This document shows positions 1 through 64,000 of a stretch of DNA of 64,000 bases, in pieces. Both the position numbers and the translations under genes were made by a program. Under the pieces are notes generated by a model that was not told the DNA's origin, did not search any database, and saw only the letters and a program-made list of their open reading frames with translations. Each line of letters opens with the position of its first letter. Position 1 is the first letter of the stretch. This DNA comes from Auanema rhodensis. Taxonomy: Eukaryota; Animalia; Nematoda. Location of the stretch: contig OZ059900.1 of the NCBI GenBank assembly GCA_964057225.1, positions 5,084,001-5,148,000 on the forward strand, in the 5' to 3' direction.

Positions 1-190
1 ATTCAATCAAGTTTAAAAAAAAATTTTTTTTCAATTCAGATGTTGACACTCTTTGAAAATGTGTAATAAATGTTTTGAGAGTATCGTGAAAACAAGTTGG
101 AAAAAAACTTTTTTTTGGACTTGGAAATTTTTTTTGGACTGTGAGCCATTCGCATGGCTTAATCCTTGAGGAAAGCTACAGCGCTGACAG
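1..190 (+). repeat. Representative long monomer (190 bp)
   Basis: Layout: attcaatcaagttt-A9T8-caattcagatg...caagttgg-A7CT8-ggacttggaaa-T8-ggactgtgagccattcgcatggcttaatccttgaggaaagctacagcgctgacag. The next copy starts at 191. Confidence 0.98.
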
Positions 191-203
191 ATTCAATCAA
201 GTT
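142..203 (-). pseudogene. Degenerate, internally deleted fragment of the 18S (SSU) rRNA 5' end; first full example, repeated once per monomer
   Basis: Three collinear minus-strand blocks match recalled 18S sequence. AACTTGATTGAATCTGTCAG vs general eukaryotic AACCTGGTTGATCCTGCCAG is 15/20. GCTTTCCTCAAGGATTAAGCCATGC vs GCTTGTCTCAAAGATTAAGCCATGC is 22/25. TGCGAATGGCTCA is identical to the conserved downstream motif. This is not a functional rRNA gene. Confidence 0.8.
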
Positions 204-363
204 TAAAAAAAAAATTTTTTTTTCAATTCAGATGTTGAAACTCTTTAAAAATGTGTAATAAATGTTTTGAGAGTATCGTGAAAACAAGTTGGAAAAAAAT
301 TTTTTTTTGGACTGTGAGTCATTCGCATGGCTTAATCCTTGAGGAAAGCTACAGCGCTGACAG
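191..363 (+). repeat. Representative short monomer (173 bp), lacking the 19-bp ggacttggaaatttttttt module
   Basis: gg-A7T9 is followed directly by ggactgtgag. The next anchor is at 364. Confidence 0.98.
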
Positions 364-2998
364 ATTCAATCAAGTTTAAAAAAAAATTTTTTTTTTCAAT
401 TCAGATGTTGAAACTCTTTAAGAATGTGTAAAAAATGCTTTGAGAGTATCGTGAAAACAAGTTGGAAAAAAATTTTTTTTTGGACTTGGAAATTTTTTTT
501 GGTCTGTGAGCCTTTCGCATGGCTTAATCCTTGAGGAAAGCTACAGCGCTGACAGATTCAATCAAGTTTAAAAAAAAAATTTTTTTTCAATTCAGATGTT
601 GAAACTCTTTAAAAATGTGTAATAAATGTTTTGAGAGTATCGTGAAAACAAGTTGGAAAAAAACTTTTTTTTGGACTTGGAAATTTTTTTTGGACTGTGA
701 GCCATTCGCATGGCTTAATCCTTGAGGAAAGCTACAGCGCTGACAGATTCAATCAAGTTTAAAAAAAAATTTTTTTTCAATTCAGATGTTGACACTCTTT
801 GAAAATGTGTAATAAATGTTTTGAGAGTATCGTGAAAACAAGTTGGAAAAAAACTTTTTTTTGGACTTGGAAATTTTTTTTGGACTGTGAGCCATTCGCA
901 TGGCTTAATCCTTGAGGAAAGCTACAGCGCTGACAGATTCAATCAAGTTTAAAAAAAAATTTTTTTTCAATTCAGATGTTGACACTCTTTGAAAATGTGT
1001 AATAAATGTTTTGAGAGTATCGTGAAAACAAGTTGGAAAAAAACTTTTTTTTGGACTTGGAAATTTTTTTTGGACTGTGAGCCATTCGCATGGCTTAATC
1101 CTTGAGGAAAGCTACAGCGCTGACAGATTCAATCAAGTTTAAAAAAAAAATTTTTTTTTCAATTCAGATGTTGAAACTCTTTAAAAATGTGTAATAAATG
1201 TTTTGAGAGTATCGTGAAAACAAGTTGGAAAAAAATTTTTTTTTGGACTGTGAGTCATTCGCATGGCTTAATCCTTGAGGAAAGCTACAGCGCTGACAGA
1301 TTCAATCAAGTTTAAAAAAAAATTTTTTTTTTCAATTCAGATGTTGAAACTCTTTAAGAATGTGTAAAAAATGTTTTGAGAGTATCGTGAAAACAAGTTG
1401 GAAAAAAACTTTTTTTTGGACATGGAAATTTTTTTTGGACTGTGAGCCATTCGCATGGCTTAATCCTTGAGGAAAGCTACAGCGCTGACAGATTCAATCA
1501 AGTTTAAAAAAAAAATTTTTTTTCAATTCAGATGTTGAAACTCTTTAAAAATGTGTAATAAATGTTTTGAGAGTATCGTGAAAACAAGTTGGAAAAAAAC
1601 TTTTTTTTGGACTTGGAAATTTTTTTTGGACTGTGAGCCATTCGCATGGCTTAATCCTTGAGGAAAGCTACAGCGCTGACAGATTCAATCAAGTTTAAAA
1701 AAAAATTTTTTTTCAATTCAGATGTTGACACTCTTTGAAAATGTGTAATAAATGTTTTGAGAGTATCGTGAAAACAAGTTGGAAAAAAACTTTTTTTTGG
1801 ACATGGAAATTTTTTTTGGACTGTGAGCCATTCGCATGGCTTAATCCTTGAGGAAAGCTACAGCGCTGACAGATTCAATCAAGTTTAAAAAAAAATTTTT
1901 TTTCAATTCAGATGTTGACACTCTTTGAAAATGTGTAATAAATGTTTTGAGAGTATCGTGAAAACAAGTTGGAAAAAAACTTTTTTTTGGACTTGGAAAT
2001 TTTTTTTGGACTGTGAGCCATTCGCATGGCTTAATCCTTGAGGAAAGCTACAGCGCTGACAGATTCAATCAAGTTTAAAAAAAAAATTTTTTTTTCAATT
2101 CAGATGTTGAAACTCTTTAAAAATGTGTAATAAATGTTTTGAGAGTATCGTGAAAACAAGTTGGAAAAAAATTTTTTTTTGGACTGTGAGTCATTCGCAT
2201 GGCTTAATCCTTGAGGAAAGCTACAGCGCTGACAGATTCAATCAAGTTTAAAAAAAAATTTTTTTTTTCAATTCAGATGTTGAAACTCTTTAAGAATGTG
2301 TAAAAAATGCTTTGAGAGTATCGTGAAAACAAGTTGGAAAAAAATTTTTTTTTGGACTTGGAAATTTTTTTTGGTCTGTGAGCCTTTCGCATGGCTTAAT
2401 CCTTGAGGAAAGCTACAGCGCTGACAGATTCAATCAAGTTTAAAAAAAAAATTTTTTTTCAATTCAGATGTTGAAACTCTTTAAAAATGTGTAATAAATG
2501 TTTTGAGAGTATCGTGAAAACAAGTTGGAAAAAAACTTTTTTTTGGACTTGGAAATTTTTTTTGGACTGTGAGCCATTCGCATGGCTTAATCCTTGAGGA
2601 GAGCTACAGCGCTGACAGATTCAATCAAGTTTAAAAAAAAATTTTTTTTCAATTCAGATGTTGACACTCTTTGAAAATGTGTAATAAATGTTTTGAGAGT
2701 ATCGTGAAAACAAGTTGGAAAAAAACTTTTTTTTGGACTTGGAAATTTTTTTTGGACTGTGAGCCATTCGCATGGCTTAATCCTTGAGGAAAGCTACAGC
2801 GCTGACAGATTCAATCAAGTTTAAAAAAAAATTTTTTTTCAATTCAGATGTTGACACTCTTTGAAAATGTGTAATAAATGTTTTGAGAGTATCGTGAAAA
2901 CAAGTTGGAAAAAAACTTTTTTTTGGACTTGGAAATTTTTTTTGGACTGTGAGCCATTCGCATGGCTTAATCCTTGAGGAAAGCTACAGCGCTGACAG
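191..2998 (+). repeat. 5-monomer higher-order repeat (936 bp, three copies) with an 1872-bp 10-mer superperiod
   Basis: Short gagtcatt monomers start at 191, 1127, 2063 and 2999. The tgcttt SNP is at 436 and 2308, and the gacatgg SNP is at ~1421 and ~3293. Confidence 0.9.
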
Positions 2999-5900
2999 AT
3001 TCAATCAAGTTTAAAAAAAAAATTTTTTTTTCAATTCAGATGTTGAAACTCTTTAAAAATGTGTAATAAATGTTTTGAGAGTATCGTGAAAACAAGTTGG
3101 AAAAAAATTTTTTTTTGGACTGTGAGTCATTCGCATGGCTTAATCCTTGAGGAAAGCTACAGCGCTGACAGATTCAATCAAGTTTAAAAAAAAATTTTTT
3201 TTTTCAATTCAGATGTTGAAACTCTTTAAGAATGTGTAAAAAATGTTTTGAGAGTATCGTGAAAACAAGTTGGAAAAAAATTTTTTTTTGGACATGGAAA
3301 TTTTTTTTGGACTGTGAGCCATTCGCATGGCTTAATCCTTGAGGAAAGCTACAGCGCTGACAGATTCAATCAAGTTTAAAAAAAAATTTTTTTTCAATCC
3401 AGATGTTGACACTCTTTGAAAATGTGTAATAAATGTTTTGAGAGTATCGTGAAAACAAGTTGGAAAAAAACTTTTTTTTGGACATGGAAATTTTTTTTGG
3501 ACTGTGAGCCATTCGCATGGCTTAATCCTTGAGGAAAGCTACAGCGCTGACAGATTCAATCAAGTTTAAAAAAAAATTTTTTTTCAATTCAGATGTTGAC
3601 ACTCTTTGAAAATGTGTAATAAATGTTTTGAGAGTATCGTGAAAACAAGTTGGAAAAAAACTTTTTTTTGGACTTGGAAATTTTTTTTGGACTGTGAGCC
3701 ATTCGCATGGCTTAATCCTTGAGGAAAGCTACAGCGCTGACAGATTCAATCAAGTTTAAAAAAAAAATTTTTTTTTCAATTCAGATGTTGAAACTCTTTA
3801 AAAATGTGTAATAAATGTTTTGAGAGTATCGTGAAAACAAGTTGGAAAAAAATTTTTTTTTGGACTGTGAGTCATTCGCATGGCTTAATCCTTGAGGAAA
3901 GCTACAGCGCTGACAGATTCAATCAAGTTTAAAAAAAAATTTTTTTTTTCAATTCAGATGTTGAAACTCTTTAAGAATGTGTAAAAAATGTTTTGAGAGT
4001 ATCGTGAAAACAAGTTGGAAAAAAATTTTTTTTTGGACTTGGAAATTTTTTTTGGTCTGTGAGCCTTTCGCATGACTTAATCCTTGAGGAAAGCTACAGC
4101 GCTGACAGATTCAATCAAGTTTAAAAAAAAAATTTTTTTTCAATTCAGATGTTGAAACTCTTTAAAAATGTGTAATAAATGTTTTGAGAGTATCGTGAAA
4201 ACAAGTTGGAAAAAAACTTTTTTTTGGACTTGGAAATTTTTTTTGGACTGTGAGCCATTCGCATGGCTTAATCCTTGAGGAAAGCTACAGCGCTGACAGA
4301 TTCAATCAAGTTTAAAAAAAAATTTTTTTTCAATTCAGATGTTGACACTCTTTGAAAATGTGTAATAAATGTTTTGAGAGTATCGTGAAAACAAGTTGGA
4401 AAAAAACTTTTTTTTGGACTTGGAAATTTTTTTTGGACTGTGAGCCATTCGCATGGCTTAATCCTTGAGGAAAGCTACAGCGCTGACAGATTCAATAAAG
4501 TTTAAAAAAAAAATTTTTTTTTTCAATCCAGATGTTGAAACTCTTTAAAAATGTGTAATAAATGTTTTGAGAGTATCGTGAAAACAAGTTGGAAAAAAAT
4601 TTTTTTTTGGACTTGGAAATTTTTTTTGGACTGTGAGCCATTCGCATGGCTTAATCCTTGAGGAAAGCTACAGCGCTGACAGATTCAATCAAGTTTAAAA
4701 AAAAATTTTTTTTCAATTCAGATGTTGACACTCTTTGAAAATGTGTAATAAATGTTTTGAGAGTATCGTGAAAACAAGTTGGAAAAAAACTTTTTTTTGG
4801 ACTTGGAAATTTTTTTTGGACTGTGAGCCATTCGCATGGCTTAATCCTTGAGGAAAGCTACAGCGCTGACAGATTCAATAAAGTTTAAAAAAAAAATTTT
4901 TTTTTTCAATCCAGATGTTGAAACTCTTTAAAAATGTGTAATAAATGTTTTGAGAGTATCGTGAAAACAAGTTGGAAAAAAATTTTTTTTTGGACTTGGA
5001 AATTTTTTTTGGACTGTGAGCCATTCGCATGGCTTAATCCTTGAGGAAAGCTACAGCGCTGACAGATTCAATCAAGTTTAAAAAAAAAATTTTTTTTTCA
5101 ATTCAGATGTTGAAACTCTTTAAAAATGTGTAATAAATGTTTTGAGAGTATCGTGAAAACAAGTTGGAAAAAAATTTTTTTTTGGACTTGGAAATTTTTT
5201 TTGGACTGTGAGCCATTCGCATGGCTTAATCCTTGAGGAAAGCTACAGCGCTGACAGATTCAATCAAGTTTAAAAAAAAAATTTTTTTTCAATTCAGATG
5301 TTGACACTCTTTGAAAATGTGTAATAAATGTTTTGAGAGTATCGTGAAAACAAGTTGGAAAAAAACTTTTTTTTGGACTTGGAAATTTTTTTTGGACTGT
5401 GAGCCATTCGCATGGCTTAATCCTTGAGGAAAGCTACAGCGCTGACAGATTCAATCAAGTTTAAAAAAAAAATTTTTTTTTCAATTCAGATGTTGAAACT
5501 CTTTAAAAATGTGTAATAAATGTTTTGAGAGTATCGTGAAAACAAGTTGGAAAAAAATTTTTTTTTGGACTGTGAGTCATTCGCATGGCTTAATCCTTGA
5601 GGAAAGCTACAGCGCTGACAGATTCAATCAAGTTTAAAAAAAAATTTTTTTTTTCAATTCAGATGTTGAAACTCTTTAAGAATGTGTAAAAAATGTTTTG
5701 AGAGTATCGTGAAAACAAGTTGGAAAAAAACTTTTTTTTGGACATGGAAATTTTTTTTGGACTGTGAGCCATTCGCATGGCTTAATCCTTGAGGAAAGCT
5801 ACAGCGCTGACAGATTCAATCAAGTTTAAAAAAAAAAATTTTTTTTCAATTCAGATGTTGAAACTCTTTAAAAATGTGTAATAAATGTTTTGAGAGTATC

Positions 5901-8900
5901 GTGAAAACAAGTTGGAAAAAAATTTTTTTTTGGACTGTGAGTCATTCGCATGGCTTAATCCTTGAGGAAAGCTACAGCGCTGACAGATTCAATCAAGTTT
6001 AAAAAAAAATTTTTTTTCAATTCAGATGTTGACACTCTTTGAAAATGTGTAATAAATGTTTTGAGAGTATCGTGAAAACAAGTTGGAAAAAAACTTTTTT
6101 TTGGACATGGAAATTTTTTTTGGACTGTGAGCCATTCGCATGGCTTAATCCTTGAGGAAAGCTACAGCGCTGACAGATTCAATCAAGTTTAAAAAAAAAT
6201 TTTTTTTCAATTCAGATGTTGACACTCTTTGAAAATGTGTAATAAATGTTTTGAGAGTATCGTGAAAACAAGTTGGAAAAAAACTTTTTTTTGGACTTGG
6301 AAATTTTTTTTGGACTGTGAGCCATTCGCATGGCTTAATCCTTGAGGAAAGCTACAGCGCTGACAGATTCAATCAAGTTTAAAAAAAAAATTTTTTTTTC
6401 AATTCAGATGTTGAAACTCTTTAAAAATGTGTAATAAATGTTTTGAGAGTATCGTGAAAACAAGTTGGAAAAAAATTTTTTTTTGGACTGTGAGTCATTC
6501 GCATGGCTTAATCCTTGAGGAAAGCTACAGCGCTGACAGATTCAATCAAGTTTAAAAAAAAATTTTTTTTTTCAATTCAGATGTTGAAACTCTTTAAGAA
6601 TGTGTAAAAAATGTTTTGAGAGTATCGTGAAAACAAGTTGGAAAAAAATTTTTTTTTGGACTTGGAAATTTTTTTTGGTCTGTGAGCCTTTCGCATGGCT
6701 TAATCCTTGAGGAAAGCTACAGCGCTGACAGATTCAATCAAGTTTAAAAAAAAAATTTTTTTTCAATTCAGATGTTGAAACTCTTTAAAAATGTGTAATA
6801 AATGTTTTGAGAGTTTCGTGAAAACAAGTTGGAAAAAAACTTTTTTTTGGACTGTGAGCCATTCGCATGGCTTAATCCTTGAGGAAAGCTACAGCGCTGA
6901 CAGATTCAATCAAGTTTAAAAAAAAATTTTTTTTCAATTCAGATGTTGACACTCTTTGAAAATGTGTAATAAATGTTTTGAGAGTATCGTGAAAACAAGT
7001 TGGAAAAAAACTTTTTTTTGGACTTGGAAATTTTTTTTGGACTGTGAGCCATTCGCATGGCTTAATCCTTGAGGAAAGCTACAGCGCTGACAGATTCAAT
7101 CAAGTTTAAAAAAAAAATTTTTTTCAATTCAGATGTTGACACTCTTTGAAAATGTGTAATAAATGTTTTGAGAGTATCGTGAAAACAAGTTGGAAAAAAA
7201 CTTTTTTTTGGACTTGGAAATTTTTTTTGGACTGTGAGCCATTCGCATGGCTTAATCCTTGAGGAAAGCTACAGCGCTGACAGATTCAATCAAGTTTAAA
7301 AAAAAAATTTTTTTTTCAATTCAGATGTTGAAACTCTTTAAAAATGTGTAATAAATGTTTTGAGAGTATCGTGAAAACAAGTTGGAAAAAAATTTTTTTT
7401 TGGACTGTGAGTCATTCGCATGGCTTAATCCTTGAGGAAAGCTACAGCGCTGACAGATTCAATCAAGTTTAAAAAAAAAAATTTTTTTTTCAATTCAGAT
7501 GTTGAAACTCTTTAAAAATGTGTCATAAATGTTTTGAGAGTATCGTGAAAACAAGTTGGAAAAAAATTTTTTTTTGGACTTGGAAATTTTTTTTGGTCTG
7601 TGAGCCTTTCGCATGGCTTAATCCTTGAGGAAAGCTACAGCGCTGACAGATTCAATCAAGTTTAAAAAAAAAATTTTTTTTCAATTCAGATGTTGAAACT
7701 CTTTAAAAATGTGTAATAAATGTTTTGAGAGTATCGTGAAAACAAGTTGGAAAAAAACTTTTTTTTGGACTTGGAAATTTTTTTTGGACTGTGAGCCATT
7801 CGCATGGCTTAATCCTTGAGGAAAGCTACAGCGCTGACAGATTCAATCAAGTTTAAAAAAAAAAAATTTTTTTCAATTCAGATGTTGAAACTCTTTAAAA
7901 ATGTGTAATAAATGTTTTGAGAGTATCGTGAAAACAAGTTGGAAAAAAATTTTTTTTTGGACTGTGAGTCATTCGCATGGCTTAATCCTTGAGGAAAGCT
8001 ACAGCGCTGACAGATTCAATCAAGTTTAAAAAAAAATTTTTTTTTTCAATTCAGATGTTGAAACTCTTTAAGAATGTGTAAAAAATGTTTTGAGAGTATC
8101 GTGAAAACAAGTTGGAAAAAAATTTTTTTTTGGACTTGGAAATTTTTTTTGGACTGTGAGCCATTCGCATGGCTTAATCCTTGAGGAAAGCTACAGCGCT
8201 GACAGATTCAATCAAGTTTAAAAAAAAATTTTTTTTCAATTCAGATGTTGACACTCTTTGAAAATGTGTAATAAATGTTTTGAGAGTATCGTGAAAACAA
8301 GTTGGAAAAAAACTTTTTTTTGGACATGGAAATTTTTTTTGGACTGTGAGCCATTCGCATGGCTTAATCCTTGAGGAAAGCTACAGCGCTGACAGATTCA
8401 ATCAAGTTTAAAAAAAAATTTTTTTTCAATTCAGATGTTGACACTCTTTGAAAATGTGTAATAAATGTTTTGAGAGTATCGTGAAAACAAGTTGGAAAAA
8501 AACTTTTTTTTGGACTTGGAAATTTTTTTTGGACTGTGAGCCATTCGCATGGCTTAATCCTTGAGGAAAGCTACAGCGCTGACAGATTCAATCAAGTTTA
8601 AAAAAAAAATTTTTTTTTCAATTCAGATGTTGAAACTCTTTAAAAATGTGTAATAAATGTTTTGAGAGTATCGTGAAAACAAGTTGGAAAAAAATTTTTT
8701 TTTGGACTGTGAGTCATTCGCATGGCTTAATCCTTGAGGAAAGCTACAGCGCTGACAGATTCAATCAAGTTTAAAAAAAAATTTTTTTTTTCAATTCAGA
8801 TGTTGAAACTCTTTAAGAATGTGTAAAAAATGTTTTGAGAGTATCGTGAAAACAAGTTGGAAAAAAATTTTTTTTTGGACTTGGAAATTTTTTTTGGTCT

Positions 8901-11900
8901 GTGAGCCTTTCGCATGGCTTAATCCTTGAGGAAAGCTACAGCGCTGACAGATTCAATCAAGTTTAAAAAAAAAATTTTTTTTCAATTCAGATGTTGAAAC
9001 TCTTTAAAAATGTGTAATAAATGTTTTGAGAGTATCGTGAAAACAAGTTGGAAAAAAACTTTTTTTTGGACTTGGAAATTTTTTTTGGACTGTGAGCCAT
9101 TCGCATGGCTTAATCCTTGAGGAAAGCTACAGCGCTGACAGATTCAATCAAGTTTAAAAAAAAATTTTTTTTCAATTCAGATGTTGACACTCTTTGAAAA
9201 TGTGTAATAAATGTTTTGAGAGTATCGTGAAAACAAGTTGGAAAAAAACTTTTTTTTGGACTTGGAAATTTTTTTTGGACTGTGAGCCATTCGCATGGCT
9301 TAATCCTTGAGGAAAGCTACAGCGCTGACAGATTCAATCAAGTTTAAAAAAAAAATTTTTTTCAATTCAGATGTTGACACTCTTTGAAAATGTGTAATAA
9401 ATGTTTTGAGAGTATCGTGAAAACAAGTTGGAAAAAAACTTTTTTTTGGACTTGGAAATTTTTTTTGGACTGTGAGCCATTCGCATGGCTTAATCCTTGA
9501 GGAAAGCTACAGCGCTGACAGATTCAATCAAGTTTAAAAAAAAAATTTTTTTTTCAATTCAGATGTTGAAACTCTTTAAAAATGTGTAATAAATGTTTTG
9601 AGAGTATCGTGAAAACAAGTTGGAAAAAAATTTTTTTTTGGACTGTGAGTCATTCGCATGGCTTAATCCTTGAGGAAAGCTACAGCGCTGACAGATTCAA
9701 TCAAGTTTAAAAAAAAAAATTTTTTTTTCAATTCAGATGTTGAAACTCTTTAAAAATGTGTCATAAATGTTTTGAGAGTATCGTGAAAACAAGTTGGAAA
9801 AAAATTTTTTTTTGGACTTGGAAATTTTTTTTGGTCTGTGAGCCTTTCGCATGGCTCAATCCTTGAGGAAAGCTACAGCGCTGACAGATTCAATCAAGTT
9901 TAAAAAAAAAATTTTTTTTCAATTCAGATGTTGAAACTCTTTAAAAATGTGTAATAAATGTTTTGAGAGTATCGTGAAAACAAGTTGGAAAAAAACTTTT
10001 TTTTGGACTGTGAGCCATTCGCATGGCTTAATCCTTGAGGAAAGCTACAGCGCTGACAGATTCAATCAAGTTTAAAAAAAAAAAATTTTTTTCAATTCAG
10101 ATGTTGAAACTCTTTAAAAATGTGTAATAAATGTTTTGAGAGTATCGTGAAAACAAGTTGGAAAAAAATTTTTTTTTGGACTGTGAGTCATTCGCATGGC
10201 TTAATCCTTGAGGAAAGCTACAGCGCTGACAGATTCAATCAAGTTTAAAAATAAACTTTTTTTTTCAATTCAGATGTTGAAACTCTTTAAAAATGTGTAA
10301 AAAATGTTTTGAGAGTATCGTGAAAACAAGTTGGGAAAAAAATTTTTTTTTGGACTTGGAAATTTTTTTTGGTCTGTGAGCCATTCGCATGGCTTAATCG
10401 TTGAGGAAAGCTACAGCGCTGACAGATTCAATCAAGTTTAAAAAAAAAATTTTTTTTAATTCAGATGTTCACACTCTTTGAAAATGTGTAATAAATGTTT
10501 TGAGAGTATCGTGAAAACAAGTTGGAAAAAAACTTTTTTTTGGACTTGGAAATTTTTTTTGGACTGTGAGCCATTCGCATGGCTTAATCCTTGAGGAAAG
10601 CTACAGCGCTGACAGATTCAATCAAGTTTAAAAAAAAATTTTTTTTAATTCAGATGTTCACACTCTTTGAAAATGTGTAATAAATGTTTTGAGAGTATCG
10701 TGAAAACAAGTTGGAAAAAAACTTTTTTTTGGACTTGGAAATTTTTTTTGGACTGTGAGCCATTCGCATGGCTTAATCCTTGAGGAAAGCTACAGCGCTG
10801 ACAGATTCAATCAAGTTTAAAAAAAAAAATTTTTTTTCAATTCAGATGTTGAAACTCTTTAAGAATGTGTAAAAAATGTTTTGAGAGTATCGTGAAAACA
10901 AGTTGGAAAAAAATTTTTTTTTGGACTTGGAAATTTTTTTTGGTCTGTGAGCCTTTCGCATGGCTTAATCCTTGAGGAAAGCTACAGCGCTGACAGATTC
11001 AATCAAGTTTAAAAAAAAAATTTTTTTTCAATTCAGATGTTGAAACTCTTTAAAAATGTGTAATAAATGTTTTGAGAGTATCGTGAAAACAAGTTGGAAA
11101 AAAACTTTTTTTTGGACTTGGAAATTTTTTTTGGACTGTGAGCCATTCGCATGGCTTAATCCTTGAGGAAAGCTACAGCGCTGACAGATTCAATCAAGTT
11201 TAAAAAAAAATTTTTTTTCAATTCAGATATTGACACTCTTTGAAAATGTGTAATAAATGTTTTGAGAGTATCGTGAAAACAAGTTGGAAAAAAACTTTTT
11301 TTTGGACTTGGAAATTTTTTTTGGACTGTGAGCCATTCGCATGGCTTAATCCTTGAGGAAAGCTACAGCGCTGACAGATTCAATCAAGTTTAAAAAAAAA
11401 TTTTTTTTCAATTCAGATGTTGACACTCTTTGAAAATGTGTAATAAATGTTTTGAGAGTATCGTGAAAACAAGTTGGAAAAAAACTTTTTTTTGGACTTG
11501 GAAATTTTTTTTGGACTGTGAGCCATTCGCATGGCTTAATCCTTGAGGAAAGCTACAGCGCTGACAGATTCAATCAAGTTTAAAAAAAAAATTTTTTTTT
11601 CAATTCAGATGTTGAAACTCTTTAAAAATGTGTAATAAATGTTTTGAGAGTATCGTGAAAACAAGTTGGAAAAAAATTTTTTTTTGGACTGTGAGTCATT
11701 CGCATGGCTTAATCCTTGAGGAAAGCTACAGCGCTGACAGATTCAATCAAGTTTAAAAAAAAAAATTTTTTTTTCAATTCAGATGTTGAAACTCTTTAAA
11801 AATGTGTCATAAATGTTTTGAGAGTATCGTGAAAACAAGTTGGAAAAAAATTTTTTTTTGGACTTGGAAATTTTTTTTGGTCTGTGAGCCTTTCGCATGG

Positions 11901-14900
11901 CTTAATCCTTGAGGAAAGCTACAGCGCTGACAGATTCAATCAAGTTTAAAAAAAAAATTTTTTTTCAATTCAGATGTTGAAACTCTTTAAAAATGTGTAA
12001 TAAATGTTTTGAGAGTATCGTGAAAACAAGTTGGAAAAAAACTTTTTTTTGGACTTGGAAATTTTTTTTGGACTGTGAGCCATTCGCATGGCTTAATCCT
12101 TGAGGAAAGCTACAGCGCTGACAGATTCAATCAAGTTTAAAAAAAAAAATTTTTTTTCAATTCAGATGTTGAAACTCTTTAAAAATGTGTAATAAATGTT
12201 TTGAGAGTATCGTGAAAACAAGTTGGAAAAAAATTTTTTTTTGGACTGTGAGTCATTCGCATGGCTTAATCCTTGAGGAAAGCTACAGCGCTGACAGATT
12301 CAATCAAGTTTAAAAAAAAAAATTTTTTTTCAATTCAGATGTTGAAACTCTTTAAAAATGTGTAATAAATGTTTTGAGAGTATCGTGAAAACAAGTTGGA
12401 AAAAAATTTTTTTTTGGACTGTGAGTCATTCGCATGGCTTAATCCTTGAGAAAAGCTACAGCGCTGACAGATTCAATCAAGTTTAAAAATAAACTTTTTT
12501 TTTCAATTCAGATGTTGAAACTCTTTAAAAATGTGTAAAAAATGTTTTGAGAGTATCGTGAAAACAAGTTGGGAAAAAAATTTTTTTTTGGACTTGGAAA
12601 TTTTTTTTGGTCTGTGAGCCATTCGCATGGCTTAATCGTTGAGGAAAGCTACAGCGCTGACAGATTCAATCAAGTTTAAAAAAAAAATTTTTTTTAATTC
12701 AGATGTTCACACTCTTTGAAAATGTGTAATAAATGTTTTGAGAGTATCGTGAAAACAAGTTGGAAAAAAACTTTTTTTTGGACTTGGAAATTTTTTTTGG
12801 ACTGTGAGCCATTCGCATGGCTTAATCCTTGAGGAAAGCTACAGCGCTGACAGATTCAATCAAGTTTAAAAAAAAATTTTTTTTAATTCAGATGTTCACA
12901 CTCTTTGAAAATGTGTAATAAATGTTTTGAGAGTATCGTGAAAACAAGTTGGAAAAAAACTTTTTTTTGGACTTGGAAATTTTTTTTGGACTGTGAGCCA
13001 TTCGCATGGCTTAATCCTTGAGGAAAGCTACAGCGCTGACAGATTCAATCAAGTTTAAAAAAAAAAATTTTTTTTCAATTCAGATGTTGACACTCTTTGA
13101 AAATGTGTAATAAATGTTTTGAGAGTATCGTGAAAACAAGTTGGAAAAAAACTTTTTTTTGGACTTGGAAATTTTTTTTGGACTGTGAGCCATTCGCATG
13201 GCTTAATCCTTGAGGAAAGCTACAGCGCTGACAGATTCAATCAAGTTTAAAAAAAAATTTTTTTTAATTCAGATGTTCACACTCTTTGAAAATGTGTAAT
13301 AAATGTTTTGAGAGTATCGTGAAAACAAGTTGGAAAAAAACTTTTTTTTGGACTTGGAAATTTTTTTTGGACTGTGAGCCATTCGCATGGCTTAATCCTT
13401 GAGGAAAGCTACAGCGCTGACAGATTCAATCAAGTTTAAAAAAAAAATTTTTTTTTCAATTCAGATGTTGACACTCTTTGAAAATGTGTAATAAATGTTT
13501 TGAGAGTATCGTGAAAACAAGTTGGAAAAAAACTTTTTTTTGGACTTGGAAATTTTTTTTGGACTGTGAGCCATTCGCATGGCTTAATCCTTGAGGAAAG
13601 CTACAGCGCTGACAGATTCAATCAAGTTTAAAAAAAAATTTTTTTTCAATTCAGATGTTGACACTCTTTGAAAATGTGTAATAAATGTTTTGAGAGTATC
13701 GTGAAAACAAGTTGGAAAAAAACTTTTTTTTGGACTTGGAAATTTTTTTTGGTCTGTGAGCCTTTCGCATGGCTTAATCCTTGAGGAAAGCTACAGCGCT
13801 GACAGATTCAATCAAGTTTAAAAAAAAAATTTTTTTTCAATTCAGATGTTGAAACTCTTTAAAAATGTGTAATAAATGTTTTGAGAGTATCGTGAAAACA
13901 AGTTGGAAAAAAACTTTTTTTTGGACTTGGAAATTTTTTTTGGACTGTGAGCCATTCGCATGGCTTAATCCTTGAGGAAAGCTACAGCGCTGACAGATTC
14001 AATCAAGTTTAAAAAAAAATTTTTTTTCAATTCAGATGTTGACACTCTTTGAAAATGTGTAATAAATGTTTTGAGAGTATCGTGAAAACAAGTTGGAAAA
14101 AAACTTTTTTTTGGACTTGGAAATTTTTTTTGGACTGTGAGCCATTCGCATGGCTTAATCCTTGAGGAAAGCTACAGCGCTGACAGATTCAATCAAGTTT
14201 AAAAAAAAATTTTTTTTCAATTCAGATTTTGACACTCTTTGAAAATGTGTAATAAATGTTTTGAGAGTATCGTGAAAACAAGTTGGAAAAAAACTTTTTT
14301 TTGGACTTGGAAATTTTTTTTGGACTGTGAGCCATTCGCATGGCTTAATCCTTGAGGAAAGCTACAGCGCTGACAGATTCAATCAAGTTTTAAAAAAAAA
14401 TTTTTTTTTCAATTCAGATGTTGAAACTCTTTAAAAATGTGTAATAAATGTTTTGAGAGTATCGTGAAAACAAGTTGGAAAAAAATTTTTTGTTGGACTG
14501 TGAGTCATTCGCATGGCTTAATCCTTGAGGAAAGCTACAGCGCTGACAGATTCAATCAAGTTTAAAAAAAAAAATTTTTTTTTCAATTCAGATGTTGAAA
14601 CTCTTTAAAAATGTGTCATAAATGTTTTGAGAGTATCGTGAAAACAAGTTGGAAAAAAATTTTTTTTTGGACTTGGAAATTTTTTTTGGTCTGTGAGCCT
14701 TTCGCATGGCTTAATCCTTGAGGAAAGCTACAGCGCTGACAGATTCAATCAAGTTTAAAAAAAAAATTTTTTTTCAATTCAGATGTTGAAACTCTTTAAA
14801 AATGTGTAATAAATGTTTTGAGAGTATCGTGAAAACAAGTTGGAAAAAAACTTTTTTTTGGACTTGGAAATTTTTTTTGGACTGTGAGCCATTCGCATGG

Positions 14901-17900
14901 CTTAATCCTTGAGGAAAGCTACAGCGCTGACAGATTCAATCAAGTTTAAAAAAAAAATTTTTTTTCAATTCAGATGTTGAAACTCTTTAAAAATGTGTAA
15001 TAAATGTTTTGAGAGTATCGTGAAAACAAGTTGGAAAAAAATTTTTTTTTGGACTGTGAGTCATTCGCATGGCTTAATCCTTGAGGAAAGCTACAGCGCT
15101 GACAGATTCAATCAAGTTTAAAAATAAACTTTTTTTTTCAATTCAGATGTTGAAACTCTTTAAAAATGTGTAAAAAATGTTTTGAGAGTATCGTGAAAAC
15201 AAGTTGGGAAAAAAATTTTTTTTTGGACTTGGAAATTTTTTTTGGTCTGTGAGCCATTCGCATGGCTTAATCGTTGAGGAAAGCTACAGCGCTGACAGAT
15301 TCAATCAAGTTTAAAAAAAAAATTTTTTTTAATTCAGATGTTCACACTCTTTGAAAATGTGTAATAAATGTTTTGAGAGTATCGTGAAAACAAGTTAGAA
15401 AAAAACTTTTTTTTGGACTTGGAAATTTTTTTTGGACTGTGAGCCATTCGCATGGCTTAATCCTTTAGGAAAGCTACAGCGCTGACAGATTCAATCAAGT
15501 TTAAAAAAAAAATTTTTTTAAATTCAGATGTTCACACTCTTTGAAAATGTGTAATAAATGTTTTGAGAGTATCGTGAAAACAAGTTGGAAAAAAACTTTT
15601 TTTTGGACTTGGAAATTTTTTTTGGACTGTGAGCCATTCGCATGGCTTAATCCTTGAGGAAAGCTACAGCGCTGACAGATTCAATCAAGTTTAAAAAAAA
15701 AATTTTTTTTAATTCAGATGTTGACACTCTTTGAAAATGTGTAATAAATGTTTTGAGAGTATCGTGAAAACAAGTTGGAAAAAACTTTTTTTTGGACTTG
15801 GAAATTTTTTTTGGACTGTGAGCCATTCGCATGGCTTAATCCTTGAGGAAAGCTACAGCGCTGACAGATTCAATCAAGTTTAAAAAAAAATTTTTTTTTC
15901 AATTCAGATGTTGAAACTCTTTAAAAATGTGTAATAAATGTTTTGAGAGTATCGTGAAAACAAGTTGGAAAAAAATTTTTTTTGGACTGTGAGTCATTCG
16001 CATGGCTTAATCCTTGAGGAAAGCTACAGCGCTGACAGATTCAATCAAGTTTAAAAATAAATTTTTTTTTTCAATTCAGATGTTGAAACTCTTTAAAAAT
16101 GTGTAAAAAATGTTTTGAGAGTATCGTGAAAACAAGTTGGAAAAAAATTTTTTTGGGACTTGGAAATTTTTTTTGGTCTGTGAGCCATTCGTATGGCTTA
16201 ATCCTTGAGGAAAGCTACAGCGCTGACAGATTCAATCAAGTTTAAAAAAAAATTTTTTTTTTCAATTCAGATGTTGAAACTCTTTAAGAATGTGTAAAAA
16301 ATGTTTTGAGAGTATCGTGAAAACAAGTTGGAAAAAAATTTTTTTTTGGACTTGGAAATTTTTTTTGGTCTGTGAGCCTTTCGCATGGCTTAATCCTTGA
16401 GGAAAGCTACAGCGCTGACAGATTCAATCAAGTTTAAAAAAAAAATTTTTTTTCAATTCAGATGTTGAAACTCTTTAAAAATGTGTAATAAATGTTTTGA
16501 GAGTATCGTGAAAACAAGTTGGAAAAAAACTTTTTTTTGGACTTGGAAATTTTTTTTGGACTGTGAGCCATTCGCATGGCTTAATCCTTGAGGAAAGCTA
16601 CAGCGCTGACAGATTCAATCAAGTTTAAAAAAAAATTTTTTTTCAATTCAGATGTTGACACTCTTTGAAAATGTGTAATAAATGTTTTGAGAGTATCGTG
16701 AAAACAAGTTGGAAAAAAACTTTTTTTTGGACTTGGAAATTTTTTTTGGACTGTGAGCCATTCGCATGGCTTAATCCTTGAGGAAAGCTACAGCGCTGAC
16801 AGATTCAATCAAGTTTAAAAAAAAATTTTTTTTCAATTCAGATGTTGACACTCTTTGAAAATGTGTAATAAATGTTTTGAGAGTATCGTGAAAACAAGTT
16901 GGAAAAAAACTTTTTTTTGGACTTGGAAATTTTTTTTGGACTGTGAGCCATTCGCATGGCTTAATCCTTGAGGAAAGCTACAGCGCTGACAGATTCAATC
17001 AAGTTTAAAAAAAAAATTTTTTTTTCAATTCAGATGTTGAAACTCTTTAAAAATGTGTAATAAATGTTTTGAGAGTATCGTGAAAACAAGTTGGAAAAAA
17101 ATTTTTTTTTGGACTGTGAGTCATTCGCATGGCTTAATCCTTGAGGAAAGCTACAGCGCTGACAGATTCAATCAAGTTTTAAAAAAAAATTTTTTTTTCA
17201 ATTCAGATGTTGAAACTCTTTAAAAATGTGTCATAAATGTTTTGATAGTATCGTGAAAACAAGTTGGAAAAAAAATTTTTTTTGGACTTGGAAATTTTTT
17301 TTGGACTGTGAGCCATTCGCATGGCTTAATCCTTGAGGAGAGCTACAGCGCTGACAGATTCAATCAAGTTTAAAAAAAAAAATTTTTTTTTCAATTCAGA
17401 TGTTGAAACTCTTTAAAAATGTGTAATAAATGTTTTGAGAGTATCGTGAAAACAAGTTGGAAAAAAATTTTTTTTTGGACTGTGAGTCATTCGCATGGCT
17501 TAATCGTTGAGGAAAGCTACAGCGCTGACAGATTCAATCAAGTTTAAAAAAAAAATTTTTTTTAATTCAGATGTTCACACTCTTTGAAAATGTGTAATAA
17601 ATGTTTTGAGAGTATCGTGAAAACAAGTTGGAAAAAAACTTTTTTTTGGACTTGGAAATTTTTTTTGGACTGTGAGCCATTCGCATGGCTTAATCCTTTA
17701 GGAAAGCTACAGCGCTGACAGATTCAATCAAGTTTAAAAAAAAAATTTTTTTTAATTCAGATGTTCACACTCTTTGAAAATGTGTAATAAATGTTTTGAG
17801 AGTATCGTGAAAACAAGTTGGAAAAAAACTTTTTTTTGGACTTGGAAATTTTTTTTGGACTGTGAGCCATTCGCATGGCTTAATCCTTGAGGAAAGCTAC

Positions 17901-20900
17901 AGCGCTGACAGATTCAATCAAGTTTAAAAAAAAATTTTTTTTTAATTCAGATGTTGACACTCTTTGAAAATGTGTAATAAATGTTTTGAGAGTATCGTGA
18001 AAACAAGTTGGAAAAAACTTTTTTTTGGACTTGGAAATTTTTTTTGGACTGTGAGCCATTCGCATGGCTTAATCCTTGAGGAAAGCTACAGCGCTGACAG
18101 ATTCAATCAAGTTTAAAAAAAAATTTTTTTTTCAATTCAGATGTTGAAACTCTTTAAAAATGTGTAATAAATGTTTTGAGAGTATCGTGAAAACAAGTTG
18201 GAAAAAAATTTTTTTTGGACTGTGAGTCATTCGCATGGCTTAATCCTTGAGGAAAGCTACAGCGCTGACAGATTCAATCAAGTTTAAAAATAAATTTTTT
18301 TTTTCAATTCAGATGTTGAAACTCTTTAAAAATGTGTAAAAAATGTTTTGAGAGTATCGTGAAAACAAGTTGGAAAAAAATTTTTTTGGGACTTGGAAAT
18401 TTTTTTTGGTCTGTGAGCCATTCGTATGGCTTAATCCTTGAGGAAAGCTACAGCGCTGACAGATTCAATCAAGTTTAAAAAAAAATTTTTTTTTTCAATT
18501 CAGATGTTGAAACTCTTTAAGAATGTGTAAAAAATGTTTTGAAAGTATCGTGAAAACAAGTTGGAAAAAAATTTTTTTTTGGTCTGTGAGCCTTTCGCAT
18601 GGCTTAATCCTTGAGGAAAGCTACAGCGCTGACAGATTCAATCAAGTTTAAAAAAAAAATTTTTTTTCAATTCAGATGTTGAAACTCTTTAAAAATGTGT
18701 AAAAAATGTTTTGAGAGTATCGTAAAAACAAGTTGGAAAAAAATTTTTTTTTGGACTTGGAAATTTTTTTTGGTCTGTGAGCCATTCGCATGGCTTAATC
18801 GTTGAGGAGAGCTACAGCGCTGACAGATTCAATCAAGTTTAAAAAAAAATTTTTTTTTCAATTGAGATGTTGAAACTCTTTAAAAATGTGTAAAAAATGT
18901 TTTGAGAGTATCGTAAAAACAAGTTGGAAAAATTTTTTTTTGGACTTGGAAATTTTTTTTGGTCTGTGAGCCATTCGCATGGCTTAATCCTTGAGGAAAG
19001 CTACAGCGCTGACAGATTCAATCAAGTTTAAAAAAAAATTTTTTTTTCAATTGAGATGTTGAAACTCTTTAAAAATGTGTAAAAAATGTTTTGAGAGTAT
19101 CGTGAAAACAAGTTGGGAAAAAAATTTTTTTGGGACTTGAAAATTTTTTTTGGACTGTGAGCCATTCGCATGGCTTAATCCTTGAGGAAAACTACAGCGC
19201 TGACAGATTCAATCAAGTTTAAAAAAAAATTTTTTTTTTTCAATTCAGATGTTGAAACTCTTTAAAAATGTGTAAAAAATGTTTTGAGAGTATCGTGAAA
19301 ACAAGTTGGGAAAAAAATTTTTTTGGGACTTGGAAATTTTTTTTGGTCTGTGAGCCATTCGTATGGCTTAATCCTTGAGGAAAGCTACAGCGCTGACAGA
19401 TTCAATCAAGTTTAAAAAAAAATTTTTTTTTCAATTGAGATGTTGAAACTCTTTAAAAATGTGTAAAAAATATTTTGAGAGTATCGTAAAAACAAGTTGG
19501 AAAAAAATTTTTTTTTGGACTTGGAAATTTTTTTTGGACTGTGAGCCATTCGCATGGCTTAATCGTTGAGGAGAGCTACAGCGCTGACAGATTCAATCAA
19601 GTTTAAAAAAAAATTTTTTTTTCAATTGAGATGTTGAAACTGTTTAAAAATGTGTAATAAATGTTTTGAGAGTATCGTGAAAACAAGTTGGAAAAAAATT
19701 TTTTTTTGGTCTGTGAGCCATTCGCATGGGTTAATCGTTGAGGAAAGCTACAGCGCTGACAGATTCAATCAAGTTTAAAAAAAAATTTTTTTTTTCAATT
19801 CAGATGTTGAAACTCTTTAAAAATGTGTAAAAAATGTTTTGAGAGTATCGTGAAAACAAGTTGGGAAAAAAATTTTTTTGGGACTTGAAAATTTTTTTTG
19901 GACTGTGAGCCATTCGCATGGCTTAATCCTTGAGGAAAACTACAGCGCTGACAGATTCAATCAAGTTTAAAAAAAAATTTTTTTTTTTCAATTCAGATGT
20001 TGAAACTCTTTAAAAATGTGTAAAAAATGTTTTGAGAGTATCGTGAAAACAAGTTGGGAAAAACATTTTTTTGGGACTTGGAAATTTTTTTTGGTCTGTG
20101 AGCCATTCGTATGGCTTAATCCTTGAGGAAAGCTACAGCGCTGACAGATTCAATCAAGTTTAAAAAAAAATTTTTTTTTTTCAATTCAGATGTTGAAACT
20201 CTTTAAAAATGTGTAAAAAATGTTTTGAGAGTATCGTGAAAACAAGTTGGGAAAAAAATTTTTTTGGGACTTGGAAATTTTTTTTGGTCTGTGAGCCATT
20301 CGTATGGCTTAATCCTTGAGGAAAGCTACAGCGCTGACAGATTCAATCAAGTTTAAAAAAAAAATTTTTTTTTCAATTCAGATGTTGAAACTCTTTAAAA
20401 ATGTGTAAAAAATGTTTTGAGAGTATCGTGAAAACAAGTTGGGAAAAAAATTTTTTTGGGACTTGAAAATTTTTTTTGGACTGTGAGCCATTCGCATGGC
20501 TTAATCCTTGAGGAAAACTACAGCGCTGACAGATTCAATCAAGTTTAAAAAAAAATTTTTTTTTTTCAATTCAGATGTTGAAACTCTTTAAAAATGTGTA
20601 AAAAATGTTTTGAGAGTATCGTGAAAACAAGTTGGGAAAAAAATTTTTTTGGGACTTGGAAATTTTTTTTGGTCTGTGAGCCATTCGTATGGCTTAATCC
20701 TTGAGGAAAGCTACAGCGCTGACAGATTCAATCAAGTTTAAAAAAAAATTTTTTTTTTTCAATTCAGATGTTGAAACTCTTTAAAAATGTGTAAAAAATG
20801 TTTTGAGAGTATCGTGAAAACAAGTTGGGAAAAAAATTTTTTTGGGACTTGGAAATTTTTTTTGGTCTGTGAGCCATTCGTATGGCTTAATCCTTGAGGA

Positions 20901-23900
20901 AAGCTACAGCGCTGACAGATTCAATCAAGTTTAAAAAAAAATTTTTTTTTCAATTCAGATGTTGAAACTCTTTAAAAATGTGTAATAAATGTTTTGAGAG
21001 TATCGTGAAAACAAGTTGGAAAAAAATTTTTTTGGGACTTGGAAATTTTTTTTGGTCTGTGAGCCATTCGCATGGCTTAATCCTTGAGGAAAGCTACAGC
21101 GCTGACAGATTCAATCAAGTTTAAAAAAAAAAATTTTTTTTTCAATTGAGATGTTGAAACTCTTTAAAAATGTGTAATAAATGTTTTGAGAGTATCGTGA
21201 AAACAAGTTGGAAAAAAATTTTTTTTTGGACTGTGAGCCATTCGCATGGCTTAATCCTTGAGGAAAGCTACAGCGCTGACAGATTCAATCAAGTTTAAAA
21301 AAAAATTTTTTTTCAATTCAGATGGTGAAACTCTTTAAAAATGTGTAATAAATGTTTTGAGAGTATCGTGAAAACAAGTTGGAAAAAAAACTTTTTTTTG
21401 GACTTGGAAATTTTTTTTGGACTGTGAGCCATTCGCATGGCTTAATCCTTGAGGAAAGCTACAGCGCTGACAGATTCAATCAAGTTTAAAAAAAAAATTT
21501 TTTTTTCAATTCAGATGTTGAAACTCTTTAAAAATGTGTAATAAATGTTTTGAGAGTATCGTGAAAACAAGTTGGGAAAAAAATTTTTTTGGGACTTGGA
21601 AATTTTTTTTGGTCTGTGAGCCATTCGCATGGCTTAATCCTTGAGGAAAGCTACAGCGCTGACAGATTCAATCAAGTTTAAAAAAAAAATTTTTTTTTCA
21701 ATTGAGATGTTGAAACTCTTTAAAAATGTGTAAAAAATGTTTTGAGAGTATCGTAAAAACAAGTTGGAAAAAAATTTTTTTTTGGACTTGGAAATTTTTT
21801 TTGGACTGTGAGCCATTCGCATGGCTTAATCGTTGAGGAGAGCTACAGCGCTGACAGATTCAATCAAGTTTAAAAAAAAATTTTTTTTTCAATTGAGATG
21901 TTGAAACTCTTTAAAAATGTGTAATAAATGTTTTGAGAGTATCGTGAAAACAAGTTGGAAAAAAATTTTTTTTTGGTCTGTGAGCCATTCGCATGGGTTA
22001 ATCGTTGAGGAGAGCTACAGCGCTGACAGATTCAATCAAGTTTAAAAAAAAATTTTTTTTTTCAATTCAGATGTTGAAACTCTTTAAAAATGTGTAATAA
22101 ATGTTTTGAGAGTATCGTGAAAACAAGTTGGAAAAAAATTTTTTTGGGACTTGGAAATTTTTTTTGGTCTGTGAGCCATTCGTATGGCTTAATCCTTGAG
22201 GAAAGCTACAGCGCTGACAGATTCAATCAAGTTTAAAAAAAAAATTTTTTTTTCAATTCAGATGTTGAAACTCTTTAAAAATGTGTAATAAATGTTTTGA
22301 GAGTATCGTGAAAACAAGTTGGGAAAAAAATTTTTTTGGGACTTGGAAATTTTTTTTGGTCTGTGAGCCATTCGCATGGCTTAATCCTTGAGGAAAGCTA
22401 CAGCGCTGACAGATTCAATCAAGTTTAAAAAAAAAAATTTTTTTTTCAATTGAGATGTTGAAACTCTTTAAAAATGTGTAATAAATGTTTTGAGAGTATC
22501 GTGAAAACAAGTTGGAAAAAATTTTTTTTTTGGACTGTGAGCCATTCGCATGGCTTAATCCTTGAGGGAAGCTACAGCGCTGACAGATTCAATCAAGTTT
22601 TAAAAAAAAAATTTTTTTTTCAATTGAGATGTTGAAACTCTTTAAAAATGTGTAATAAATGTTTTGAGAGTATCGTGAAAACAAGTTGGAAAAAAATTTT
22701 TTTGGGACTTGGAAATTTTTTTTGGACTGTGAGCCATTCGCATGGCTTAATCCTTGAGGAAAGCTACAGCGCTGACAGATTCAATCAAGTTTAAAAAAAA
22801 AATTTTTTTTTCAATTCAGATGTTGAAACTCTTTAAAAATGTGTAATAAATGTTTTGAGAGTATCGTGAAAACAAGTTGGGAAAAAAATTTTTTTGGGAC
22901 TTGGAAATTTTTTTTGGTCTGTGAGCCATTCGCATGGCTTAATCCTTGAGGAAAGCTACAGCGCTGACAGATTCAATCAAGTTTAAAAAAAAAAATTTTT
23001 TTTTCAATTGAGATGTTGAAACTCTTTAAAAATGTGTAATAAATGTTTTGAGAGTATCGTGAAAACAAGTTGGAAAAAAATTTTTTTTTGGACTGTGAGC
23101 CATTCGCATGGCTTAATCCTTGAGGAAAGCTACAGCGCTGACAGATTCAATCAAGTTTTAAAAAAAAAATTTTTTTTTCACTTGAGATGTTGAAACTCTT
23201 TAAAAATGTGTAATAAATGTTTTGAGAGTATCGTGAAGACAAGTTGGAAAAAAATTTTTTTGGGACTTGGAAATTTTTTTTGGACTGTGAGCCATTCGCA
23301 TGGCTTAATCCTTGAGGAAAGCTACAGCGCTGACAGATTCAATCAAGTTTAAAAAAAATTTTTTTTTTTCAATTCAGATGTTGAAACTCTTTAAAAATGT
23401 GTAATAAATGTTTTGAGAGTATCGTGAAAACAAGTTGGAAAAAAATTTTTTTTTGGACTGTGAGCCATTCGCATGGCTTAATCCTTGAGGAAAGCTACAG
23501 CGCTGACAGATTCAATCAAGTTTAAAAAAAAATTTTTTTTCAATTCAGATGGTGAAACTCTTTAAAAATGTGTAATAAATGTTTTGAGAGTATCGTGAAA
23601 ACAAGTTGGAAAAAAATTTTTTTGGGACTTGGAAATTTTTTTTGGTCTGTGAGCCATTCGCATGGCTTAATCCTTGAGGAAAGCTACAGCGCTGACAGAT
23701 TCAATCAAGTTTAAAAAAAAAAATTTTTTTTTCAATTGAGATGTTGAAACTCTTTAAAAATGTGTAATAAATGTTTTGAGAGTATCGTGAAAACAAGTTG
23801 GAAAAAAATTTTTTTTTGGACTGTGAGCCATTCGCATGGCTTAATCCTTGAGGAAAGCTACAGCGCTGACAGATTCAATCAAGTTTAAAAAAAAATTTTT

Positions 23901-26900
23901 TTTCAATTCAGATGGTGAAACTCTTTAAAAATGTGTAATAAATGTTTTGAGAGTATCGTGAAAACAAGTTGGAAAAAAAACTTTTTTTTGGACTTGGAAA
24001 TTTTTTTTGGACTGTGAGCCATTCGCATGGCTTAATCCTTGAGGAAAGCTACAGCGCTGACAGATTCAATCAAGTTTAAAAAAAAAATTTTTTTTTCAAT
24101 TCAGATGTTGAAACTCTTTAAAAATGTGTAATAAATGTTTTGAGAGTATCGTGAAAACAAGTTGGGAAAAAAATTTTTTTGGGACTTGGAAATTTTTTTT
24201 GGTCTGTGAGCCATTCGCATGGCTTAATCCTTGAGGAAAGCTACAGCGCTGACAGATTCAATCAAGTTTAAAAAAAAATTTTTTTTTCAATTGAGATGTT
24301 GAAACTCTTTAAAAATGTGTAAAAAATGTTTTGAGAGTATCGTAAAAACAAGTTGGAAAAAAATTTTTTTTTGGACTTGGAAATTTTTTTTGGACTGTGA
24401 GCCATTCGCATGGCTTAATCGTTGAGGAGAGCTACAGCGCTGACAGATTCAATCAAGTTTAAAAAAAAATTTTTTTTTCAATTGAGATGTTGAAACTCTT
24501 TAAAAATGTGTAATAAATGTTTTGAGAGTATCGTGAAAACAAGTTGGAAAAAAATTTTTTTTTGGTCTGTGAGCCATTCGCATGGGTTAATCGTTGAGGA
24601 GAGCTACAGCGCTGACAGATTCAATCAAGTTTAAAAAAAAATTTTTTTTTTCAATTCAGATGTTGAAACTCTTTAAAAATGTGTAATAAATGTTTTGAGA
24701 GTATCGTGAAAACAAGTTGGAAAAAAATTTTTTTGGGACTTGGAAATTTTTTTTGGTCTGTGAGCCATTCGTATGGCTTAATCCTTGAGGAAAGCTACAG
24801 CGCTGACAGATTCAATCAAGTTTAAAAAAAAAATTTTTTTTTCAATTGAGATGTTGAAACTCTTTAAAAATGTGTAATAAATGTTTTGAGAGTATCGTGA
24901 AAACAAGTTGGAAAAAAATTTTTTTGGGACTTGGAAATTTTTTTTGGTCTGTGAGCCATTCGCATGGCTTAATCCTTGAGGAAAGCTACAGCGCTGACAG
25001 ATTCAATCAAGTTTAAAAAAAAAATTTTTTTTTCAATTGAGATGTTGAAACTCTTTAAAAATGTGTAATAAATGTTTTGAGAGTATCGTGAAAACAAGTT
25101 GGAAAAAATTTTTTTGGGACTTGGAAATTTTTTTTGGTCTGTGAGCCATTCGCATGGCTTAATCGTTGAGGAGAGCTACAGCGCTGACAGATTCAATCAA
25201 GTTTAAAAAAAAATTTTTTTTTCAATTGAGATGTTGAAACTCTTTAAAAATGTGTAATAAATGTTTTGAGAGTATCGTGAAAACAAGTTGGAAAAAAATT
25301 TTTTTTTGGTCTGTGAGCCATTCGCATGGGTTAATCGTTGAGGAGAGCTACAGCGCTGACAGATTCAATCAAGTTTAAAAAAAAATTTTTTTTTTCAATT
25401 CAGATGTTGAAACTCTTTAAAAATGTGTAATAAATGTTTTGAGAGTATCGTGAAAACAAGTTGGAAAAAAATTTTTTTGGGACTTGGAAATTTTTTTTGG
25501 TCTGTGAGCCATTCGTATGGCTTAATCCTTGAGGAAAGCTACAGCGCTGACAGATTCAATCAAGTTTAAAAAAAAAATTTTTTTTTCAATTGAGATGTTG
25601 AAACTCTTTAAAAATGTGTAATAAATGTTTTGAGAGTATCGTGAAAACAAGTTGGAAAAAAATTTTTTTGGGACTTGGAAATTTTTTTTGGTCTGTGAGC
25701 CATTCGCATGGCTTAATCCTTGAGGAAAGCTACAGCGCTGACAGATTCAATCAAGTTTAAAAAAAAAAATTTTTTTTTCAATTGAGATGTTGAAACTCTT
25801 TAAAAATGTGTAATAAATGTTTTGAGAGTATCGTGAAAACAAGTTGGAAAAAATTTTTTTGGGACTTGGAAATTTTTTTTGGTCTGTGAGCCATTCGCAT
25901 GGCTTAATCCTTGAGGAAAGCTACAGCGCTGACAGATTCAATCAAGTTTAAAAAAAAAAATTTTTTTTTCAATTGAGATGTTGAAACTCTTTAAAAATGT
26001 GTAATAAATGTTTTGAGAGTATCGTGAAAACAAGTTGGAAAAAAATTTTTTTTTGGACTGTGAGCCATTCGCATGGCTTAATCCTTGAGGAAAGCTACAG
26101 CGCTGACAGATTCAATCAAGTTTTAAAAAAAAAATTTTTTTTTCACTTGAGATGTTGAAACTCTTTAAAAATGTGTAATAAATGTTTTGAGAGTATCGTG
26201 AAGACAAGTTGGAAAAAAATTTTTTTGGGACTTGGAAATTTTTTTTGGACTGTGAGCCATTCGCATGGCTTAATCCTTGAGGAAAGCTACAGCGCTGACA
26301 GATTCAATCAAGTTTAAAAAAAATTTTTTTTTTTCAATTCAGATGTTGAAACTCTTTAAAAATGTGTAATAAATGTTTTGAGAGTATCGTGAAAACAAGT
26401 TGGAAAAAAATTTTTTTTTGGACTGTGAGCCATTCGCATGGCTTAATCCTTGAGGAAAGCTACAGCGCTGACAGATTCAATCAAGTTTAAAAAAAATTTT
26501 TTTTTCAATTCAGATGGTGAAACTCTTTAAAAATGTGTAATAAATGTTTTGAGAGTATCGTGAAAACAAGTTGGAAAAAAACTTTTTTTTGGACTTGGAA
26601 ATTTTTTTTGGACTGTGAGCCATTCGCATGGCTTAATCCTTGAGGAAAGCTACAGCGCTGACAGATTCAATCAAGTTTAAAAAAAAAATTTTTTTTTCAA
26701 TTCAGATGTTGAAACTCTTTAAAAATGTGTAATAAATGTTTTGAGAGTATCGTGAAAACAAGTTGGAAAAAAATTTTTTTGGGACTTGGAAATTTTTTTT
26801 GGACTGTGAGCCATTCGCATGGCTTAATCCTTGAGGAAAGCTACAGCGCTGACAGATTCAATCAAGTTTAAAAAAAAATTTTTTTTTTCAATTCAGATGT

Positions 26901-27099
26901 TGAAACTCTTTAAAAATGTGTAATAAATGTTTTGAGAGTATCGTGAAAACAAGTTGGAAAAAAATTTTTTTTTGGACTGTGAGCCATTCGCATGGCTTAA
27001 TCCTTGAGGAAAGCTACAGCGCTGACAGATTCAATCAAGTTTAAAAAAAAATTTTTTTTCAATTCAGATGGTGAAACTCTTTAAAAATGTGTAATAAAT

Positions 27100-30000
27100 G
27101 TTTTGAGAGTATCGTGAAAACAAGTTGGAAAAAAACTTTTTTTTGGACTTGGAAATTTTTTTTGGACTGTGAGCCATTCGCATGGCTTAATCCTTGAGGA
27201 AAGCTACAGCGCTGACAGATTCAATCAAGTTTAAAAAAAAATTTTTTTTTCAATTGAGATGTTGAAACTCTTTAAAAATGTGTAATAAATGTTTTGAGAG
27301 TATCGTGAAAACAAGTTGGAAAAAAATTTTTTTTTGGACTGTGAGCCATTCGCATGGCTTAATCCTTGAGGAAAGCTACAGCGCTGACAGATTCAATCAA
27401 GTTTTAAAAAAAAAATTTTTTTTTCAATTGAGATGTTGAAACTCTTTAAAAATGTGTAATAAATGTTTTGAGAGTATCGTGAAAACAAGTTGGAAAAAAA
27501 TTTTTTTGGGACTTGGAAATTTTTTTTGGACTGTGAGCCATTCGCATGGCTTAATCCTTGAGGAAAGCTACAGCGCTGACAGATTCAATCAAGTTTTAAA
27601 AAAAAATTTTTTTTTTCAATTGAGCTGTTGAAACTCTTTAAAAATGTGTAATAAATGTTTTGAGAGTATCGTGAAAACAAGTTGGAAAAAAATTTTTTTT
27701 TGGTCTGTGAGCCATTCGCATGGCTTAATCCTTGAGGAAAGCTACAGCGCTGACAGATTCAATCAAGTTTGAAAAAAATTTTTTTTTTCAATTCAGATGT
27801 TGAAACTCTTTAAAAATGTGTAATGAATGTTTTGAGAGTATCGTGGAAACAAGTTGGAAAAAAAATTTTTTTTGGACTGTGAGCCATTCGCATGGCTTAA
27901 TCCTTGAGGAAAGCTACAGCGCTGACAGATTCAATCAAGTTTAAAAAAAAAATTTTTTTTTCAATTCAGATGTTGAAACTCTTTAAAAATGTGTAATAAA
28001 TGTTTTGAGAGTATCGTGAAAACAAGTTGGAAAAAAATTTTTTTGGGACTTGGAAATTTTTTTTGGACTGTGAGCCATTCGCATGGCTTAATCCTTGAGG
28101 AAAGCTACAGCGCTGACAGATTCAATCAAGTTTAAAAAAAAATTTTTTTTTTCAATTCAGATGTTGAAACTCTTTAAAAATGTGTAATAAATGTTTTGAG
28201 AGTATCGTGAAAACAAGTTGGAAAAAAATTTTTTTTTGGACTGTGAGCCATTCGCATGGCTTAATCCTTGAGGAAAGCTACAGCGCTGACAGATTCAATC
28301 AAGTTTAAAAAAAAATTTTTTTTCAATTCAGATGGTGAAACTCTTTAAAAATGTGTAATAAATGTTTTGAGAGTATCGTGAAAACAAGTTGGAAAAAAAC
28401 TTTTTTTTGGACTTGGAAATTTTTTTTGGACTGTGAGCCATTCGCATGGCTTAATCCTTGAGGAAAGCTACAGCGCTGACAGATTCAATCAAGTTTAAAA
28501 AAAAAATTTTTTTTTCAATTGAGATGTTGAAACTCTTTAAAAATGTGTAATAAATGTTTTGAGAGTATCGTGAAAACAAGTTGGAAAAAAATTTTTTTTT
28601 GGACTGTGAGCCATTCGCATGGCTTAATCCTTGAGGAAAGCTACAGCGCTGACAGATTCAATCAAGTTTTAAAAAAAAAATTTTTTTTTCAATTGAGATG
28701 TTGAAACTCTTTAAAAATGTGTAATAAATGTTTTGAGAGTATCGTGAAAACAAGTTGGAAAAAAATTTTTTTGGGACTTGGAAATTTTTTTTGGACTGTG
28801 AGCCATTCGCATGGCTTAATCCTTAAGGAAAGCTACAGCGCTGACAGATTCAATCAAGTTTTAAAAAAAAAATTTTTTTTTCAATTGAGATGTTGAAACT
28901 CTTTAAAAATGTGTAAAAAATGTTTTGAGAGTATCGTGAAAACAAGTTGGGAAAAAAATTTTTTTGGGACTTGGAAATTTTTTTTGGTCTGTGAGCCATT
29001 CGTATGGCTTAATCCTTGAGGAAAGCTACAGCGCTGACAGATTCAATCAAGTTTAAAAAAAAAAATTTTTTTCAATTCAGATGTTGAAACTCTTTAAAAA
29101 TGTGTAATAAATGTTTTGAGAGTATCGTGAAAACAAGTTGGAAAAAAATTTTTCTTTGGACTGTGAGCCATTCGCATGGCTTAATCCTTGAGGAGAGCTA
29201 CAGCGCTGACAGATTCAATCAAGTTTAAAAAAAAAATTTTTTTTTCAATTGAGATGTTGAAACTCTTTAAAAATGTGTAATAAATGTTTTGAGAGTATCG
29301 TGAAAACAAGTTGGAAAAAAATTTTTTTTTGGACTGTGAGCCATTCGCATGGCTTAATCCTTGAGGAAAGCTACAGCGCTGACAGATTCAATCAAGTTTT
29401 AAAAAAAAATTTTTTTTTCAATTCAGATGTTGAAACTCTTTAAAAATGTGTAATGAATGTTTTGAGAGTATCGTGAAAACAAGTTGGAAAAAAACTTTTT
29501 TTTGGACTTGGAAATTTTTTTTGGACTGTGAGCCATTCGCATGGCTTAATCCTTGAGGAAAGCTACAGCGCTGACAGATTCAATCAAGTTTAAAAAAAAA
29601 TTTTTTTTTCAATTGAGATGTTGAAACTCTTTAAAAATGTGTAATAAATGTTTTGAGAGTATCGTGAAAACAAGTTGGAAAAAAATTTTTTTTTGGACTG
29701 TGAGCCATTCGCATGGCTTAATCCTTGAGGAAAGCTACAGCGCTGACAGATTCAATCAAGTTTTAAAAAAAAAATTTTTTTTTCAATTGAGATGTTGAAA
29801 CTCTTTAAAAATGTGTAATAAATGTTTTGAGAGTATCGTGAAAACAAGTTGGAAAAAAATTTTTTTGGGACTTGGAAATTTTTTTTGGACTGTGAGCCAT
29901 TCGCATGGCTTAATCCTTGAGGAAAGCTACAGCGCTGACAGATTCAATCAAGTTTTAAAAAAAAATTTTTTTTTTCAATTGAGCTGTTGAAACTCTTTAA

Positions 30001-31830
30001 AAATGTGTAATAAATGTTTTGAGAGTATCGTGAAAACAAGTTGGAAAAAAATTTTTTTTTGGTCTGTGAGCCATTCGCATGGCTTAATCCTTGAGGAAAG
30101 CTACAGCGCTGACAGATTCAATCAAGTTTGAAAAAAATTTTTTTTTTCAATTCAGATGTTGAAACTCTTTAAAAATGTGTAATGAATGTTTTGAGAGTAT
30201 CGTGGAAACAAGTTGGAAAAAAAATTTTTTTTGGACTGTGAGCCATTCGCATGGCTTAATCCTTGAGGAAAGCTACAGCGCTGACAGATTCAATCAAGTT
30301 TAAAAAAAAAATTTTTTTTTCAATTCAGATGTTGAAACTCTTTAAAAATGTGTAATAAATGTTTTGAGAGTATCGTGAAAACAAGTTGGAAAAAAATTTT
30401 TTTGGGACTTGGAAATTTTTTTTGGACTGTGAGCCATTCGCATGGCTTAATCCTTGAGGAAAGCTACAGCGCTGACAGATTCAATCAAGTTTAAAAAAAA
30501 ATTTTTTTTTTCAATTCAGATGTTGAAACTCTTTAAAAATGTGTAATAAATGTTTTGAGAGTATCGTGAAAACAAGTTGGAAAAAAATTTTTTTTTGGAC
30601 TGTGAGCCATTCGCATGGCTTAATCCTTGAGGAAAGCTACAGCGCTGACAGATTCAATCAAGTTTAAAAAAAAATTTTTTTTCAATTCAGATGGTGAAAC
30701 TCTTTAAAAATGTGTAATAAATGTTTTGAGAGTATCGTGAAAACAAGTTGGAAAAAAACTTTTTTTTGGACTTGGAAATTTTTTTTGGACTGTGAGCCAT
30801 TCGCATGGCTTAATCCTTGAGGAAAGCTACAGCGCTGACAGATTCAATCAAGTTTAAAAAAAAAATTTTTTTTTCAATTGAGATGTTGAAACTCTTTAAA
30901 AATGTGTAATAAATGTTTTGAGAGTATCGTGAAAACAAGTTGGAAAAAAATTTTTTTTTGGACTGTGAGCCATTCGCATGGCTTAATCCTTGAGGAAAGC
31001 TACAGCGCTGACAGATTCAATCAAGTTTTAAAAAAAAAATTTTTTTTTCAATTGAGATGTTGAAACTCTTTAAAAATGTGTAATAAATGTTTTGAGAGTA
31101 TCGTGAAAACAAGTTGGAAAAAAATTTTTTTGGGACTTGGAAATTTTTTTTGGACTGTGAGCCATTCGCATGGCTTAATCCTTAAGGAAAGCTACAGCGC
31201 TGACAGATTCAATCAAGTTTTAAAAAAAAAATTTTTTTTTCAATTGAGATGTTGAAACTCTTTAAAAATGTGTAAAAAATGTTTTGAGAGTATCGTGAAA
31301 ACAAGTTGGGAAAAAAATTTTTTTGGGACTTGGAAATTTTTTTTGGTCTGTGAGCCATTCGTATGGCTTAATCCTTGAGGAAAGCTACAGCGCTGACAGA
31401 TTCAATCAAGTTTAAAAAAAAAAATTTTTTTCAATTCAGATGTTGAAACTCTTTAAAAATGTGTAATAAATGTTTTGAGAGTATCGTGAAAACAAGTTGG
31501 AAAAAAATTTTTCTTTGGACTGTGAGCCATTCGCATGGCTTAATCCTTGAGGAGAGCTACAGCGCTGACAGATTCAATCAAGTTTAAAAAAAAAATTTTT
31601 TTTTCAATTGAGATGTTGAAACTCTTTAAAAATGTGTAATAAATGTTTTGAGAGTATCGTGAAAACAAGTTGGAAAAAAATTTTTTTTTGGACTGTGAGC
31701 CATTCGCATGGCTTAATCCTTGAGGAAAGCTACAGCGCTGACAGATTCAATCAAGTTTTAAAAAAAAATTTTTTTTTCAATTCAGATGTTGAAACTCTTT
31801 AAAAATGTGTAATGAATGTTTTGAGAGTAT
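27100..31830 (+). repeat. Tandem block duplication, 2359-bp unit (about 13 monomers)
   Basis: Paired rare SNPs: gagctg 27622/29981, ccttaagg 28821/31180 and tttcttt 29154/31513. Confidence 0.9.
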
Positions 31831-32282
31831 CGTGGAAACAAGTTGGAAAAAAACTTTTTTTTGGACTTGGAAATTTTTTTTGGACTGTGAGCCATTCGCA
31901 TGGCTTAATCCTTGAGGAAAGCTACAGCGCTGACAGATTCAATCAAGTTTTAAAAAAAAAAATTTTTTTTCAATTGAGATGTTGAAACTCTTTAAAAATG
32001 TGTAATAAATGTTTTGAGAGTATCGTGAAAACAAGTTGGAAAAAAATTTTTTTTTGGTCTGTGAGCCATTCGCATGGCTTAATCCTTGAGGAAAGCTACA
32101 GCGCTGACAGATTCAATCAAGTTTGAAAAAAATTTTTTTTTTCAATTCAGATGTTGAAACTCTTTAAAAATGTGTAATGAATGTTTTGAGAGTATCGTGG
32201 AAACAAGTTGGAAAAAAATTTTTTTTTGGACTGTGAGTCATTCGCATGGCTTAATCCTTGAGGAAAGCTACAGCGCTGACAG

Positions 32283-32364
32283 ATTCAATCAAGTTTGAAA
32301 AAAAATTTTGGACTGTGAGCCATTCGCATGGCTTAATCCTTGAGGAAAGCTACAGCGCTGACAG
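32283..32364 (+). repeat. 82-bp deletion monomer (copy 1)
   Basis: Reads attcaatcaagtttg-A8T4-ggactgtgag..., and the next anchor is at 32365. Confidence 0.95.
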
Positions 32365-33632
32365 ATTCAATCAAGTTTTAAAAAAAATTTTTTTTTTTCA
32401 ATTCAGATGTTGAAACTCTTTAAAAATGTGTAATGAATGTTTTGAGAGTATCGTGAAAACAAGTTGGAAAACAATTTTTTTTTGGACTGTGAGTCATTCG
32501 CATGGCTTAATCCTTGAGGAAAGCTACAGCGCTGACAGATTCAATCAAGTTTAAAAAAAAATTTTTTTTTCAATTCAGATGTTGAAACTCTTTAAAAATG
32601 TGTAAAAAATGTTTTGAGAGTATCGTGAAAACAAGTTGGGAAAAAAATTTTTTTGGGACTTGGAAATTTTTTTTGGTCTGTGAGCCATTCGTATGGCTTA
32701 ATCCTTGAGGAAAGCTACAGCGCTGACAGATTCAATCAAGTTTAAAAAAAAATTTTTTTTTTCAATTCAGATGTTGAAACTCTTTAAGAATGTGTAAAAA
32801 ATGTTTTGAGAGTATCGTGAAAACAAGTTGGGAAAAAAATTTTTTTGGGACTTGGAAATTTTTTTTGGTCTGTGAGCCATTCGCATGGCTTAATCCTTGA
32901 GGAAAGCTACAGCGCTGACAGATTCAATCAAGTTTAAAAAAAAAATTTTTTTTTCAATTGAGATGTTGAAACTCTTTAAAAATGTGTAATAAATGTTTTG
33001 AGAGTATCGTGAAAACAAGTTGGAAAAAATTTTTTTTTTGGACTGTGAGCCATTCGCATGGCTTAATCCTTGAGGAAAGCTACAGCGCTGACAGATTCAA
33101 TCAAGTTTTAAAAAAAAAAATTTTTTTTCAATTGAGATGTTGAAACTCTTTAAAAATGTGTAATAAATGTTTTGAGAGTATCGTGAAAACAAGTTGGAAA
33201 AAAATTTTTTTGGGACTTGGAAATTTTTTTTGGACTGTGAGCCATTCGCATGGCTTAATCCTTGAGGAAAGCTACAGCGCTGACAGATTCAATCAAGTTT
33301 TAAAAAAAAATTTTTTTTTTCAATTGAGCTGTTGAAACTCTTTAAAAATGTGTAATAAATGTTTTGAGAGTATCGTGAAAACAAGTTGGAAAAAAATTTT
33401 TTTTTGGTCTGTGAGCCATTCGCATGGCTTAATCCTTGAGGAAAGCTACAGCGCTGACAGATTCAATCAAGTTTGAAAAAAATTTTTTTTTTCAATTCAG
33501 ATGTTGAAACTCTTTAAAAATGTGTAATGAATGTTTTGAGAGTATCGTGGAAACAAGTTGGAAAAAAATTTTTTTTTGGACTGTGAGTCATTCGCATGGC
33601 TTAATCCTTGAGGAAAGCTACAGCGCTGACAG

Positions 33633-33714
33633 ATTCAATCAAGTTTGAAAAAAAATTTTGGACTGTGAGCCATTCGCATGGCTTAATCCTTGAGGAAAGC
33701 TACAGCGCTGACAG
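33633..33714 (+). repeat. 82-bp deletion monomer (copy 2)
   Basis: Same junction, aagtttgaaaaaaaattttggactg. Confidence 0.95.
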
Positions 33715-34617
33715 ATTCAATCAAGTTTTAAAAAAAATTTTTTTTTTTCAATTCAGATGTTGAAACTCTTTAAAAATGTGTAATGAATGTTTTGAGAGTA
33801 TCGTGAAAACAAGTTGGAAAACAATTTTTTTTTGGACTGTGAGTCATTCGCATGGCTTAATCCTTGAGGAAAGCTACAGCGCTGACAGATTCAATCAAGT
33901 TTAAAAAAAAATTTTTTTTTCAATTCAGATGTTGAAACTCTTTAAAAATGTGTAAAAAATGTTTTGAGAGTATCGTGAAAACAAGTTGGGAAAAAAATTT
34001 TTTTGGGACTTGGAAATTTTTTTTGGTCTGTGAGCCATTCGTATGGCTTAATCCTTGAGGAAAGCTACAGCGCTGACAGATTCAATCAAGTTTAAAAAAA
34101 AATTTTTTTTTTCAATTCAGATGTTGAAACTCTTTAAGAATGTGTAAAAAATGTTTTGAGAGTATCGTGGAAACAAGTTGGAAAAAAACTTTTTTTTGGA
34201 CTTGGAAATTTTTTTTGGACTGTGAGCCATTCGCATGGCTTAATCCTTGAGGAAAGCTACAGCGCTGACAGATTCAATCAAGTTTTAAAAAAAAAAATTT
34301 TTTTTCAATTGAGATGTTGAAACTCTTTAAAAATGTGTAATAAATGTTTTGAGAGTATCGTGAAAACAAGTTGGAAAAAAATTTTTTTTTGGTCTGTGAG
34401 CCATTCGCATGGCTTAATCCTTGAGGAAAGCTACAGCGCTGACAGATTCAATCAAGTTTGAAAAAAATTTTTTTTTTCAATTCAGATGTTGAAACTCTTT
34501 AAAAATGTGTAATGAATGTTTTGAGAGTATCGTGGAAACAAGTTGGAAAAAAATTTTTTTTTGGACTGTGAGTCATTCGCATGGCTTAATCCTTGAGGAA
34601 AGCTACAGCGCTGACAG

Positions 34618-34699
34618 ATTCAATCAAGTTTGAAAAAAAATTTTGGACTGTGAGCCATTCGCATGGCTTAATCCTTGAGGAAAGCTACAGCGCTGACAG
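34618..34699 (+). repeat. 82-bp deletion monomer (copy 3)
   Basis: Same junction as copy 1. Confidence 0.95.
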
Positions 34700-35967
34700 A
34701 TTCAATCAAGTTTTAAAAAAAATTTTTTTTTTTCAATTCAGATGTTGAAACTCTTTAAAAATGTGTAATGAATGTTTTGAGAGTATCGTGAAAACAAGTT
34801 GGAAAACAATTTTTTTTTGGACTGTGAGTCATTCGCATGGCTTAATCCTTGAGGAAAGCTACAGCGCTGACAGATTCAATCAAGTTTAAAAAAAAATTTT
34901 TTTTTCAATTCAGATGTTGAAACTCTTTAAAAATGTGTAAAAAATGTTTTGAGAGTATCGTGAAAACAAGTTGGGAAAAAAATTTTTTTGGGACTTGGAA
35001 ATTTTTTTTGGTCTGTGAGCCATTCGTATGGCTTAATCCTTGAGGAAAGCTACAGCGCTGACAGATTCAATCAAGTTTAAAAAAAAATTTTTTTTTTCAA
35101 TTCAGATGTTGAAACTCTTTAAGAATGTGTAAAAAATGTTTTGAGAGTATCGTGAAAACAAGTTGGGAAAAAAATTTTTTTGGGACTTGGAAATTTTTTT
35201 TGGTCTGTGAGCCATTCGCATGGCTTAATCCTTGAGGAAAGCTACAGCGCTGACAGATTCAATCAAGTTTAAAAAAAAAATTTTTTTTTCAATTGAGATG
35301 TTGAAACTCTTTAAAAATGTGTAATAAATGTTTTGAGAGTATCGTGAAAACAAGTTGGAAAAAATTTTTTTTTTGGACTGTGAGCCATTCGCATGGCTTA
35401 ATCCTTGAGGAAAGCTACAGCGCTGACAGATTCAATCAAGTTTTAAAAAAAAAAATTTTTTTTCAATTGAGATGTTGAAACTCTTTAAAAATGTGTAATA
35501 AATGTTTTGAGAGTATCGTGAAAACAAGTTGGAAAAAAATTTTTTTGGGACTTGGAAATTTTTTTTGGACTGTGAGCCATTCGCATGGCTTAATCCTTGA
35601 GGAAAGCTACAGCGCTGACAGATTCAATCAAGTTTTAAAAAAAAATTTTTTTTTTCAATTGAGCTGTTGAAACTCTTTAAAAATGTGTAATAAATGTTTT
35701 GAGAGTATCGTGAAAACAAGTTGGAAAAAAATTTTTTTTTGGTCTGTGAGCCATTCGCATGGCTTAATCCTTGAGGAAAGCTACAGCGCTGACAGATTCA
35801 ATCAAGTTTGAAAAAAATTTTTTTTTTCAATTCAGATGTTGAAACTCTTTAAAAATGTGTAATGAATGTTTTGAGAGTATCGTGGAAACAAGTTGGAAAA
35901 AAATTTTTTTTTGGACTGTGAGTCATTCGCATGGCTTAATCCTTGAGGAAAGCTACAGCGCTGACAG

Positions 35968-36049
35968 ATTCAATCAAGTTTGAAAAAAAATTTTGGACTG
36001 TGAGCCATTCGCATGGCTTAATCCTTGAGGAAAGCTACAGCGCTGACAG
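35968..36049 (+). repeat. 82-bp deletion monomer (copy 4)
   Basis: Same junction as copy 1. Confidence 0.95.
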
Positions 36050-36968
36050 ATTCAATCAAGTTTTAAAAAAAATTTTTTTTTTTCAATTCAGATGTTGAAA
36101 CTCTTTAAAAATGTGTAATGAATGTTTTGAGAGTATCGTGAAAACAAGTTGGAAAACAATTTTTTTTTGGACTGTGAGTCATTCGCATGGCTTAATCCTT
36201 GAGGAAAGCTACAGCGCTGACAGATTCAATCAAGTTTAAAAAAAAATTTTTTTTTCAATTCAGATGTTGAAACTCTTTAAAAATGTGTAAAAAATGTTTT
36301 GAGAGTATCGTGAAAACAAGTTGGGAAAAAAATTTTTTTGGGACTTGGAAATTTTTTTTGGTCTGTGAGCCATTCGTATGGCTTAATCCTTGAGGAAAGC
36401 TACAGCGCTGACAGATTCAATCAAGTTTAAAAAAAAATTTTTTTTTTCAATTCAGATGTTGAAACTCTTTAAGAATGTGTAAAAAATGTTTTGAGAGTAT
36501 CGTGAAAACAAGTTGGAAAAAAATTTTTTTTTGGACTTGGAAATTTTTTTTGGTCTGTGAGCCATTCGCATGGCTTAATCCTTGAGGAAAGCTACAGCGC
36601 TGACAGATTCAATCAAGTTTAAAAAAAAATTTTTTTTCAATTCAGATGTTGACACTCTTTGAAAATGTGTAATAAATGTTTTGAGAGTATCGTGAAAACA
36701 AGTTGGAAAAAAACTTTTTTTTGGACTTGGAAATTTTTTTTGGACTGTGAGCCATTCGCATGGCTTAATCCTTGAGGAAAGCTACAGCGCTGACAGATTC
36801 AATCAAGTTTAAAAAAAATTTTTTTTTTCAATTCAGATGTTGAAACTCTTTAAAAATGTGTAATAAATGTTTTGAGAGTATCGTGAAAACAAGTTGGAAA
36901 AAAATTTTTTTCTGGACTGTGAGCCATTCGCATGGCTTAATCCTTGAGAAAAGCTACAGCGCTGACAG

Positions 36969-37075
36969 ATTCAATCAAGTTAAAAAAAAAAAATTTTTTT
37001 GGGACTTGGAAATTTTTTTTGGTCTGTGAGCCATTCGTATGGCTTAATCCTTGAGGAAAGCTACAGCGCTGACAG
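36969..37075 (+). repeat. 107-bp deletion monomer (single copy)
   Basis: Reads attcaatcaagtt-A12T7-gggacttgg..., with the central caattcagatg...caagttgg block absent. The next anchor is at 37076. Confidence 0.93.
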
Positions 37076-40000
37076 ATTCAATCAAGTTTAAAAAAAAAAT
37101 TTTTTTTCAATTCAGATGTTGAAACTCTTTAAAAATGTGTAATAAATGTTTTGAGAGTATCGTGAAAACAAGTTGGAAAAAAATTTTTCTTTGGACTGTG
37201 AGCCATTCGCATGGCTTAATCCTTGAGGAGAGCTACAGCGCTGACAGATTCAATCAAGTTTAAAAAAAAATTTTTTTTTTCAATTCAGATGTTGAAACTC
37301 TTTAAAAATGTGTAAAAAATGTTTTGAGAGTATCGTGAAAACAAGTTGGGAAAAAAATTTTTTTGGGACTTGAAAATTTTTTTTGGACTGTGAGCCATTC
37401 GCATGGCTTAATCCTTGAGGAAAGCTACAGCGCTGACAGATTCAATCAAGTTTTAAAAAAAATTTTTTTTTTTCAATTCAGATGTTGAAACTCTTTAAAA
37501 ATGTGTAATGAATGTTTTGAGAGTATCGTGAAAACAAGTTGGAAAACAATTTTTTTTTGGACTGTGAGTCATTCGCATGGCTTAATCCTTGAGGAAAGCT
37601 ACAGCGCTGACAGATTCAATCAAGTTTAAAAAAAAATGTTTTTTTCAATTCAGATGTTGAAACTCTTTAAAAATGTGTAAAAAATGTTTTGAGAGTATCG
37701 TGAAAACAAGTTGGGAAAAAAATTTTTTTGGGACTTGGAAATTTTTTTTGGTCTGTGAGCCATTCGTATGGCTTAATCCTTGAGGAAAGCTACAGCGCTG
37801 ACAGATTCAATCAAGTTTAAAAAAAAAAATTTTTTTTTCAATTCAGATGTTGAAACTCTTTAAAAATGTGTAATAAATGTTTTGAGAGTATCGTGAAAAC
37901 AAGTTGGAAAAAAATTTTTTTCTGGACTGTGAGCCATTCGCATGGCTTAATCCTTGAGGAAAGCTACAGCGCTGACAGATTCAATCAAGTTTAAAAAAAA
38001 AAATTTTTTTTTCAATTCAGATGTTGAAACTCTTTAAAAATGTGTAATAAATGTTTTGAGAGTATCGTGAAAACAAGTTGGAAAAAAATTTTTTTTTGGA
38101 CTGTGAGCCATTCGCATGGCTTAATCCTTGAGGAAAGCTACAGCGCTGACAGATTCAATCAAGTTTAAAAAAAAAAATTTTTTTTTAATTCAGATGTTGA
38201 AACTCTTTAAAAAGGTGTAATAAATGTTTTGAGAGTATCGTGAAAACCAGTTGGAAAAAAAATTTTTTTTGGACTGTGAGCCATTCGCATGGCTTAATCC
38301 TTGAGGAAAGCTACAGCGCTGACAGATTCAATCAAGTTAAAAAAAAAAAATTTTTTTTTAATTCAGATGTTGACACTCTTTGAAAATGTGTAATAAATGT
38401 TTTGAGAGTATCGTGAAAACAAGTTGGAAAAAAACTTTTTTTTGGACTTGGAAATTTTTTTTGGACTGTGAGCCATTCGCATGGCTTAATCCTTGAGGAA
38501 AGCTACAGCGCTGACAGATTCAATCAAGTTAAAAAAAATTTTTTTTTTCAATTCAGATGTTGAAACTCTTTAAAAATGTGTAATAAATGTTTTGAGAGTA
38601 TCGTGAAAACAAGTTGGAAAAAAATTTTTTTCTGGACTGTGAGCCATTCGCATGGCTTAATCCTTGAGGAAAGCTACAGCGCTGACAGATTCAATCAAGT
38701 TTAAAAAAAAAAATTTTTTTTTCAATTCAGATGTTGAAACTCTTTAAAAATGTGTAATAAATGTTTTGAGAGTATCGTGAAAACAAGTTGGAAAAAAATT
38801 TTTTTTTGGACTGTGAGCCATTCGCATGGCTTAATCCTTGAGGAAAGCTACAGCGCTGACAGATTCAATCAAGTTTAAAAAAAAAATTTTTTTTTTAATT
38901 CAGATGTTGAAACTCTTTAAAAAGGTGTAATAAATGTTTTGAGAGTATCGTGAAAACCAGTTGGAAAAAAAATTTTTTTTGGACTGTGAGCCATTCGCAT
39001 GGCTTAATCGTTGAGGAAAGCTACAGCGCTGACAGATTCAATCAAGTTTAAAAAAAAAATTTTTTTTTCAATTCAGATGTTGAAACTCTTTAAAAATGTG
39101 TAAAAAATGTTTTGAGAGTATCGTGAAAACAAGTTGGGAAAAAAATTTTTTTGGGACTTGGAAATTTTTTTTGGACTGTGAGCCATTCGCATGGCTTAAT
39201 CCTTGAGGAAAGCTACAGCGCTGACAGATTCAATCAAGTTTAAAAAAAAAATTTTTTTTTCAATTCAGATGTTGAAACTCTTTAAAAATGTGTAATGAAT
39301 GTTTTGAGAGTATCGTGAAAACAAGTTGGAAAAAAATTTTTTTTTGGACTGTGAGTCATTCGCATGGCTTAATCGTTGAGGAAAGCTACAGCGCTGACAG
39401 ATTCAATCAAGTTTAAAAAAAATTTTTTTTTTCAATTCAGATGTTGAAACTCTTTAAAAATGTGTAATAAATGTTTTGAGAGTATCGTGAAAACAAGTTG
39501 GAAAAAAATTTTTTTCTGGACTGTGAGCCATTCGCATGGCTTAATCCTTGAGGAAAGCTACAGCGCTGACAGATTCAATCAAGTTTAAAAAAAAAAATTT
39601 TTTTTTCAATTCAGATGTTGAAACTCTTTAAAAATGTGTAATAAATGTTTTGAGAGTATCGTGAAAACAAGTTGGAAAAAAATTTTTTTTTGGACTGTGA
39701 GCCATTCGCATGGCTTAATCCTTGAGGAAAGCTACAGCGCTGACAGATTCAATCAAGTTTAAAAAAAAATTTTTTTTTTCAATTCAGATGTTGAAACTCT
39801 TTAAAAATGTGTAATAAATGTTTCGAGAGTATCGTGAAAACAAGTTGGAAAAAAACTTTTTTTTGGACTTGGAAATTTTTTTTGGACTGTGAGCCATTCG
39901 CATGGCTTAATCCTTGAGGAAAGCTACAGCGCTGACAGATTCAATCAAGTTTAAAAAAATTTTTTTTTTCAATTCAGATGTTGAAACTCTTTAAAAATGT

Positions 40001-43000
40001 GTAATAAATGTTTTGAGAGTATCGTGAAAACAAGTTGGAAAAAAATTTTTTTCTGGACTGTGAGCCATTCGCATGGCTTAATCCTTGAGGAAAGCTACAG
40101 CGCTGACAGATTCAATCAAGTTTAAAAAAAAATTTTTTTTTTTCAATTCAGATGTTGAAACTCTTTAAAAATGTGTAATAAATGTTTTGAGAGTATCGTG
40201 AAAACAAGTTGGAAAAAAATTTTTTTTTGGACTGTGAGCCATTCGCATGGCTTAATCCTTGAGGAAAGCTACAGCGCTGACAGATTCAATCAAGTTTAAA
40301 AAAAAAAATTTTTTTTTAATTCAGATGTTGAAACTCTTTAAAAAGGTGTAATAAATGTTTTGAGAGTATCGTGAAAACCAGTTGGAAAAAAAATTTTTTT
40401 TGGACTGTGAGCCATTCGCATGGCTTAATCCTTGAGGAAAGCTACAGCGCTGACAGATTCAATCAAGTTTAAAAAAAAAAATTTTTTTTTAATTCAGATG
40501 TTGACACTCTTTGAAAATGTGTAATAAATGTTTTGAGAGTATCGTGAAAACAAGTTGGAAAAAAACTTTTTTTTGGACTTGGAAATTTTTTTTGGACTGT
40601 GAGCCATTCGCATGGCTTAATCCTTGAGGAAAGCTACAGCGCTGACAGATTCAATCAAGTTAAAAAAAATTTTTTTTTTCAATTCAGATGTTGAAACTCT
40701 TTAAAAATGTGTAATAAATGTTTTGAGAGTATCGTGAAAACAAGTTGGAAAAAAATTTTTTTCTGGACTGTGAGCCATTCGCATGGCTTAATCCTTGAGG
40801 AAAGCTACAGCGCTGACAGATTCAATCAAGTTTAAAAAAAAAAATTTTTTTTTCAATTCAGATGTTGAAACTCTTTAAAAATGTGTAATAAATGTTTTGA
40901 GAGTATCGTGAAAACAAGTTGGAAAAAAATTTTTTTTTGGACTGTGAGCCATTCGCATGGCTTAATCCTTGAGGAAAGCTACAGCGCTGACAGATTCAAT
41001 CAAGTTTAAAAAAAAAATTTTTTTTTTAATTCAGATGTTGAAACTCTTTAAAAAGGTGTAATAAATGTTTTGAGAGTATCGTGAAAACCAGTTGGAAAAA
41101 AAATTTTTTTTGGACTGTGAGCCATTCGCATGGCTTAATCGTTGAGGAAAGCTACAGCGCTGACAGATTCAATCAAGTTTAAAAAAAAAATTTTTTTTTC
41201 AATTCAGATGTTGAAACTCTTTAAAAATGTGTAAAAAATGTTTTGAGAGTATCGTGAAAACAAGTTGGGAAAAAAATTTTTTTGGGACTTGGAAATTTTT
41301 TTTGGACTGTGAGCCATTCGCATGGCTTAATCCTTGAGGAAAGCTACAGCGCTGACAGATTCAATCAAGTTTAAAAAAAAAATTTTTTTTTCAATTCAGA
41401 TGTTGAAACTCTTTAAAAATGTGTAATGAATGTTTTGAGAGTATCGTGAAAACAAGTTGGAAAAAAATTTTTTTTTGGACTGTGAGTCATTCGCATGGCT
41501 TAATCGTTGAGGAAAGCTACAGCGCTGACAGATTCAATCAAGTTTAAAAAAAATTTTTTTTTTCAATTCAGATGTTGAAACTCTTTAAAAATGTGTAAAA
41601 AATGTTTTGAGAGTATCGTGAAAACAAGTTGGGAAAAAAATTTTTTTGGGACTTGGAAATTTTTTTTGGTCTGTGAGCCATTCGTATGGCTTAATCCTTG
41701 AGGAAAGCTACAGCGCTGACAGATTCAATCAAGTTTAAAAAAAAAATTTTTTTTTCAATTCAGATGTTGAAACTCTTTAAGAATGTGTAAAAAATGTTTT
41801 GAGAGTATCGGGAAAACAAGTTGGAAAAAAATTTTTTTTTGGACTTGGAAATTTTTTTTGGTCTGTGAGCCATTCGCATGGCTTAATCCTTGAGGAAAGC
41901 TACAGCGCTGACAGATTCAATCAAGTTAAAAAAAAAATTTTTTTTCAATTCAGATGTTGACACTCTTTAAAAATGTGTAATAAATGTTTTGAGAGTATCG
42001 TGAAAACAAGTTGGAAAAAAACTTTTTTTTGGACTTGGAAATTTTTTTTGGACTGTGAGCCATTCGCATGGCTTAATCCTTGAGGAAAGCTACAGCGCTG
42101 ACAGATTCAATCAAGTTTAAAAAAAATTTTTTTTTCAATTCAGATGTTGAAACTCTTTAAAAATGTGTAATAAATGTTTTGAGAGTATCGTGAAAACAAG
42201 TTGGAAAAAAATTTTTTTCTGGACTGTGAGCCATTCGCATGGCTTAATCCTTGAGGAAAGCTACAGCGCTGACAGATTCAATCAAGTTTAAAAAAAAAAA
42301 TTTTTTTTTCAATTCAGATGTTGAAACTCTTTAAAAATGTGTAATAAATGTTTTGAGAGTATCGTGAAAACAAGTTGGAAAAAAATTTTTTTTTGGACTG
42401 TGAGCCATTCGCATGGCTTAATCCTTGAGGAAAGCTACAGCGCTGACAGATTCAATCAAGTTTAAAAAAAAAATTTTTTTTTTAATTCAGATGTTGAAAC
42501 TCTTTAAAAAGGTGTAATAAATGTTTTGAGAGTATCGTGAAAACCAGTTGGAAAAAAAATTTTTTTTGGACTGTGAGCCATTCGCATGGCTTAATCGTTG
42601 AGGAAAGCTACAGCGCTGACAGATTCAATCAAGTTTAAAAAAAAAATTTTTTTTTCAATTCAGATGTTGAAACTCTTTAAAAATGTGTAAAAAATGTTTT
42701 GAGAGTATCGTGAAAACAAGTTGGGAAAAAAATTTTTTTGGGACTTGGAAATTTTTTTTGGACTGTGAGCCATTCGCATGGCTTAATCCTTGAGGAAAGC
42801 TACAGCGCTGACAGATTCAATCAAGTTTAAAAAAAAAATTTTTTTTTTCAATTCAGATGTTGAAACTCTTTAAAAATGTGTAAAAAATGTTTTGAGAGTA
42901 TCGTGAAAACAAGTTGGGAAAAAAATTTTTTTTTGGTCTGTGAGCCATTCGCATGGGTTAATCGTTGAGGAGAGCTACAGCGCTGACAGATTCAATCAAG

Positions 43001-43659
43001 TTTAAAAAAAAAATTTTTTTTTCAATTCAGATGTTGAAACTCTTTAAAAATGTGTAAAAAATGTTTTGAGAGTATCGTGAAAACAAGTTGGGAAAAAAAT
43101 TTTTTTGGGACTTGGAAATTTTTTTTGGACTGTGAGCCATTCGCATGGCTTAATCGTTGAGGAGAGCTACAGCGCTGACAGATTCAATCAAGTTTAAAAA
43201 AAAATTTTTTTTTTCAATTCAGATGTTGAAACTCTTTAAAAATGTGTAATAAATGTTTTGAGAGTATCGTGAAAACAAGTTGGAAAAAAATTTTTTTTTG
43301 GTCTGTGAGCCATTCGCATGGGTTAATCGTTGAGGAGAGCTACAGCGCTGACAGATTCAATCAAGTTTAAAAAAAAATTTTTTTTTCAATTCAGATGTTG
43401 AAACTCTTTAAAAATGTGTAAAAAATGTTTTGAGAGTATCGTGAAAACAAGTTGGGAAAAAAATTTTTTTGGGACTTGGAAATTTTTTTTGGACTGTGAG
43501 CCATTCGCATGGCTTAATCCTTGAGGAAAGCTACAGCGCTGACAGATTCAATCAAGTTTAAAAAAAAAATTTTTTTTTTCAATTCAGATGTTGAAACTCT
43601 TTAAAAATGTGTAAAAAATGTTTTGAGAGTATCGTGAAAACAAGTTGGAAAAAAATTTT

Positions 43660-46600
43660 TTTTTGGACTGTGAGCCATTCGCATGGCTTAATCCTTGAGG
43701 AAAGCTACAGCGCTGACAGATTCAATCAAGTTTAAAAAAAAAATTTTTTTTTTAATTCAGATGTTGAAACTCTTTAAAAAGGTGTAATAAATGTTTTGAG
43801 AGTATCGTGAAAACCAGTTGGAAAAAAAATTTTTTTTGGACTGTGAGCCATTCGTATGGCTTAATCCTTGAGGAAAGCTACAGCGCTGACAGATTCAATC
43901 AAGTTTAAAAAAAAATTTTTTTTTTCAATTCAGATGTTGAAACTCTTTAAGAATGTGTAAAAAATGTTTTGAGAGTATCGTGAAAACAAGTTGGAAAAAA
44001 ATTTTTTTTTGGACTTGGAAATTTTTTTTGGTCTGTGAGCCATTCGCATGGCTTAATCCTTGAGGAAAGCTACAGCGCTGACAGATTCAATCAAGTTTAA
44101 AAAAAAAATTTTTTTCAATTCAGATGTTGACACTCTTTGAAAATGTGTAATAAATGTTTTGAGAGTATCGTGAAAACAAGTTGGAAAAAAACTTTTTTTT
44201 GGACTTGGAAATTTTTTTTGGACTGTGAGCCATTCGCATGGCTTAATCCTTGAGGAAAGCTACAGCGCTGACAGATTCAATCAAGTTTAAAAAAAATTTT
44301 TTTTTTCAATTCAGATGTTGAAACTCTTTAAAAATGTGTAATAAATGTTTTGAGAGTATCGTGAAAACAAGTTGGAAAAAAATTTTTTTCTGGACTGTGA
44401 GCCATTCGCATGGCTTAATCCTTGAGGAAAGCTACAGCGCTGACAGATTCAATCAAGTTTAAAAAAAAAAATTTTTTTTTCAATTCAGATGTTGAAACTC
44501 TTTAAAAATGTGTAATAAATGTTTTGAGAGTATCGTGAAAACAAGTTGGAAAAAAATTTTTTTTTGGACTGTGAGCCATTCGCATGGCTTAATCCTTGAG
44601 GAAAGCTACAGCGCTGACAGATTCAATCAAGTTTAAAAAAAAATTTTTTTTTTCAATTCAGATGTTGAAACTCTTTAAAAATGTGTAATAAATGTTTTGA
44701 GAGTATCGTGAAAACAAGTTGGAAAAAAACTTTTTTTTGGACTTGGAAATTTTTTTTGGACTGTGAGCCATTCGCATGGCTTAATCCTTGAGGAAAGCTA
44801 CAGCGCTGACAGATTCAATCAAGTTTAAAAAAATTTTTTTTTTCAATTCAGATGTTGAAACTCTTTAAAAATGTGTAATAAATGTTTTGAGAGTATCGTG
44901 AAAACAAGTTGGAAAAAAATTTTTTTCTGGACTGTGAGCCATTCGCATGGCTTAATCCTTGAGGAAAGCTACAGCGCTGACAGATTCAATCAAGTTTAAA
45001 AAAAAATTTTTTTTTTTCAATTCAGATGTTGAAACTCTTTAAAAATGTGTAATAAATGTTTTGAGAGTATCGTGAAAACAAGTTGGAAAAAAATTTTTTT
45101 TTGGACTGTGAGCCATTCGCATGGCTTAATCCTTGAGGAAAGCTACAGCGCTGACAGATTCAATCAAGTTTAAAAAAAAAATTTTTTTTTTAATTCAGAT
45201 GTTGAAACTCTTTAAAAAGGTGTAATAAATGTTTTGAGAGTATCGTGAAAACCAGTTGGAAAAAAAATTTTTTTTGGACTGTGAGCCATTCGCATGGCTT
45301 AATCGTTGAGGAAAGCTACAGCGCTGACAGATTCAATCAAGTTTAAAAAAAAAATTTTTTTTTCAATTCAGATGTTGAAACTCTTTAAAAATGTGTAAAA
45401 AATGTTTTGAGAGTATCGTGAAAACAAGTTGGGAAAAAAATTTTTTTGGGACTTGGAAATTTTTTTTGGACTGTGAGCCATTCGCATGGCTTAATCCTTG
45501 AGGAAAGCTACAGCGCTGACAGATTCAATCAAGTTTAAAAAAAAATTTTTTTTTTCAATTCAGATGTTGAAACTCTTTAAAAATGTGTAATGAATGTTTT
45601 GAGAGTATCGTGAAAACAAGTTGGAAAAAAATTTTTTTTTGGACTGTGAGTCATTCGCATGGCTTAATCGTTGAGGAAAACTACAGCGCTGACAGATTCA
45701 ATCAAGTTTAAAAAAAAAATTTTTTTTTCAATTCAGATGTTGAAACTCTTTAAAAATGTGTAAAAAATGTTTTGAGAGTATCGTGAAAACAAGTTGGGAA
45801 AAAAATTTTTTTTTGGTCTGTGAGCCATTCGCATGGCTTAATCCTTGAGGAAAGCTACAGCGATGACAGATTCAATCAAGTTTAAAAAAAAAATTTTTTT
45901 TTCAATTCAGATGTTGAAACTCTTTAAAAATGTGTAAAAAATGTTTTGAGAGTATCGTGAAAACAAGTTGGGAAAAAAATTTTTTTGGGACTGTGAGCCA
46001 TTCGCATGGCTTAATCCTTGAGGAAAGCTACAGCGCTGACAGATTCAATCAAGTTTAAAAAAAAAATTTTTTTTTTAATTCAGATGTTGAAACTCTTTAA
46101 AAAGGTGTAATAAATGTTTTGAGAGTATCGTGAAAACCAGTTGGAAAAAAAATTTTTTTTGGACTGTGAGCCATTCGTATGGCTTAATCCTTGAGGAAAG
46201 CTACAGCGCTGACAGATTCAATCAAGTTTAAAAAAAAATTTTTTTTTTCAATTCAGATGTTGAAACTCTTTAAGAATGTGTAAAAAATGTTTTGAGAGTA
46301 TCGTGAAAACAAGTTGGAAAAAAATTTTTTTTTGGACTTGGAAATTTTTTTTGGTCTGTGAGCCATTCGCATGGCTTAATCCTTGAGGAAAGCTACAGCG
46401 CTGACAGATTCAATCAAGTTTAAAAAAAAAATTTTTTTCAATTCAGATGTTGACACTCTTTGAAAATGTGTAATAAATGTTTTGAGAGTATCGTGAAAAC
46501 AAGTTGGAAAAAAACTTTTTTTTGGACTTGGAAATTTTTTTTGGACTGTGAGCCATTCGCATGGCTTAATCCTTGAGGAAAGCTACAGCGCTGACAGATT

Positions 46601-48500
46601 CAATCAAGTTTAAAAAAAATTTTTTTTTTCAATTCAGATGTTGAAACTCTTTAAAAATGTGTAATAAATGTTTTGAGAGTATCGTGAAAACAAGTTGGAA
46701 AAAAATTTTTTTCTGGACTGTGAGCCATTCGCATGGCTTAATCCTTGAGGAAAGCTACAGCGCTGACAGATTCAATCAAGTTTAAAAAAAAAAATTTTTT
46801 TTTCAATTCAGATGTTGAAACTCTTTAAAAATGTGTAATAAATGTTTTGAGAGTATCGTGAAAACAAGTTGGAAAAAAATTTTTTTTTGGACTGTGAGCC
46901 ATTCGCATGGCTTAATCCTTGAGGAAAGCTACAGCGCTGACAGATTCAATCAAGTTAAAAAAAAAATTTTTTTTTTCAATTCAGATGTTGAAACTCTTTA
47001 AAAATGTGTAATAAATGTTTTGAGAGTATCGTGAAAACAAGTTGGAAAAAAACTTTTTTTTGGACTTGGAAATTTTTTTTGGACTGTGAGCCATTCGCAT
47101 GGCTTAATCCTTGAGGAAAGCTACAGCGCTGACAGATTCAATCAAGTTTAAAAAAATTTTTTTTTTCAATTCAGATGTTGAAACTCTTTAAAAATGTGTA
47201 ATAAATGTTTTGAGAGTATCGTGAAAACAAGTTGGAAAAAAATTTTTTTCTGGACTGTGAGCCATTCGCATGGCTTAATCCTTGAGGAAAGCTACAGCGC
47301 TGACAGATTCAATCAAGTTTAAAAAAAAATTTTTTTTTTTCAATTCAGATGTTGAAACTCTTTAAAAATGTGTAATAAATGTTTTGAGAGTATCGTGAAA
47401 ACAAGTTGGAAAAAAATTTTTTTTTGGACTGTGAGCCATTCGCATGGCTTAATCCTTGAGGAAAGCTACAGCGCTGACAGATTCAATCAAGTTTAAAAAA
47501 AAAATTTTTTTTTTAATTCAGATGTTGAAACTCTTTAAAAAGGTGTAATAAATGTTTTGAGAGTATCGTGAAAACCAGTTGGAAAAAAAATTTTTTTTGG
47601 ACTGTGAGCCATTCGCATGGCTTAATCGTTGAGGAAAGCTACAGCGCTGACAGATTCAATCAAGTTTAAAAAAAAAATTTTTTTTTCAATTCAGATGTTG
47701 AAACTCTTTAAAAATGTGTAAAAAATGTTTTGAGAGTATCGTGAAAACAAGTTGGGAAAAAAATTTTTTTGGGACTTGGAAATTTTTTTTGGACTGTGAG
47801 CCATTCGCATGGCTTAATCCTTGAGGAAAGCTACAGCGCTGACAGATTCAATCAAGTTTAAAAAAAAATTTTTTTTTTCAATTCAGATGTTGAAACTCTT
47901 TAAAAATGTGTAATGAATGTTTTGAGAGTATCGTGAAAACAAGTTGGAAAAAAATTTTTTTTTGGACTGTGAGTCATTCGCATGGCTTAATCGTTGAGGA
48001 AAACTACAGCGCTGACAGATTCAATCAAGTTTAAAAAAAAAATTTTTTTTTCAATTCAGATGTTGAAACTCTTTAAAAATGTGTAAGAAATGTTTTGAGA
48101 GTATCGTGAAAACAAGTTGGGAAAAAAATTTTTTTTTGGTCTGTGAGCCATTCGCATGGCTTAATCCTTGAGGAAAGCTACAGCGCTGACAGATTCAATC
48201 AAGTTTAAAAAAAAAATTTTTTTTTCAATTCAGATGTTGAAACTCTTTAAAAATGTGTAAAAAATGTTTTGAGAGTATCGTGAAAACAAGTTGGGAAAAA
48301 AATTTTTTTGGGACTGTGAGCCATTCGCATGGCTTAATCCTTGAGGAAAGCTACAGCGCTGACAGATTCAATCAAGTTTAAAAAAAAAATTTTTTTTTTA
48401 ATTCAGATGTTGAAACTCTTTAAAAAGGTGTAATAAATGTTTTGAGAGTATCGTGAAAACCAGTTGGAAAAAAAATTTTTTTTGGACTGTGAGCCATTCG
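43660..48500 (+). repeat. Tandem block duplication, 2323-bp unit
   Basis: Paired markers: aagaat 43951/46274, gacact 44131/46454 and ggaaaacta 45681/48004. Confidence 0.88.
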
Positions 48501-51500
48501 CATGGCTTAATCGTTGAGGAAAGCTACAGCGCTGACAGATTCAATCAAAATTAAAAAAAAAATTTTTTTTTCAATTCAGATGTTGAAACTCTTTAAAAAT
48601 GTGTAATAAATGTTTTGAGAGTATCGTGAAAACCAGTTGGAAAAAAAATTTTTTTTGGACTGTGAGCCATTCGCATGGCTTAATCCTTGAGGAAAGCTAC
48701 AGCGCTGACAGATTCAATCAAGTTTAAAAAAAAATTTTTTTTTTCAATTCAGATGTTGAAACTCTTTAAAAATGTGTAATGAATGTTTTGAGAGTATCGT
48801 GAAAACAAGTTGGAAAAAAATTTTTTTTTGGACTGTGAGTCATTCGCATGGCTTAATCGTTGAGGAAAACTACAGCGCTGACAGATTCAATCAAGTTTAA
48901 AAAAAAAATTTTTTTTTCAATTCAGATGTTGAAACTCTTTAAAAATGTGTAAAAAATGTTTTGAGAGTATCGTGAAAACAAGTTGGGAAAAAAATTTTTT
49001 TGGGACTGTGAGCCATTCGCATGGCTTAATCCTTGAGGAAAGCTACAGCGCTGACAGATTCAATCAAGTTTAAAAAAAAAATTTTTTTTTTAATTCAGAT
49101 GTTGAAACTCTTTAAAAAGGTGTAATAAATGTTTTGAGAGTATCGTGAAAACCAGTTGGAAAAAAAATTTTTTTTGGACTGTGAGCCATTCGCATGGCTT
49201 AATCGTTGAGGAAAGCTACAGCGCTGACAGATTCAATCAAAATTAAAAAAAAAATTTTTTTTTCAATTCAGATGTTGAAACTCTTTAAAAATGTGTAATA
49301 AATGTTTTGAGAGTATCGTGAAAACCAGTTGGAAAAAAAATTTTTTTTGGACTGTGAGCCATTCGCATGGCTTAATCCTTGAGGAAAGCTACAGCGCTGA
49401 CAGATTCAATCAAGTTTAAAAAAAAATTTTTTTTTTCAATTCAGATGTTGAAACTCTTTAAAAATGTGTAATGAATGTTTTGAGAGTATCGTGAAAACAA
49501 GTTGGAAAAAAATTTTTTTTTGGACTGTGAGTCATTCGCATGGCTTAATCGTTGAGGAAAACTACAGCGCTGACAGATTCAATCAAGTTTAAAAAAAAAA
49601 TTTTTTTTTCAATTCAGATGTTGAAACTCTTTAAAAATGTGTAAAAAATGTTTTGAGAGTATCGTGAAAACAAGTTGGGAAAAAAATTTTTTTTTGGTCT
49701 GTGAGCCATTCGCATGGCTTAATCCTTGAGGAAAGCTACAGCGCTGACAGATTCAATCAAGTTTAAAAAAAAAATTTTTTTTTCAATTCAGATGTTGAAA
49801 CTCTTTAAAAATGTGTAAAAAATGTTTTGAGAGTATCGTGAAAACAAGTTGGGAAAAAAATTTTTTTGGGACTGTGAGCCATTCGCATGGCTTAATCGTT
49901 GAGGAAAGCTACAGCGCTGACAGATTCAATCAAGTTTAAAAAAAAAATTTTTTTTTCAATTCAGATGTTGAAACTCTTTAAAAATGTGTAAAAAATGTTT
50001 TGAGAGTATCGTGAAAACAAGTTGGGAAAAAAATTTTTTTGGGACTTGGAAATTTTTTTTGGACTGTGAGCCATTCGCATGGCTTAATCCTTGAGGAAAG
50101 CTACAGCGCTGACAGATTCAATCAAGTTTAAAAAAAAAATTTTTTTTTCAATTCAGATGTTGAAACTCTTTAAAAATGTGTAAGAAATGTTTTGAGAGTA
50201 TCGTGAAAACAAGTTGGGAAAAAAATTTTTTTTTGGTCTGTGAGCCATTCGCATGGCTTAATCCTTGAGGAAAGCTACAGCGCTGACAGATTCAATCAAG
50301 TTTAAAAAAAAAATTTTTTTTTCAATTCAGATGTTGAAACTCTTTAAAAATGTGTAAAAAATGTTTTGAGAGTATCGTGAAAACAAGTTGGGAAAAAAAT
50401 TTTTTTGGGACTGTGAGCCATTCGCATGGCTTAATCCTTGAGGAAAGCTACAGCGCTGACAGATTCAATCAAGTTTAAAAAAAAAATTTTTTTTTTAATT
50501 CAGATGTTGAAACTCTTTAAAAAGGTGTAATAAATGTTTTGAGAGTATCGTGAAAACCAGTTGGAAAAAAAATTTTTTTTGGACTGTGAGCCATTCGCAT
50601 GGCTTAATCGTTGAGGAAAGCTACAGCGCTGACAGATTCAATCAAAATTAAAAAAAAAATTTTTTTTTCAATTCAGATGTTGAAACTCTTTAAAAATGTG
50701 TAATAAATGTTTTGAGAGTATCGTGAAAACCAGTTGGAAAAAAAATTTTTTTTGGACTGTGAGCCATTCGCATGGCTTAATCCTTGAGGAAAGCTACAGC
50801 GCTGACAGATTCAATCAAGTTTAAAAAAAAATTTTTTTTTTCAATTCAGATGTTGAAACTCTTTAAAAATGTGTAATGAATGTTTTGAGAGTATCGTGAA
50901 AACAAGTTGGAAAAAAATTTTTTTTTGGACTGTGAGTCATTCGCATGGCTTAATCGTTGAGGAAAACTACAGCGCTGACAGATTCAATCAAGTTTAAAAA
51001 AAAAATTTTTTTTTCAATTCAGATGTTGAAACTCTTTAAAAATGTGTAAAAAATGTTTTGAGAGTATCGTGAAAACAAGTTGGGAAAAAAATTTTTTTGG
51101 GACTGTGAGCCATTCGCATGGCTTAATCCTTGAGGAAAGCTACAGCGCTGACAGATTCAATCAAGTTTAAAAAAAAAATTTTTTTTTTAATTCAGATGTT
51201 GAAACTCTTTAAAAAGGTGTAATAAATGTTTTGAGAGTATCGTGAAAACCAGTTGGAAAAAAAATTTTTTTTGGACTGTGAGCCATTCGCATGGCTTAAT
51301 CGTTGAGGAAAGCTACAGCGCTGACAGATTCAATCAAAATTAAAAAAAAAATTTTTTTTTCAATTCAGATGTTGAAACTCTTTAAAAATGTGTAATAAAT
51401 GTTTTGAGAGTATCGTGAAAACCAGTTGGAAAAAAAATTTTTTTTGGACTGTGAGCCATTCGCATGGCTTAATCCTTGAGGAAAGCTACAGCGCTGACAG

Positions 51501-52212
51501 ATTCAATCAAGTTTAAAAAAAAATTTTTTTTTTCAATTCAGATGTTGAAACTCTTTAAAAATGTGTAATGAATGTTTTGAGAGTATCGTGAAAACAAGTT
51601 GGAAAAAAATTTTTTTTTGGACTGTGAGTCATTCGCATGGCTTAATCGTTGAGGAAAACTACAGCGCTGACAGATTCAATCAAGTTTAAAAAAAAAATTT
51701 TTTTTTCAATTCAGATGTTGAAACTCTTTAAAAATGTGTAAAAAATGTTTTGAGAGTATCGTGAAAACAAGTTGGGAAAAAAATTTTTTTTTGGTCTGTG
51801 AGCCATTCGCATGGCTTAATCCTTGAGGAAAGCTACAGCGCTGACAGATTCAATCAAGTTTAAAAAAAAAATTTTTTTTTCAATTCAGATGTTGAAACTC
51901 TTTAAAAATGTGTAAAAAATGTTTTGAGAGTATCGTGAAAACAAGTTGGGAAAAAAATTTTTTTGGGACTGTGAGCCATTCGCATGGCTTAATCGTTGAG
52001 GAAAGCTACAGCGCTGACAGATTCAATCAAGTTTAAAAAAAAAATTTTTTTTTCAATTCAGATGTTGAAACTCTTTAAAAATGTGTAAAAAATGTTTTGA
52101 GAGTATCGTGAAAACAAGTTGGGAAAAAAATTTTTTTGGGACTTGGAAATTTTTTTTGGACTGTGAGCCATTCGCATGGCTTAATCCTTGAGGAAAGCTA
52201 CAGCGCTGACAG
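48019..52212 (+). repeat. Tandem block duplication, 2097-bp 12-mer with a nested 692-bp 4-mer
   Basis: Monomers with aatcaaaatt start at 48539, 49231, 50636 and 51328. gtaagaaa is at 48087 and 50184. Confidence 0.9.
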
Positions 52213-55200
52213 ATTCAATCAAGTTTAAAAAAAAATTTTTTTTTTCAATTCAGATGTTGAAACTCTTTAAAAATGTGTAATGAATGTTTTGAGAGTATCG
52301 TGAAAACAAGTTGGAAAAAAATTTTTTTTTGGACTGTGAGTCATTCGCATGGCTTAATCGTTGAGGAAAGCTACAGCGCTGACAGATTCAATCAAGTTTA
52401 AAAAAAAAATTTTTTTTTCAATTCAGATGTTGAAACTCTTTAAAAATGTGTAAAAAATGTTTTGAGAGTATCGTGAAAACAAGTTGGGAAAAAAATTTTT
52501 TTTTGGTCTGTGAGCCATTCGCATGGGTTAATCGTTGAGGAGAGCTACAGCGCTGACAGATTCAATCAAGTTTAAAAAAAAAATTTTTTTTTCAATTCAG
52601 ATGTTGAAACTCTTTAAAAATGTGTAAAAAATGTTTTGAGAGTATCGTGAAAACAAGTTGGGAAAAAAATTTTTTTGGGACTTGGAAATTTTTTTTGGAC
52701 TGTGAGCCATTCGCATGGCTTAATCGTTGAGGAGAGCTACAGCGCTGACAGATTTAATCAAGTTTAAAAAAAAATTTTTTTTTCAATTCAGATGTTGAAA
52801 CTCTTTAAAAATGTGTAATAAATGTTTTGAGAGTATCGTGAAAACAAGTTGGAAAAAAATTTTTTTTTGGTCTGTGAGCCATTCGCATGGGTTAATCGTT
52901 GAGGAGAGCTACAGCGCTGACAGATTCAATCAAGTTTAAAAAAAAAAATTTTTTTTCAATTCAGATGTTGAAACTCTTTAAAAATGTGTAAAAAATGTTT
53001 TGAGAGTATCGTGAAAACAAGTTGGGAAAAAAATTTTTTTGGGACTGTGAGCCATTCGCATGGCTTAATCCTTGAGGAAAGCTACAGCGCTGACAGATTC
53101 AATCAAGTTTAAAAAAAAAATTTTTTTTTTAATTCAGATGTTGAAACTCTTTAAAAAGGTGTAATAAATGTTTTGAGAGTATCGTGAAAACCAGTTGGAA
53201 AAAAAATTTTTTTTGGACTGTGAGCCATTCGCATGGCTTAATCGTTGAGGAAAGCTACAGCGCTGACAGATTCAATCAAGTTTAAAAAAAAAATTTTTTT
53301 TTCAATTCAGATGTTGAAACTCTTTAAAAATGTGTAAAAAATGTTTTGAGAGTATCGTGAAAACAAGTTGGGAAAAAAATTTTTTTGGGACTTGGAAATT
53401 TTTTTTGGACTGTGAGCCATTCGCATGGCTTAATCCTTGAGGAAAGCTACAGCGCTGACAGATTCAATCAAGTTTAAAAAAAAATTTTTTTTTTCAATTC
53501 AGATGTTGAAACTCTTTAAAAATGTGTAATGAATGTTTTGAGAGTATCGTGAAAACAAGTTGGAAAAAAATTTTTTTTTGGACTGTGAGTCATTCGCATG
53601 GCTTAATCGTTGAGGAAAGCTACAGCGCTGACAGATTCAATCAAGTTTAAAAAAAAAATTTTTTTTTCAATTCAGATGTTGAAACTCTTTAAAAATGTGT
53701 AAAAAATGTTTTGAGAGTATCGTGAAAACAAGTTGGGAAAAAAATTTTTTTGGGACTTGGAAATTTTTTTTGGACTGTGAGCCATTCGCATGGCTTAATC
53801 GTTGAGGAGAGCTACAGCGCTGACAGATTTAATCAAGTTTAAAAAAAAATTTTTTTTTCAATTCAGATGTTGAAACTCTTTAAAAATGTGTAATAAATGT
53901 TTTGAGAGTATCGTGAAAACAAGTTGGAAAAAAATTTTTTTTTGGTCTGTGAGCCATTCGCATGGGTTAATCGTTGAGGAGAGCTACAGCGCTGACAGAT
54001 TCAATCAAGTTTAAAAAAAAAATTTTTTTTTCAATTCAGATGTTGAAACTCTTTAAAAATGTGTAAAAAATGTTTTGAGAGTATCGTGAAAACAAGTTGG
54101 GAAAAAAATTTTTTTGGGACTTGGAAATTTTTTTTGGTCTGTGAGCCATTCGCATGGGTTAATCGTTGAGGAGAGCTACAGCGCTGACAGATTCAATCAA
54201 GTTTAAAAAAAAATTTTTTTTTTCAATTCAGATGTTGAAACTCTTTAAAAATGTGTAATAAATGTTTTGAGAGTATCGTGAAAAAAAGTTGGAAAAAAAT
54301 TTTTTTTTGGACTGTGAGCCATTCGCATGGCTTAATCCTTGAGGAAAGCTACAGCGCTGACAGATTCAATCAAGTTTAAAAAAAAATTTTTTTTTTCAAT
54401 TCAGATGTTGAAACTCTTTAAAAATGTGTAATAAATGTTTTGAGAGTATCGTGAAAACAAGTTGGAAAAAAATTTTTTTTTGGACTGTGAGCCATTCGCA
54501 TGGCTTAATCCTTGAGGAAAGCTACAGCGCTGACAGATTCAATCAAGTTTAAAAAAAAAATTTTTTTTTCAATTCAGATGTTGAAACTCTTTAAAAATGT
54601 GTAAAAAATGTTTTGAGAGTATCGTGAAAACAAGTTGGGAAAAAATTTTTTTGGGACTTGGAAATTTTTTTTGGACTGTGAGCCATTCGCATGGCTTAAT
54701 CCTTGAGGAAAGCTACAGCGCTGACAGATTCAATCAAGTTAAAAAAAAAAAAATTTTTTTTTCAATTCAGATGTTGAAACTCTTTAAAAATGTGTAATAA
54801 ATGTTTTGAGAGTATCGTGAAAACAAGTTGGAAAAAAATTTTTTTTTGGACTGTGAGCCATTCGCATGGCTTAATCCTTGAGGAAAGCTACAGCGCTGAC
54901 AGATTCAATCAAGTTTAAAAAAAAATTTTTTTTTTCAATTCAGATGTTGAAACTCTTTAAAAATGTGTAATAAATGTTTTGAGAGTATCGTGAAAACAAG
55001 TTGGAAAAAAATTTTTTTTTGGTCTGTGAGCCATTCGCATGGGTTAATCGTTGAGGAGAGCTACAGCGCTGACAGATTCAATCAAGTTTAAAAAAAAATT
55101 TTTTTTTCAATTCAGATGTTGAAACTCTTTAAAAATGTGTAATAAATGTTTTGAGAGTATCGTGAAAACAAGTTGGAAAAAAATTTTTTTTTGGACTGTG

Positions 55201-58200
55201 AGCCATTCGCATGGCTTAATCCTTGAGGAAAGCTACAGCGCTGACAGATTCAATCAAGTTTAAAAAAAAAATTTTTTTTTTAATTCAGATGTTGAAACTG
55301 TTTAAAAATGTGTAAAAAATGTTTTGAGAGTATCGTGAAAACAAGTTGGGAAAAAAATTTTTTTGGGACTTGGAAATTTTTTTTGGTCTGTGAGAAATTC
55401 GCATGGGTTAATCGTTGAGGAGAGCTACAGCGCTGACAGATTCAATCAAGTTTTAAAAAAAATTTTTTTTTTCAATTCAGATGTTGAAACTCTTTAAAAA
55501 TGTGTAATAAATGTTTTGAGAGTATCGTGAAAACAAGTTGGAAAAAAAATTTTTTTTGGACTGTGAGCCATTCGCATGGCTTAATCCTTGAGGAAAGCTA
55601 CAGCGCTGACAGATTCAATCAAGTTTAAAAAAAAAATTTTTTTTTTTAATTCAGATGTTGAAACTCTTTAAAAATGTGTAATAAATGTTTTGAGAGTATC
55701 GTGAAAACCAGTTGGAAAAAAAATTTTTTTTGGACTGTGAGCCATTCGCATGGCTTAATCGTTGAGGAAAGCTACAGCGCTGACAGATTCAATCAAGTTT
55801 AAAAAAAAAATTTTTTTTTTAATTCAGATGTTGAAACTCTTTAAAAAGGTGTAATAAATGTTTTGAGAGTATCGTGAAAACCAGTTGGAAAAAAAATTTT
55901 TTTTGGACTGTGAGCCATTCGCATGGCTTAATCGTTGAGGAAAGCTACAGCGCTGACAGATTCAATCAAGTTTAAAAAAAAAATTTTTTTTTCAATTCAG
56001 ATGTTGAAACTCTTTAAAAATGTGTAAAAAATGTTTTGAGAGTATCGTGAAAACAAGTTGGGAAAAAAATTTTTTTGGGACTTGGAAATTTTTTTTGGAC
56101 TGTGAGCCATTCGCATGGCTTAATCCTTGAGGAAAGCTACAGCGCTGACAGATTCAATCAAGTTTAAAAAAAAAATTTTTTTTTTCAATTCAGATGTTGA
56201 AACTCTTTAAAAATGTGTAATAAATGTTTTGAGAGTATCGTGAAAACAAGTTGGAAAAAATTTTTTTTTTGGACTGTGAGCCATTTGCATGGCTTAATCC
56301 TTGAGGAAAGCTACAGCGCTGACAGATTCAATCAAGTTTAAAAAAAAATTTTTTTTTTCAATTCAGATGTTGAAACTCTTTAAAAATGTGTAATAAATGT
56401 TTTGAGAGTATCGTGAAAACAAGTTGGAAAAAAATTTTTTTTTGGTCTGTGAGCCATTCGCATGGGTTAATCGTTGAGGAGAGCTACAGCGCTGACAGAT
56501 TCAATCAAGTTTAAAAAAAAATTTTTTTTTTCAATTCAGATGTTGAAACTCTTTAAAAATGTGTAATAAATGTTTTGAGAGTATCGTGAAAACAAGTTGG
56601 AAAAAAATTTTTTTTTGGTCTGTGAGCCATTCGCATGGGTTAATCGTTGAGGAGAGCTACAGCGCTGACAGATTCAATCAAGTTTAAAAAAAAAATTTTT
56701 TTTTCAATTCAGATGTTGAAACTCTTTAAAAATGTGTAAAAAATGTTTTGAGAGTATCGTGAAAACAAGTTGGGAAAAAAATTTTTTTGGGACTTGGAAA
56801 TTTTTTTTGGACTGTGAGCCATTCGCATGGCTTAATCGTTGAGGAGAGCTACAGCGCTGACAGATTCAATCAAGTTTAAAAAAAAATTTTTTTTTTTCAA
56901 TTCAGATGTTGAAACTCTTTAAAAATGTGTAATAAATGTTTTGAGAGTATCGTGAAAACAAGTTGGAAAAAAATTTTTTTTTGGTCTGTGAGCCATTCGC
57001 ATGGGTTAATCGTTGAGGAGAGCTACAGCGCTGACAGATTCAATCAAGTTTAAAAAAAAAATTTTTTTTTCAATTCAGATGTTGAAACTCTTTAAAAATG
57101 TGTAAAAAATGTTTTGAGAGTATCGTGAAAACAAGTTGGGAAAAAAATTTTTTTGGGACTTGGAAATTTTTTTTGGTCTGTGAGCCATTCGCATGGGTTA
57201 ATCGTTGAGGAGAGCTACAGCGCTGACAGATTCAATCAAGTTTAAAAAAAAATTTTTTTTTTCAATTCAGATGTTGAAACTCTTTAAAAATGTGTAATAA
57301 ATGTTTTGAGAGTATCGTGAAAACAAGTTGGAAAAAAATTTTTTTTTGGACTGTGAGCCATTCGCATGGCTTAATCCTTGAGGAAAGCTACAGCGCTGAC
57401 AGATTCAATCAAGTTTAAAAAAAAATTTTTTTTTTTAATTCAGATGTTGAAACTCTTTAAAAAGGTGTAATAAATGTTTTGAGAGTATCGTGAAAACCAG
57501 TTGGAAAAAAAATTTTTTTTGGACTGTGAGCCATTCGCATGGCTTAATCGTTGAGGAAAGCTACAGCGCTGACAGATTCAATCAAGTTTAAAAAAAAAAT
57601 TTTTTTTTCAATTCAGATGTTGAAACTCTTTAAAAATGTGTAAAAAATGTTTTGAGAGTATCGTGAAAACAAGTTGGGAAAAAAATTTTTTTTTGGTCTG
57701 TGAGCCATTCGCATGGGTTAATCGTTGAGGAGAGCTACAGCGCTGACAGATTCAATCAAGTTTAAAAAAAAATTTTTTTTTCAATTCAGATGTTGAAACT
57801 CTTTAAAAATGTGTAATAAATGTTTTGAGAGTATCGTGAAAACAAGTTGGAAAAAAATTTTTTTTTGGACTGTGAGCCATTCGCATGGCTTAATCCTTGA
57901 GGAAAGCTACAGCGCTGACAGATTCAATCAAGTTTAAAAAAAAAATTTTTTTTTCAATTCAGATGTTGAAACTCTTTCAAAATGTGTAATAAATGTTTTG
58001 AGAGTATCGTGAAAACAAGTTGGAAAAAAATTATTTTTGGTCTGTGAGCCATTCGCATGGGTTAATCGTTGAGGAGAGCTACAGCGCTGACAGATTCAAT
58101 CAAGTTTAAAAAAAAAATTTTTTTTTCAATTCAGATGTTGAAACTCTTTAAAAATGTGTAAAAAATGTTTTGAGAGTATCGTGAAAACAAGTTGGGAAAA

Positions 58201-61200
58201 AAATTTTTTTGGGACTGTGAGCCATTCGCATGGCTTAATCGTTGAGGAGAGCTACAGCGCTGACAGATTCAATCAAGTTTAAAAAAAAATTTTTTTTTTC
58301 AATTCAGATGTTGAAACTCTTTAAAAATGTGTAAAAAATGTTTTGAGAGTATCGTGAAAACAAGTTGGGAAAAAAATTTTTTTGGGACTTGAAAATTTTT
58401 TTTGGTCTGTGAGAAATTCGCATGGGTTAATCGTTGAGGAGAGCTACAGCGCTGACAGATTCAATCAAGTTTAAAAAAAAATTTTTTTTTTCAATTCAGA
58501 TGTTGAAACTCTTTAAAAATGTGTAATAAATGTTTTGAGAGTATCGTGAAAACAAGTTGGAAAAAAATTATTTTTGGTCTGTGAGCCATTCGCATGGGTT
58601 AATCGTTGAGGAGAGCTACAGCGCTGACAGATTCAATCAAGTTTAAAAAAAAAATTTTTTTTTCAATTCAGATGTTGAAACTCTTTAAAAATGTGTAAAA
58701 AATGTTTTGAGAGTATCGTGAAAACAAGTTGGGAAAAAAATTTTTTTGGGACTTGGAAATTTTTTTTGGACTGTGAGCCATTCGCATGGCTTAATCGTTG
58801 AGGAGAGCTACAGCGCTGACAGATTCAATCAAGTTTAAAAAAAAATTTTTTTTTTCAATTCAGATGTTGAAACTCTTTAAAAATGTGTAATAAATGTTTT
58901 GAGAGTATCGTGAAAACAAGTTGGAAAAAAATTTTTTTTTGGTCTGTGAGCCATTCGCATGGGTTAATCGTTGAGGAGAGCTACAGCGCTGACAGATTCA
59001 ATCAAGTTTAAAAAAAAAATTTTTTTTTCAATTCAGATGTTGAAACTCTTTAAAAATGTGTAAAAAATGTTTTGAGAGTATCGTGAAAACAAGTTGGGAA
59101 AAAAATTTTTTTGGGACTTGAAAATTTTTTTTGGTCTGTGAGAAATTCGCATGGGTTAATCGTTGAGGAGAGCTACAGCGCTGACAGATTCAATCAAGTT
59201 TAAAAAAAAATTTTTTTTTTCAATTCAGATGTTGAAACTCTTTAAAAATGTGTAATAAATGTTTTGAGAGTATCGTGAAAACAAGTTGGAAAAAAATTTT
59301 TTTTTGGACTGTGAGCCATTCGAATGGCTTAATCCTTGAGGAAAGCTACAGCGCTGACAGATTCAATCAAGTTTAAAAAAAAAATTTTTTTTTCAATTCA
59401 GATGTTGAAACTCTTTAAAAATGTGTAATAAATGTTTTGAGAGTATCGTGAAAACAAGTTGGAAAAAAAATTTTTTTTGGACTGTGAGCCATTTGCATGG
59501 CTTAATCCTTGAGGAAAGCTACAGCGCTGACAGATTCAATCAAGTTTAAAAAAAAAATTTTTTTTTCAATTCAGATGTTGAAACTCTTTAAAAATGTGTA
59601 AAAAATGTTTTGAGAGTATCGTGAAAACAAGTTGGGAAAAAAATTTTTTTGGGACTTGGAAATTTTTTTTGGACTGTGAGCCATTCGCATGGGTTAATCG
59701 TTGAGGAGAGCTACAGCGCTGACAGATTCAATCAAGTTTAAAAAAAAAATTTTTTTTTCAATTCAGATGTTGAAACTCTTTAAAAATGTGTAAAAAATGT
59801 TTTGAGAGTATCGTGAAAACAAGTTGGGAAAAAAATTTTTTTGGGACTTGGAAATTTTTTTTGGACTGTGAGCCATTCGCATGGGTTAATCGTTGAGGAG
59901 AGCTACAGCGCTGACAGATTCAATCAAGTTTAAAAAAAAAATTTTTTTTTCAATTCAGATGTTGAAACTCTTTAAAAATGTGTAAAAAATGTTTTGAGAG
60001 TATCGTGAAAACAAGTTGGAAAAAAAATTTTTTTTGGACTGTGAGCCATTCGCATGGCTTAATCCTTGAGGAAAGCTACAGCGCTGACAGATTCAATCAA
60101 GTTTAAAAAAAAAATTTTTTTTTTTAATTCAGATGTTGAAACTCTTTAAAAAGGTGTAATAAATGTTTTGAGAGTATCGTGAAAACCAGTTGGAAAAAAA
60201 ATTTTTTTTGGACTGTGAGCCATTCGCATGGCTTAATCGTTGAGGAAAGCTACAGCGCTGACAGATTCAATCAAGTTTAAAAAAAAAATTTTTTTTTCAA
60301 TTCAGATGTTGAAACTCTTTAAAAATGTGTAAAAAATGTTTTGAGAGTATCGTGAAAACAAGTTGGGAAAAAAATTTTTTTTTGGTCTGTGAGCCATTCG
60401 CATGGGTTAATCGTTGAGGAGAGCTACAGCGCTGACAGATTCAATCAAGTTTAAAAAAAATTTTTTTTTTTCAATTCAGATGTTGAAACTCTTTAAAAAT
60501 GTGTAATAAATGTTTTGAGAGTATCGTGAAAACAAGTTGGAAAAAAATTATTTTTGGTCTGTGAGCCATTCGCATGGGTTAATCGTTGAGGAGAGCTACA
60601 GCGCTGACAGATTCAATCAAGTTTAAAAAAAAAATTTTTTTTTCAATTCAGATGTTGAAACTCTTTAAAAATGTGTAAAAAATGTTTTGAGAGTATCGTG
60701 AAAACAAGTTGGGAAAAAAATTTTTTTGGGACTTGGAAATTTTTTTTGGACTGTGAGCCATTCGCATGGCTTAATCGTTGAGGAGAGCTACAGCGCTGAC
60801 AGATTCAATCAAGTTTAAAAAAAAATTTTTTTTTTCAATTCAGATGTTGAAACTCTTTAAAAATGTGTAATAAATGTTTTGAGAGTATCGTGAAAACAAG
60901 TTGGAAAAAAATTTTTTTTTGGTCTGTGAGCCATTCGCATGGGTTAATCGTTGAGGAGAGCTACAGCGCTGACAGATTCAATCAAGTTTAAAAAAAAAAT
61001 TTTTTTTTCAATTCAGATGTTGAAACTCTTTAAAAATGTGTAAAAAATGTTTTGAGAGTATCGTGAAAACAAGTTGGGAAAAAAAATTTTTTGGGACTTG
61101 AAAATTTTTTTTGGTCTGTGAGAAATTCGCATGGGTTAATCGTTGAGGAGAGCTACAGCGCTGACAGATTCAATCAAGTTTAAAAAAAAATTTTTTTTTT

Positions 61201-64000
61201 CAATTCAGATGTTGAAACTCTTTAAAAATGTGTAATAAATGTTTTGAGAGTATCGTGAAAACAAGTTGGAAAAAAATTATTTTTGGTCTGTGAGCCATTC
61301 GCATGGGTTAATCGTTGAGGAGAGCTACAGCGCTGACAGATTCAATCAAGTTTAAAAAAAAAATTTTTTTTTCAATTCAGATGTTGAAACTCTTTAAAAA
61401 TGTGTAAAAAATGTTTTGAGAGTATCGTGAAAACAAGTTGGGAAAAAAATTTTTTTGGGACTTGGAAATTTTTTTTGGACTGTGAGCCATTCGCATGGCT
61501 TAATCGTTGAGGAGAGCTACAGCGCTGACAGATTCAATCAAGTTTAAAAAAAAATTTTTTTTTTCAATTCAGATGTTGAAACTCTTTAAAAATGTGTAAT
61601 AAATGTTTTGAGAGTATCGTGAAAACAAGTTGGAAAAAAATTTTTTTTTGGTCTGTGAGCCATTCGCATGGGTTAATCGTTGAGGAGAGCTACAGCGCTG
61701 ACAGATTCAATCAAGTTTAAAAAAAAATTTTTTTTTCAATTCAGATGTTGAAACTCTTTAAAAATGTGTAAAAAATGTTTTGAGAGTATCGTGAAAACAA
61801 GTTGGGAAAAAAATTTTTTTGGGAATTGAAAATTTTTTTTGGTCTGTGAGAAATTCGCATGGGTTAATCGTTGAGGAGAGCTACAGCGCTGACAGATTCA
61901 ATCAAGTTTAAAAAAAAATTTTTTTTTTCAATTCAGATGTTGAAACTCTTTAAAAATGTGTAATAAATGTTTTGAGAGTATCGTGAAAACAAGTTGGAAA
62001 AAAATTTTTTTTTGGACTGTGAGCCATTCGAATGGCTTAATCCTTGAGGAAAGCTACAGCGCTGACAGATTCAATCAAGTTTAAAAAAAAAATTTTTTTT
62101 TCAATTCAGATGTTGAAACTCTTTAAAAATGTGTAATAAATGTTTTGAGAGTATCGTGAAAACAAGTTGGAAAAAAAATTTTTTTTGGACTGTGAGCCAT
62201 TCGCATGGCTTAATCGTTGAGGAAAGCTACAGCGCTGACAGATTCAATCAAGTTTAAAAAAAAATTTTTTTTTTCAATTCAGATGTTGAAACTCTTTAAA
62301 AATGTGTAAAAAATGTTTTGAGAGTATCGTGAAAACAAGTTGGGAAAAAAATTTTTTTTTGGTCTGTGAGCCATTCGCATGGGTTAATCGTTGAGGAGAG
62401 CTACAGCGCTGACAGATTCAATCAAGTTTAAAAAAAAATTTTTTTTTTCAATTCAGATGTTGAAACTCTTTAAAAATGTGTAATAAATGTTTTGAGAGTA
62501 TCGTGAAAACAAGTTGGAAAAAAATTATTTTTGGTCTGTGAGCCATTCGCATGGGTTAATCGTTGAGGAGAGCTACAGCGCTGACAGATTCAATCAAGTT
62601 TAAAAAAAAATTTTTTTTTTCAATTCAGATGTTGAAACTCTTTAAAAATGTGTAAAAAATGTTTTGAGAGTATCGTGAAAACAAGTTGGGAAAAAAATTT
62701 TTTTGGGACTTGGAAATTTTTTTTGGACTGTGAGCCATTCGCATGGCTTAATCGTTGAGGAGAGCTACAGCGCTGACAGATTCAATCAAGTTTAAAAAAA
62801 AATTTTTTTTTTCAATTCAGATGTTGAAACTCTTTAAAAATGTGTAATAAATGTTTTGAGAGTATCGTGAAAACAAGTTGGAAAAAAATTTTTTTTTGGT
62901 CTGTGAGCCATTCGCATGGGTTAATCGTTGAGGAGAGCTACAGCGCTGACAGATTCAATCAAGTTTAAAAAAAAATTTTTTTTTCAATTCAGATGTTGAA
63001 ACTCTTTAAAAATGTGTAAAAAATGTTTTGAGAGTATCGTGAAAACAAGTTGGGGAAAAAATTTTTTTGGGACTTGAAAATTTTTTTTGGTCTGTGAGAA
63101 ATTCGCATGGGTTAATCGTTGAGGAGAGCTACAGCGCTGACAGATTCAATCAAGTTTAAAAAAAATTTTTTTTTTTCAATTCAGATGTTGAAACTCTTTA
63201 AAAATGTGTAATAAATGTTTTGAGAGTATCGTGAAAACAAGTTGGAAAAAAATTTTTTTTTGGACTGTGAGCCATTCGAATGGCTTAATCCTTGAGGAAA
63301 GCTACAGCGCTGACAGATTCAATCAAGTTTAAAAAAAAAATTTTTTTTTTTAATTCAGATGTTGAAACTCTTTAAAAAGGTGTAATAAATGTTTTGAGAG
63401 TATCGTGAAAACCAGTTGGGGAAAAAATTTTTTTGGGACTTGAAAATTTTTTTTGGTCTGTGAGAAATTCGCATGGGTTAATCGTTGAGGAGAGCTACAG
63501 CGCTGACAGATTCAATCAAGTTTAAAAAAAAATTTTTTTTTTCAATTCAGATGTTGAAACTCTTTAAAAATGTGTAATAAATGTTTTGAGAGTATCGTGA
63601 AAACAAGTTGGAAAAAAATTTTTTTTTGGACTGTGAGCCATTCGAATGGCTTAATCCTTGAGGAAAGCTACAGCGCTGACAGATTCAATCAAGTTTAAAA
63701 AAAAAATTTTTTTTTCAATTCAGATGTTGAAACTCTTTAAAAATGTGTAATAAATGTTTTGAGAGTATCGTGAAAACAAGTTGGAAAAAAATTTTTTTTT
63801 GGTCTGTGAGCCATTCGCATGGGTTAATCGTTGAGGAGAGCTACAGCGCTGACAGATTCAATGAAGTTTAAAAAAAAAATTTTTTTTTCAATTCAGATGT
63901 TGAAACTCTTTAAAAATGTGTAAAAAATGTTTTGAGAGTATCGTGAAAACAAGTTGGGAAAAAAATTTTTTTGGGACTTGAAAATTTTTTTTGGTCTGTG

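Follow-up and report, generated by a model that had tools for sequence, protein, structure and literature searches.

The window, which is the whole 64-kb stretch of DNA that was analyzed, consists entirely of one head-to-tail satellite array that is uninterrupted and non-coding. The favored reading, which is given a probability of roughly 0.8, is that the array is an rDNA-derived satellite, in which a copy of the 5'-terminal part of a nematode's 18S rRNA gene would have come to lie in an AT-rich unit, lost an internal segment, and been amplified as a non-functional relic. The array has the features of such a satellite: it is a long array of near-identical monomers, its similarity to rDNA is colinear, and within the 64-kb window, which holds no rRNA gene, it is separate from working rRNA genes. 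Satellites are usually orphans without a traceable parent. Here the parent is traceable to the nucleotide, namely a nematode-type 18S 5' end that carries a dated-looking microhomology deletion.

Architecture of the array

The following features describe the array and the part of the monomer that lies outside its 18S-like core.

1 to 64000, minus strand (18S sense): tandem satellite array with 353 cores, which overruns both ends of the window
117 to 135, plus strand: 19-bp internal duplication that sets the 192-bp 'B' monomer apart from the 173-bp 'a' monomer, as seen when the consensus sequences of the two classes (B, n = 175; a, n = 172) are compared
205 to 223, plus strand: A10-T9 tract; another tract of this kind closes the monomer, so that there are two per monomer, ~86 bp apart
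224 to 300, no strand assigned: AT-rich half of no recognizable origin, without an rDNA match, not significantly core-like, and at chance level in the Rfam control
32224 to 36076, minus strand: domain with four 82-bp core-only units (at 32224, 33574, 34559, and 35909) in 1350/985-bp higher-order repeats, from the period-82 rows of Tandem Repeats Finder (TRF), the spacing classes, and self-similarity peaks
36902 to 37107, minus strand: lone 107-bp unit at the switch from B-rich to a-rich array, from the TRF period-107 row and the class string

A core-anchor search located the 353 cores, all in a single orientation, and a 23-mer at the deletion junction described below is present in 346 copies at ≤2 mismatches, on the minus strand only, where the chance expectation is 0. 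TRF reports a period of 173 bp with 348 copies over 301–64000 and also 365-bp dimers. The spacing between cores falls into classes of 171–175 bp ('a', n = 172), 189–193 bp ('B', n = 175), 82 bp (n = 4), and 107 bp (n = 1). The monomers are ~173 or ~192 bp long with a mutual likeness of ~98%, and the GC content is even across the window at 0.30. B monomers prevail in the first half of the window and a monomers in the second. Higher-order periods vary by domain, being 936 bp at 1–9 kb, 2359 bp at 26–32 kb, 1350/985 bp at 32–37 kb, and about 710 bp at 37–46 kb, followed by the plain 173-bp period at 46–55 kb. The 82-bp units and the 107-bp unit, which together span 32224–37107, cluster exactly at the changeover from B-rich to a-rich array, and this cluster looks like a scar of unequal exchanges at the boundary of two array domains.

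Unequal exchange and gene conversion would have amplified the unit into a head-to-tail array that is 64 kb or longer. These two processes fit the presence of two length classes, the shifting higher-order repeats, the core-only units, and the uniform homogenization. The core-only units may have arisen by exchange where the monomer halves have similar ends. An 'a' monomer (e.g. 139–311) consists of halves of 86 and 87 bp that start with the same hexamer and finish in an A9-T7-10 tract. The A/T tracts are the source of the weak 86-bp half period (~60%) that TRF detects, and they occur twice per nucleosome-sized unit.

Several candidate sources of the AT-rich half were considered and rejected. It is not an older, decayed copy of the core, since after removal of homopolymers the similarity has a z of 1.0 and is reached by 347 of 2000 shuffles. 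It does not resemble known spacer or external transcribed spacer (ETS), since the ~100 kb of nematode rDNA loci compared contain nothing that matches it. Nor is it akin to the flanks of the other 18S-start copies that are seen at contig loose ends, where the similarity is not significant.

Descent of the core from nematode 18S rRNA

The core of one monomer and its blocks are located as follows.

142 to 203, minus strand: 18S-like core of one monomer, read directly and aligned to Rfam SSU_rRNA_eukarya from model position 1
152 to 203, minus strand: blocks 1 and 2, corresponding to 18S nt ~1–53, with a nematode-type helix 1 followed by the nematode-specific stretch, from Rfam positions 1–56, a 22/23 match to the L013-type 18S, and global alignment
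142 to 151, minus strand: block 3, corresponding to 18S nt ~87–96 and fused directly to block 2; the 12-mer that spans the join has its single match in the L013 rDNA unit at 18S nt 85–96

Alignments to both the Rfam model and real genes confirm that the core comes from the first ~100 bases of a nematode 18S gene, in a copy that has decayed and lost an internal segment. The match of 100–203 (minus strand) to SSU_rRNA_eukarya (RF01960) scores 22.6 bits with an E-value of 7.8e-5 when 116 nt are searched, and 19.6 bits with an E-value of 0.023 in a 4-kb search. The unique content of the array is only ~190 bp, which makes 116 nt nearly the right size of search space. The Rfam alignment covers model positions 1–117, of which only 1–56 are well aligned with high posterior, and ~90–100 are also recognizable. 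An equal-sized Rfam control with 116 nt of the AT-rich half gave no SSU match, with a best E-value of 0.25. Local alignment of the monomer to nt 1–130 of real nematode 18S genes gave scores of 56–65, while dinucleotide shuffles had a mean of 18–22 and a maximum of 37; the monomer thus stands at a z of 12–19 and its score is reached by 0 of 1000 shuffles. Block 3 occurs only once at ≤1 mismatch in the 7.9-kb L013 rDNA unit, at 18S nt 85–96, which is colinear with the other blocks. Additionally, blastn of the monomer against the ~100 kb of nematode rDNA loci gave non-trivial matches only to the 18S start (22/23) and to its spacer copies.

The comparison genes are the 18S genes of relatives, taken from metagenome contigs with a search pattern that combined the satellite's form of the helix-1 3' strand with a universal downstream motif. 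The pattern was taken from the satellite, so 21 bases match by construction; neither the matches outside the pattern (7/8 upstream and 7/7 in the gap) nor the Rfam result depends on it. Among the 29 pattern matches, 23 are exact 5' ends of nematode 18S genes, which represent about six sequence types. One of these, L013, is a complete rDNA unit in which position 1 of the Rfam SSU model falls at base 2193. The other six matches (L001, L011, L012, L017, L019, and L021) are not 18S and are chance matches in unrelated, apparently microbial contigs.

Helix 1 of the satellite has the form seen in the nematode 18S genes, and the satellite also shares with them a lineage-specific 15-base stretch that runs from this helix into a normally variable region. 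The core fits nematode 18S much better than the canonical consensus, and most of its mismatches to that consensus are accounted for by the nematode genes. This supports a nematode-type 18S, rather than a generic eukaryotic one, as the source of the core.

A sequence-only reading of the window had proposed that a fragment of the 18S 5' terminus was embedded in an AT-rich unit and amplified at least 350 times. The proposal is borne out by the 353 cores, the Rfam match, the z of 12–19, and the unique, colinear block 3. The minus-strand sequence that it quoted is present exactly at 203 to 142, and the three blocks that it matched in order to the canonical consensus, at 15/20, 22/25, and 13/13, hold against the Rfam consensus line. 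Two of the checks that it suggested agree with it: the real alignment score of 56–65 exceeds the shuffle maximum of 37 (0/1000), and the Rfam SSU search gave a match from model position 1 with an E-value of 7.8e-5. Its statement that the similarity begins right at the mature 5' end holds only to within ~3 nt, as the upstream flank is an A/T run.

The idea that an AT-rich satellite resembles the conserved primer motifs of 18S by chance is refuted and retains practically no probability. The 22.6 bits are far under the gathering score of 50, and the same monomer has several weak chance matches to other Rfam families, both of which would suit a chance resemblance. Against this, none of the 1000 shuffles comes near the observed score, the AT-rich control half gives nothing, the three blocks are colinear with the third unique in the whole rDNA unit, and the core has nematode-specific letters that lie outside the consensus used in the sequence-only reading.

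Internal deletion

The core consists of 18S nt ~1–53 and nt ~85–96, so that ~31 nt are gone, with a TGC triplet on either side of the missing stretch. According to the Rfam structure line, the lost ~31 nt are a whole hairpin. The deletion of a hairpin between short direct repeats is a signature of slippage or microhomology deletion, which is probably how this hairpin was lost. The copy of the 18S 5' terminus (nt ~1–53 and ~85–96) would have entered an AT-rich unit of about 173 bp, and the hairpin between the retained parts would have been lost via a deletion of ~31 nt between the TGC triplets. The deletion junction itself makes a 6-bp hairpin, which is the only stable element of the folded strand.

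Occurrence beyond the window

Contigs of four sequencing runs were aligned to one monomer, with 197–300 skipped as repeat; these contigs are uninformative on copy number or expression. The core is found at very high word depth, in near-identical pieces, under organism labels A, B, and C, which come from three studies and comprise the host and two further labels. Under a fourth organism label the match is only to low-complexity flank. The junction 23-mer has no match in bacterial or archaeal genomes or in viral contigs, and the spurious ORFs of the satellite are not on record among public contigs.

Loose ends of contigs from runs X1, X6, and X9, over window positions 100–197, show the 18S-like module in three contexts that are absent from the window. 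In the first, the copy stops at 18S nt ~51–52 and is followed by unrelated AT-rich DNA. In the second, the copy retains a 12-base piece of the hairpin that is lost in the satellite. In the third, a new 18S start follows directly after the core, with the satellite's unusual fourth base and the normal nematode reading further on. These copies may be spacer copies or sister satellites. In the same three runs, window position 138 is T and position 141 is C in about half of the contig depth. The genome therefore has a major sister subfamily of monomers, which is not the dominant form in the window.

Route from rDNA to satellite

One of the nematode rDNA types (L013, L002, and L027) has an intergenic spacer with two direct copies of 18S nt 4–33, which lie 184 bp apart. 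These copies (L013:1400–1613, L002:7432–7645, and L027:75–104) are 100% identical to the type's own 18S gene and sit among 39-, 38-, and 17-bp subrepeats, about 600–800 bp upstream of the 18S start. The other approximately five nematode rDNA types sampled are without 18S-start copies in the spacer. Such copies are sporadic but real outside this genome.

These spacer copies, together with the other contexts and extents of the module, suggest by a small margin over even odds that the parent of the satellite was an 18S-start repeat of the intergenic spacer of the lineage's rDNA, rather than the 18S gene itself. The 18S-start repeats associated with the spacer would form a family to which the satellite probably belongs, and its origin would then be the usual one from the intergenic spacer (IGS). 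Against a spacer origin, the AT-rich half matches neither the spacers of relatives nor the flanks of the other 18S-start copies, and the spacer copies occur in only one of approximately six types and span nt 4–33, not nt 1–96. The contrast that the sequence-only reading drew, in which an 18S 5' terminus is unusual next to satellites derived from spacers, is not supported as it was worded, because a related nematode has 18S-start copies in its spacer and because the module occurs in other contexts and extents under three organism labels.

Alternatively, the monomer may have come directly from the gene, through an rDNA unit that was eroded by successive internal deletions until the 18S start and a piece of upstream or downstream spacer became the monomer. 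This is rather unlikely. The core itself has a clean microhomology deletion, and some contigs retain part of the stretch that is lost from the satellite, both of which speak for this route. However, ETS is expected upstream of nt 1 in this case, and the similarity instead ends within ~3 nt at an A/T tract; the monomer also has no other rDNA-like sequence.

The position of this boundary also bears on an RNA-mediated origin, in which a non-LTR reverse transcriptase would have switched template onto 18S rRNA and run off at its 5' end, with tandem amplification later. The model for this is the U6-L1 chimeric retrocopies known from mammals. Such an event would predict a unit made of 18S nt 1–96, a short tail, and an A run, and the monomer resembles this in that the similarity starts no more than 3 nt from the mature 5' end and an A9-10 run lies 6 nt after the 18S part. 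SINEs derived from rRNA also exist, namely SINE28 and 5S-derived elements (PMC10946416). The A run, however, makes up one half of an A(n)T(n) tract, of which each monomer has two, and the copies in the window are tandem only, with no dispersed copies, target-site duplications, or element tail seen. Moreover, the spacer copies of the relative run from nt 4 to nt 33, which no run-off model predicts. An RNA-mediated origin is accordingly improbable.

Coding potential, RNA products, and function

The 18S fragment is a relic that has decayed, not a functioning RNA gene. Its 22.6 bits compare with a gathering score of 50 for an SSU rRNA gene, and it comprises 62 of ~1800 nt (the model has 1831 positions). 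In the whole window no Rfam family reaches its gathering score, there are no tRNAs, and there are no ORFs above 66 aa. A structured RNA was rejected on fold z-scores of −0.8 for the core and −0.9 for the whole monomer. The core differs at several positions that are constant in all sampled nematode 18S genes, as is expected of a relic. Weak Rfam matches, including TtnuCD1, mir-81, and snoZ267, are far below their thresholds and were set aside as chance matches in AT-rich DNA. The TtnuCD1 match (a Tetrahymena C/D snoRNA model) at 221–283 on the minus strand, which recurs in the repeats, is a weak, full-length, sequence-only match of 23 bits against a threshold of 70. The repeat is contained in no RNA run, which counts as weak evidence since few RNA runs exist for it. 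The sequence gives no hint of a product. The array is most likely an ordinary and probably heterochromatic satellite that is assumed to be silent, and the best-supported reading is that it does nothing sequence-specific.

Spacer repeats serve as enhancers or pairing sites in other animals, and the 18S start could have been kept as a functional module, either to bind, as DNA, a factor of the rDNA or the nucleolus, or to template small RNAs antisense to the 5' end of 18S. What speaks for such a module, which is given little probability, is that it recurs in another nematode's spacer, where it is 100% identical to that nematode's gene, and in several contexts under three organism labels. The identity in the relative is, however, expected anyway from gene conversion within the rDNA unit. 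The frequency of the consensus base is ~0.98 in the core and 0.96–0.98 elsewhere in the monomer, and with values so nearly equal the core is not visibly more constrained than the AT-rich filler. The core is also altered at several conserved 18S positions and has lost one helix, no RNA run has the repeat, and no special structure is present. A still smaller likelihood is attached to the stronger proposal that the 18S-start module is a selected cis element of nematode rDNA, whether a nucleolar, pairing, or factor-binding site or an antisense small-RNA template. If this were true, it would account for the module in the spacers of different nematodes, and the element would here have given rise to a large satellite in interaction with the rDNA or with an rRNA surveillance pathway.

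Comparison with known systems

Satellites derived from rDNA are well known, and most come from spacer subrepeats or from 5S genes. The conversion of rDNA to a satellite in which the 18S 5' terminus is the recognizable part is unusual but explicable. In the literature, no account was found of a satellite that is based on the 18S 5' terminus, and the monomer is printed in no paper that was found; two literature matches for 'fragment of the 18S' were discarded, as they concern FISH-probe methods only. The repeated sequence has two motifs that are standard 18S primer or probe sites, and at over 350 copies per 64 kb it could interfere in the host with 18S-based PCR, FISH, and estimates of rDNA copy number from read depth.

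Compared with the 18S gene (RF01960), the core keeps a recognizable helix 1 with nematode-type pairs, but it has 62 of ~1800 nt and one helix is deleted. The satellite resembles the spacer copies of the L013, L002, and L027 type in that the same end of the same gene lies in non-genic repeated DNA, and their 184-bp spacing is near the 173/192-bp monomer. In that spacer there are two copies of nt 4–33, which are identical to the gene and lie in a GC-rich context inside the rDNA unit, whereas the satellite has more than 350 copies of nt ~1–53 and ~85–96, which are diverged and lie in an AT-rich context with no rRNA gene within 64 kb.

Satellites derived from 5S rDNA and SINEs derived from rRNA (SINE3 and SINE28) are known (PMC10946416), and like these the present array is a case in which a fragment of an rRNA gene seeds a high-copy repeat. 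Unlike the 5S- and 28S-derived repeats and the dispersed SINE retrocopies, the satellite comes from 18S and is strictly tandem in the window. The tomato rDNA-derived satellite (Jo et al. 2009, PMC2679016) is an example of an IGS-derived satellite. Both it and the present satellite are tandem arrays outside working rRNA genes with a monomer that comes from part of the rDNA unit and that was expanded by segmental duplication and unequal recombination, while the neighboring rDNA was lost. The tomato monomer preserves a spacer subrepeat (PMC2679016), whereas here the only recognizable part is the 18S 5' coding end and the link to the spacer is inferred.
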